A stretch of DNA of 64,000 nucleotides, taken from assembly GCA_010405405.1 (NCBI GenBank), contig MU004230.1, positions 282,627 to 346,626 of the forward strand, written 5' to 3'. Both the position numbers and the translations under genes were made by a program. Source of the DNA: Microthyrium microscopicum. Taxonomy: Eukaryota. The notes beneath the pieces were generated by a model. It made no database searches. It saw only the letters and a program-made list of their open reading frames with translations, and was not told the origin of the DNA. This document shows, in pieces, positions 1-64,000 of the stretch. How positions within the stretch are numbered: position 1 is the first letter of the stretch; the number at the start of each line of letters is the position of its first letter.

Positions 1-1539
1 CTATAAACTAGAAATTTATAAAGTTATTCTTTTATATAATCTATACTTAGTCTAGTTATTACTAGTAGTTAGCTATTTTATCTTTCTTAACTAATATATC
101 TATTAAAAAGTAATACTAGTTTTACTTAGGTAGTTATAATATACTATATAGAATATACTAAATTTAAAAATTATTTCTATAATTAACTTTATTATACTAC
201 TTAATATAATATTTAAACCTTAAAATAAGAATATCTTAATAGCTTATTAATCTCTATATTTAATTTAAAAAAATAATATACTAATTAATTTTTATTATAT
301 TTTTTCTATTATAATAATAAAAAATACTATTTAAATTAATTTACTTATATTTTTATATTTAAATAATAATTAAATAGTAAAGAATATTTTAGTCTAAAAA
401 TAATTATAAGGCTAAAGATAAGTAACTAAAGTATTCCTTACTTTAATTATTTTTAGTTATAAAGGTTATACTACTAAAAAAAATTAAGACTATTATTAGT
501 AGTTATTTAAAGAGTATTACTACTAAAGTACTTACTAAAAAATAATAATTAGCTACTTATAGATTATATAATACTTTTATATTAGAAAGTTTTAGAACTA
601 TAATTTTAAAGAATAAATAAGTATAAATATTAATAGTAAAAGATATAAGTAGTATTATTATTATTATAATAATTTAAGTTTATACTATTTATACTAACTA
701 AAAATATTTATAATAGATTCTTTAAAGTTTATTATATAAGAGTATATAATTATAGTAGTAAGAGTTTACTTAATATAATAAAATAACTTCTACTATAATT
801 TATTCTTAAGATTTACTACTTAAGAAAGTAGTAAGATAAATATAAATACTACTAAAAATTTAGTAAAGAAAAGAAGATAAAAAAATAATAATAAGTAAAA
901 TCTAAAATAAAAAGTAGAATTAATATTATAACTTAAATAAACTTATAAAAATTAGAAAGTTATATAGACTTAAAAAGTTTAAAGTTATAGTCTTAAAGTA
1001 TAATTATATTTAGTAATAGTATATAGATAATTTATTATAAAAAGTTAAAAGTAATAAAATTTATTAAGATTAATATTTTATAATTAAGGCGTATTAAACT
1101 TTATATTAATATTAAGCTACTATTAAGGCTAAGTTTTAGAAAGTTATAAAAATATTAATTAGAATTTAAAAAGTTTATTATAGCTTCTACTTTCTAAAAT
1201 ATTTATTTATTATAGTATTTTTCTTTTATTAGTTTAAATTAAGTTTTATTAAATTAAAGGCTAATATTCTAAATATTCTTATTTACTATAGGCTATAAAT
1301 TATTCTATAGCTTACCCTATTAAGTTATTTACTTTTTTTAATTAGTTATTATATAATCTACACTTTATTAATCTTTATTATATTATTTTAACTTATTTTA
1401 TTATTTTAATATAACTATATTCTTCTTAACTTTATTTACTTATTTTTTAGAATTTCTTTCTTAATCTTAAATCTTTTATAATCTTTATACTTATTTTTAT
1501 TACCTTTTTTTTATCTACTTATAATCTTATTTTTTTCTT

Positions 1540-1810
1540 CTTACTTACTTATAATCTTATACTCTTTTTTATATACTATACTTTTCTTTATTACTTTTTT
1601 TTAATCTACTTATAACTTTATACTCTTTTTTACTTACTATACTCTTTTTTATTCTTTTCTTCTAATCTATTTATAACCTTATACTTCTTTTTATTTATTA
1701 TACTCTTTTTTATTCTTCTCTTTTAATTTACTTATAACTTTATACTTTTCTTTACTTATTATACTTTACTTTATTATCTTCTTTATATCTATTTATAACT
1801 TTACTTTTTT
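1540..1810. repeat. Degenerate tandem repeat, ~61-bp period, 4-5 copies
   Basis: Motif AT(C/T)TA(C/T)TTATAAC(C/T)TTA recurs at 1604, 1665, 1726 and 1787, with a weaker copy near 1543. Confidence 0.75.
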
Positions 1811-4684
1811 ACTTTCTTTCTATTTACTTTTTTTCTATTAATAAAAGTAAGTTATAAAACTTTTACTACCTATTTTATAACTTTTTATTCTTATTCTTTA
1901 TATATTTTTAGTATTATTAAATAAATATTATTATTTAAGTTATTTTTTTTGCTAATATTCTTTATAAATAATAATATTAGTAATAAAGAAAAAAATATAT
2001 AATTAATAAACTATTAATATTCTATATTTTAAAAAAATATTTATTTATATTATATTAGAAGTTTTTTAAGCTACTAAGTTAACTTTACTAATACTAGCTT
2101 ATTATTAATACTATATTTAAGTTATAATAAAGGTTTTATTAAATTTATAAAATAATTCTTTTTAAGCTTAATTATTACTTACTATTAATACTATTTATAT
2201 ATACTTTTTTTTTTAAATAACTAAGAGCTTAGATTTAGACTAAGCTATTTATACTAATATATTCTTAAAGTAATTTCTTAATAAATAGATATTTAAGATA
2301 TAAGAAAAAAGTCTATAAAGTAAAAAAATAGCTTAAGAAGTTATAGAAAAAATTATTATATTTTTATTTTATTAGTCTAACTATATAAAAGAAACTTATA
2401 GTAATAAGTTAAAAACTTATAGTTAATAAGAGTAGTATAAATTTATAATATAGCTTATAAATTAAAAGTCTTAGCTTTTAAAATAGAACTAGTATTTTTA
2501 ATTAAAGCTAATAATAAATAATTAAAAAATATAACTATTTATATTAAAGCTTAACTACTTATTATATTAGGATTATAAAGTTAAAAATAGTAAGTTAAAT
2601 TTATATAAGTTAAAATAAATAGTTTTATTTTAATATTTTAATATTTTAAATAATATTATATCTATAATCTTATTTTCTAATTAATATTTAATTATACTTT
2701 ATTAAGAAAATATTATTTTTTAAAACTCTAACTAAAGCTAATACTAATTAATAAGTATTTTTATTTTATCTAAATTAAATATTAGTTATAATAAATTAAC
2801 TTATATTTACTAAAGAAACTAGAAAGAATCTTATACTTAAAGCTAAATATAAATAAATCTCTACTATTAACTTTTTAAACTTTACTAGTATCTTTTATAC
2901 TAACTTCTAAGTCTTTTTTTAAAGCTTTAAGGTAAATAAACTATTAGTTTTTTAAACTTTTTAATTCTCTATTTTCTAAATTACTTTATTAAATAGTATC
3001 TTTTTTTAAAAGTTAGGATACTAAGTTATTAAATTTATAATTACTTTTTACTTTATTTTAGTAAAAATAAGACTAGTACTAAAAAAGTAATTACTATATT
3101 TATAATAAGTCTAGAAATTTATTAGTATTAATTTTAGTATTAGCTTTATTATATCTTATAATTACTTTATAAAATAATTTTAAAAAATTTTTCTAAGTAT
3201 AAGTTAATAGCTAATATTTATAATTAAAATTTACTAACTTTTAATTCTTTTTTTAATTCTTTATAGTATATAATCTAGTAAAGTTTAAAAAGTATTTCTT
3301 ATATAGTATTAATTAAATTTATATATACTAAGTATAAAAAACTTATATTAAGAGTTTTTATAGAAATAAGAATCTAAAGATAGTAATAATCTTTAATAAA
3401 GCTAATTTCTTTATTAGCTAAATCTTTAATAGCGTAATTAATAAAGAAAATATTATAAATAGCTTTTTACTATTTATAAATAAGATTAATCTAAGAAAAG
3501 AATAAAATTTATAAATTATACTCTTAATAATTATACTTATAGAAAAGTTAATAAAATTTTAGATTAAAAGTAATTTAAGAAGCTTCTTTAAAAATAATAT
3601 AGCTAATAGTAATATTATAATTATAAGTAATATCTTTATTAGTATTAATATATATATTATACTACTTAGACTTTTTATACTTTATTTTTATTAATTCTTA
3701 ATAGTAAGCTAATAAAGTAATAATAGTAAAATATAGTTTAGTTTAATAAATAGTATACTTAAGTTTCTAGCTAAGTAATTCTATAAATTTACTAATATTA
3801 ATACTAAAAGAAATTAATAAAGAAAATCTAATAATAAAAAAGTATATACTACTTTTATTTAAAGAGTTTTATATAAGTAGTAAAAATAGTAATACGTTAG
3901 TCTTTAAAAGCTTCTTAGTATTCTATAGTTTTATACTTCTTATTATTTTTATAATTAACGTAAGTATTATTATTTTTCTTAAAATAATTATATTCTATAA
4001 TATAGCTATTAAAATTAATATAATAAGTATAATTCTTAATTATATAAAGATTTTAAAATAATTAATTTATAAGCTTCTTAATACTTATACTAAGAGAATA
4101 AAGTTTTAAAGAATTAAATAAGTATTAATTAAGCTAAGAAACTAAAATTAAGACTAATAAGAAAAGTATAGAGATTATTATTACTAATTAAAAGAGAATA
4201 TATAGAAAAAGTTAAAGTATATAAGTAATATAAAGTAGTATATATATATAGTTTTTTAAGTAATACTTTTTAAAATATATTAATTTTAGTATTAGATTAT
4301 AATACTCTTATTATTTTAAGTTAGCTCTATTATTACTTACTCTTCTTTACTACTTTACTTTTTTTAATTAGTTAAGTTTTTAAAGTTTTAAATTATACTA
4401 GTTTAATACTCTAAATATTTTCTTCTTATAAAGAAATATTAAGAGATAGTTTTTAATAAGTAATAAGCTTACTTTTTATATCTTTAAAAAATTTATCTAT
4501 TTTTTTTTTTTTAACTCTTTCTACTTTTTTAAGATTTCTAAGTTTCTTTTACTTTTACTATTTAGACCTTTACTATCTTAAAGAGCTTTATTATTACTAT
4601 AATATACCTAAATAATCTTAATTCTCTTTTCTTTATACTTTTCTAGATTCTAATAAACTTTATAATACTCTAAATTTCTTTATA

Positions 4685-4850
4685 TAACCTTTATAAACTA
4701 TTCTAGCTTAGTAGTAACTTTTATAGCCTTTAAACCTTTTTATATATCTTTTATAAATTACTCTAACTTAATAGTAACTTTTATAGCCTTTAAATCTTCT
4801 TATACTACTTTTATAAACTACTCTAACTTAATTATAATCTTTATAAACTT
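4685..4850. repeat. Degenerate tandem repeat, 60-bp period, ~3 copies
   Basis: TTATAAA(C/T)TA starts at 4691, 4751 and 4811; TAGTAACTTTTATAGCCTTTAAA is shared by the first two copies. Confidence 0.75.
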
Positions 4851-5729
4851 TTATATATTAATAGTAATCTTAATAAATTATTTTATACTAATAATTAACT
4901 CCTTAGTACTAATAAAACTTAGTTATAGCTTATAAAAATTATTATAAAAAAGCTTTAATTTATAGAAATTATTATAACTAGTAGAATACTTATTATTATA
5001 TACTTTAATATACTAAACTTAGTAGTAAGTTTTATATATTCTATTTTTTTTATAAATATTAACTATAATACTAGTAAAGGCTTTATATAAAATCTACTAG
5101 ATTTAGAAAGCTTATAATCTTCTAATTCTTAAAATATTATTTATAAAATTAGTTTATAAAATTTATATTATATTCTAAAAAACTTCTAGTAATAGTAGTA
5201 GTTTAATAAATCTAAATATATATTAGTAAAGTAGTATAATTTAATATCTATAAGAATTAATAAAAGCTTATTTTATTATATACTTTAAAAATAAGTTATA
5301 TTTTTATTTTCTAAATTATAAGTTATTAATTTTTATAAATACTAACCTTTATATAATTTATATAAAAAAAGTAATAATCTAGTAAAAAGATATAAACTTA
5401 ATAAAAGCTTTATATACTAGCTAGATTATAAACTATTAGATAAGTATTTAAAATTAATTAATAACTTTATTATAAGAAGGTAATTAGAACTAGTAAACTT
5501 TAAAGAATAGAAAAGGAATTATAGTTATATAATTATTTATAAATAATAGAATTAATAAACTAATTCTAAATCCTAATTAATACTTTTATAACTTACTAAA
5601 AAAGTAGTAATAAGATATAATTATTAAATACTATATTAAACTTTTTAAGTTAACTTAAATTATATAGTATTAGTTCTTTATTTAGGTTATTTATTAATAA
5701 ATACGACTTATAGGCTAAATTTATAAAAA

Positions 5730-5834
5730 CTTAACCTATTTAAGTTAGGTTATAATATTTCTAAAACCTAACCTATATAGGTTATAAAAATATTTAGAGA
5801 AACCTATACCTAACCTAACCTAACCTATGCCCTA
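5730..5834 (-). repeat. Probable DNA-transposon terminus with short subterminal repeats (AACCT)n
   Basis: Minus strand reads TAGGGCATAGGTTAGGTTAGGTTAGGTATAGGT exactly at the AT-rich boundary. It resembles a RIP-converted hAT-type end with GGGTC/CGGGT-type subterminal repeats (inference). Confidence 0.45.
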
Positions 5835-6378
5835 GCATACTCAATATCAACTCTAGAAGAATTACTGCAATAAAGACTAAAAGCATGTTTGTTCTTTCTT
5901 AGACATTGGAAACGAGTGTCTTCCAGCCTGATTTCCGCCGTCTAGTTCATAGAGTGCGATAGACCCCAACCATGCAATGTTGTAAATAGCCCTTGGTATA
6001 TCGTTTGGCAACCACCAGCTATAGGAGTGGCCAAAAGTTGTCTAAATAGATTAAAAGACCTAGGCTCGACTGTCTAGACTCTACAATGAGTAGTAGATCC
6101 TATCCACATATCAATACTTTCTGAAACTTGACATCTCTGGCCAGACTTACCATGGATCAAGTATAAACGCCTCAGTCCAACTCAAACCCAACATCACTTC
6201 CTTCGATCGAATGCCCATATCAGAGTCACAAACTTCCTGTACCACACTCATTAGTTGTTGGAACACTCCCATTCCCCTAGAACGCAACATAACTCCTGTT
6301 GCCAATTGAATCTGCGAGACCATAACGACTAAATCCAAACATCAACCACAGCCTCTTCAAAACCCAACAACCATCACA

Positions 6379-7128
6379 ATGCGCCAATTCCTACCCATAA
6401 TCCTCTCCCTCCCCCTAATCCACGCCGCCGACCCTGCAACGGCAACAGCACCACCCCAACCAACAACCACCCCCTCCTCACCACCACCAACCGCACCCTC
6501 CGTCCGCGTCCCCCTCGCCGCAAAATCCCTAACCCCCTCCATCCTAACAATCTCCGCCTCAGCAACGACATTCCAATTCCACGGTCCCGCCGGTGCCGCA
6601 GGCGCCAGTGCTAACGCAGACCTAGACGCAACATTCACTGACGGCCCAGCACCCTTCTACGGCTGGCAAAACATCATCGTCACCACCGCCCCCGGTGTCC
6701 CGCAATTCACCGCCACAGGCCGCATCGCCTGCAACGCACCAGACCTCGTGGGCAAATGCAGTATGACGTTGATTCCGGGGCAGGGGTTTCCGGCGGAGGC
6801 GACGGGGGCGTTGGCGCAGTTTGGGAGGAGGTTGCCGGCGGAGGTGCAGGCTGCTATGGGGGCGGTTGAGTTTGTTAGGGTGGGTGCTGTTGGGGAGGGG
6901 CGGTTGGGTGGTGGAGAGGGCGTGGGTGGGAATGGAACGGCGGTAGAGAGTGGGGATGGGAACGGGAGTGCGAGTAGTGGTGGAAGTGTAGGATCAGGAT
7001 CAGCTCCAGGGGTAAAGGCGAGTGCGACGGGAGAGAAGAAGGCGGCGTCGACGGGAGCGGGTGTTGCTGTTCGAGGGTCGGTTGTTGGTGTTTTGGGAGC
7101 TTTCGTTTTGGGATTGACTATCTTTTGA
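6379..7128 (+). CDS. Secreted, probably GPI-anchored Ser/Thr/Gly-rich protein
   Basis: Single-exon 249-aa ORF: signal peptide MRQFLPIILSLPLIHA, low-complexity stalk, small-residue omega region (ASTGAG) and hydrophobic C-terminus. Confidence 0.8.
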   Translation: MRQFLPIILSLPLIHAADPATATAPPQPTTTPSSPPPTAPSVRVPLAAKSLTPSILTISASATTFQFHGPAGAAGASANADLDATFTDGPAPFYGWQNIIVTTAPGVPQFTATGRIACNAPDLVGKCSMTLIPGQGFPAEATGALAQFGRRLPAEVQAAMGAVEFVRVGAVGEGRLGGGEGVGGNGTAVESGDGNGSASSGGSVGSGSAPGVKASATGEKKAASTGAGVAVRGSVVGVLGAFVLGLTIF

Positions 7129-7483
7129 GGGTGGTAGGGACAAAGAAGACCTAATTGATGGGAGCATCACCAAAATTGCTGGCTTATTCTGATGTTGAGT
7201 TGAGAATCAGGTTCGAAAGGATGAAAAAGCTATATCAAGTTAGTTGAGATGATAAAAGTTGGGAGACATACCTGCATTGATGCCCAAAAAGCTACAACAT
7301 TGAAGGCTAAACTGGTGAGTTTACCAAATACACCGTTTGCAAAACACCAAGGATACAAAACATGGAAATGAAATTATGCTAAATTATGCGAGTAAACCAT
7401 ATTCCCTCGCTGAAATGCGTCAAGAACCAACCTGCTCTGTATATACAGTGACTCGCAACGAATGAGCAATCGAGTTGGGGGTA

Positions 7484-9043
7484 TCATTTCATAAACTTGA
7501 ACTTGCCAAACCAGCTATTTCCCTGGGACTTTTTTCTAGGCGATTCCCAATGAGTTTTGCATTTGACGCTGTACTTCTTTTCTTTGCCATTCTCGTCGAT
7601 AGTAAGAGCAGTCAGCTTTCCGCCTCTAACGCAGCCGCTGTCAAGACCTCGAGAATATTTCTTGAGATTGAGGCCAACGCGAGAATCATGACCGTATATG
7701 ACAGTCTTTTTCTGGAGGCCTCTGGGTTGATTGGCTTGGAAATGGTTCCATACCTGGGGACGTTAGTCTGATGCTTATAAGCTTGATGAATTGCAGAATA
7801 TACCTTTTCCCAAGGCTCTCCGCCTCGCATTTCACTGGGGACTCGGGTGGCGAGGTCGATGGTTCGCATGTTCATGACGTGGAAAGGATCCTGCTTTTCA
7901 AGTCGAATTCCTGGAGCCAGACCAGCGTGAACCACAACGTAGTCTTTCTTGCCCATTTGACCAATGTTTAGAATGACTGGACATTTTTGTAGCCATTCGA
8001 TTTGATCACTGTCAAATTCTCCTGCCAGCTGGCGGTGTTTGGTATCTCCATATGCCATGGCTTGATCCTCTTGAGACTCAATATTTGGCTTGCTTCTTGA
8101 ATCGTCAATTGGAAGAGTGTTGCTACGCATGCCCGCCCAAGCAAGAAGCATTCGGTCTTCATGGTTTCCTCGAACACAAGTTGCGCCTAGAGATCTTGCG
8201 AGGTTTACGACACCGGGAGAGTCTGGTCCTTTGAAGATTATGTCGCCAACGAATATTAAATGATCTGTCTCTTGACTGAACTCTAGTTTCTTTAGCAGTT
8301 CTGTCACTAGGTAAAGTCAGCATATGTCTCCAGGAAACAATGGGCGCCTTACACTCTTCTTTGCAGCCGTGGACATCGCCAATAACGACAAGTCGCTTGA
8401 TGCCAGAATGAGTAGCGCCAGGTATGAATTTGGAGTCGAGATATTTCAGGTGAACCATATCGACAAACTCCGGTTGAGCGTTCGTACCCAGCTCTGTGCC
8501 AAGCACATGTCGATTGTAGCTTGCGTCCAGTATATCTTCTTCATCCATGACCGGTTTCAACCACGACATCCAAAAGAAGATGCAAACTGTGATAAAGATG
8601 CAGTATAGTACCAGGTATTTGAAAGTACGTCTTGGAAAGCGACAAGGCCAACTCCAAAAGTCTTTTGCGATCTTATCGGTCATGATGAATTGGCCATACT
8701 CGTCTTCGTCATAGGTTTTATAGTAGTCAGGGTACTTGTGTTCGGTACTCTTCCATTCGTTGGTAACGTAGTCAATCAGCGGCTTATCGGGTATGTGGTG
8801 CATAGGCGGCGGCATGTATGATTGAGCATTAGAGGGTGGCGGGCCCCGGGGAGGTTGTTGTGTGCTGGGAGAAGTTACGAGAGTTGCGTCACTGCTCGCG
8901 TGCGACCATCTACGAGGATCTGGAGAACCGGGGAGAGGGGAGACTGATCGCATTCGGTGGCCACTGGTGTCGGAGGAAGGTATGTTGGACCTGGAAGGAT
9001 AGAGCGAGGCAGGGTGCTTGCCCTTTTTGTACTTTGGTTCCAT
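7484..9043 (-). CDS. Membrane-anchored calcineurin-like metallophosphoesterase (PPN2/YNL217W-like)
   Basis: Motifs GDVHG, GDIIFKG, RGNHE, VHAG, YGHD and LDSGC; one TM segment; introns 8352-8307 and 7803-7754 join the ORFs; ATG at 9043, TGA at 7484-7486. Confidence 0.88.
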
Positions 9044-10257
9044 TGCGACTGTCAAAACATGGCAATGGGTACAATAGGAGGTGGACGCGTGTACAAGTGG
9101 GTTGTGGGTACTGAGATTTTGGGTGTAGTTTTTTTGGAAGGCGTGAAGAAAGCGGGTAAAAGACAAGCGAGGGTGGATGTCGATCCTAGGCTGGGTTACG
9201 ACGGGTGCTGATCATGCCAGAAATAACATTGGATAAGACCAAACTGTTACTTTTTGAAAGGTACATATAAGATGAAATACGGGTACTTCGGTAGCTTGGC
9301 GGCGGTAAGTGAGTTAAGAGATGCGTTGGCAAATCTCTAGTACGACGGTGGTTTTGAGGGCATTTGGAAGGATACAAATCCAGGTATATTATCGAATCGA
9401 TATTCAGGTACACTTTATAATAGTGAACATACGATATGTACAACTTCAACTCTCTTCTGGGGAAATCGAGGGGCGTCAGCTGTCAAGAAAACAACGTGGG
9501 GCAATCTATCGAAAAAGCCAAGAGGCTATATAGTACATTGACGCGCGTAGATGCTGGTACTTTTATGCCGTTTATCAAATCAATACAGGAGAGCGATGGA
9601 AATTGGAGCGAAAGAGCCTCGCGATTGCTGGGGCGTATACTGAAGCTGCAGCCACATGCACAGACTGTATGGCCCCTAAGAGATGCCTGTATCGTGCAAG
9701 TGCATCTTGATCTCAACTCATCATGCCCTCAAGACACCACCAACCTCTACTCTCATTGTCACCTCCACCTATTTCCAAAGCTATTCGATAGCTAACACTG
9801 CAAAACCCGAGTATAATTCTTCAGCAATCGTCACAATACAAAGCAATAAGCAACAATCACCGGCGTTGCGACACTCGTCTCATCTCAACCCTTTAAAGCA
9901 TCGTGATCCTTGCTTGCCACTGGCCAACTCCAACCCTCCAAATTCCTACTTCGCGCCGTCTATCGAGTCTTTACCACGAACATACTGTCTGATCTCTGGT
10001 GTATAAGCACGCATTACTTTTGACCATCATCTGTGTGCTCTAACGATACTTTCTTCGCCCATCATCAGTCATTACTTGACAAAATCGCTCTAGCGAACAC
10101 AATACCGGGACATAATTGTAGTGGAGGAAAGGAGAGCGCAAATAACTGCGCGCGGGAGGGCGCAGAGCGCTCTACCTGGTAGTCTGCATTTGAAATGATC
10201 CTTTGATTCCTTACTTTCGGGTCCGCAGTTTGCATTCTGGTGTCAAAAGTCTGAGAC

Positions 10258-11946
10258 ATGGACCCCCAGTCTGCAATCTTTACTCCTAGAGACGATATCT
10301 GGAGGATGCAGTCAGATATGTCGCGAATACAACAAACTCAGCAAGAGCACTCTGATAGACTCAATAGGCTGGAGCGGCGACAAGACGATGATGCAAGAAC
10401 AAAGTCCATCTGGGGTGCCTCTTCTCCATTTCCAAGCGTTCTGGCTGGTACTCCTCAGCAAAGACCGATAGAACAACCTCCCGCGGATGCTTTTAGCGGA
10501 TTCGATGATACACCTGCCAATTTAATTGGTAGCTTACACTTGGATGCCGATGATGAACCACGTCGAGTTGGTGCTACGTCAAGAGCAAATAGTGTACGCT
10601 TTGACGAGACGGCTAATCAAGGACACTGGTCACACCCGAATAGATCCTCATTAGATCTCTTGCCGAGATCGGGGAGTAGTTTAGGCTCTCACCCGATGAT
10701 GGAAAGGACATACTCAACAAAGTCAGATGGACGACAAAGCTCTACTGGCCACTCGGTAACATCTAGGGCGAACAGTCTTGGGATTGATACTCTAAATGGC
10801 CTTGGAGTCAGCGATCTTCCACCACTCAATCCTGGTCTATTCATTCTCGGCACATGTCCTTCAATCATTCGATGCTGGCTGACAACAAAATTCAAACACG
10901 ACACACTGCTGTACGCCGCTGTTTGTACAGGATCATTTGAATCGTTGGTTTCGCTGTCGTTGATATCGAAACTTGGACTTTCAAATCAAATTCGAATCGA
11001 GGATGCGAAGCAGAAAGTCAAACTTGCAGTCTACCTACCAGAAGCTGTGGTTCGATCAGCTTCATCAAGATCCAGCAGTCCAGCTCCTCAATTGCCTACT
11101 CTGACCATCGATTTCACCATTGTTCCAGATGAGAATATCGATTGCGATAAGACCATCCGGATCGCAATTGGTAGTGACATTCTAAGAGCTCACAATGCGG
11201 ATATATTGTTTTCATCAAGCACAATGACGATATACGACGATGACCAGTCCAAACTATCTATACCTTTGGTGAGGCCAGAGGATGAAGGCACCTTCAAGTC
11301 TCTGCGCACATATGGACTCCCACTCCCTTCACAAGCATCGTCAGTTGGCACAGAAAATGATGAGGCAAGCCATCAATCGGAAGCCATAGAACCGAGCATA
11401 AAATCCAACGATGCAAAGGATTTTCTAGCTACCCCGTCTCCATCCATTCTGCCCACCCTTCTCCACGCCAAAGAGGAATCTAGAATATCCCTCGACAGCT
11501 CAAGCAGCAGACCATCTCTAGGTCGCCTAGACACATCTCGCGAGACATCAGCTCCACAAGATAGCCCCAACACCTCATCTTCGCGACCTTCAACATCGGC
11601 CCAGGCCATCTGGAACAACTGGCGTCGCGAGCCCGAAAAGTCCACAAACAGCAGCGAAAGCTCTTGGGGTAAATCTAGCACCGGCTACCAAAGACGCGAG
11701 ACAGGTATCAAAGTTCTCAGGCCCCTCAAATCGTCCTCGCGGACATTTTCAGGCACTCAACCAGCTCCTTCACCCAACGCCACCCAGTCACGTTTCTTTG
11801 AAGAAGGACGTCGTAGACCCAGTGGTGAGGGGCTAGACTCGTCAAAGAAGCCATCACTGGTCGCCATGGGCAAAGAGACAACTCGCACGACCAAGAGTGC
11901 GAATCCTGTTGGTGGCGGCACGGCATTCTCGTGGCTGCCTAAATAG
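10258..11946 (+). CDS. Fungal protein with N-terminal coiled coil and central retropepsin/Ddi1-like domain
   Basis: Intronless 562-aa ORF; LLYAAVCTGS...LISKLGL...IAIGSDILRAHNADILF resembles the aspartyl-protease-like pattern. Confidence 0.75.
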   Translation: MDPQSAIFTPRDDIWRMQSDMSRIQQTQQEHSDRLNRLERRQDDDARTKSIWGASSPFPSVLAGTPQQRPIEQPPADAFSGFDDTPANLIGSLHLDADDEPRRVGATSRANSVRFDETANQGHWSHPNRSSLDLLPRSGSSLGSHPMMERTYSTKSDGRQSSTGHSVTSRANSLGIDTLNGLGVSDLPPLNPGLFILGTCPSIIRCWLTTKFKHDTLLYAAVCTGSFESLVSLSLISKLGLSNQIRIEDAKQKVKLAVYLPEAVVRSASSRSSSPAPQLPTLTIDFTIVPDENIDCDKTIRIAIGSDILRAHNADILFSSSTMTIYDDDQSKLSIPLVRPEDEGTFKSLRTYGLPLPSQASSVGTENDEASHQSEAIEPSIKSNDAKDFLATPSPSILPTLLHAKEESRISLDSSSSRPSLGRLDTSRETSAPQDSPNTSSSRPSTSAQAIWNNWRREPEKSTNSSESSWGKSSTGYQRRETGIKVLRPLKSSSRTFSGTQPAPSPNATQSRFFEEGRRRPSGEGLDSSKKPSLVAMGKETTRTTKSANPVGGGTAFSWLPK

Positions 11947-13273
11947 GCAGTCCCATGGCTACCAAATATTGAACTAGATATGCGAGAGTGGATCTGTGAG
12001 GGAAAACATGTAGTTGATATAAGAAATCACAAAGACACTGGCGTCACACAGGCTAAGGTGAGCGTTGTGTGGAACAAGGACGACCAACTGCTTGGTTCCG
12101 GACCATGTGTGAGTGTGGGGGAGATGCACGTTGTTCTGGGTGAAAATGGAATCATAAACCTTTGTGGCATTAGCATGTGATTTAGAAATTTACCTATCTC
12201 TCGCAATTGCCATACAGGAGTGATATTGACGGGTTGTGAAATTGGAAGAGCGATTGCTCCCGGTGGCAAGTTATGAAAGAATGCATGTCTGATATCATTT
12301 GATGTCTCATGCTAGCTTTCACAAGCTACCAAGCCTCAACAAGGAATCTCTTAACTCTCATCGACAGAACATGAAGACTATTGTCTTGGAACTGTGGTTT
12401 TATGGTACTGTTTTTGTGAAGCATGACATTGACAGTGGATGTCAAGACACCTGCTGAGATCCTTAAAAGCCATACATCAGTACTCCTCTTCGTATCCGTA
12501 ACAGAGCTATGTAAATGTGTAAGTTATATATTCTTACCTCAAAATCGCCGGAAATACTGCAATTCTAGAGTAGAAAAAGATAGGGAGTGGTCTTGTGTTG
12601 TAACAAAAATACTTTGAACTAATGCAGCTGCTTTGATTCTTTGTGTTGAGGATTTTTTATGCCCATGCAGCATAATTTTTTTCATCTCTAACAATCAAGT
12701 ATAACGCCATACATCTCATGTTATTTGCTATTACTCAGCTGTAGACTGTAGTTGGGCTGGTGACTTGATTGTCTTTGATGAGTGTATGTTTCAAGCAATT
12801 GTGGATGTTGTTGTCTCTCCAGATTGCTCAGCCGACAAACAAGGAAGGTACGGGTGGCATCGCCAGGTGCTCCTGCCCAGACTGCCACTCACTCCTGCCT
12901 CTGTCCGCTATGCACTAGTGATACCGGCAACTACAGCCAGTTACTGTACCCTACAGTCTACTACCCAGTTAGGCAGGGACCTGTCGTCAGTCTTTTGCTC
13001 CACGCTCCATCTCCGTTTCTCCCTTCAACACTCCCCTACATCTCCAAAATCCCTTTATCCACCACCACATCACTTCCACAGCCGCCTATTCCACCGCGTT
13101 GATTTAACCCCCGATCCCTCATTAACACTCTTCGCGTCACATATCAATCTCTTCTCCAGCCTGGTCAGCCTAGTTACTTTGCATCAGCCACGCCTGTGCT
13201 TTTCACCCCAGTAATCATCTCTCCCACCGTGCCTGAGGAGCTCGCCGGCTCCGCAGGCCACAACATCGCCAAC

Positions 13274-16200
13274 ACGGCTCAACTAAATTCAAAAAAGCGA
13301 AAGCTCGTCCAGCCAAACAACGATTCAGTCCTAGCACCTTATAACGCTCCCGATACCCCCAATACCGACGGGCCCGCCTCACCTCCTTCATCTTCCCCAC
13401 GCGCTGCAGACTCTCCAATCCACCGAGCCTCAGCCTCTCCAGGTCCGCCTTACAGACATCTGCCTCCACATATTCAACCAGAGGTCAGCTCCCCTTTCGA
13501 GGCTGGGTCCCCCAGCGAGGCTTTTGCAGGCGTCACGCTGAATAGCGACGCCGTCTCGGAAATGGGCATTGATCGCCCCGAAAACGATAGCCATGGAGCT
13601 CCAGTAGACACCACTTCGCCCTTAAAGCAACAGCAGGACTCTGGTGGTTCTTCTCCTCAGCATACACATACTTCAAGATCATCATCACCTACGAAGAGAC
13701 GAGCATCGGAAATGGACGAAGACGAGACTCAGGTTCCGGCGGACGACAGCATGGATGTTGATCGACCAAAAGCTGCCGGAGTTTTGAATACCACAGCCCA
13801 TGAATCTAGTTCCGGACCTGGCTCAAGAACTACTCCAAGCTCAAGCAGAATTGATGAGACATCCTCGGCCACAACGGATGAGGATAATAATGATCCTTTG
13901 CCATCTTTAGATGACCAAGTCACAATGGTTTATCAGCAGCTCATGCAGGAAACAGAAAAGACTGAAGGTCGCCCTGGCTATCTCATCTCTCGTCAATGGC
14001 TGGGACGTGTTATTAGCCGGTCAAAATTCAACAGCGAGATGGGTCCATTCGACAAGAACTGCCAAGAAGGAGAAATTGGTCCAGTGGATAACTCATCCAT
14101 TATTGATACTGGTAAGTAGAACTCAAAACGACGGTCTTTTCTTCTCTGACTTTGTCGTAGGTTCAATCGATACAAATCTACGGGATGAGGCCGGGAAACC
14201 CTTTGTACCTCTCAAAACAGGACTCCGCATATCGAGTGATTTTGAGATCTTATCAGAGGAGTCGTGGAAGCATGTTCTCAAATGGTACAACATCGCCGAG
14301 AATCAAAGTCCAATAATTCGATACCAGCACTCAACAACACCCGATACCGATGTCGAGCCCGAGTGGATGTTTGAAGTTTATCCTCCTATATTCACACTGA
14401 GGAAGCTGGTTTCAGACAAGGCGAATCTTGGTCCTGAGAAACTAACTCCAGCTCCTCGTGTTCTTACCAGCAGAAGTCAAAAGTACATGGAGTTTCTCAA
14501 GGTCGTTAAAAGACAACTGGGCATTTCCGTGTCGACAAAAATAAAACTCGCTCGCGTAGTTGACCTGGAAGCTGCGTCCGATAACACCGGAGCTATCAAT
14601 GGAGCTGGCATTCTCACCCCGGATGCCTCGCGGGATAATTCGCCTGCTCGTGCAACCGTGACAGCCACAAAGTTCATCGAGTCGGCTCAGTACAAGATCT
14701 TCCAAGAAAATGACCAGATTGATCTTCTTGAACAAAAGGACCAATCCATGGATGAAAACTACAACGGTCGTGTCAATCTCGGAACGTTAGGTCTAAACGT
14801 GGACCAAACTCTCATCATTTGCGAGGAGTCTGCTAAGCACAGCTTGCCCAAAAAGACTGGTGCTAAGGCTGCCTTGGCCAAAGATACCGATTCTGTGGCG
14901 TCCAGCGGAAGAAACAGCCCAGCTCGAATGATGACCAGAGGAAGATTCCAGCGTCAAGGCCGGCCTAAGGGAACCGTAGGCCTTGTCAATCTGGGCAATA
15001 CCTGCTACATGAACTCTGCCCTGCAATGTATGCGGGCCTGTCAGGAGCTTTCAACATTCTTCATCAGTAAGTGTGGATCTAACAATACAAGGATAAAACT
15101 AATTCTATTTAGGTAATACATGGGTGCATGAATTAAACAAAGACAATCCTATAGGCCACAAGGGTCAGCTCGCACAGTCTTATGCCGGTCTTCTTCATGA
15201 GATTTATGACAAGACATTGACATCAATGGCCCCAAGATCTTTCAAATCCACAGTCGGTCGATTTGCACCAATGTTCTCTGGCTACGGACAACAAGATTCC
15301 CAGGAGTTCATGAGTTTTCTGGTCGATGGCTTGCATGAGGATCTCAACCGTGTGCTGAAGAAGCCATACCGCGAAAATCCAGACTCAGATGATGCCACCG
15401 TTCATGACCCTGAAGCTATTCGCGAGCTCGGAGAAGTCTTCCGGGATAATCACCGAGCAAGAAACAGCTCAATCATTACAGATTTGTTCAATGGCTTTTA
15501 CAAAAACAAACTCGTCTGCCCGTCTTGCGAAAAAATCAGCATCACCTTCGACCCCTTCTCTCTCCTCACCTTGCAGCTTCCCATGGAACACTACTGGGAA
15601 TATACTTTTGAGTTTCACCCACTTCATGACAAGCCAATTTTGATGCGTGTTGACAACTCCAAAGGCCCCACAATTAAAGACCTGAAAGAATTTGTTGTGT
15701 CGCGCATACCGGGAACGGCCGTCTCTCGCCTACTCATGATTGAGGTTTTCGCCAACAAGGTGTACCGAGTTATGGAAGACCGTGCCGCGATTGTTGAGCA
15801 GAATCTGCTCGCCAACGACGACATGGTTATCTACGAGCTTGAAGATACACCCACAAACTACCCACAAAAGAAACCTCGTTCTATGCTGGATGTTGATAAG
15901 AAAGAGGAACCAGAAGTTCCTGCGGACGAAGTGCGCCAACTAGTCACAGTATACAACCGTCAACATGGGCGGTCGTACAACAATTCACGTAACGTTACAC
16001 TGATGCCAATGTTCATTACATTATCAAAAGACGAGATGGCAGACCACAGAGAGATTTATCGCAAGATTCTCCGAGTTGTTGCCAATTTGACAAGTCGTAA
16101 TCTGATGGACATTGTGGCAAATCACTCTGCTTCCTCAGACAACGAAACAAGTGCTTCTCCCGATCAGGAAGAATCTTTGGAAGAGAAATCTTCTGCCGAC

Positions 16201-18267
16201 AACATCAAGACACAATCCTTGGCTAGTGACTCTTATGTAGACGTCTCTATGGAAGATGCAGAAGAATCCGCCAAAGCCGTAGACACTGAATCCGAAGATT
16301 CCAGCTCTCCAGAGTCAATTTATCAATACCCCTTCCTTGAGCCGGGTGCTCCGATCCCAGATATACTACTCAAACTGTTTGATATCGCTGTTGGCCACAC
16401 GGGAGATGTCATTCCTACTAGCAGTGGCAACTTCAGCAGTACTTCAGTTGATCTTACAAAGCAGTACCCAAGTCTCTCATCCCGCATTCCCAAGCCTGTG
16501 GATCCTCTTACCCCTGAAGATTCGTCTGCTAGTCCGGCTCCAACCGAGGCCTCTGATGACACAACCTCTGATGAGCCTGCCACCAATACTACAGAGGCTC
16601 AGATGTCATATGACGACAATGAAAATAGCAGCGAGTTGTCGTTCAAGCCCGGATCAAACCGCAATGCCAGGGGCAAGGGCAAAAAGAATAAGCGCAAGGA
16701 CAAGAAATATGGCAAGGGCAACAACCGTACCCAAAATCCTCGAAAGGATAATAAGACCTCTCGATTCGTATCAGAAGAACCAGAAACCTTTGCAGAAGGC
16801 GATGCGAGCCTTATCCGACCCAACGAGTTCTTGTTCGTCGATTGGAATCCAGATGCCTATGAAGAGCTTTTCATTCCTGCAACTAAGTATGAAAGTCGTA
16901 AGAGGTCCTCACTGTTCGAAGATAAGGAGCTCGAGAGGAAACGTGAGCAACGTGAAGCTCGACGGAAGAGAGGCATACAATTAGACGACTGTTTCGCTGA
17001 GACCTCGAAAGAGGAGATACTGACTGAAGAGAATGCTTGGTACTGTAGTAACTGTAAGGAACGACGTCAAGCGTCCAAGAAACTAGAAATCTGGACCATT
17101 CCAGATGTTCTCGTCATTCATCTCAAGCGATTCAGCTTGGCTGGTCGTTCAATGAGAGACAAAATTGATGTTCTTGTCGATTTTCCGGTAGAAGGTCTTG
17201 ACTTGACTGGTCGAGTCGGCGTTGATGAAGGCAAACCATTGCTTTACGATCTTTTTGCTGTTGACAATCATTATGGTGGTATGGGAGGTGGACATTATAC
17301 TGCTTACGCCAAGAACTTTGTCGACGACGAGTGGTATGAGTATAATGGTAAGTTCGATTTTCCTTGAGTTGTTTCTCCTTGACTAATTTGTCTCGCAGAC
17401 GCGTCAGTTCACAAGATACAACCACATTCTACAGTAACCAAAGCAGCATATCTACTCTTCTACCGAAGACGTCAAGATGACCCTTTAGGCCCGCCCAACG
17501 TTCAAAAGATGGTTCACCAATACTTCAACGCGGACGACTCTGATAACACGTCTGATTCTAATCGATCAGATCGGTCGGGAAACGGCGCACGCCCCGCCGG
17601 CGGAACATTCTATCGCAATGGTTCGTCGGGCGCCTTGAAAGATCCCGCAGCGGCTCGCCCTCCGCTGCTAGGTGGGGCTTCTTCGGATGGGGGCTTGGGA
17701 GAGGATTCGGGCACGGAAATGGAGAACCTGAGCGGGATGGCAATGATTCCGTTCAACAACTCGATGGGTCTGACGAGCATGGAAGACCTGAATAATCCGC
17801 CAGGCTATGACGATGAGGGTGTCGATATGAGCGAAACTACCCTTTTCAGCAATATGCATGGCGGACGCATCACAAATCCTGTCCAGCAGCCGAGTTGGTC
17901 GTTTGACCAATTAGAAGCTGATGCGGATGGAGATGGCGATGTCGATTCAAATGCTGCTGCTGCGTCGGATGACGACTTTGACGATGCAACGGGCGGCAAG
18001 AAATTCGAGGACTTTGGTGATGATGAACATGATGACCAATACGGCCATCAATCTTCATTCCAAGTCAACTCTGGCTACGGCCCTGAACCGGAGCACAAGT
18101 CTCAGCTTTCCCGCTATACTTATGATCCCTTAGAGAATCAGCATAGATCATCGCCAGCGGACGACGAAGATGTGCCAGAGTTGAGCACATTCATGGACAT
18201 GGATACGGTGCAGAAAAGTGTGGAGACTGAGGAGCATGAGGTAAAACACGACACTGAGATGAAGTAA
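13274..18267 (+). CDS. UBP12: Ubiquitin C-terminal hydrolase with DUSP domain (USP4/15, Ubp12-like)
   Basis: Cys box GLVNLGNTCYMNSALQC, QQDSQEF and His box HYGGMGGGHYTAY; introns ~14112-14160, ~15067-15112 and ~17348-17398. Start uncertain: ACG at 13274 proposed, first in-frame ATG at 13562. Confidence 0.9.
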
Positions 18268-18725
18268 TGGCTTGTGATAAAAGCATACATGCATTGGCAA
18301 GACCGCAATGAATAGACATTGGTGTTATTGGTACATTCTGCAAGCTCTTGCAGAACTATTGGGCATTGTTTTGGGGTATTCAGGCATTATAAACTGTAGA
18401 GTTAAGTGTGTAGACATTCAGTCATGGCGCTACGGCCCAATACATGATCAGTCTTTCAGTCATGATTTACTTCTCGTCAAGAATCTTGATTGTGTCTCGT
18501 CTTATAATGTATCATATATCTGCTTGACGTTGAACTCGTTGACTTTTTGATAAAATGTGGTTCTGAGCACAGGCCACAGTGAGCTTGACCTTCATCGCGT
18601 TTGGTCCCTGGAAACTTGAGCATGAACAACACCAACCACCACTACTACAGCTCATACCTCACCAAACAAACTTTCCGAATCATTCGTTTTTTGTCCTTGG
18701 ATTGATGTAAAGCTCCATTGCCAAA

Positions 18726-21478
18726 ATGCCTCCGCAACCAGCGGAGACAGGCTCTCTAACCTCTGGCTCCATCCGCCTAACCGCAACTCGAGGACCATCA
18801 TTCACCCTCGACACCTTCTCCGTACCATTCTCCCCCTACACCACTTACCACCTTCTCCTACTAACACATATTCAGAGCAAAGATTTCATCGTAAAAGACT
18901 GGATCGAACGCCTCTCCGACGAAGCAACCTCCCGCCGCCGCTCCGGCACCCTCAATTCCGCACCAACGGCCTTTGACCCCAAACCACTAATCCGCGCCTT
19001 CGAAGCCGCGCGCCAAAACCTCACGGCCCTCAGCACGACGCTGGAATCGCGCGAAAATGAACTAAGTACGAATGTAAGGCGGGCAGAGGCACAGCATAAT
19101 GGCAGTGTGGTTAATTTAAGTGCAAAACTTGACGGGGCGGTTGCGCGGTTTGCGCGGTTAGAAGCTACGCTTAATGGATCTGATCAAGACAATGGTGTAA
19201 ACGGCGAGGCGGGTGGCAATGTAGCGATACGTGTGGGTGAAAGGCTAGAGGAATTGGAACGGCAGGCGTCACGGGCGCAGGATGCAAAGGGCTTGCTGCT
19301 TTGTTGGCTGGAGGTTAGTGAGCGGGGAAGTCTAAGTACGTTGGAGGATTTGAAGAGACGGCCGGGCGGGGATGGGAAATTGAAGTGTGCGAGTATAGCG
19401 CGGCAGTTGTTGAAGATATCGCAAAGACTTGAGGCTGATGAGGGTGGTGCGGTGACGAATGGGGGGAGTTTGAATGGGGGGAGTTTGAATGGGGTGAGTG
19501 GCAGTGGTGCGAGGATGCGGAGAAATGCGGCGGCGTCGGTGCCGCAGCATAATTCGAGGGAGATTATTGAGAAGTTTCTGGAGGGGTTGGAGACGGAGTT
19601 ACTGCAGGCTTTTGATGCGCATTATCGACGGCAGAATTTGGAGGGGATGAAGGAGTGTGCGACGGCGCTGAGAGATTTTGGGGAGGGGGCGAGTGTTACG
19701 GCCTTGTTCGTCAATCAGCATACGTTCTTTATTGATCGGAGTCAGTTGGTTACGGAGGAGGTTGGTGATGCGGAGACGTAAGTTGAGATTTTGGGCACTG
19801 AGTGCTTTCAGCTAACAGATATTAGATGGGATCGTATTGCAGATCCTGATGCTGAACCGCCAAGTGTGGAGCCAGGTTTACAGGCGCTGGTCGATGAAGT
19901 TAAGATCACTGCTCAGCAAGAGTCATATATCATCAAGCGGGCTTTCCCGTTCCCAGAGGAGATCCTCAATACGTTTCTCCAGCGGGTATTTCAGCAGTCA
20001 GTACAACAGCGCCTTGAACTGGTGCTGGAGAAGGCGGGAGCGATATCATCGCTTTCGTTTCTCCGTGCTCTTCAAAGTTCACGGACATATATCAGCTCTT
20101 TGGTGGATGACTTGAAGAGCCATGGTCTGACCGAATATCCTGAGCCAGCTTCAGCTCAAGTCGCTTCGAACATGGACCAGCAGCTGGAAGATCTTTTCGT
20201 ACCTTATTTATCTGGCTCGTCATACATTGAACGAGAGAAGAGAAATCTGGATGAGCTGTACTCTTCGCTGCTGTTCAAGTTTACTACATATCATGTAAGT
20301 CATGCCCACATTCACCGCCACTTTAAGCTAATCTATCATAGTCGAGAAGAAAAAAGATGCCAACGACATACCTGGATCGACTTGGGCAACGAGGTGCCCA
20401 GCTAATGCAGTCAGCCAGAGATGCATACATAGATCGACTTGATTCTTCTGATCTTCCTGTTTCCCAGAAAGCCATGCTTTTGCGGATTGCAGGTTTGAAG
20501 GATTCAGAAAAAGACAAGGAAATTGAGGTCACAGAACAAGATGGTCAACTCAACATATCTCATGCAAAGCGTATGATCAAATGGTTGGCTGAAGGTGTCG
20601 GCCGAAGTCTCGAGTTGAATGGTGGAAACGAGACACCAAAAGATATACAAGCTCTACTCAGTGTTTTACTCACTCAAATGGGAGAGATCTATCTCGACAG
20701 CGCCTTGGGAGCCGCCACGGACCTCATCTCAACTCAGGAATCAACAAAAACCGAACCTGATCTCTCTTTCCTCCCATCCCTTCGCACATCCATCCAAATT
20801 CTTCATCTTCTACAAACAACCATATCGACCATGCTCCTTCCTCTCACATCATCTAACATCACCATACGGCGTGAAATCGACAAGTCAACCACTGCTACGC
20901 TGTCAAATCTTGAGTCGAAGATAAGTAATATCCTTCATCGAACACTAGATGTCAGCCTGGCTTGGGTCTCTCGACTACTCCTGGCGCAAAAGAAGACCGA
21001 CTTCCGACCACGCGACGAAGATTTGGCAATGGCCATTGAAGCACTACAAACACCCACTTGTCTCTCCATATTCACCTTCCTATCCAAAGTGTCCAAGCTA
21101 GCACAACAAACGCTTGACGGTGCAAACCTATCTGCCTTCCTCGCAGAGCTGGCCGCTGGATTACGGTCGCTGCTACTTGATCACTTTCGCAAGTTCAGCG
21201 TCTCTCTCACAGGCGGTCTCATCATCAGCAAGGACGTTGCCAAATACTCCGAATTGGTACGGTCTTGGTCACTGTCGGGCACACCATTCCTGGCTCAAGG
21301 TGGCATGGAAGTAGTATCCGAGGTAGCCAACCTATTTGTTATCGGACCGGAAGCCCTTAGAGAGCGGCTAAAGGGCGGTCTTAGGTCGCAAGAAGAGATA
21401 TTAGAGCTTAGAAAGTATGTGGAAAGACGAGAGGATTCGAATAGCGTCGGTGTTCAGGCAGTTTTGAGTACACTGTAA
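18726..21478 (+). CDS. SEC10: Exocyst complex component Sec10
   Basis: FDPKPLIRAFE, FVNQHTFF, QKKTDFRP and GGLIISKD motifs; introns 18822-18875, ~19778-19825 and ~20295-20341. Confidence 0.93.
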
Positions 21479-21584
21479 TTGAACAGTTATTGATCAAAAT
21501 ATGTACGATTTTTGTGGGCCAAAACGCTAAATCTATCTCTATGCATCCCCCTTTGGATCTTCGACCTGCTGAATCTTCATGTTA

Positions 21585-22671
21585 CTATAGCTTTGAAGAC
21601 GGCTCGCCCACCACATTCAAGAACGCCTGATGTACATGCTCCGTCAAATCGCCCGCCTGCAAACTCCTTCCCTTCTGCTCAAAAGCCAACCTTGAACACT
21701 CTCTTGTTATCGCACTACCACCAAACGCACACAATGCCAACAAGTCTTCGGCACTCAAAGTCCCGTCATGCTCCCATAACTTGTCCAGATACGCCTTCCG
21801 CCAGCCCAACAACGTGCCTATCGTTCCTGTTAAGGTATCTCCCTGACCACCACTCCTCTTCCGTCCACCCTCCCCATCGGATATCAGCGTCAAATCGCCA
21901 TTACTCACATAATCCTTGCTGCCCTTTGCAATGATCGTGACACCACCATACGCCCGCGCCAACTCCTCCACTCTTGCCCTTACACCTTCCTCGCCTCCCT
22001 CAACTGTCACGCCTTTCGCTTTACATAGTCTCCCGAACTCCACGACATTCGGCGTTAACACGACTTCGCGCCATCCCGTCACGAGCTCTGGGCGGTTTTG
22101 CGCAAGCAGTAAACCATCCGCATCAAGAACCACCGGCAGTCCCTTTTCACGCGCAGCTTTTAGCACGGCCGTACAGGTATCCTGCATGGCCTCGTCCCGT
22201 CCCAACCCAGGCCCGATGACGAGTACGTGGACCCGCGGAAGCATGGCGGTGACGTTACTTGCGACGCTGTCTTTTGTGTCGGTGGAGTTGAGATGTTTGG
22301 TCTGGCGCATGTAGGGATGGACCATAAGGTTTGGGGAGTATGTTTTTATGACGGCGCTGGCGCCGGGCTCGCATATTACATGGGACTGGTTACCATTAGG
22401 ACCGCGCGGGCAGATACATATAAGGGAAACTGGGTACCATATCAGCGCCGAGTTTGGCTGAGGCCATGGCGGAGAAGTAGGGTGCGCCGGTATAGTCTTC
22501 GCTGCCGCCGATTACTGCGATACGTCCCAATTGGCCTACTCTGTGTTAGTCGCGCGAAAGAGAAGTTGGAGGGGAAATGGTGCCTTTGTGGAAAGTGTCT
22601 AGCATTGGGGGGACGAATTGGTGGACTTTGGCGAGGAGATCTTTGCGGGAGAGGGACGCAAGGGACGCCAT
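21585..22671 (-). CDS. ATP-dependent (S)-NAD(P)H-hydrate dehydratase (YjeF C-terminal/carbohydrate kinase family)
   Basis: [43 protein letters not shown] and [14 protein letters not shown] at 22671; two short 5' introns. Confidence 0.93.
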
Positions 22672-23036
22672 GTTGATTGGCGGTATAGGTGGGCTTTTTC
22701 GGATTCCGCTCTATCAGACAGTTGAAGTTATGAGAGATATGTGTGAAGAAATGTACGAAAGAAAGTGGTGATGTCGTTGGTGGGGTGTCTTTAAAGGACA
22801 GAAGGCCAGCCTTGTCTGATGTCATGGGATGGAGCTGGAATACAGCCACGACAAGGCTGAGAGCGTAGAATCCTAGATAATCAGACTTGAAAACATAACC
22901 AGGCTCAGGTTATTTGTTTAAAATATCTAAAATGTCCCAAAGAAAGCTACAATCGCTATAAAATATCAGATCTCAGCCTTGCAGAAAGAGCTCGAGGGTC
23001 CGTGCTCAAGATCCCTGCCACGCGAAATCCAACTCT

Positions 23037-23058
23037 AAAATTCTCGAAACTTTTTTTT
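23037..23058 (+). promoter_or_regulatory. RRPE-like A/T element in the ~450-bp divergent promoter upstream of NAT10/KRE33
   Basis: AAAATTCTCGAAACTTTTTTTT lies ~60-80 bp upstream of a ribosome-biogenesis gene; only a loose match to AAAWTTTT. Confidence 0.3.
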
Positions 23059-23120
23059 GGATCTTTCCCCACACTCGCACCTACAACGGGGAGCTCCAGT
23101 ATTTCCTCCGCAGCGCAAAA

Positions 23121-26100
23121 ATGGTCAAGAAGGCAATGTAAGCTTGGTCATATCACATGAGACTAACAAATACTAACCATGTTTTTCCAGTGACTCGCGC
23201 ATACCCGCCCTCATACGCAACGGCGCACAGGTTCGTGTCGCATCTTCAGATGGGCTATTTGGTCTAACCTGCTGTAGGAGAAAAAGCGCAGCTTCTTCGT
23301 CGTCGTCGGCGATCGCCAAAAAGATGTCATCGTAAATCTATACCATATCCTCCTCAATATCGACCTCAAGCTCAACAAATCCGTACTCTGGGCATACAAG
23401 AACAAGCTATTGGGTTTCACAAGTCATCGAAAGAAGAGAGAAAAGAAGATCAAGTCCGAAATCAAGCGCGGCATTCGAGAAGTTGATACAGCGGACCCGT
23501 TCGAGCTTTTCGTGTCGACGCAAGATGTACGATATGTCTATTACAAGGAGACGGAGAAGATTCTGGGCAACACATATGGAATGTGCATTTTGCAGGATTT
23601 CGAGGCAATAACACCAAATCTACTTGCACGAACGATAGAAACTGTGCAAGGTGGGGGATTGGTCATCCTCCTGCTCAAGGGAATGAACAGTTTGAAGCAG
23701 CTGTATACCCTGTCTATGGACGTACATTCAAGATATCGGACTGAAGCGCATAATGATGTGGTAGCTCGCTTTAACGAGAGATTCATACTGTCGTTAGGCG
23801 GTTGCGAAACATGTCTAGTAGTGGACGACGAACTGAATGTTCTTCCAATATCAGGCGGCAAGTCGGTGAAGCCGCTACCTCCACCAGATCCACAGGATGA
23901 ATCAAGATCGCCAAATGCCAAAGATCTAGAAGAAATAAAAACCAGCCTAGCAGATACACAACCTACTGGATCGCTAGTTACTCTGGCAAAAACGCTGGAT
24001 CAGGCCAATGCGCTTGTGACCTTCGTCGACGCCATCTCCGAGAAAACATTATCAAGTACTGTGACGCTCACAGCAGCAAGAGGGAGAGGAAAATCTGCCG
24101 CTCTAGGACTAGCAATTGCGGCTGCTGTTGCTTACGGATATAGTAACATCTTTGTCACATCACCAAGCCCGGAGAACTTGAAAACATTATTTGAGTTCAT
24201 TTTCAAAGGATTCGATGCTCTCGGATACCTAGACCACAACGATTATTCCATCATACAATCTACGAATCCCTCTTTCAACAAAGCCATTGTCAGAGTCAAT
24301 GTGCACAGACAACATCGCCAGACCATCCAGTATATCCGTCCGGAGGATGCCCATGTTTTAGGACAGGCAGAACTTGTCGTGATAGACGAGGCTGCAGCTA
24401 TTCCATTGCCGTTGGTGAAGAAGCTCATGGGTCCGTACTTGGTTTTCTTGGCCTCCACGATCAATGGCTACGAGGGTACGGGTCGATCTTTGTCTCTTAA
24501 GCTCATTCAGCAGCTTCGCGAACAAGCTTCCGGAACAAAGAAAGTCGACACGGGCGAAACAGAAATTCAAAAAAGCGGGAAAGTGATCGAGTCCGGTGGT
24601 TCTGGACGAAAGCTTCGAGAAATCACACTATCAGAGCCCATCAGATATGCTCAAGGCGATGCAGTAGAAAAGTGGCTAAATACTCTATTATGTCTTGACG
24701 CTACTCTGCCAAAAGCTTCAAAGGCTTATGGAACACCACATCCTTCATCATGCGAATTGCTCATGGTCAATCGCGATACCTTATTCTCCTTCCATCCTGT
24801 TTCCGAAAAGTTCCTCCACCAAATGATGGCGCTTTACGTTGCCAGTCATTACAAAAATTCTCCTAATGATCTCCAATTAATGTCAGATGCCCCAGCGCAT
24901 CAACTCTATGTTTTAGTACCACCGGTAGAGGAAAGCGCAGGTCGCCTTCCAGAGCCTTTGTGCGTTATACAAGTGGCATTGGAAGGTGAGATCAGCAAAG
25001 AAAGTGTACTCAACAGCCTCAGTCGAGGGCAAAGAGCGAGTGGTGATCTCATTCCCTGGCTTGTCAGTCAGCAATTTCAAGACGAGGAATTCGCCAGTCT
25101 ATCCGGCGCAAGAGTTGTTAGAATAGCGACCAACCCAGACTATCTAGGAATGGGCTACGGATCAAGAGCTCTTAGTCTTCTAAAAGAATTCTTCGAAGAG
25201 AAGTTTACGAGTTTGGAAGAAACAGAGGCCAAAGATCTGGAGCAAATGGTTCGGGTTACAGATGAAGAACTCGAAAACTCCTCACTTCTTCAAGATAACA
25301 TCAAAGTCAGAGATATTCGAAACATGCCACCCTTATTCTCAAGACTATCCGAAACCAAGCCTCCAAAGCTAGACTACATCGGCGTCAGCTATGGCCTCAC
25401 ACCCCCCCTCCACAAGTTCTGGAATACCGCTGGTTTCACCCCAGTTTACCTTCGTCAAACCGCCAATGATCTCACAGGTGAGCATACCTGTGTAATGATC
25501 CGTGTCCTCGCTTCAGAAGAAGGTAGCTGGCTCGGTTCATACGCCCGAGATTTCCACAAACGCTTCCTCACTCTCCTCTCCTACCAATTCCGTGCTTTCC
25601 CATCCAGCACTTCCCTCTCCATCCAAGCCTCCGCCTCATCCGGCAGCACACTCGACACATCTACTACACCGACGCCACTCACGAAGACAGAACTCGATGC
25701 CATCCTTTCCCCCTACGATCTCAAACGACTCGACAAATATGCCGACCAAATGATTGACTATCACCTAATCCTTGACCTTCTCCCCATCATAACCACTCTC
25801 TACTTCTCCGGCCGTCTACGCCCCGGCGTCAACCTCAGCCGTGTGCAAGAGTCTATCCTGCTAGCTACCGGTCTCCAGCGCAAAACGCTTGAAGACATGG
25901 AAAAAGAGCTAAACCTCGCAGCTTCGCAAATCCTCGGCATTTTCATTAAAATAATACGAAAGATCTCGAGTCACTTCCGCGCAGTCGTCGAAGGTGCCGT
26001 GGAAGATGCACTTCCAACTCGGACAAATGGCGACGGTTCAGGAGGGGCAGAAAATGGAGAGCGTTTGCAACTCAAGCCGCTAACTCAGTCGCTGGAGGAC

Positions 26101-26436
26101 GAGTTGGCTGAGGGTGAGGTGATTGAGAATGAGGAGCGGGAACGAATGAGAAGCATGATTGATGCTTTGCCTCTTGATCGGTAAGCCGCTCAACCCTCTT
26201 TGGTCCAGAAGCTAATTGTTTCCAGATATGCCATTACTGATGGTGGCGCGGATTGGGACGATGCTGAACGACAGATTCGTAATGCTCAAGGCAGTTCTCA
26301 TAAGAGCACGATGGTCAGTGTCAAGGGACAGAAGAAGGAGAAGCGTAAGGCCGGTGAAGCTATTGCCGAAGTTTTAAAAGAGGCAGAGGCAATCAAACCG
26401 AAAAAGGTCAAGAAGAGTAAGAAAGGTGGTAGGTAG
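23121..26436 (+). CDS. KRE33: RNA cytidine acetyltransferase (NAT10/Kre33)
   Basis: Spliced N-terminus MVKKAIDSRIPALIRNG; Walker A TAARGRGKSAALG; DEAAAIP; SHYKNSPNDLQ; GNAT motif RIATNPDYLGMGYG; three introns. Confidence 0.97.
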
Positions 26437-26604
26437 AATCGGCATCAATTTTAGTCTAGGCTCAAACTCCACAACGATTCTTCACTCATCAAAGCCTGTC
26501 CAGTGTTTCCTTGATAAGTAAGTATCACCAATAATTGAGTTAAAAGTTTATGTACAGAGCTTGTTTGTATATCTAGATGTCTAACTCAGAACACTCGAAC
26601 CAGA

Positions 26605-28173
26605 TCATTGTCTTAATAACTGCCACTTATTGGTGTTTGGGTCGATCGTCATGGTCATCACATCGGTCTCCACAGGCCAATCTCCACCGTGATAAAAGAC
26701 TTCATCGAGCAAGCTTTTTGAGAACCAATTCAGCACTCTATCCATGGGGACAAGCTCAGTAATACTCATTCCTGTATTTGGGTCATCGAATGGTTTCAAT
26801 AGACACAAACCATAAACAGGCAAAAGCTCACCCTCGTCGTCAGCGGATAGGAAGCCTCCCATGAAGTCATTCTCCCATGCGCATCCCCATTCTTCGGAGT
26901 CGTCGTGCTGGTGGAAATGTATCTCATAATCATTCGGGTGGGGCTGTAAATCTTTGGCCGGAACATGTGCTGGAGCAGCTATATATTCAAGTAGATGGAT
27001 CAATTCATGGAGTAGAGTAATAGCGAAGACGAAGTTGATACGAAGATGCCCACACCTCATATCTAGTGAACTGTCCTCTTTGCTTCGCTTAAAATCTCTC
27101 GCGTACTCTCCAAATTCACTATTGAACTCAGTATACATGTCCTGGCAATACGGGTCAACAGATGGAGCCACCTTAGGGCCTGTGCAACCAAAGGTGCATT
27201 TATCTTGCTTGATATACATGCACCCTTTACATTCCTTCTGCTCATCGGTCTTTTTTCCAGCCCTCTTGATTGTAGCTCTTGTTCTTTGTGGGCTCGATTT
27301 CTCCCTCGTGCAAACTATATAGGTTAGGCGTTCCGTGCAAGCCCTACTACGCAAAAACTTGTTGGTTCGTTCGAGCAGATTGGGTGTGATGGGGATGTCT
27401 TCAAGGTACCACTTCTCAACACCTCCTTGTTGTGTTGTCAGCCATCTACCTTCAAGAATTCTACCATAGGTACCGAGCACAGAAGGAGTGTTCAGTAGAT
27501 AATTACATAATCGGAAGCCCAGGTCAAAGGCACTTCTAAACTGTTTGGGATTGTCCATTTGCCAGAAAGGGCCTTTGCCATTTTCATCCCCGAACAACAG
27601 AAGCGGATGATCAACAGGAGGAAGCTTGATGTCATTAAGGCTGTGCAGTCTTCCGATCAAAGGTCGTGTGATTCCAGTATCATTCATGTCTATCGATGAC
27701 CCGAAGATCTCCTCTAGAGCAAAGTAGGGATGGCCTGGATACACCCTGCTCTCTTCCGGTGGAGGTGATGATGTATCCATAGGCGAGCCAGGTGATTCAT
27801 CTTCTGATGAGTCTTCCTCGGGTGAGTCTTGTTCAGATGAGAGAACATGTTCCCCTGATTGGGAAGGTGATCTAAAAATTGTTAGTGTAAGTTCAAGTCA
27901 CAATGTTATTCTGGTTGCTCAAAGCAAGCACGATACGCTGGATAGGTTGTTCCTGTATCATCTTTTCGGGATAGAATCCCTTCGTACTTCGTGTAGCTAT
28001 AAATTACTATGGAAGCCACCAAGCGCGGGGATTTATCACAAATTTTTGACATCAGAGATCTCGATGACCTCAAGACGCGTTTTTGCAAGAAGTGGAAAGA
28101 CTTACTCTGTAGACAGGTCCATCGGCGAACCAGGCCTGTTAGGCGATGCATTGCTCTTGAAAAACGAGAACAT
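26605..28173 (-). CDS. Orphan protein with HExxH zincin-like motif
   Basis: 391-aa ORF with TLLHELIH and downstream EEWGCAWE. A branch point/acceptor near 27872-27886 implies upstream exon(s); ATG at 28173 is tentative. Confidence 0.65.
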
Positions 28174-28682
28174 AGTTGAACTATCAACGGTCACCGGGAC
28201 TCGTAGTAGGTGTAGCGTAAATAAAGAAAGTCGAATATCATAGTTTAGGCAACTGGCACTCGACTGCTAATCTATAGGCACGGAGCTAGCATGGTCATCA
28301 ATCTCTTTTCTTTCACAAGTAGTCAGAAGCGAGTTCCAAAACCGCAATAAAAGCTGGGGCTCAAAGAGATTTCGATTCGAGCGAAGACTTCTTTATTCGA
28401 ATTACAATGACTTTAGCGACAGCATTGTAGCAGATTCAGAACGAACAAAGATGTTACAAAGGTAAACAAGGCTACCTATGATCAGATAGTGTATGTATTA
28501 TGTATTCCTGTTTGAGATCTAACTATGAGCTTGGTATAAGACTGATGATGTCTGAAGCCCATAGACGCAATCGCTTATGATTCACAAAGCTGGACCTTTC
28601 GACTTTAGCAACCAATTTAACGACTCTCCATACGTATTTCATGAGTACCTAGGTAGGCATTTTGACCTGCCTTCACTGTCTC

Positions 28683-30110
28683 ATGGTATCAGTATCCGTT
28701 TGGGATTATTTGGATCAGATGGTCTGTGAGCACCCGGAGTACTTCTCAGCCGAAGAATGCAAAAAATTCGAGTTGGCCCGTGAAAATATCCCACGTTTTA
28801 TTTTCAGAGGCTTCCATAAGGATTCCGGAGGAACGGAAAGTGGGCTGAACACCGCATACGAAATACGCCCATTAGCTTATGCACTGGAACCGCTGGTTAG
28901 CAACCCTTCTAATGAAAGAAATTTGGGTGATATCCAATACGGTCCCGATATGCTTGACCATCACTTGATGTTTGGACCGTTTCCCACAGAGTTTAGTAGC
29001 TGGACAGCAAGTTTACGCGTAGCCATGTACTATGCGCTTTACACGCAATCAAAAGATACCAAAAATATTTTCATAGCGATACTTGACACCAAGCACCCTG
29101 AATGTCGAGTTAAAGCTTATCCAGTTACAGCGAGTTCGTCAAATCGTCACTACTATGATGAATTCCTTGTTCAAGGAGTAGTAAGTGGGCCTGCTTTTCG
29201 AGTTGTTTCTTGGAAAGACTGGGAGGATGCATTGCCACATCGTATGTGGGAAGACATTAGAGCTGAGGGCCTTGTAGGTGAGCCTCATACCGGGCCACTG
29301 AGTATCGATGAGATACCTCAGTTTCAAGGACCTAGCGATTGTTCAGTCGACTTCATCACGGGAGCTTTGAAAATTGCCCGGCTTACCGCTCGGCCTAACG
29401 AACCAGATCTTGCCTTCGTAATCTTGATCGGCATATTAACATTGATGGAGCGGAGTTGGTTTGCAAGTCTATCCTCAACCCAAACAATTGCGCGCAAGAT
29501 GACTCATATGCTGAAAGTTAGCGGGTTTGAAGTTCCGCCTTCTATAGAAAACTACAGCCACAATTTGATACCGAGATATCCTCAAAATTGCGAGCTCTCC
29601 CCCGAAGTTAATCAACACTGGAATATCTTGCGAGCAATAACTGGCGAAGATCCGTGGTGCCATAGAACCATAGAGTGTTTGTTCGCCGAAGAATGTGGTT
29701 ATTACTATCCCTATTTCGAGTTGAAAGAAACATGGCCTTGGCCTGGAGCACCAGACTATGCAAAAGCAACATATGAGAAGTGGCTAAATTCGGGTTCGAG
29801 GGAGTTGAAAGAAGCCATTATGAAGAAGAAGTACGAAGATTTCCTCGCCATGCGCGAGTGGCTGGATTACATGACTCCAAAATATTTCTCCGAAAAGCTA
29901 GAAAGCGACTATTTGGCATTGTTGGCGGGGGATCACTATCAGTATGCGATGCAGAGTTCAAAGTTCAAGGTCACTTTTGATCGTTGGCTTCGTACAGACA
30001 CGAGTATTAGCAAAGAGAAAAAGCAAGCGGACTTTGAGCAGATGAAACTTGCCCACGCAGGCTGGCCTAGCGACTCCTCCGAATCCTCTGATTACTCTGA
30101 GTCAGATTAG
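28683..30110 (+). CDS. Uncharacterised protein with ADP-ribosyltransferase-like R-S-E motifs
   Basis: Intronless long ORF with PRFIFRG, FSSWTASLRVA, IAILDT and DEFLVQG in the order expected of the ART fold. Confidence 0.65.
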   Translation: MVSVSVWDYLDQMVCEHPEYFSAEECKKFELARENIPRFIFRGFHKDSGGTESGLNTAYEIRPLAYALEPLVSNPSNERNLGDIQYGPDMLDHHLMFGPFPTEFSSWTASLRVAMYYALYTQSKDTKNIFIAILDTKHPECRVKAYPVTASSSNRHYYDEFLVQGVVSGPAFRVVSWKDWEDALPHRMWEDIRAEGLVGEPHTGPLSIDEIPQFQGPSDCSVDFITGALKIARLTARPNEPDLAFVILIGILTLMERSWFASLSSTQTIARKMTHMLKVSGFEVPPSIENYSHNLIPRYPQNCELSPEVNQHWNILRAITGEDPWCHRTIECLFAEECGYYYPYFELKETWPWPGAPDYAKATYEKWLNSGSRELKEAIMKKKYEDFLAMREWLDYMTPKYFSEKLESDYLALLAGDHYQYAMQSSKFKVTFDRWLRTDTSISKEKKQADFEQMKLAHAGWPSDSSESSDYSESD

Positions 30111-30712
30111 AAATTACCCACCCGCGACGGGCATTGAGGTAGCGGGAAGAGAACAGTTCGGACTTGGTAAGTATTGGGAGCCAGGGAGTGCTAGGCGTGT
30201 ACTGTACCTCCCTATCTGCTTGCGCAACTAGTTATGTTAGACTTCTTAGACAAGATTTATAAAAAATCATGCCAATCAATCAAATAAGGAGATGGGCGTT
30301 GCTGCTGTTTAGTTCTGGGATCCTGCATGTGAACAGTTTCGTGTAAGGCTTTTTGGCTGTGTCGCACGGCAGCCAATTTCTCGGCAAAGAGAGGAATCGT
30401 TGTTCTGTATTTCAAGTTTCTTTGATCTTTTTATGACTCCTGTCTTTGTAAGGCTTAATATCAGCAGTGCCGACGATATTGTACTCGAAACTTATTGCTG
30501 CTAGACATGGATAACTGTTGGTTCGTAAGGAGATGAAGTTGGGAGTCTCCTAATCAAGTGACAAGAATGAATTCTGAGCTAGGTTATAGCCCTAACCTTG
30601 GAAACTCTAGCTATCCTGCTATCCACCAATTTCCAAACCACCAAGACCATCTCCAACTTTTGCATCCATTCTCTCACGACCATTTACCTATAACACATAA
30701 CAAGCCATCAAA

Positions 30713-31446
30713 ATGCCGAAATATAAGTACTCCCCACAGAATTCGTCCGAAATATACAGCTAATAGTCTTTTACTCTTCTGTAGGAACTACGCGTAAACA
30801 ACGCCTCGATGTCCGGCTAACATAAATAGGTGACTATTGCGATGTCTATCTCACGCATGACTCCATGAGTGTGCGTAAAGCTCATAACAGTGGTCGTAAT
30901 CATCTCCGTAACGTTGTCGACTATTACCAGCGTACGCGCGTACTTTCCATATTATCGAATACAATCTAACATAGACCAGAAATCGGTCACGAGAAAACCC
31001 AAAGCGTAATCGAATCCATCACAAACTCCTACGCCGCCGCAGGCCAAGCCGACTCGAATCCAATGCTACAAGCGCCTATGGTTGGTCCCGGCTTCCCACC
31101 GCCTTTTCCCTTTCCTGGCGGCCCTCCACCAGGTGGTCGCGGAATGCCTCCCATGCCGTTTGGTATGCCTGGTATGCCTGGTATGCCTGGACAAATGCCT
31201 CCGCTACCACCGAACATGCCTTTCCCGCCCCCCGCAGGAATGCCATTCCCACCTTTTCCTCCCAACGGCTCGCAGATGCCACCCTTCCCTCCTGGAGGAT
31301 TACCACCACCTGGAAACTTTCCATTTCCAATGCCAATCGCGGGATCGCCTGTCGGTGGTCCTCCACATGGTATGGGAGGCCCGCCTCCTGGAATGGGACA
31401 TCATGGACCACCAGGGATGAATCAGCCTCCACCAGGCCAACGATAG
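30713..31446 (+). CDS. YHC1: U1 snRNP protein C (U1-C/Yhc1)
   Basis: Exons 30713-30722, 30775-30780, 30830-30931 and 30980-31446 give [34 protein letters not shown] (matrin-type zinc finger) plus a Pro/Met/Gly-rich tail. Confidence 0.96.
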
Positions 31447-31649
31447 AATCGTTAGTCCTAGGGAGCATGATTTAAGCGAATACAATACGGTTGCATGGAA
31501 GGCGTTGTGAGCTTCGACGGTTTCATCACAGTACATGAAATGTCTTTGCATGGAGTTAAAGACGGATATGACTTTTTACTACTGGATACGGATACCCTAG
31601 CTTTTGTAGTATTACAGAAAAGTTGTGAGTTTACCGTCTCGCTAATATC

Positions 31650-32730
31650 TTATTTTCTGCCTGGTCTTTTTGGCTTTGAGAAGGCTGCTTTTTGTTCTTG
31701 CTTTGGCGCAAATTCTTCAGCAATGAACTTTTCGGTGATTTCACTTGGATCTGTAGCCTCCATCTACCACTGTATTAGCCTTGGTTGCAAAAATGAAGTG
31801 GATACCAGGCTTACCTTCTTTGCCAGGGCAATACCGGCCTCTTTCTCGCACAGCACTTCAGCTGATCGTCTCGAGCTCGCGTAAATCATGCGCTCTCTAA
31901 TCTTTGATGATGATGGACAAGTATAGAAGAAGAGGATCTGGCCGCCCTCATGCGCCCAATACGAATATCGTGGCTCACTGGCATCAATTTGCGATGCCAG
32001 ATTTTCCGCGCTCACGCCCTCGACCACTGGATTACTTGGATCTGCCAATACCACCTCCTCACTCGCATTGATCTTAAGCGTCACGAATCTTCCTGCGCCA
32101 TCTGCCAATTGCTTCAGCGCATCAACAACCCCTTCTCCTGATCCCATCGACTTGCCTCCTGCTGGGCCATACCCTGCACCCCGCCGTCCAGTGCCACCAA
32201 TCTCCGACGCCTCTGCGTCCCTAATGTCGGCCAAATTGCGCTCTTCCTCTGTCAATGGCACGTCCGCTTGTACATGCTTCTCATGTCTTTTCCAGCCTGC
32301 CGCACTCAGCTCCTCTGCCACAGTTGTGAAGAACGTCTCGGAAAAGTGCTCGGTACCCAGCTCGCGCGCTAGTGTCAGCCGCGTGCTGGCAAACAGTGTC
32401 TTTTGGCGCACAGGCGCGGTATCGGGCACGTAGGTGACAGCGGTCAGTGGTGCGGTGCTAGACCCATTGGGTGCGCGTATGAGGATATAGAGTGCTTCGT
32501 TGGGTTGCAAGTGTGTGGCGAGTGCGGAAAGGTCGTCGTAGAAATCGGAGGTGCTAGGGATGGTGCGCTTGGGGACTATAGTCTCACCGTTGATGCTAGC
32601 GAGTAGGGCGCGTGTGCTTGGGGTGGCTAAGAGGTCTTTGAAGGCTTCATGGAGCTCGACAGAGGCTGATTTGGTCAGCAAGGCGCATGACAGACATACA
32701 TGAGCACCGACCTGATATTCCGGACTGCAT
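31650..32730 (-). CDS. TWF1: Twinfilin (two ADF-H domains)
   Basis: MQSGIS start, YVPDTAPVRQKTLFASTR, IRERMIYASS and C-terminal FSKPKRPGRK; two introns. Confidence 0.95.
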
Positions 32731-33199
32731 GATGAGACGCCAGATCTTGTTTGTATGTCAAACTTGGGAGGTGGTTCCAATTCAGCTCTCACGCGAAGAT
32801 ATCAGAGTATCTGAGCAGAGTATTCGTCGAATTGCCCCGAACTGTGGTTCCAAGGAGATAATTGAGCTGCCTTTTATGCTCGATTCACTCGGTGTTGCCT
32901 GGCATGTGCAATCAATGCTAAATTGCAGTCTGCACGTCTACCAAAGAAATCTGACCAAAGCTTCAGTTGGACTATGGAATGGCGTATTCAAACGAAATTA
33001 GAGGCTGGAGAAGTTGAGGCCTGAATCAACGACTCCGGAACTCGAAACTCGCAAGGAAAGAGCTCTAGAGAAGTGGGGCAAGCACGTGATATATTCTCTT
33101 ACAAGGCTGAGTGAGTATAAGGCTGAATGCTCATTGTCTATCGTTGATCTATGAGGCTTTATATTGAGGAGCGAATCTATGTCCATGCTGATATGAAAG

Positions 33200-35043
33200 C
33201 TATATTAAACGTTTCGGCGTAGACGAGCCTTTCCCTAGCCCTCCAAACATCGAACTAAGGATACCTGACAGGCTGCAGGTTTTATCATACTCCGCTGAAG
33301 TCTTGTATGTGATGGCACTAGAATTGACACCTCCAAGGATTACGATGGTTGGTTCTGGAAGTGTCAGTATACCACGCTATGGGGAGCTTATGCTTGATTC
33401 TTACTTTCTGGATCGTATCTTGGCCATTTGAGAGTGTCAAGACCGCTCTCTGGCTTCTTGGCGAATGCGGTCCATGCCTCGCGCATCGTCTTGGCCAGTT
33501 GAAGCTGTTCGGGCGAGTCTGGCGACTTGCGCGTGAATTGAGTCGTTCCAAAGATCAGTCCAATCTCGCTTCCATGCCATGGTCCGGACACATCGGCAGC
33601 AGTGTTTTGATTAGGATAATCTCCAGCATACGAATATCTCCAGGTCGGGACCTTGGTCGTCCGAGCCTTTGCAACTGTTGCAGCCGCGCAGCTGAATACC
33701 GCAGTAAGCGATTTCTTGAAGGACGCAGATACGCTGTTTCCACGTATGAACGTGATCATCTCATTCTCAACGTTACCTATGAGAACTGGCTTTTTGATGT
33801 AGTTTCCAGCCGCTGTACGTGCTGCGTAGTCGTCAAACACTGTCTTCCCGTCCACTCTTGGCAAGAATACACCAAAGTTGAGAGCACTGGTCGAGCTGTT
33901 GGACGGCGGTGGTTTGACAACACTTATGATGTCGTCTGTCGATTTGGTCCGCATACAATCCAGTGTCTTCTCGCCATCTGCAGCTGTTCCACAACCAAGT
34001 TTCTCAGATGCCTTGTACCAAGCTTCGGAGACGTTGCCAAATCCAGAAAAGCTCATGGTGCTGCTAGTCCCGGACTGTGGGATGAAAGCATTGACGATCG
34101 GATCCTTTGTATACGCGTACGCATAGTAGTCAACACTAGCCGCGCCCGCAGACTGCCCAAAAAGTGTAATCCTGGAAGGATCACCGCCAAACTTTTCGAT
34201 GTTATCTGGGCTTTTTAGTATAAGAATTCCCTCACTTTCCACAGCTTGGACTTACCGCGTACCCATTCCAGAGCCATACGCTGGTCGAGAAGTCCCACAT
34301 TCTTATCTGGTAAAAATGACATACCTGGGAAACCAAACACGCTTATACGATAGCTGTGAATGGGAGTCAGCGACAGTGAGCAATAATGAAGTACAAAGGT
34401 CTTACTTCAGGTTAACCACGATAACATCATGCTCATCGGCTAGTAAAGCACCATTATAGCCTTTATTTGAGCCACTGCCGACGATAAATGCGCCGCCGTA
34501 GATCCAGACCTGTCGTAACATGAGAAACCACCCGTATTGGTCCCCAGCCGCAAACTTACCATAACAGCCTTTTTCTTTTCTCCAGTTTGTGGCTTGGTCC
34601 AAAGATTCAGGAATAAGCAATCTTCTTTTTGGGTGTCTGTTGCACCACCCATAGCTGCACTAGCAGGCGAGTTGTTCGCTGTTGAACAAGAACTATATGC
34701 CGTAAGTAGAGCTCATCCTTTGGAAAGTTATCATTCTATACAAGCCCTGTTTAACTGTTTAGCAGATAATACCAATAGAATTATGTTGAAGACGTACGTA
34801 TTTAGTAGCATTAATGGCTTTGCCGGAACCTTTTGCGGCGACTGGAGCTGCCCATCTTAGTTTTCCAACTGGTGGTTCTGCATATGGAATTCCAAGATAC
34901 TCGGACACCTCAGGCTTCCATGATGAAGGCTGACCAGTAATGTCCCCAGATGTCGTCTTTACTGTTTGGCCCGCTCGAAATGTCGACTGGGCTTGAACAG
35001 TAATGAAAGACAGAAGAGACAACAATAGATAATTTGGCATCAT
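33200..35043 (-). CDS. Secreted type-B carboxylesterase/lipase
   Basis: Signal peptide, YLGIPYAEPPVG, EDCLFLNLW, WIYGGAF, FGQSAG (nucleophile) and WHGSE (His); about 6 introns including a 5-nt micro-exon. Confidence 0.93.
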
Positions 35044-36490
35044 GAACAGCTTGACGCTTCCTCGAGAACTCAGAACGAATGTTAAAAGTTGAAAAAGGAC
35101 AGCTTCAACTCTTCTGTTGTTTCGGCGAACTACTTGTCTATAAAGCATTGTTGAATATGGTAGGATGCTAATATATTCTATATTGGTCGGGAGGCATAAA
35201 CCCCGACGAGTGACTAGAAAAACAACGGCACACAGCTTTCTATGAACAGGAATAGCGTTCTTGTAATTTTTAGGCGATAGCCGCTTATTTGTTATATTAA
35301 TATAGGGTACTTTCTTCGCAGATTTGAGTTAGTAACAGCGCCCCTATTCGGCAAGCCCTTGTGTAAACACTGTCCCCTGAATTGGTCACAACTCTAAGAG
35401 ACAATAATCTTAAGTGTCACTAAGATGATACCCATCTTTTCTGCATTCTAAACGTTGGCTCTGTTAATTCATATTCCGATTTTGATTGATAGGGTAGTAA
35501 ACTTGATGTATTATCTTCTACGAGAGCACTCGGAGTGTATCTATGCACTTGAAAGAATGACGATAGACATCGCAGTATTTTGGACTCATGAGATGACTGA
35601 GAAGGCAGAATGAAGTTACTCAAAGCTCTTGGCAACGATTTCTCGTTCGCACTCAGAAGGGCGGTTGGTGCGCTTGCGACTTTTGATAACAAATGTCATC
35701 AGCCATGCAGTTGTCCAGTTGCAAACCTTGACGGTGTGGGTTGATTTTAGAGCCGAGCAGTGCGACTGACATTACGAATCAAGCAATAGAGACATCCAGA
35801 CTGGTAAGTACCAACTCGTTTCTGATTTCCTGTTCACGAGCGCTACCAAAGTTGTTGTTAAGAGCCCCAACTTCATGCCTCCCATTCAAAAGGCATTAAA
35901 TACCTACTCAACGTACCCGAATGTATCTGGCTCTGCCTCCGGTACTATAATTCAAGCAGATGGCGTTATCCCGCATATTTTGCACAACTTGGCGTTATCC
36001 TACAGACTTGACCATCCTCTATCATGCGCATGGCAGCCTGTAGTCACGCCATTGCCAGATTTGACTGTGAATTCAACAACACTTGATTTCTTTCTTTTTT
36101 TCTTCCCAGTTCTAGCCGCACATTAAGGTTCCATTAGTGTTATCTAGACTATCTTAATAATCGCAAGAGGCTACGGAATGTTCTCATCCACTGCCAATAT
36201 GATATCAGTCAAGCCAGTTTATGCATGTCGACACCAACCATCCAGCCATTCGCGAACAATGCCTAACAAGTGCAGAAAGCCCATAATTGGAAATAATCGT
36301 CGCTTCTTGCGAATTTCATAGCGTCTCGCTATTGCGAAGAGCTTACTGGTTGAAGCATGAGGTCTAGTCACCAAGTGGATCTTTGTTGGTTCTTGAGTCT
36401 TCTCATGAGTTTTGGATGGACTCATATATGGTTACCCGTGCAGCTTTGACTGTGAATTTCTACTGCAGATTGCTCCCTACTATCTGAAAT

Positions 36491-38714
36491 ATGGCAGAAA
36501 AGACTTCATATGTCATGTCGGCTCCACCGAAAAGTAGCTGGAAAGGCTGGTTGTGGGATTCGGCAGATGTTTCCAAAGAAGAAAGGCGGTTCCTTCTGAA
36601 GGTTTGTGGCCTTCCAGCTTATTGAGGTACCACTGTGAGTTGGTTAAACTAACCTCGTTTAGTTGGACTTCACTCTCCTGACATTTGGAACTCTTGGAAT
36701 GCTGATCAAATGGGTAAGTAATACTATAAATCCTTGAGTGGTACAAGTTGTAACATTATTTTCAAGATTGACACATCGAATATCACCAATGCCTTCGTTT
36801 CAGGTATGAAAGAGGACCTAAACCTCTATGGAAACCAGTATAATTACATCGTCGTTGCTTGGACTGTTGGTTACATTATTGGGCAATGGGTAAACTTTTC
36901 ACTGCCAAATCTCTTTCTGATACTAATACAATACAGCCATCAAACTTTATCCTGACCAGAGTACGCGCTCACAGTAAGCATTTTCCAAAGTACTTGGAGA
37001 TATCTTGATCGGCTGACCTAACTTAGTTTGGATACCCTTTCTTGAGATTGGATGGACAATTTTTACTTTCGCGCTGGCAGGCGCAAAGACATATCCTCAA
37101 ATGCTGGCTCTTCGATTTGTTGTCGGACTCTTTGAAGCCGGTTATTGGCCTGCTCTCTATTACATCCTGGGCAGTTGGTACAACAAACGTATGTGTTTGC
37201 TCACTCTCCTTTTGAAGATCTTTCATGGGGCAAATCACTGATCATTGATATCACATAGGGGAGCTTGGAAAGCGTAATGGAATTCTACAGTCTGCGGTCT
37301 CAATCGCCCCTATCTTCAGTGGATTCTTACAAGCCGGAATTTACAACGGCCTGAATGGTCATGCCGGTCTCGCAGGATGGAGATGGCTTTTCGGTGGGTA
37401 TCATCGACAGCATCACCTGCACTTACAGAGTACTGACTCAGCTATGCAGTCATCAATGGGATTATATCTCTTCCAATTGCAATTCTCGCATTCTTCTTTC
37501 TACCTGACACTCCAGGTACTGCCAAACCTAACTGGTTGTTCAGTGAGCGTGTAAGTTCATCACATTGCCTCAATGTGAAATAAAAGCTAAGCAATGTGTT
37601 CTGCACTTTAGGAGATAGAAATTGCAAGAAAGAGAATGTCAGTTGCGGGCAGAGTCGCCGAAGGCAAGCCATACACAGTCAAGTCTATTCTTGGTTATCT
37701 TACGAGCTGGAAGACTATTCTTTTCACACTCGTCTTTAGTAAGAGCTTTAATCCGTTATTACCCTCAATGCTAATAGATTTTCTTAGCAATGCAGCCTTT
37801 TGGCAGTCAACCTGCGACCTCATTCGTGTTCTGGTTGAAAGCACACAACAAGAAAGGCAAACCGGCTGTCTACAGTGTCGCTCAAATCGTATGTTTAACT
37901 CCTTAGTCGTCGCGAAGAGCTCAACTAACCTAAACCTTACCAAACAGAATGAGTATCCTACACTCGGTAACGCATTCACTGCTGTATATTCTCTGGCTGC
38001 GGTATGGATTTCTGATGGGCCGCTGAGAGGCCGCCGCTGGCCAACAATCATCTTTGGAAATCTCGTTGCGATCGTCATTTTCGTTTTACTTGTTGTTACA
38101 CCAGTGTTTGGGCCTTTCTCTCATCGAGCACCGCTCTATATCCTGTCTTCCATTGGCGGAAGTGCTGTTCCACTGACCATGGCGTAAGTTTTCCATATCG
38201 TTTCAAATACACCAAGTCGAAGATTGAAGCTAACATGTTTGGACCTAGATGGATGTCAGAGTTGATTTCGGATAATGCCGAGCAGAGAGCATTCACTGCC
38301 GCTTCCATGAACACTCTTCAATGTAAGCTATTGATCCCGATACTCATGACTCAGCTGCTTATACTTATGTCCAGATACTTTCTCGGCGTGGATACCGTTG
38401 GTCTGGTTCCAACAAGTTCAACAGCCAAATGGTAAGTACTTATTCACTCTAAGGGGTAAGAATTTGTGTTTCTAACCTTTTGTCCAGTAACTGCCGGTAA
38501 CAGAGCTGCAGCAGTAGTAGCAGGACTCAACGTCATTGTGTTCACCATCATCACAGTTCTAGCTCATAGAGAGAAGCTACAGAAAAAGAGGAATGGTGAG
38601 CTTCCAGCAGCATCGACTTCCTCAAATTCCTCCACTCCAAGCATTGATGATGGGAATGAGAAGAACATCTCCTCGGTTGTTGTAGAGGATGTAGCTCCTG
38701 TCCTCAAACGATAA
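36491..38714 (+). CDS. MFS transporter, Dal5/pantothenate (Liz1/Fen2-like) family
   Basis: ID.SNITNAFVSGMKEDL, RFVVGLFEAG, GSWYNK.EL.KR, LAGWRWLF and FFLPDTP; about 12 canonical introns traced in frame. Confidence 0.92.
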
Positions 38715-39385
38715 ACAAACCCATTGAGTTTATCTATAGCACAAGGAGCACACCGACTTTGTGGGACGCGTCGGGTAACGATAGGTACAAGTTGATATGA
38801 TCATATGCTCAAGCTCATGATCTGAGACTTCGCTTTGATTATACTTAATACCTTTATTCAGGTTTGAAGATAACTTCAAGAATTGCTAACCCATGAGCCA
38901 TATTGTCCAAATCCGCTTGCGCAATTCTCGACATTCTACGATGCGAAGCATAAGAACTATTTCTCAGCCCGTCAAGAATTTGAATTAGAAGTACGACTTC
39001 GATGCTATGCTCGAAAGATGCTATCGGAAATGCTGAAATGGCCGTGTCGCTCCATCGAACGAGGGGGTTGATAGGCATGAAATTAGAAGAGCTGTCGTTT
39101 TTTTAGCGGACTTTGAGCAAGATATGAGAAATAAGCACATAGCAAGCTTGAGGTCCATCATTAAAGATACAGACAGAGGCTCAAGGGAAAATGATGAGTG
39201 TCAGCCCCAAACAATCACGACCCTCCGCAAAAGATGTGCCCCTATTACATTTCGGCATCCCGACACCAACATCCATCCATAAATGTCCACTCTCGGCATC
39301 CCGACACCCCCATTTACATCTCCATCAAAAAGTTCAACACCACCCATTGACCTTCAACCACCGCGCTCAGCGCCCTCACACCACC

Positions 39386-39919
39386 ATGATCCAACTAAAA
39401 GTACCCTATCCCTTTTCTCCCTGCCTCATCCCCGCTAACAAACACGCCCCCAGACCCTCCTAACCTGCATCGACAACTCGGGCGCCGCAATCGTCGAATG
39501 CATAACCCTAATGAAGCGCAAAAAACCCGCCTCCATCGGCGACCGCATAGTCGTCGTCGTCCAAAAGCAACGCTCCTTTGGCGCCGAAGCCCTCGGCCGC
39601 GTAAACAACACCTCCGCCGTATCGGCCGCAAATAAAGTGCGACGGGGAGATATACGGCATGCGGTGATAGTGCGGGCGAAGAAGGAGGTTATGAGGAGGG
39701 ATGGGACGAGGGTGCGGTTTGATGATAATGCGTGTGTGTTGATTAACAAGGCGGGGGAACCGATTGGGACGCGGTTGAGCGGTAAGTGATATCGAAGAGG
39801 GGAAGAGGAGATGTGGGATAGGGATGATGAGGCTAATTGTGGGGATAGGGGTTGTTGCGAGTGATTTGAGGTATAAGGGGTGGTCGAAGATACTGTCGTT
39901 GGCGCCGGCGCATGTATAG
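39386..39919 (+). CDS. MRPL38: Mitochondrial ribosomal protein uL14m
   Basis: MIQLKTLLTCIDNSGA, RFDDNACVLIN and KILSLAP; introns 39401-39453 and ~39782-39848. Confidence 0.95.
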
Positions 39920-40629
39920 CATGGAGTCTTGATGCATTTCTGGCGTTGGGGGTGAGATTGTATGATTCTCAGCTATGGGCAAAGTGATGGGTGTTGATAG
40001 ACGTGTACAACAAATGTGCCATATCATATTGAAATCGAAATCAATGAATCAAGTCATGCTCTGAATTGAAAGTGTATTCAGTGATGCTGCTCCAGCAGCT
40101 GTTACCCTAAAAGCCATGGTATATAACAATGATATCTCTTTTTGCCATCCATTCATATCATCCAACAGCCGTCAAAAGGTAGCTCTCGCTCTGTAGAAGA
40201 CAAATAGAACAAGAGACACCAAAAAGCTTGAAAGGTGTTTACAAAATGTCCATACATGCTCTAGGAAGGCCAGAAATGCGCCATGTTACCGACATTTGAT
40301 GCTTCAAAAGAAAATGAAGGGAAAATGAAAAGAAGATGAAAAGAAGATGAAACGATACCCCAGATTTTTTTCGTGAGCAGCGCCAAATCGAATTGAGCGC
40401 CAATTATGCAGATGAGTAAAAAAGATAGAGAAATGCTACAATGAAAAGGTAAGGTTGTAAGTGATTCAAAAAAGGTATTCCTCAAAAGAGAATGCTAAAA
40501 GAAACGAAAACCACATCTTTTCCTAATCCACCAACGCCTTTCATACATGTAATATCGTGCATGTTACTTTGAAAGAGGCCCAGGCCAACAAGATTGTACG
40601 ATGAGAGCCTCCAATAGTCGTGTGTTTAC

Positions 40630-43600
40630 TCATGCCTCCACGGCAGCCTCTCTCATCGGTTTCTTTTTATCGTCCTCAATGGTAGTGTTGACAGATCTAG
40701 AGCTGACGGCAGAGGAGCTGTGTGTACGAATGCTAGGTGCTCGCCGATCATGAGCTCGTATGCTTGAATTTCGAGGCGGATGTGGTGAGAATTCACTATT
40801 GGATTGTCCGGGATTTGGAGAACCAGGAGTAGGAGTGACCGAAAAATCACCATCGGCTATCTGTTTAGCATCCTCTTTCACAGCCCCGTCATCAGCAGTT
40901 GTCATTCGGCTCAATGGGGATTTGAGATTGGGTGGATCCTTGGAACTCCCACTTCCAGTAGGGCTTGAAGTGGCAGCTTTGACTCTTTGAAGCGTTTCCT
41001 CGGGGTTTGCAGACCATTCACCACCGAATGTTACAATGCTCGCCTTCTTGCCGTGCACGGTGAACAACGGCTTATCGCGAATTAGTCCCGTTGGAGCGTC
41101 GTCATCATCTGCTTTGCTTCCTGATCCATCCTCTTTTTGTAAGTCTTTACTATTACTGCCCTTTCGGTTTCTCCGATGCTTCGAGCCAGAGTGATGACTG
41201 TGATGTTTCCTCCCACGATCCGAGGTGGCACTATTGACCTTCGGTACTTCATCATCCGCATGGGTCGCAGATTGTGGTGTTACCGGGGTTATTGGGCGCT
41301 CCGCGTCGGATTCCTGGATTTCATTCACCTCGTCTAGTTCAGACTTGGCGGCATCTTCAACATCATCATCGTCAGTAACGATGGTCTGCATCTCTGATAC
41401 TGATGAAGCTTCTGTTTGAAGGTCCAAGGATGGTCGAGGGCCTCGTGGGGTTAGGCGGGATGTATGGCTATAATTTGAAGTCAAAGACTCTCTGTGAGGA
41501 TGTAAAAAGTTGTTGGGCGACTTTTGCTGAGGCGAAGGGGTGTTGTGTATTGAGTGACTCTGTTTGGGTGCTTGCGTCGAAGTTTCAGGGGTTGAAGGTC
41601 TATTTGCAGATTCGGGAGGGGTGTGAAAGTCTTCCGCTTCATCAGCTGTGCTATCAGCATTAGAAAAAGCATTGGATTCCTGTGAAGCGGTTGGTGCGTG
41701 TGAGGATACTTTTGCGGGAGCAGCTGAATTTGAAAATGTCCCGTTGGTCGTTGCGCTGTTTGTTGAGGTCGAGCGGTCGAGACCGTTAGGCTTCAAAGTG
41801 TTACTGGCTGAGTTTTGTCCTTTGATGTCTGGCCTTTGCTGAGCTTGGCGGCGATCCTCCTCTCGTTGTTCTTCGTCTAAATCCATGGACAAGATATCAC
41901 GATGACACTTTAATCGCCAATACTCCACCCGCTGTTGTTTCAATCTTTCGCGACACCGATCTGCGGCATGTACTAAGATATCCCGGGTTTTTTGTTGAAT
42001 TGGGGCCATGAGCAACAAATGTCTTGCATCTCTAAGCTCATTCTCAACGTGTTTGGTAGTGACTACAAGTTTTTCGTCAATCCCTTGCATTTTTGTTTGA
42101 ACCGCATTTTTCCGAGCTTCGCTCATCTGTTGGACCAATTTTGGATCAATCGATCCTCTTTGAATCGTCACTTCCCCAGTGGGAGTTTGAACGACTTGTG
42201 ATGAGGTTGAGTTCTCGTGTCGTCTTATAGCTCTCTGACGCTGGCCATTGTATTGCCCACCTATAGGTCCGCGTTGAGAAATGCCAGCAGCTTTGCATGC
42301 CGCTTGGTTGTTTAGTTTTGCTAGCCAGTCGTCCAGATCCGAATCACTATCCGCTAGGAATACCTCCTCAAAGCCGTTATGGCCAAAAAAGCAGAAAGCA
42401 TTCTTGTGTCGTTTGTACGTTTCGTCCTGTAGAGCAACTGCGTGATCCGTTGGGAGTGTATAATCAGGTTTGAATGAAGCTATTGGTGGCTTGAAGAGAC
42501 AGGACGTTCCAGCTCCGCCATGTTTGATATGGCTTTCATATTGGTGAATATAGTTTTTGACCCATCCAGAATTCTTGTAGAAATAGAGACCAACCCCAGT
42601 AAGGATGACCCCCCATTCCTGCCAAGGTGACCGGGCAGTCTTCTTTTTAGGATCCTTCCTCCACAATAAGCCCACCTTGTCGATAGGCAGATCGACAAGG
42701 CCGACTTTGGCTTCCGTTGGATTTTCGATTCCTGATCGTGACATGAATGCATCTGGCCTAGAACGCGAGGATTCAATCTGAATCACTCCAATCTTTGAAT
42801 TTCGGAGAACTCGACGATCAAAGAGCGGCAAGGATCCGAGATAAGTGTATGGGTCCTCTAGATTCATGCCTTCTCGTAGAGGTGGTCGCAACGTGTCTAG
42901 CCTTGACTCGAATATGAGAGTGTATGGATCTAGGGGCTGTTTGTGAGGCTTCTTGGTCGGATCTGACGGTACGTTTTTGATGGCTGCTTTGGCTGCTTTT
43001 GCTGCTTTCAGGGTTTTCCTATCTTTTCTTCTCCGCATCGTCATAACATCCTGATCTTCTTCAACACGGATGAATGGTGTGTAGATTATATTGTCATAGA
43101 AACATTCCAGAACGTCATTCGATATGCCTTCAATCGAGGTGTTCTTGACGTAACCTGGTTTTGTCATTTTCCGCTTATTGTTTTGGTTGAAAAAGTCCGT
43201 TTGTAGCATGAGGATCGAGAATGCAATAAAATAAGCGTCGCCTATAGAAGATTAGTGACCATTGCGGAACATATCACACGTACATACTAGCGGAGTTGAA
43301 AATTCCCGGATTACACTCATGATATCTATCAGCAAAGCTTTGCATAACTCGATCAATCTGCTGGGTTTCTTTTGGCAAATCAATTTCCATCAATAGTTTT
43401 CTAATGGCCATGTCCAATGGATCTCCAAAAAAGACGAATTTTCGCATGAAGCTGCGCATGACTGCCAATCGAAATTCGTCGCCACTTTTGGACAGCACAC
43501 AAGGTATCTGACTTCGTGGAGCCATATCCTCGACGCGCTCTAGATATTGGATCGCAGTCTCTCCCTCTTCTCGCTCAGGTAACGCTATGGAATCCCGGGT

Positions 43601-45032
43601 TATGGTTAGAGAGTTTGAAAGCGATGCATTGCCAGATGGACCGATAGTGACATTGGTTGATGAACCGTGGCGTGGACTCATATCATTCTGGCGGAATCTG
43701 TGGCTTAGGCCAAACAGATTGCTCAGACTACTTCGCCCAGCGGTTGAAGTTGAATTTCTACCACTTCCACCACTCATGAATGGTGGCGTTGGAGGCGTGT
43801 CTTCTGACTGTCCACTGGTGGATCCAAATGTCGACGACCTATGTCGACGGTTTCCTTCCGGTGGCGCAAGAGCAGGAGAAGATTTCGTGGACCGATCAGA
43901 TGTGATAGAGCTGGAACGTAGTAAGGCGGGATGTGGAGCGAACGTTATAGATGCAACAGTCGAAGGCGTTCCAGTCCCTGGATGAGAAACAGTGGCGCCA
44001 CGTACTGATCGCGACGAATCGTACTTTAGAGTACCAGGACGCGAATGACTTTCTGAATGCACAGCACTAGTTGATGGGCGGGGACTGGCGGAAGCGGTTG
44101 GAGGTGCAGTATGAGGCTTGGATGGGTCACGATCAACAAGTATAGGAAAAAGCGATTTGCGATTTCTTGGCTTTCGGGAAAGCCAAGAGGGAAACTGTCC
44201 TGAAGGACGGCCATTCTCCGAAGAGTTGTCCATGTGCGACAAGTCTTCTATGGATGAGTCCATATTTGGATCAGGCGATGAAAAAGATTCGCGCCCTGGC
44301 ACCGCGAGCCCAGAACGCTGAGATGACTCGGATGGTCGATTCTGCTGCTGGGATTCGAGTCTGGTACCAGCTAACTTTCCAAGCTCACTTATCGGGTCGC
44401 GGGAAGATCTTATGCTTGGGAACTTGCGTCTCTTCTTCTCAGTGTTGGGCACCCTATCAATCTGCTCGCTCCTACGCGGAGGTGGAGTACTCTCATCGCT
44501 AGAAGGTCGAAATCGTCCGAAAGTCAAAAGTTTAGATCGTTTTCGCGCCAAGGTAGGTCGATTAGTTTCGGGCTCTAAGGTTGGGGCAGTGGTAATGATC
44601 GAGGGAGCTAGACATGATATATCAGTATGACAACTCGAAAAAGCAAAGCTTGCTATCTTTCGACTAACCAGGCGGAAGTGCTGGCACAGGGGGAATTTCC
44701 TGGTCTAGATCTCTGGCCCGCGAAGCAAGATGGGTATCTGAGGAGTGTTGTCTAAACTTTAATCGGGAGAGTCTTGAAGAGGTAGGTCGAGTAGGAGAAG
44801 GATCGCGCGAGGAGTTGCGAAAGTCGGTAAAGCGAGAGGGCGATAGGAGGCTCGATGTCTTGGGACGAGGAGAATCGATTGAAGTAGCGCGTCTCGAGAG
44901 GGATGGAGAGAGATCGGAAGAACCATCGGGGCGAGGGATTTGGTCACTATGGCGCGGCGATTCTGATGCTACTGTGGTAGCTCTCCCGCTGGCCTTGCCG
45001 CCCCGGTTCCAGAGAAGGCCTTTGGCGGGCAT
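40630..45032 (-). CDS. Sec7-domain Arf GEF with PH domain (Syt1/Sec73-like)
   Basis: Sec7 motifs LPKETQQIDR and AFSILMLQTD; PH-like WQEWGVILT...DWLAKLN; introns near 44668-44609 and 43286-43243. Confidence 0.9.
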
Positions 45033-46892
45033 TCCTGTAGACTGAAGAAATCATCTACACTGGATGCGGCGCATTGCGAAAAGAACAGTGCTAAGAGGCA
45101 GTGTGATCAAGAGCGACGGGTATAGGACATGTAAAAGGATGATTTGGGTACAAAAGGAGGTAGGTGGTTTGCTTGCGGTCTCGTTGCTTGCTTGTTCTGG
45201 TGGTAGGGCTCAGGAGCTGATACAAGTACAAGAAGAGCACAGACACGAGCGAAAGGTAGCGAGAGGCGCAGAGGTGGGTGGCTAGTGAGCCATGCGGTAT
45301 GGAACTGATCGATGTCCGGAGAAGAGAAGAATAATTTTTCGCAAGTATATTCCTCTCGCGATGAGAGGAGATTGAAAGGTTTGTGGTGATAGTAGTGGGC
45401 TGGGTGTGGACTAGCGTCGTGGAAATTGAGGATAGAAGTAGCCAAGCCAAGTCCAAGTTCAAGTGGGAGGTTGGCTTGGTTGGCAGAGGAAGGAGCGTCT
45501 GCTCTTACTGCTGTTCTGGGCAGGAGCAAGCCAACACAAGCAAGGAAGGTGCGACTTTGGGATTCTCAGTCGGTCTTTCCTTGTCATTTGTGCTGCCATT
45601 GCTTGCCTTTCCAGCCAGTTATTAGACAGCATTTATGCATCCCCAGATACGTACTGAACTGAGTAAATGTACCAAACTATAAGGTACCTAGGTACTCCAA
45701 ACGAACAATGACCAACCACCGCCTCTCTGAATCAATTACATCTTGATCAATATCTTCACTCGTCCCATCCATGTTTGAGTGAAATGACCCGATATCCCAA
45801 ATCTAATAGGTATCATCAACAAACAACCGCGACCACTTTGATTCAATCTCACGTCTGTACGCGAGTCTTCCGTTTTCCACTTCTTCTCGACGTATTATCT
45901 GCATGGGCACCTGATACGTCACATACTATTTGGTACCTCTGAGGCTTGCATCTGAAACGACCAAATCCAGCACCATGAACCAAAAATTGTCACGAACCAA
46001 ACCCAATTCAAAATCGTGGTTCGTAATCCTTTCAGAATAGATTCGCTTATCCTGACTCAATTCTTACCTCGTGCGACACGACCAACCACAAAATCATCAG
46101 CTTCTCTTCCATGTCACGTCAGGCATGAGCTGCTGGCAATAGCTTACTACTCTTATGCCTCGACCCAGCATCCTTTTGCAGATTTTGCATTAGATACGCT
46201 TGACTTTTTTCTCAAGTTATCTCTAACTTTCCGAGGGACGAAAGGTCATTACCTGTATTGATGACGGCTTCGAAACGACAGGCTCCGTGACGTGTCTCAC
46301 GCAGTCCACTCTACGAAGCTATTGTCTTCACACACGCTTTTTCGTCCCGGTGCATGTCGAACTCGATTGTCCGCAATTTAAACTTATTTGTATGCAATAC
46401 TCACGCTTCCAGATAGATATGCCGGAAAAATGAAGGACCCATTCTGCATCATTGTTGGAGCTGATTTGGCCTCGAGAACAAAAGACTAGAGTATTTATCA
46501 AGCGATACGACTCGTCTTTGGGTTTCCAACATCTTTCATGCTCAACGGGATTCCAGCTCTTCAAGGTAAAGGGGCAACTTTAACTTCGTACAATGTGGTA
46601 GAGCGCAGGTAAGCTCTTTCTAAACTAGTAAACGACTGTGGACGAGCACGATGACCGACTTGAAATAAAAAGAAAGGCAGTCATACGCTACCCAGTGGCT
46701 TTTTACACATACGGCACCAATAATTATATTGCAAGGCATCATGAGTATACTTCCGGACAGCAAACCTCACAGCGTATGTCAAAAGCAGAACATCGTACGA
46801 TACGTAGTAGGTACAGAGCATATCTCTTGATTTGATGGGATTGTAGACTTTGCCCTTGATTAGAGCATGTAATGAGTCCGTCCCTCCCTCCA

Positions 46893-48990
46893 TCATCGAT
46901 AGGAAGACCAATCTATCTCATGAGTAACTTGGTGTCTGGGAACTTTTGATTCGTGGAGGTCACATATGCCCCATTGCTTCAGCATCTGTCCCAAAGTATC
47001 AGAAAAGAAATCATTGCGAGCCTGGTGGACGCGGGGCGTAGAAGGAAGGTCCGTTTCATCGTCTCCGACTGAGATGCAGTCTTCCATAAAAAATTCCCCC
47101 AGCTCTAAATCGACCAGCATGTGAATATCTTCAATGCGATCTTCCAGCTCCCACCCTGACCAAAGCTTACCGGGGATTGAGTCTGCGCTTCCAAAGTCGA
47201 AAAGATCTACATCTTTTGTCAAGTTGGTGATCACTTTGCCCTTGCCATTAATGTGCATTTCAAGCACTTGCTGTTGCTTACAAGCTAGTTCGTCGAGAAT
47301 GACTAGTTTCGTTCTAGGCTGTTGATCGAGGGTCCAATTGTGCGTAGTGTCATCCCAGTAACTAAGACCAGCGAATTTGACCCAGCTTTCACGGTTGTGA
47401 AGCGTGTCTTGGAAATTTGCGACACCTGCTAAAGCTTCCATGATGTAGCGCGGAGGAGTGGTAAGACTTTCGAGGTAATCGTGATCGCGAGTCTCGGTTG
47501 CACTTGCTTCGAATCTAGTAGCGTCGTCTAGCAGCTCTGCTTCAAGTATGGCGACAGAGCTCAATTCATCCTTAATGGATTCCATGAACTGGCTCACACT
47601 TTTGTCCGATGCCGCTTTTGACGCCTTAGTACCATCGCCATACCAAGTGCGAACAAAGCGGATGCACCATAAGCCATGTCTCATCTCTTGAGCCTGCTTG
47701 GCCATGTCTTGTGGGATCCATGACACCGCTTTTCATTCCCCGTAGGTCAACTGATGTCGAAAAGACTCTCGCCGAAGTTCAAAGCCGCCGGTAATCCATT
47801 GCTCCAACAACTGATCTCGCAGCTTAGCATTGAATTGGTTGTAGCTGCGTCGGAGTGAAGATATTTCTTGAAAAACCTATAAGTACCAAGGCGCAGCCGT
47901 GTATAAGGATTGTAAGGCGATTCGAGATGTCGGAGACGGATCTTCCAACATATAGTCAAGTATTATAGTCTGAATCTCAGGTGGCAGTTGCTCCAATGAA
48001 CTATTACGTCTCGCTCTTAAAGACTGCACAGACTCTCCATTTCTCAGCTCCAGAGAGCGAAGGTTCTTCAAACCCCGGCCTTGTGGTCTGGCAGCCATGA
48101 AGGCCTGGTGTACGAAATGATCGAATGGAAAGAAACCAAATGGTTGTTGTCCCTTTGTCACTCGTTCAAGGCGTCGTTTCTGTTTTTGGGTGGGGTATTT
48201 CCAACTATTTGTGCCTTTGCACAAATAGTTGCACAGTCGAAATTTTCGAAGTATTATTTCAACCGCTGGGTCGCCTACAATTCGTCAGTGTGGGGCTTCG
48301 ATGGCGAGTTGCTAGACCCGGGCTCGAGGGACTAGAATTGTCAGGTTGATGATGGGAGAACTTACAGGCCCATCCGCGCATTCGGACATCAATAGATTTG
48401 TCATCTGTTGGTAGATAGTAGCGTTCCTGATAAATTTCATCGTTTAGCTTAGACCAATCGTACTCCTCGTACTCAGTCTGATCATAGCCAGGATTCATCG
48501 CTTGAACCTTTGGATATGCTAGTGGGTGATCGCTCCGATGGTTCACTGGGCAAGCCCCGGGTGTGTGGTCCAAACCTTCAGTGGGCACAAATCCATATTC
48601 GCAAAGACTCGACTGTCGACCTCGCCAGTGATCAAAACCACATGTTTCACAGTTAGGCTTGTTGCAATCCAACTTTGGGCTTACAAAGTCGGCGATATAA
48701 TTGCGCCAAAGTGAGATATGAGCCGCCTGCTTCAAAAGTGTCTGTTTTAACTTTGGCGGCTTGCGCTTTGTCGCTATTGGCTTTTTTGAATCTCTTTTGG
48801 ATGAATGTCCTTTCTTGACTGAACGTCCTTTCTTGATCCCGATTCGAACAAAGCCATATCCGTAGAGTTTGGTTTGCTTGAGGCGCGAATGTTCTGCGCG
48901 TCGCGACTTGAAAGCGGTTGGAATACTCTCGAGTAATAGTCCTGGTCGCACGATGAAAGGTGCCACGGCAGGATCCATGTAATAAGCCAT
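46893..48990 (-). pseudogene. Probable pseudogene: orphan with F-box-like motif interrupted by two in-frame stops
   Basis: Intron 48365-48275 joins the ORFs in frame; LEQLPPEIQTIILDY is F-box-like; TAG at 47877-47879 and TGA at 47733-47735 interrupt an otherwise continuous frame. Confidence 0.6.
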
Positions 48991-50017
48991 CTGCTCCGGC
49001 GGAATGAGGAGGAGTAACAGAGTCTATCAATTGTGAGAGTAAAGTGTTCGAAAGAGAGTTGCAAGGTGGAAGAGTATTTGCTAAATAGAAGAGCTGCAGC
49101 TTGTACACGCGAGAAAATTGGGCTGGCAGTGAAGTTGCAAATTGCGGGTGAAGCCATCAAGCCCGAGCAAGAAGGCATTGAGGTTGCGGAGCCAACCTAG
49201 CAACTACCGTACGATCACCTCAAAGATAAATCATGCCGGAGACTCTTTGATACTCAGAATTGCACCTCGGTGTAGGCATCCACCTCCTTGAAGCCGTTCA
49301 CTACGATCCATTACCGTGCGCCTTGCAAATTCTGCTTACCCAATATATAGAGAAATGAAGAGTCTGTACTCTGTAGAATGTAAAGTGGTAATCGGTGGCG
49401 TCAACTATCATTACCAAGTAGGTAGTCTCCATTGAATATAGAGTGATTACTTTACTCAGTTCTAATGAAGATAGATATCTACATGAAGTACATGCTACAC
49501 TATTCTGTAGCATTACTCGTTTAGCTTGTAAGAGAGATAAACATGAGCTTAAAGCTTTGGCGGCCAAGACAATTCGTAGGCGCTGATTCCGTCTGATAGT
49601 GAGCTACGGAGTACGGATACTGTAGATCCTCAAGCCTCGATAAGCCGTGCGATCAGGCGATATAAATGGTTAAGTACTGTTGGAGATAGGTACCTCAATG
49701 AGACTAATATCTTGGAAGCAGGAATGAAGTTGGAGTTGGCATAAAGCTCAGGGGAGATGTGCGTGGCTGTGCATGGCTAGCGCTTCGCCACGTTTCAACT
49801 CAAAAGGGGAAGGCGCAAGCGTGGCAAGCTAGTAGCTCAGCGTGCCAGCCAGCCAGCTTCCAAGCTTTCTGGACGTCTATCGTGCCTTCTATATGTGGGA
49901 GCCTACGATTCTCACAACTACAGTCTCTCCTTTAGACCACATCTCTTGAACCATGACTTGACGCGCAATTCTTCTTGTCGAGTGTATGATTCTGCCTAGT
50001 TTCTAATATCTCCCAAT

Positions 50018-51711
50018 ATGCTCCGGCTGTCTACTGTACTCTCACTCATCCTCCTCTCCCCCGCTCTGGTCATTGCCCATCCGGCAACGCCAACACATAC
50101 CCCATCATGGCGCAAACTCACTGATTCCATAATATCCAGAATTTGGCCTGCCCCAGATACCCCAACGACACACCAATCGAGTCATAGCAGTGTCAAACAG
50201 ACTTCTTTGCCTGCTGCCTTAGCGGCACGCGACATAGTTTTGCGCTTCAACCTGACCTCATTCGACCAAGCGCTGGCCATTAAAGAAGCTGCCGATGATC
50301 TATTCCTTGATATCTGGGAGTTTACAGACAATTGGGTCGATATCCGCGTTGCCAAAGACGTGGTAATTACCCAGTCCCACGTCCCGTTGTTTTAGTGTCC
50401 CATTAACTGACCCGCTTGCGCTAGGTCCCTTCGCTCATTAACCTTCTTCCTTCATCTCTCAGCAAAGCATATGCTCCATTAATACCCGAGTCTGTACTCA
50501 CGTCCTTGATAACCTCTTCATACCCGTATTCAACACCTGGCTCCTTTAGCCCTTCACTTCGAACTCATACCCGAGAACTCTTTTTTGCCGACTATCAGCC
50601 TATTTCAGTTATATACCCATGGCTACGTCTTCTTGCCAGCCTATTTTCTACTCATGTCCAAGTTATCACTGTCGGGAAAAGTTTCGAAGGTCGAGATATT
50701 CTCGGCCTACGCATAGGCACCAGGCCAAAAAACAATGACCAACCAATCCGTCCTAAGAAGACTATTTTAGTTACTGGAGGCTCACACGCTCGGGAATGGA
50801 TATCGACTAGCTCTGTCAACTATCTTGCTTACACGCTGGCAACTTCATATGGCAAAGAGCATATTTACACGTCCATGGTAGACGCCTTTGACTGGATCTT
50901 CATCCCAGTCGCCAATCCAGACGGGTACGAATACACGTGGACCACTGATCGTTTATGGCGCAAAAATCGGCAACCAACACCATTGCGCTTCTGCAAAGGC
51001 ATTGATCTAGATCGTAGCTATGCCTTCAAATTTGACCAAGGCAGTGCTGGCAATCCCTGCAGCGAAAGCTATGCCGGTCAAGGTGCATGGGAAGCAACCG
51101 AGTCGGTCCAGATACGTGACTGGGCTCGCAATCGGACTGCTAGTGGCGCCGAGTTTGTCGCATACTTGGACCTTCATTCGTACTCGCAACAAGTATTATA
51201 CCCATACTCGTATTCCTGTGACGTCGATCCTCCAACGCTCGAAAACCTTGAAGAACTCGCGTTTGGTTTGGTCAAAGCCATGTACCACTCATCTCATGGA
51301 AGTACATATCGACCCGCCGCAGCCTGTGAAGGCAATGTTGCAATGGACGCACACGGCAAAGTCTCACGCATGCCACGACTAGAGGCAGGTGGTGGCAGCG
51401 CACTGGACTGGTTCTACGAGGAAATGAAGATTCGGTATTCATATCAGATCAAGCTAAGAGATACTGGCAGTTATGGTTTCTTACTGCCAAAAGATCAGAT
51501 CATTCCAACTGGCAAGGAAGTCGTAGCAGCTGCAACATATCTCGGCCGCTTTCTACTAGGCGAAATCGGCTTTTCGGAGGAAGATATAGGTGGCGCATCG
51601 TCATTATTCCGCAAACCTCAACATTCAGAGAGCTCAGCGGCCACTGGCGATGAATCTGCGGAAGAAGCTCCTGCAATGTTGACGCAGTTTGAGTTACGAA
51701 GAAAACGATGA
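50018..51711 (+). CDS. ECM14: M14 metallocarboxypeptidase-like pseudopeptidase Ecm14
   Basis: Signal and propeptide; HAREW, WRKNR and DLHSYSQ; YQIKLRD has Lys at the catalytic Glu position; intron 50363-50424. Confidence 0.92.
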
Positions 51712-51949
51712 TGACAAGTCGAGATTGTTCAAATCTCACTTGGGGAGGATTGACTGATTCAGGCGTTTTGACAGCGTGACAGGTATTGCACGGGATGGCG
51801 GAAGGACTGCATTTGGTTGTATTGCATAGGAAGCATTCTTGCTCCGCCTTCACTTTCTATGAATTATTGGATTGTACATACTAGGTAGAATATACCTTTT
51901 CTCAACCATTTAGATCATCACCAAACTTCTCCGTCGCTTGCTTATCGTT

Positions 51950-52717
51950 TTACTCCCCAGTCCAGAGCTCGCTTACGTTAGACAGAACAGGCTCGTAGTC
52001 ATCCCTTTGAGCAGCTTCTACACGACGCCTACTTCCAATACCTGCCGACGCTCTCTCTTCCTGACTACTACGGCTGAGATATTGAGTATGCAGGTTTGGC
52101 AGATATTGTACGGTAGCTGTACAATAGTCCATCATCCAGCCATCAGTTGGTCGTCGAGTAAACCTCTCTCCCGGTTCTGATTCACGAGCTGTATTGACAC
52201 TATCAAATATCGCTTGCCGCCAGCTCTGTCGTGCTTCGTCCTCTGTTCCATCTACAACACACGACTCCATGGTCCTCAGGAACTTCCTGTCCTCGCCAGC
52301 TCTACGAGACACAACTTCCAAAAGCTGCAAGTCGACTACGTGAGCAAGTCTTATCCCATACAAACCCCAGAGCGCAGCAGCTTTGTCGCGCACGTCCCAG
52401 AAGCACTTTACTGGTCGTGGGTTCTCCAGGATGTTCCTGAGTGTTGTGCCATCGCTCGCAGGCGTTGTGAAGGCTGCGTTTCCAAGAGCTTGGATGTCGA
52501 TGATACGTACCGTTCTCATGAACCTCATCGATATTTGCCAATCAGTCAGTATGGTAACGTATTCTATCGTACCATTGCGACCAAGATTTCGTCCTTTGAT
52601 GTCCAAGTAAATGTGGGACTTGGAGGAGATTGTTAGGAGAAGCTCTTGAAGGTCAGAAATAGTGGTTACTACGTCTGTTGTGATACCAATGTCATGCCCA
52701 TGAAGGTTTCCGCTCAT
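51950..52717 (-). CDS. DEDDy 3'-5' exonuclease-domain protein (EXD1-like), degenerate active site
   Basis: IYLDIKGRNLGRNGTI, CFWDVR, VVDLQLLE, RRPT and MDYCTATVQYL follow the EXD1-like fungal pattern. Confidence 0.75.
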   Translation of the reverse strand: MSGNLHGHDIGITTDVVTTISDLQELLLTISSKSHIYLDIKGRNLGRNGTIEYVTILTDWQISMRFMRTVRIIDIQALGNAAFTTPASDGTTLRNILENPRPVKCFWDVRDKAAALWGLYGIRLAHVVDLQLLEVVSRRAGEDRKFLRTMESCVVDGTEDEARQSWRQAIFDSVNTARESEPGERFTRRPTDGWMMDYCTATVQYLPNLHTQYLSRSSQEERASAGIGSRRRVEAAQRDDYEPVLSNVSELWTGE

Positions 52718-53530
52718 GATTTAAGAAATTTGATTGATGAAACAGTGCGTTATTGAATCTCTTGAGTCAGACTTCTGGACTATCTTGTAATAATGAGAGG
52801 CTTTATATGTTTCTTTTCCTTCAAGGCTATTTGCTAAAACCCGCCGCGTGACGTGTAATTTGAAATCAACTTCTTCGCATGTGAAATAATAAATCTAATA
52901 ATCAACTCCTGACTGCTCAAAGTGCAAAGAACGAGTCTTCGGGCAATCGTTGGGGTTAGTAAAAAGATTTTGTTTAGTCACGGTGACTTTGCATCTTCGA
53001 CATAGATGGGGCGTCAACATCGCAAGGCTCAGCTTTTAAGATGAACTCTCCTAATGGTCCCCCTATACTTAGCGTTGTAGATGACAGATGTTTTGTATCA
53101 AATCCAGATAATATTCCGCAAACCCGGAATGAATAAGGCAGGTGGTGCTGAGGAGCATAGTCCATCCATCAGTTTCCTTAATTTTGCTGTCTGGATGTGA
53201 TGCTCTTATTCCAATTTCTTAGTCCAGAAAACTCGTTTTTCCAATACATCTGCTTACCAAAGCTTTCACCTTCTTCAAAATAATCAAACAGTGTCGTGGT
53301 CGTGGAGCAAACTTGCAGTGATGACGAGTGGATCCAGCTGCATGAAGCTTCTCCGTGGGGAAGATCGGCGAAAGCTGTCCATCAAGGTCCGTGGAAATGC
53401 TAAAACTAGCAGATTGCCAAAGATATGCTGCCTAAGTCCACTACTTTGATCTAGGATAATCTTCTTGGCTATTTTCTTGCGAATCGTAGATAACACCGAC
53501 GCTATCGCAATACTAGAAAACGGTTCAAAA

Positions 53531-54713
53531 ATGGCAACTTCTACTCCTGGCAATGAGACAGCAATGGATTCTGAGCATTTCTCTCCTTATCGACCAGACG
53601 GGAAGCTTGTAAGTTTCATATCAATCCATTGAACACGATCGTTTTACTGAACTTCAAAATAGTATGGCTTTGTCTGCATCGTAACCGGAGCAACATGGCC
53701 AATTGGCAAAGCTATCACCCTGGAACTGGCAGGTAGGCGCTGAACACTGAATATCGAAAATTTAAAGACCAGTGACTGACAACTAATGTAGCTCATGGAG
53801 CAGCTTGTGTTTATGCCTGCTCAACATCAACAGAAGATGATTACATGGGCTTAGTCGAAGAAGCTGAAAAATTGTACCCCAACACAAAAGTCATTCCATA
53901 TCCATACAAACATGTCGACGAACAAGAGACATTAGCCCTTCTGGATGATGTGCTCAATTCATGGGGCAGACTTGATGTATGGGTCTCGAGCTGTGGACAG
54001 CTTGGACCGCCATCTATCGACGATACTTCGCCAAATGATCTCATTCGATGTTTCGAGTCTAATGCGATGGCGGCATTCTTTGCACTAAAATATGCACCAG
54101 CGGCCATGACGAAAACAACACCCAAAGGCAATTATCCAAATGCAGCCCCGAAAGATGTCAGCTATGGAAGCATTGTTGTCGTCTCAAGTGCAGCGAGCGA
54201 GTATGGTGGTTGCTGGGGACCTTGCTTTACCATGAGTTCACATGCAGCTCTCGGTGTTGTGAGATCAGGAGTCGCCGCTTTGAAAGGTAAGCCAGAATCA
54301 CCTTTCAGAGGATTAGGACTAAAGTGATAACAGGAACTGGCGTTCGAATAAACATGATTTCCCCAGGCCAGATTGATGTGGGTATTGATTTGAAACGTGT
54401 AAGTTTACTTGCGAAAGTTGACGCCTTTAGCTGATAGGTTACAAGTCGGATGTAAGAGGGATGACATCTCAACTCCCCCCTTCAACACTGCAATCAGAAA
54501 AGATTCGGAAAGAAGTCATTGGTCTGGAGAGAGCCGGCTTACCTACTGAAGTAGGCAGAGTAGCTGGCTTTCTCGCAAGTGGTTTCAGCAGCTATATCAC
54601 TGGCGCAAATCTTGTCGTAGATGGAGGAGCAACGTAAGTTATCGGCTTTTATATTGGGTTCTTTGAGCTAACTCTCCTTTAGTGTGATGAATCCTCTAAC
54701 TCTTCCGGTCTAG
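53531..54713 (+). CDS. Short-chain dehydrogenase/reductase, atypical active site
   Basis: CIVTGATWPIG, WGRLDVWV, GSIVVVSS, GVRINMISPG and SYITGANLVVDGG; five introns. Confidence 0.88.
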
Positions 54714-54813
54714 AATGATGTCTTAGATCTCCAATACTTCAAAATTTCGTATTGGTAACTTCTTCACGCATGCGACGACATGGGAAAGAGCAGATACGAT
54801 CATCTGTTAGCGG

Positions 54814-55589
54814 TCATGATGATCTTGCCGCATCATGTTTCTTTAGCGCATCCGGGCCAAAAGACATTGGAAGAAGCTGTAAAGTAAAGTCAATAAGCAA
54901 TACATGAAGAGATGTTCGAAGACTTACATCGCCCAAAGTCTTGACAGTGTACTTTCCGTCTTTATTAAACATGAAAATTGGAACCGAGAGATCGCAGAAT
55001 TCCCGAATGAACTGTCGACACATTCCACAAGGACTGCATGGCTCATCAATATTCGTTGAGACTGCTATGGCCTTAAAGTCCCCAAGGCCCAATCCAGAGA
55101 ATATGGCGGTGCCGAAAGCAACTCTTTCGGCGCATGTTCCAACAGGATAAGCCGCATTTTCGATATTAGCTCCTGATATGGTCGATCCTAATGGTGTAGA
55201 TTTGTTGAGAAGTAAAGTACAGCCAACGTTGAATTTGGAGTATGGGCCTGTGATGAGTGAGTGCATTGTCCAAAGGTACGGAGTCAACTATAGCAGATTG
55301 GAGGATCCGCTTTTCGAATGCTCAATGTACACTATCCGATCACTAGATAAGAGCGACTGGCTTTGACGGCAAATGGGTGATACCATAGATCGTGCACTGC
55401 TCAGTGAAATTTTTTATGAAAAGGACGTACAAAGGAGCATTCGAAGGGATACATGTCCTAGATTAGGCTTTTCACAGGTGAGAACTAACAGTATGCCTTT
55501 GCTTTGGCAGCTGTGGCTTCTTTTGATAGCTGTTCGATTTCTTGAACCGTCAGTCCGTGAACATTGGAGCTATCGTCAAGTCCTGACAT
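54814..55589 (-). CDS. CDD1: Cytidine deaminase (homotetrameric type)
   Basis: Spliced AKAYCPYSKFNVG, GANIENAAY, CAERVA, SPCGMCRQ and LLPMSFGP; intron 1 at 55489-55248, intron 2 near 54927-54877. Confidence 0.94.
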
Positions 55590-55993
55590 TTTGGTGAAAG
55601 TGAAAATCAGCACTAGAACAAAATATCAGATTGTTGATGTATGGAAACTAGAAGAGTGAGGAATGCTTCAATACCTCGACTGAAGTAGAGCATGTGGGAT
55701 GAATGCGGGTATCAGCGGGCCGATAGCTCACTTGAAGCTGCGAGTTACACGAAGTTTGGTCACAAAACCCCTTAGGAACCAGTTCGTAGTTTTCAAAAAA
55801 ACTCCAAGGAAAAAGTTCAGGATATTATTGTTAAGATATGGAAAGCGGAGACAAACCACCGCACAAATAGCTAAAGGAATGGTTTTGAACAGAACGAAGC
55901 AGGGGACATGGCATGGACAATGATCATCATGTCTTTGCTCAAAAAGAGGACAGTGTCAAAATTTATATCAAGAACACAGCGAGGAAATTGGAA

Positions 55994-56815
55994 TCATTTG
56001 ACAAAGGGCCTACCACCTGGAAGCTTGACGATCAAAACCATGGTACTGTTCTAGGAAACATGTGAGCCGAAGTAATTATAAGTATTCCAGCGCAGAAACC
56101 AGTACTTACCTCCTGTATATCATAATCGGCCAGCGTTAGATCTGTATATCACTGATCAATGATATACTCCCTCAACGTCATCTCTAGAAAAACTTACTAC
56201 GCCCTTTTGCAAGCTGCTTGCCTCCGAAAATCAGCCCCACAGAGTCGGTGTTGACGGCCTTTTCGTTTTTGATTCGTTCAAAGAGTTGCTCCACACTGGT
56301 GGTAACGGGAACATCATTAAGGGTGTAAGTTCGATGAGCATCCTGAACGAAGACATTTTTCAAGACCCGACCCTCATAAGGAGGTGGAGCAATCTCATTA
56401 TTGGGTGGATCTTGAGTCACGACTGTAGGTGGCCGGATTGAAGGGTCGCGTCCAGCGCTGTCAACTCTTGTGATGGTATCATCCTATCGTCATATAAGTC
56501 CAAGTTGATCGAGGCGACTTCTAATCCAAAGACTTACATCTCGGATGTTGTAAGAAGATAGCGGCTTGTCTGAGGATACTGTTAGCATATGGAGCCACAA
56601 GGTTCAAGTATTTACTTAACTTCATTCATTTCTTCCCCAAATACCATGAGGTTGAGGTCCAAAGGGTTTACATAACGTCCCTCTTGTCTTTGAATTCTCA
56701 TAGTAACTAAGCTCTTGAATCGGCTGAGGCCCATCTGTCTCGGAAGACCAGAGAATTCGAATTTCTGGGAGCCATCCAGAGAGACAACGTTGATGTTATC
56801 AAAAACGTCGTCCAT
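55994..56815 (-). CDS. Tandem ubiquitin-like (two-UBL) protein ending ...KLPGG-RPFVK
   Basis: UBL1 has LNLMVFGEEM..DKPLSSYNIRDDDTI; UBL2 has LIFGGKQL...LTLADYDIQENSTMVLIVKLPGG. Four introns; the first needs a non-GT donor. Confidence 0.7.
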
Positions 56816-57625
56816 GCTCAATCAAATCGAGAGACTAGATACGTATGTTTTAGAATAGCGAAAAAGAATTCAGGTACTGGTTTGCACTATGTTTTCAAGG
56901 CTGGGGGTTGAGAAGAAGATATCAAGCTTCAGAGAATGACAGTCACTGCCAAATTATCTGCCAGCCTGCGCCAGAAATGTTTTCTGGATCTCTAATGTTC
57001 TATTACGTGGTTCGAAAGAGGGGAATCGTGAATGGCTCGTACTGGAAGGCTGGATCCGGCGAATGGAACAGTGCTCAACTTGCGCCTTGTCAATTGTTGG
57101 CTCTCGTATGGCAGACTATTCTATGGCCTTATCTAACAGCCAAGCCTCTAGTCTGCAATGCACTTCGGTGAAGATGAGCCTGAAACAGGGTCGCGTTGTT
57201 TTTGGTCAGAGTCGCTTCCATGCATCTGCCGATATGCCTTCCAAGGCTGGATCGGCCTTGGTGGCGGAGCACGTTGTTAGCTTAGCATCAGGCTGAATAT
57301 TTTGCGATACCATTCTATCTTCTTACAGAGTTTCAAAAACAAATCATATGAGAGAATAAACCTTTAGAACTACCATAGGGCGTTATGAGCTTTTCTGAAA
57401 GGCTTTGCTGGATACTCCAAGCATGCATTTGTGTGAAGTCAATCAGCCTACGCTACGTGTCTCGACTTGCTCTTTCTTGATCGCCAAGGAGTTTGAGGCC
57501 GCCTCATTATCTTTCATGTGCAGCCTGGTTATCTCATAACTCATTTCAGACGCTGTGAGTTACTATTGACGGACAATTGTTGAGCAGTCAAACCCAACCG
57601 CATTCGATACAGCGAAGCAAGAGCA

Positions 57626-59185
57626 ATGGCAGAAGAAGAAGCTTTTGAGAACTGGAAAATATGTCACAAAGTCAACATTCAGTTCCATCAAAAGCAAGAA
57701 GTTTTAGACCAGGAAACATCAAAGAAATCTCGATGCATATGGTGCAAGAACTCAGAGGACATGGACGGCTCACTACGTTCCAACTTCTCGTCTACTGTTG
57801 TTCAGTGTCTAGCTGAACATAAACCGACCGACCCCTGGGCTACGTTGACTTGTCCGGATTGCGAGGTTGATTTAGTGCAGAGGATAAGTGAGCGAAAACA
57901 GGAATGCTTTGCAGAAGGATGTCGCCGGCTAGTACAAGTTGATCAGTGGAAGGTTAAACAGCGATTAGGTCCATCTGAACTGACTGATTCGTAAGTCAGT
58001 TCTCAGGAAATACTTCCAAGTATTTGGCACTGACTGAAAATAGATACCTCAGGCTTCTGAACAAATTCGCCGTCATTTCTTGCGAAATGTGCTTCGACGA
58101 TATTCCGATTGAAGAAATCACATCCCACACAGCGACTCCGCAGTGCCAACACGACCCTACAATGTGTGGCGACTGTTTATCACGCTATGTCACACATGAG
58201 ATTGAGACCGGAAATTGGCAATGTATAAAATGTCCAGATCGTCTATGTTCTCAAGAACTAAAAGGTCGCGACATTCGGGATCTAGTATCCATAGATGTCT
58301 TCAAAGTGTCAGTGATCCTCAGGACTATGTTTTGTGTTGCTCTTTGACTGACCATCGCAGCTATGATGATCAAATAACAAGGTCAAATTTGGCGAAAAAT
58401 CCTAATTTCAGATGGTGCATTGGAAAATGCGGTAACGGACAACTGGTCGCAGGTGTTCCAGATATGCCTCCACTAGAAGTCGTACCTCCAGCAACAGCTG
58501 AAAAGAAAAGCTTAGTTGGAAGCAAAGCCACCAGGAAGCGACAGAGTATATTTGGCGCTGTTCATCAAACCAGAAATGATAGAGGCCGTCACTTTCTCAT
58601 GCCGCCTGAGGTTGATGGTGTAAATACACCTAAAGCCAAAGCACCAACCTTGAGAGACGTCCAAGCAGCACAATGGCGATGTACAAAATGTTCTAAGTTG
58701 AACTGCTTTAGATGTAAAGAAGAAGCACATCCAGGAGAAACCTGTGAGCAGTCTCGTCAATTAAATCCACTCAGGGGCGATAATGAAAGAGAAAGAAAAC
58801 GAGTATCTAAGAAATGCCCGAAAAAGTGGTGTGGAAGATATATTGGCAAGACTTACGGTTGTGTTCATATGCATTGTAATCCCAAGATTGGTAGGTTGTT
58901 CTACGACTCTGTGCTTTCGCATCATTCATTCTAACTAAAGTTTTAGGCGGTTGCGGTGTAAAGTTTTGCTGGAAATGTAAAGTGATCTTTCCGAAGATAA
59001 ATGACTCGGAAATGTATCATTCATGGCAGTACAAGCATTTGAATACATGTCCGATGTTAGGGGGAAAGTATGAAACCACGGGAACGATGGCCGCACCCGG
59101 TGCTAGCGACGCACAGTATGAGGCGGACTGGAGTATAGACCCTTTATATGAGTCTGGAGATTCAGGAAGTGAGCAATGGAGATAG
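57626..59185 (+). CDS. RBR (RING1-IBR-RING2) E3 ubiquitin ligase
   Basis: CEMC...CQH...CGDC...CPDRLC (RING1); FRWCIGKCGNG...CTKC...CFRC...HPGETC (IBR); KKCP...GCVHMHC...CGVKFCWKC (RING2); introns ~57991-58043, ~58309-58360 and ~58890-58946. Confidence 0.9.
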
Positions 59186-59491
59186 TTGAATATACTCAAA
59201 ATGTATCAGTTTGTCGAAACTCGGGTTGTGGTCAAATCACCAACAGTTGAGGTTCAAGATAGATCTGCAACGAGAGAAACGAACAGCATAGCACTAGCGG
59301 GGACCTACAGAGACATTGCTTCTGTTGAGCGTGGTATAACAATCAATGTTGATTACTGGATCTCATTATATTTATTAGGTTATCTTCCACTATGCTACCT
59401 CGGAGCTAAGGTGACAACCAATCTGTCAAAGCGGTTCTGCTACGCATGGTTAGCATACCGGGGAATAGATATATAGGAGCATTCAAACTTA

Positions 59492-60367
59492 CTACGCGGC
59501 TCCATCCTCATCATCGTCAGATATCATAGCTCTCCAAAGGTGATCCAGCATCGAGATGACAGCGGAGAGTCCAATCAATGCGCCCGTCGTCTTCGCTGAC
59601 GGACAGAATGCTGAGCTATCAAGCATAGGGACAGCTACCCAGATTACAAAGCTTAGTATCATGCGAATAAAGTTGAGGAGACTTGACAGGACCACAAATT
59701 TGGCGTACGCCTTGGCCTTGAGTTCTATGTCTGGCAGAACATACACAAGGACAAAGACCTGGAAGGCAAAAAGAGCGATACCAAATTTTGAACCATCCCT
59801 CATTCGAATATATCCAGTATGTTCAGCTGATGTGATGTCGCGTTGATGATTCATCCAGATCCTCTGAGGTGCAAGTGACTTTTGCATCAGAACAAATAAG
59901 CCAATGCTAAAAAAGCCTAGAAAAGACTCGATATACTGGTTCTCCATAGCATTGAGCGCAAACATGTGATAGTCTGACATTGAGATCAAAGTGAGAAAAG
60001 AACTCGGCTGAGGCCTTGCAACCCAAATCAGGAAGGCGTTTCTGAATGTGATAGAGGTGGCGGCTTTGGTCAGGATTGTGGCTGCGAAAACATTCTCGAG
60101 AATAAGCCGCAGCAGATAGTGACCAATTTGAAAGAGCGTCCTCCATAGAAATAGATTGCGCTTGTTTGGATTCTTCTTTAGTCTAGGACTCCGAATAGAT
60201 ATTTTCTCTCTGAGAATGGAATTTCCGAGAATGAATTGGCATAATGCGGGAGCAATCCAGAGCGTCAAATGAAATAGAATCATACTTTGTGGAGTATTGC
60301 AAATCCCATTTTCCTCCTGAATTTCAAAGAATCTTGTTGCTGGCTGAACATCGTTGTTGGTCGTCAT
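59492..60367 (-). CDS. Uncharacterised multi-pass membrane protein
   Basis: 291-aa ORF with about 6-7 hydrophobic segments; true start uncertain. Confidence 0.7.
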   Translation of the reverse strand: MTTNNDVQPATRFFEIQEENGICNTPQSMILFHLTLWIAPALCQFILGNSILREKISIRSPRLKKNPNKRNLFLWRTLFQIGHYLLRLILENVFAATILTKAATSITFRNAFLIWVARPQPSSFLTLISMSDYHMFALNAMENQYIESFLGFFSIGLFVLMQKSLAPQRIWMNHQRDITSAEHTGYIRMRDGSKFGIALFAFQVFVLVYVLPDIELKAKAYAKFVVLSSLLNFIRMILSFVIWVAVPMLDSSAFCPSAKTTGALIGLSAVISMLDHLWRAMISDDDEDGAA

Positions 60368-60753
60368 TTCTGAATAACTTCCACCCTCTGCGAATATTGG
60401 GTTTGCTTCAGTCCAGGACTCAAATTCAAGTCGTCAAAGAACTTCCAAGTAATGAAGAAGTTTGGAACAGAAATATCGCAAGGCTTAGTTGAGACTAAGG
60501 TACCGTTCTGTTTCAAGTTCTCAATCATCCCACACAGCCTTGTGGCCTGTCTGCGCTGGCCTACGCCTTGCTTTTCATCTGCATCAGGCTGCAGAAGATT
60601 AGCGTCGAAATGGGTGTCCGCCTCGCCTGATTCTGCCAGCCGAACAGAGCACAGCCTACCCATACTGTCTTTTATGATGCTTTTGCACGGAAGCTGCTTT
60701 CGGCGACAATCAGAAGCCCCGCAACTTATCTCGACTTTGACAGTCTTCGTCAT
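60364..60753 (-). CDS. Cys-rich ORF, possibly the 5' part of the downstream membrane-protein gene
   Basis: 129-aa ORF with several Cys residues; overlaps the next ORF by ATGA. Confidence 0.3.
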   Translation of the reverse strand: MTKTVKVEISCGASDCRRKQLPCKSIIKDSMGRLCSVRLAESGEADTHFDANLLQPDADEKQGVGQRRQATRLCGMIENLKQNGTLVSTKPCDISVPNFFITWKFFDDLNLSPGLKQTQYSQRVEVIQK

Positions 60754-60777
60754 TGTTCAACGCTCACTCTCTCCCAG

Positions 60778-61341
60778 ATGGCTCCTCTGGTGAATGGTCA
60801 GGTCATCAAACGCTCGAACCTTGCAAGTGGGAAAAATCTCGGATTCTGGACGTCTCTAGGGATCTTGATAAGCATCATATTTTTTGCTTCTCTATTATTC
60901 GCCTTCAATGTCTGGAAAAAGTATCCACTGCGACGACTCAAAAACTTAGAGGTATCGGACAGCGAGCAGAAAAAACAGCTTACTCTATTGAGGAATGAAG
61001 TAACCACGTTGGAAACCACCAAGTCTAGACTGGAAAACACGATCACTGGGAAAGATGCACTTATGCTACACAAAGATATTACGATATCAAGAAAGGATGC
61101 TTTAATCAACACAAAAGATACTGAAATCGCAAGATTGAATCCTTTCGAGCATGAAGCCAACACTCTGCGACCCCAGATTGGCGAACTCAAAGACGAAATC
61201 CGCGACCTTCAGAGAGAGCTTCAGACATCCAAAAGTGCAACATCTTCGGAGAAAGCACGGAATACTCAAATCGCTCGTCGGTTGGTTTTCGTAACCAGTG
61301 AGCTGGCTGAGCTCCAACAGAAAGGCAGCAAATGGTGGTAG
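60778..61341 (+). CDS. Single-TM coiled-coil orphan protein
   Basis: 187-aa ORF: hydrophobic helix (LGILISIIFFASLLFAF) followed by heptad-rich region with KD..I repeats. Confidence 0.6.
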   Translation: MAPLVNGQVIKRSNLASGKNLGFWTSLGILISIIFFASLLFAFNVWKKYPLRRLKNLEVSDSEQKKQLTLLRNEVTTLETTKSRLENTITGKDALMLHKDITISRKDALINTKDTEIARLNPFEHEANTLRPQIGELKDEIRDLQRELQTSKSATSSEKARNTQIARRLVFVTSELAELQQKGSKWW

Positions 61342-62199
61342 ACTCTTACTCGGAATGCAGTTTTTCTCACGCTGACTACACGCGTAGTAGTTGATTGTGG
61401 TTTTACAGCTGGCGCGTTATAGCCCTCGCTGTCACCGAAGTCTACTAGAAAGGTTGTGGGGCGCCAAGCAGCTACCTCACTGCCCACCAGCTGATGCCCA
61501 GGAAGCCTTCGAAAGAGAGCAACAGCCAAAGGAGACGAATGAAACCCCAGGCTTATGGAATTTGACAGTAGGCACTCGAAAGAGGGCTGTTTTGATGACA
61601 CTTTCGCAGATTGTCTTAGCAGATACTGACTGAGACTTTGACTGGTGGCAGGCCGCAGTATTATCTCTTGCGCCAAATCAAGATGGAAAACATGACAACT
61701 TAAGATACATGTACACTTATGTTGTTATATCGGATGTGGACCGGTTGCAAATTCTCCCATCAGTGAACGCTGAAGCATGGGAGGCAATACCAAGTCCGAG
61801 CAAGTGAGAAGTGTTTCTGCTGTTAAACATCATGGTAGGCAGAACTGTATGATTCACAAGCTGAGAGATGAATATGTTTCTCCCAGATCTCATAAACATT
61901 TGTCAATACAAAGAATGTTGAGCAAAGTGGTTAAACGTGAAGAGATGGAATGTTGTAGCAATACCATTTTGTAAACTAAGCAGTAGATCAGTATGATTTC
62001 TACACCGAACTGAGCTTTGGAAGCGGAATGAACAACTCGGGTTTATTGCATGGATCTTGACGCAAAAAGCTCTGCGGATTTGCAAAATGAACGGCGTGCG
62101 ATGTTTGATATTTGCCACGGTTCAAATCAAAGCCTTTTTGGAGTCTGAGCAGATGATAAGGCTGAGGCACTAAGGCAATCACGGAACTAGCCGCAGGCA

Positions 62200-62917
62200 C
62201 ATTAGCGGCGGTCTATGGGGCTGAACAATGGTTGACGGAGTGTTGGTAGAGAATTACTGGTGATTAATAGTAATATTGCAATAACGCTTAATTAAGTAAG
62301 CGTTGGGATTACTTACTATTAATCCTATCTTATGGTTGGTGAATAGTAAGCAAAATAACTGTTTGAAAGCGATAAACGTTTGTTGATAATAAACGTTTAG
62401 CGCTATTATAAAGGTTTATAGTAAGCTTAAAGCTAAGAGCTATAGATCTACTATATAACCAGGATGTTTATAATTCTATCTTTAGTTTAGCTTATAGTAA
62501 CTAATAATAAACGTATTTTTTGCATGCTTATAAAACTAGTCTAGCCCTATTATGACGTAGCTTCTTCTATATTTAACCTTATTCTTTGTAAGCTTCTAAA
62601 GTTCTCTATTCCGTGTTTAATTCCTGCGACCGTAGCATTTTGAAAATCCTTAGAAATAGGCCTGCTAGCTAGAAATAGCTAGCTATCTTTTTACTAATTA
62701 TCTTTGGTTGCTTATTTAGTAGATTTGGGCGCTAAACGTTTATTATCTGTAAACGTTTATCAACACAAACTGGTATCGGCTTTAAACGGTTATTACTTAG
62801 CACGTTTGCAAAATTCATTGGAGTATTAACCGTTGTTATAGCGCAAACGTTCAGCTTACATAACCGTTCCTCAACTGCTAACTAACCGTTCTCCAGGCCC
62901 ATAGACCGCCGCTAATG
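62200..62917. mobile_element. Non-autonomous TIR element (MITE-like), RIP-affected
   Basis: Perfect 20-bp inverted repeat CATTAGCGGCGGTCTATGGG (62200-62219) / CCCATAGACCGCCGCTAATG (62898-62917), extending imperfectly to ~35 bp; AT-rich TpA-rich interior with repeated AAACGTT motifs; no ORF. Confidence 0.88.
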
Positions 62918-63036
62918 CATTAAACGCTCTGACCTGATATCGTGAACTTTGGTCGCGTCAAACCTGCCAGTCTAAACTCGCGACAGCTGCAATATCATCC
63001 ACCAACCTACAAATTACTCCGTCAAAAACTGCAGGT

Positions 63037-64000
63037 ATGGCTCAGGACTTTGCAGATTACACGAATCCGGCCATCAGTGTCGTCAAAATTAACCTGGTAG
63101 GGCGTGATGGCAATGCGCACCACACCTTTGCGCCAGCCATCACTGAGAGCATCTACGAAAAGGACCACATATTTGGCTACAAATCGCCAAAAATCCACAT
63201 TTCGTTCCGCGCGGATGATATGCGCCCTTCAGTCAGCATCAAATTTGCCAAGAAACTGACTGTGCAAGAGGCAGAAAAGCTACTCGGCGTTCAAATTCCA
63301 GGCGAGGCTGCCGACCAAGTCGCCGATGAAGCTGCCAAAATTCTGGACATCGAAGGCCCCCTTCGCGAATACCTCCCCGAAGATGCTTTCGCGGAGCCCA
63401 GCAAAGATGCCATGCAAGGCGTACAAGACGGTGCCTGGACGCCTCCGGGCGAAAAGCACCACGAATACACCTTCGAAGGCCGCCAGATGCAAGTCTGGGG
63501 TGCCAGCCTACGCGACCGCCGCGCAATCGCCATCCTCAAGAACATGAAAATACTAATCCCAATGTTCATCGAAGGAGGCACTGTTGATTACCTTGACGAC
63601 GACGATGTCCCCGAGCACAAGTGGACCATTGACCGCTGGAAGGTCTTCCTCCTCTACCAAGTCACGAACTCCACCTACTCCCTCGCCGGCTTCTGCACAT
63701 CCTACCGTCTACCCATACCTACACCCAACGCCGCCCTTCTCCCCAATCAGTATCCTGCGCGCGAACGTATATCGCAATTCATCATACTCCCACCCTACCA
63801 ACACTCCGCCCACGGAATCCACCTCTACAACGCCGTGACTGCGACCTTCCTTGCCGACCCACTCACATTCGAAATTACAGTCGAAGATCCCAACGAAGCA
63901 TTCGACTACTTACGCGATTACTGCGATTTCCACCGCCTACTCGCTGACGCGGAATTTGCCGCGCTCGCTCTGCCAGCGCGCATTCCTACCGAAGACCTCA
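63037..64000 (+). CDS. HAT1: Histone acetyltransferase type B catalytic subunit (truncated by window end)
   Basis: IFGYK, FRADDMRP, IPMFIEGG, RERISQFIILPPYQ and EITVEDPNEAFDYLRD. Confidence 0.94.
   Translation, partial: MAQDFADYTNPAISVVKINLVGRDGNAHHTFAPAITESIYEKDHIFGYKSPKIHISFRADDMRPSVSIKFAKKLTVQEAEKLLGVQIPGEAADQVADEAAKILDIEGPLREYLPEDAFAEPSKDAMQGVQDGAWTPPGEKHHEYTFEGRQMQVWGASLRDRRAIAILKNMKILIPMFIEGGTVDYLDDDDVPEHKWTIDRWKVFLLYQVTNSTYSLAGFCTSYRLPIPTPNAALLPNQYPARERISQFIILPPYQHSAHGIHLYNAVTATFLADPLTFEITVEDPNEAFDYLRDYCDFHRLLADAEFAALALPARIPTEDL

Follow-up and report, generated by a model that had tools for sequence, protein, structure and literature searches.

The first intron of the U1-C gene in the window (the whole stretch of DNA that we analysed, 64,000 nucleotides) begins with AT and ends with AC, and these termini are real and are used in RNA. 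The intron is a real new case of a known, very rare intron class, and our search of the literature found no published description of an AT-AC intron in a U1-C gene. We think it likely that it is a normally spliced U2-type AT-AC intron that is old and has no dedicated regulatory role.

The gene occupies positions 30713-31446. The original prediction, made from the sequence alone, had named it U1-C, and this was borne out by its homologues and by its third exon, which matched the Pfam family zf-U1 (PF06220) over profile positions 7-35 with an E-value of 4e-16. Since this match begins at profile position 7, six residues should precede exon 3. The features of the gene are as follows.

30713..30722, forward strand: U1-C exon 1, its coding part (ATG CCG AAA T), which stops after the first base of codon 4 (phase 1).
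30723..30774, forward strand: intron 1, 52 nt, ATAAGT...TTTTAC, with AT-AC termini and the acceptor TAC.
30759..30764, forward strand: putative branch site GCTAAT in intron 1, with the branch A (30763) twelfth when counted back from the 3' end.
30775..30780, forward strand: 6-nt microexon TCTTCT, which completes Phe4, encodes Phe5 and begins Cys6.
30781..30829, forward strand: intron 2, 49 nt, GT-AG, GTAGGA...ATAG, with a weak-looking donor (GTAGGA) and the branch CTAAC.
30830..30931, forward strand: exon 3, which encodes the zf-U1 zinc finger with 33 residues, plus one base of the codon after them.
30932..30979, forward strand: intron 3, 48 nt, GT-AG, GTACGC...CCAG, with the branch CTAAC.
30980..31446, forward strand: coding part of exon 4, IGHEK... 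followed by a proline-rich tail and the stop TAG at 31444-31446, placed from the open reading frame and homologues.

The complete protein was computed to have 194 amino acids; the conserved part of U1-C is nearly invariant among loci, and the tail is of low complexity. Removal of intron 3 gives QQIGHEK, the same as in homologues, and TCTTCT occurs only once in 30713-30840, as the microexon. When we enumerated all one- and two-intron models from the ATG at 30713 with GT-AG, GC-AG or AT-AC termini, MPKFFCDYC was obtained from exactly one of them, the AT-AC model; among the GT-AG models, only that with an intron at 30727-30766 kept the first cysteine of the zinc finger, and it gave MPKYNLLLFCDYC. 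The start codon, exon and intron boundaries, GCTAAT and microexon had all been described correctly beforehand, and translation of the open reading frame confirmed the further statement that retention of intron 1 leads to a TAA at 30761 after 16 codons.

Use of the junction was seen in contigs from X1, a single small run whose RNA label is a guess and which we took as cDNA-like since its contigs bridge introns. A 137-nt contig (0 mismatches) covers 30693-30722, departs there from the genome and matches again over 30830-30930 with 0 mismatches, joining 30722 to 30830 with TCTTCT alone between them. This joint implies the AT-AC intron 1, the microexon and the GT-AG intron 2, and it restores MPKFFCDYC; moving the junction of intron 1 by one base in either direction fails to reproduce the contig sequence. 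The proposal that intron 1 is spliced at AT...AC was thus upheld, and it is this form that the RNA contig carries, not the GT-AG alternative (30727-30766) that had been offered beside it. One X1 contig holds the intron 1 junction, and contigs give no isoform ratios. The X1 contigs showed no retention of intron 1 and no alternative isoform, although contigs cannot prove absence; the stretches that they leave uncovered, 30400-30681 and the intron interiors, were given no weight as evidence on the transcript start, on retention or on the GT-AG alternative. Further along the gene, contig ends left loose at 30931 and 30980 continue across the junction of exons 3 and 4, and X1 contigs cover 30980-31765. 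A 4101-nt contig exits the window sequence at 31765 and picks up the letters of 31817, which indicates that the 51-nt intron of the twinfilin gene is absent from it, and this junction agrees with protein P0121. Twinfilin is the neighbour of U1-C, and its intron likewise has a CTAAT branch; the twinfilin coding sequence matches the protein of Microthyrium microscopicum with full identity, and on this the source was placed as that Dothideomycete. In a cDNA-like contig from an Aureobasidium-like fungus (L070), intron 2 of U1-C was retained and intron 1 was not. A blastn search with the 5' regions found no spliced transcripts of other AT-AC loci among the 80 metagenomic loci described below.

By its donor and branch, intron 1 looks like a U2-type (type II) AT-AC intron, as the original prediction had proposed; a method for classifying such introns is given in PMC1557818. 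The donor ATAAGT equals the major-type consensus except at +1 and is exactly the strong consensus reported for U2-type AT-AC introns (PMC5029451), the branch is ordinary, and the U12 motifs RTATCCT and CCTTRAY have no occurrence in 30700-30840. U12-type AT-AC introns resemble intron 1 in their first and last dinucleotides and in having the branch near the 3' end, but they have a ATATCCTT donor and a TCCTTAAC-like branch, and as both are absent here we rejected that class; of these donor and branch features only the branch distance (12 nt) fits, and GT-AG orthologues have a similarly short one. U12 splicing is reported to be missing in Ascomycota and Pezizomycotina (PMC2846911), and the sequence and this literature together suggest that the major spliceosome removes intron 1. 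Scanned against Rfam, the window matched no family, a result that is uninformative on spliceosome type. We also rejected a stwintron, because an A follows exon 1 and a C precedes the microexon, so that no internal excision puts a G beside either exon, and shifted-junction readings of intron 1 were ruled out by the sequence.

Among 80 U1-C loci from metagenomes, 42 had no intron at the site of intron 1, 25 had GT-AG, seven AT-AC and two GC-AG termini, one had intron 2 only and three were truncated. Aligning U1-C loci in search of AT-AC termini had been suggested with the original prediction, and AT-AC does reappear in codon 4, in the same phase 1, in 7 of the 80 (L050, L051, L052, L056, L061, L063 and L076), which with the window represent five deep lineages; this recurrence and the X1 joint put the observation beyond chance. 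The window and all seven of these loci share the donor ATAAGT, and the hybrid termini AT-AG and GT-AC were found in none of the 80. The end of exon 1 (ATGCCNAAR-T) is kept in all resolved loci, a TCTTYT microexon is present in all two-intron loci, and the donor of intron 2, GTAGGM, is common to the other two-intron AT-AC loci. Intron 1 measures 50-53 nt in the AT-AC orthologues and 50-56 nt in the two-intron GT-AG orthologues, with CTRAY 12-13 nt and 13-14 nt from the 3' end, respectively. Grouping of the 80 loci and the window at ≥97% identity left 62 clusters, of which 6 are AT-AC (window included), 33 have no intron at this site and 20 are GT-AG or GC-AG; in the 26 clusters with a resolvable intron 1, the donor is AT in 6 and GC in 2. 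TAAGT occupies +2 to +6 in 6/6 AT-AC clusters versus 7/19 GT/GC clusters (one-sided Fisher p = 0.0097, for clusters that are phylogenetically non-independent), an enrichment that matches the ATAAGT consensus of U2-type AT-AC introns (PMC5029451).

Placement of the metagenomic loci in classes was by blastp of their short, low-complexity tails, which was clear for L050 (near Rhinocladiella), for L051 (98% to Endocarpon), for the two-intron GT-AG loci (near Leotiomycetes) and for the loci with a single GT/GC-AG intron (near Sordariomycetes), and ambiguous for the L052 group, L076 and L040. Public protein models supplied a second record. Thirteen of 221 U1-C proteins start with MPKY[KM], as expected for read-through of an AT donor, and the eight with species names came from Orbiliomycetes (2), Dothideomycetes (3), a Eurotiomycete (1) and Lecanoromycetes (2), the AT-AC state being deduced in these species from mis-translated proteins and not from DNA. 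The Orbilia brochopaga protein P0247 reads ...LLFC joined to DYC, for which the last base of the intron must be C. Four Penicillium models (P0244, P0249, P0252 and P0256) carry a shifted-frame trace of ATGCCGAAATAT; they were omitted from the AT count, and P0244 was flagged. Named proteins with GT signatures belong only to genera of Leotiomycetes or Sordariomycetes; we checked the class for two of these and take the remaining genera to be placed there too. By DNA or protein signature the AT-AC state is thus found in four classes of Pezizomycotina. Since these are Orbiliomycetes, Dothideomycetes, Eurotiomycetes and Lecanoromycetes, and since GT names fall only in Leotiomycetes and Sordariomycetes, AT-AC is probably ancestral in Pezizomycotina, the group to which the comparison applies and for which we used the NCBI taxonomy as the tree. 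The AT-AC form of intron 1 therefore has the look of an ancient oddity that many filamentous ascomycetes have inherited. In many lineages intron 1 has been deleted or switched to GT-AG or GC-AG, without a visible substitute.

Under the explanation we favour, ATAAGT would be fully complementary from +2 to +6 to both U1 and U6, and the major spliceosome would still recognise it despite the A-C mismatch at +1. The branch would be the ordinary CTAAT, 12 nt before the 3' end of the intron, and at the second step of catalysis A and C, as the terminal bases of the intron, would take the place of the usual G and G; with such a stand-in, the two termini should always change together. Removal of intron 1 and of the GT-AG intron 2 around the 6-nt microexon would then give the start of the zinc finger, MPKFFCDYC. 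The AT-AC state would persist because an essential gene would have to acquire two coordinated substitutions to revert, and the only exits from it would be loss of the whole intron, which is common, or one GT-AG conversion in the lineage of Leotiomycetes and Sordariomycetes. No dedicated regulatory role would be necessary to account for the intron. That it is neutrally "trapped" is our preferred interpretation of its age; selection for a function would also give long persistence in an essential gene.

A selected function was what the original prediction had in mind: a sensor in which the mismatched AT donor ties productive splicing to the level of U1-C or to proofreading of the 5' splice site, and in which retention leads to a premature stop and decay. 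Several observations would suit such a sensor, which we nonetheless regard as unlikely. In human U1 snRNP in vitro, U1-C contacts the backbone of the duplex between U1 and the 5' splice site from -2 to +3, further stabilises 5' splice sites that carry mismatches and changes their relative affinity (PMC4383343). In animals, unproductive splicing auto- or cross-regulates snRNP proteins, among them U1C/U1-70K in human cells (PMC3798272) and U11-48K and U11/U12-65K (PMC5473595), and as in these systems intron 1 combines a recognition-factor gene, an unusual splice signal and a premature stop on failure, here the TAA that follows 16 codons. The donors on both flanks of the microexon (ATAAGT and GTAGGA) look suboptimal, likewise in other two-intron AT-AC loci, and the AT and GC donors make non-canonical donors frequent at intron 1 (8 of the 26 resolvable clusters), while AT-AC is otherwise rare in fungal annotations (PMC7072748). 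The animal systems, however, have a conserved element and an alternative isoform that responds to level, and for intron 1 we found no such element, and no such isoform among the X1 contigs. In an alignment of six AT-AC loci only the donor, the branch and YAC were invariant, with no cis element beyond these core signals, and no significant RNA structure of intron 1 was found (fold z-score +0.75). The factor can also do without an AT-AC intron, as 33/62 clusters have no intron at this site and 20/62 have GT-AG or GC-AG. If U1-C aids mismatched sites, less U1-C would mean less productive mRNA, so that any loop would be positive, whereas homeostasis calls for the opposite sign. The original argument for selection had been the paired change to A and C, seen as two compensating changes. 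To our knowledge, every AT-AC intron needs both termini paired in order to splice; with pairing obligatory, co-variation of the termini would be a catalytic necessity and say nothing of regulation, and as the state is old and inherited, with four classes of Pezizomycotina showing it, it is no recent pair of compensating changes in this gene copy. We give a similarly low probability to the idea that AT-AC has been kept because splicing at a +1 mismatch depends unusually strongly on U1-C, as a self-referential checkpoint that would date back to the first filamentous ascomycetes and might be a converted relic of a minor-spliceosome intron; were this true, the gene would sense how far the U1 snRNP is loaded with U1-C, or its fidelity, before making more U1-C.

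Quite improbable, in our estimate, is an origin in an early fungus as a U12-type AT-AC intron that outlived the minor spliceosome because it turned U2-type in donor and branch and kept its AT-AC ends. Such an origin would fit a state that appears ancestral within Pezizomycotina and a branch 12-13 nt from the 3' end, a distance within the range for U12-type introns. Yet the U12 motifs have left no trace, and GT-AG orthologues have an equally short branch distance, which points to the build of the short intron itself. Because the loss of U12 splicing is older than Dikarya, this history would demand an age for the state far beyond what a comparison within Pezizomycotina covers. The loss of U12 splicing in the lineage (PMC2846911) would otherwise agree with this history, which concerns the origin of the intron, is compatible with our main explanation and treats the GT-AG forms as later conversions.

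That the termini are base errors and the true mRNA uses GT-AG at 30727/30766 (MPKYNLLLFC) or an upstream ATG at 30567 has almost no probability and is already contradicted: the GT-AG alternative is in frame and an 86-codon open frame (30537-30797) continues into LLLFC, but the X1 contig carries the AT-AC form, the same A and C occur in seven independent loci, the alternative leaves the branch A only 3 nt from the intron end and is not conserved (its equivalent in L050 is out of frame), and the zf-U1 profile has space for the six residues ahead of exon 3.

Taken as a U2-type AT-AC intron, U1-C intron 1 can be set beside few others, a count over five species of animals and plants having found 24 of the class among ~610,000 introns (PMC1557818). 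The human genes SCN4A and SCN5A contain such introns (Wu and Krainer 1997, cited in PMC1557818 and PMC6280755), which like intron 1 have AT/AC ends on an otherwise ordinary major-type intron with long-conserved borders; unlike them, intron 1 belongs to a fungus reportedly without the minor spliceosome, and in the window it is 52 nt long and followed by a 6-nt microexon, in a U1-C gene. In budding yeast, an AT-AC intron has been engineered (Parker and Siliciano 1993, cited in PMC5029451), and the RPL30 intron harbours a minor AT-AC isoform, a side product of 1-2% whose donor is unlike ATAAGT (PMC5029451). Both cases indicate that a fungal major spliceosome handles AT-AC if the two ends are changed together, as they are in U1-C. 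The yeast AT-AC splicing is, however, artificial or at 1-2%, whereas the AT-AC junction of U1-C makes the only protein-coding form recovered and is inherited across classes. AT-AC II introns have also been hypothesised in xylanase genes of filamentous fungi (PMC1557818); these come from the same kind of organism and are likewise presumed U2-type, but the genes differ.

Where fungal U2-type AT-AC splicing, as far as PMC5029451 describes it, was previously only hypothesised or a 1-2% by-product, here it gives the only recovered coding form of an essential gene. The association of AT with AC and of GT or GC with AG in orthologues across classes, and the lack of hybrids, is the pattern expected if the two terminal bases of the intron interact during the second step of catalysis. 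The correct N-terminus is missing in 98 of 221 public U1-C models (from two protein sets), many of which are without a zinc ligand, and among hits of 84-270 residues no protein model was identical to the window's exon 4. Gene callers that bar AT-AC junctions or microexons will keep mis-modelling U1-C, with systematic errors in gene models as the result. The U1-C intron also offers a tractable fungal system for the tolerance of a +1 mismatch by the major spliceosome and for the effect of U1-C dosage on its own message.

The + strand of this region carries the gene for U1-C (U1 snRNP protein C) of Microthyrium microscopicum, a Dothideomycete of the order Microthyriales. The translation of 30832-30921 gave the U1 zinc-finger core (Pfam zf-U1, E-value 4e-16), and since this match begins at profile position 7 (positions 7-35 of 38), six residues must come before the part encoded by exon 3. 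Downstream of the ATG at 30713 the sequence reads CCG AAA T and continues with ATAAGT... in place of a Phe codon. When we enumerated all one- and two-intron models from ATG 30713 to exon 3 with GT-AG, GC-AG or AT-AC ends, exactly one gave the conserved zinc-finger start MPKFFCDYC, namely an AT-AC intron 1, a microexon and intron 2:

30723-30774, + strand, intron 1, 52 nt, ATAAGT...TTTTAC (sole MPKFFCDYC model)
30775-30780, + strand, microexon TCTTCT, 6 nt
30781-30829, + strand, intron 2, 49 nt, GTAGGA...ATAG

TCTTCT occurs once within 30713-30840. The sole GT-AG model in the enumeration to retain the first zinc-binding Cys (30727-30766) produced MPKYNLLLFCDYC and placed the branch A three bases from the 3' end of its intron, while retention of intron 1 leads to a stop (TAA 30761) after 16 codons. 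A motif search of 30700-30840 found no U12-type donor or branch motifs. Re-reading of the window sequence and the model enumeration showed all sequence statements of the original prediction on the U1-C 5' region to be correct. An 86-codon open frame (30537-30797, ATG 30567) passes through intron 1 into ...LLLFC and joins exon 3 in frame when intron 2 alone is removed; this frame could lead gene callers to an N-terminally extended U1-C model. A protein search found nothing identical to the window's U1-C exon 4 among matches of 84-270 residues, and therefore this genome's public U1-C model is absent or of very different length.

The gene was present in contigs of one public run, X1, whose RNA label is a guess, and we compared these over 30400-31800. 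A 137-nt contig consisted, as one joint, of 30693-30722, TCTTCT and 30830-30930 with zero mismatches, and thus equals the predicted U1-C mRNA at every base and uses the AT-AC junction (30722/30775) that had been claimed for intron 1. This junction cannot slide, as exon 1 ends in T but intron 1 in C, and intron 1 begins with A but the microexon with T. Loose ends of X1 contigs at 30931 and 30980 cross the exon 3/exon 4 junction, and a 4101-nt contig departs from the window at 31765 and resumes with the letters of 31817 onward, therefore skipping a 51-nt intron in twinfilin, the convergent neighbour of U1-C; public protein P0121 is consistent with this junction. With U1-C intron 3 and the 51-nt twinfilin intron also crossed, the X1 run behaves like cDNA. 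The junction evidence is one contig from one small run, and contigs show presence, not isoform ratios or absence; the X1 contigs listed included no alternative U1-C isoform, an absence that contigs cannot show. The AT-AC intron 1 in the window's U1-C gene is confirmed.

Several further observations came from these contigs. At the exon 3/exon 4 junction X1 has two forms, one genome-like (C at 30931) and one with A at 30931 (contig depth 496, otherwise mismatch-free over 30980-31030), which would turn QQIGHEK into QKIGHEK. The extra A cannot be obtained from the window sequence by moving a splice site. A further variant at about 30993 also has GAA replacing GAG, and low-depth contigs with variants were seen at 31031 and 31045. 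These forms could stem from a mixed sample, from a second copy or allele, or from a change at the RNA level. The 4101-nt contig (31046-31817) runs from U1-C exon 4 through the U1-C 3' end into twinfilin, whose GT-AG intron (51 nt, about 31764-31814) is missing from it; the two transcripts apparently meet or overlap at their 3' ends. The twinfilin gene (31767-32801, minus strand) has two ADF-H domains, and residues 45-329 of its ORF are all identical to a Microthyrium microscopicum protein, with differences confined to read-through of the ORF into an intron.

For orthologous loci, 15 aligned fungal U1-C proteins served as the query against metagenome contigs, and the best 80 of 287 confirmed loci were analysed; in each non-truncated locus a script identified one model, and no other, that restored MPK[FY][FY]C[DE]Y. 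Among these best 80 of 287, 42 had neither intron 1 nor intron 2, 25 had a GT-AG intron 1, two a GC-AG intron 1 (L044, L071) and one intron 2 alone (L070), and three contigs (L041, L053, L077) ended too near exon 3 to call. The AT-AC state of the window was conserved, at the same position, in seven (L050, L051, L052, L056, L061, L063, L076). Intron 1 always lay at the identical phase-1 position after AAR-T, and no locus needed an AT-AG or GT-AC hybrid. The GC-AG loci, which are Sordariomycete-like, have the donors GCAAGC and GCACGT, respectively, so three terminal pairs occur at one orthologous intron.

Clustering of the 80 loci plus the window at ≥97% identity gave 62 clusters, six of them AT-AC (window, L050, L051, L052/L061/L063, L056, L076); since L052, L056, L061 and L063 are 92-96% alike upstream, these represent five deep AT-AC lineages. 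The AT-AC introns measure 50-53 nt and have CTRAY at 12-13 nt before the 3' end; in two-intron GT-AG orthologues intron 1 measures 50-56 nt, its branch lies at 13-14 nt, and the TCTTYT microexon is the same. Judged by their sequences, the two are one and the same intron with both ends swapped. TAAGT at +2 to +6 was found in 6/6 AT-AC versus 7/19 GT/GC clusters (one-sided Fisher p = 0.0097, the clusters being phylogenetically non-independent), and Gould et al. describe the same strong ATAAGT consensus in known U2-type AT-AC introns (PMC5029451). The cDNA-like contig L070 (1-420, Aureobasidium-like fungus) begins 12 nt upstream of the ATG and has lost introns 1 and 3 while keeping intron 2 (GTAGGT..., 56 nt), which would shift the frame; L053, a related genomic contig, has intron 3, and the Aureobasidium protein model P0295 bears an AT-AC trace. 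This single case suggests that removal of intron 1 can precede that of intron 2.

Tell-tale U1-C proteins result from gene callers that are unable to use AT-AC. We sorted 221 public U1-C proteins (P0001-P0120, P0241-P0341) by N-terminal pattern, where AAA T/AT AAG read through gives MPKYK, AAA T/GT AAG gives MPKCK, and skipping of the microexon gives MPKC/DYC.

N-terminal patterns of 221 public U1-C proteins
Correct N-terminus: 123
MPKY[KM], AT donor read through: 13
HS[SF]VG, acceptor-side trace (xAC/TCTTYT/GTAGG): 3
MPKC[KR], GT donor read through: 7
MPKC/DYC (MPKCDYC), microexon skipped: 6
...VFC, AG/TCTTCTGC read through: 10
Beginning at MSVRK, N-terminus given up: 25
Exon 3 (zinc-finger exon) missing: 10
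Remaining: 24 (intron 2 read through in four, shifted-frame trace in P0244, 19 others)

The correct MPKFFC/DYC start is thus missing in 98/221 models; an essential gene is systematically mis-annotated owing to its microexon and its non-canonical intron. Four Penicillium models (P0244, P0249, P0252, P0256) are extended upstream with ...KCRNIC..., a shifted-frame reading of ATGCCGAAATAT, and P0296 reads MPKYM, suggesting an ATATGT donor; these hint at a possible variant AT donor in Eurotiales.

The eight named species with MPKYK protein traces belong to Orbiliomycetes (Orbilia brochopaga, Arthrobotrys musiformis), Dothideomycetes (Saccharata proteae, Clohesyomyces aquaticus, Aureobasidium sp.), Eurotiomycetes (Rhinocladiella mackenziei) and Lecanoromycetes (Xylographa soralifera, Lambiella insularis), and the acceptor-side trace occurs in Polytolypa hystricis (Onygenales). 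The Orbilia model reads ...LLFC/DYC, which requires C as the last intron base. At the DNA level, L050 is closest to Rhinocladiella by BlastP of the protein tail, and L051 has 98% identity over 46 residues to Endocarpon pusillum (Verrucariales). Named GT-type traces come from Trichoderma (3), Colletotrichum, Geosmithia, Nemania, Rutstroemia and Botrytis, all of which we take to be Sordariomycetes or Leotiomycetes (class confirmed in taxonomy for one representative each, Trichoderma harzianum and Glarea lozoyensis), and BlastP of tails from the GT-AG loci (best 80 of 287) gave matches typical of these two classes. Because Orbiliomycetes, with their AT trace, branch outside the clade of all other classes (NCBI taxonomy), the most economical reading, with the state of named species read from proteins and all taxa compared lying within Pezizomycotina, is that AT-AC would be ancestral for Pezizomycotina, with many losses of the whole intron and a single conversion to GT-AG, in the common stem of Leotiomycetes and Sordariomycetes. 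The split between Orbiliomycetes and other Pezizomycotina is several hundred million years old.

At +2 to +6 the intron 1 donor is perfectly matched for major-type pairing, the putative branch is ordinary, U12 motifs are absent, and Ascomycota, Pezizomycotina among them, are reported to lack U12 splicing (PMC2846911); on these grounds the major spliceosome is taken to splice intron 1, and its U2-type AT-AC reading is well supported. The strict co-variation of A with C and G with G fits the interaction that the two terminal bases of an intron make in the second catalytic step, an interaction given as underlying an engineered AT-AC intron spliced in yeast (Parker and Siliciano 1993, cited in PMC5029451) and the U2-dependent SCN4A and SCN5A introns (PMC1557818). 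Once fixed, the AT-AC state would be hard to leave by point mutations, since a reversion at one end alone should stop an essential gene from being spliced, and its long persistence can be explained without any added function.

An added function had been proposed in the original prediction, with intron 1 as an autoregulatory switch sensing U1-C level or splice fidelity. The host gene makes this attractive, as U1-C itself touches the duplex backbone at positions -2 to +3 and finely adjusts how strongly mismatched donors are bound (PMC4383343). Clusters keeping a resolvable intron 1 have an AT donor in 6/26 and a GC donor in 2/26 (best 80 of 287 loci plus window), and the intron 2 donor GTAGGM looks weak in AT-AC loci, which fit relaxed or special selection on donor strength. 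However, neither intron conservation nor folding supports a switch: in an alignment of the six AT-AC loci the donor, branch and YAC alone are invariant inside the intron, and folding of the region is not unusual (z +0.75). Furthermore, 33/62 clusters have no intron here and 20/62 have a GT-AG or GC-AG intron 1 (best 80 of 287 loci plus window). Mismatched sites compete better in vitro with U1-C than without it (PMC4383343); therefore a shortage of U1-C would reduce its own productive splicing, which we infer to be positive rather than homeostatic feedback. We consider it improbable that intron 1 is an autoregulatory switch.

U2-type AT-AC introns are established and very rare, numbering 24 in some 610,000 introns from five animal and plant species according to PMC1557818, where fungal xylanase genes are named as hypothesised cases only. 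AT-AC introns of any type are rare in fungal annotations (PMC7072748), and the sole endogenous case given for budding yeast is an isoform of 1-2% whose donor is atypical (PMC5029451). In the main text of openly accessible papers we found no description of an AT-AC intron in a fungal U1-C gene. What makes the U1-C AT-AC intron notable is the gene that hosts it, its age, the cleanness with which its ends co-vary in nature and the annotation errors it has caused.
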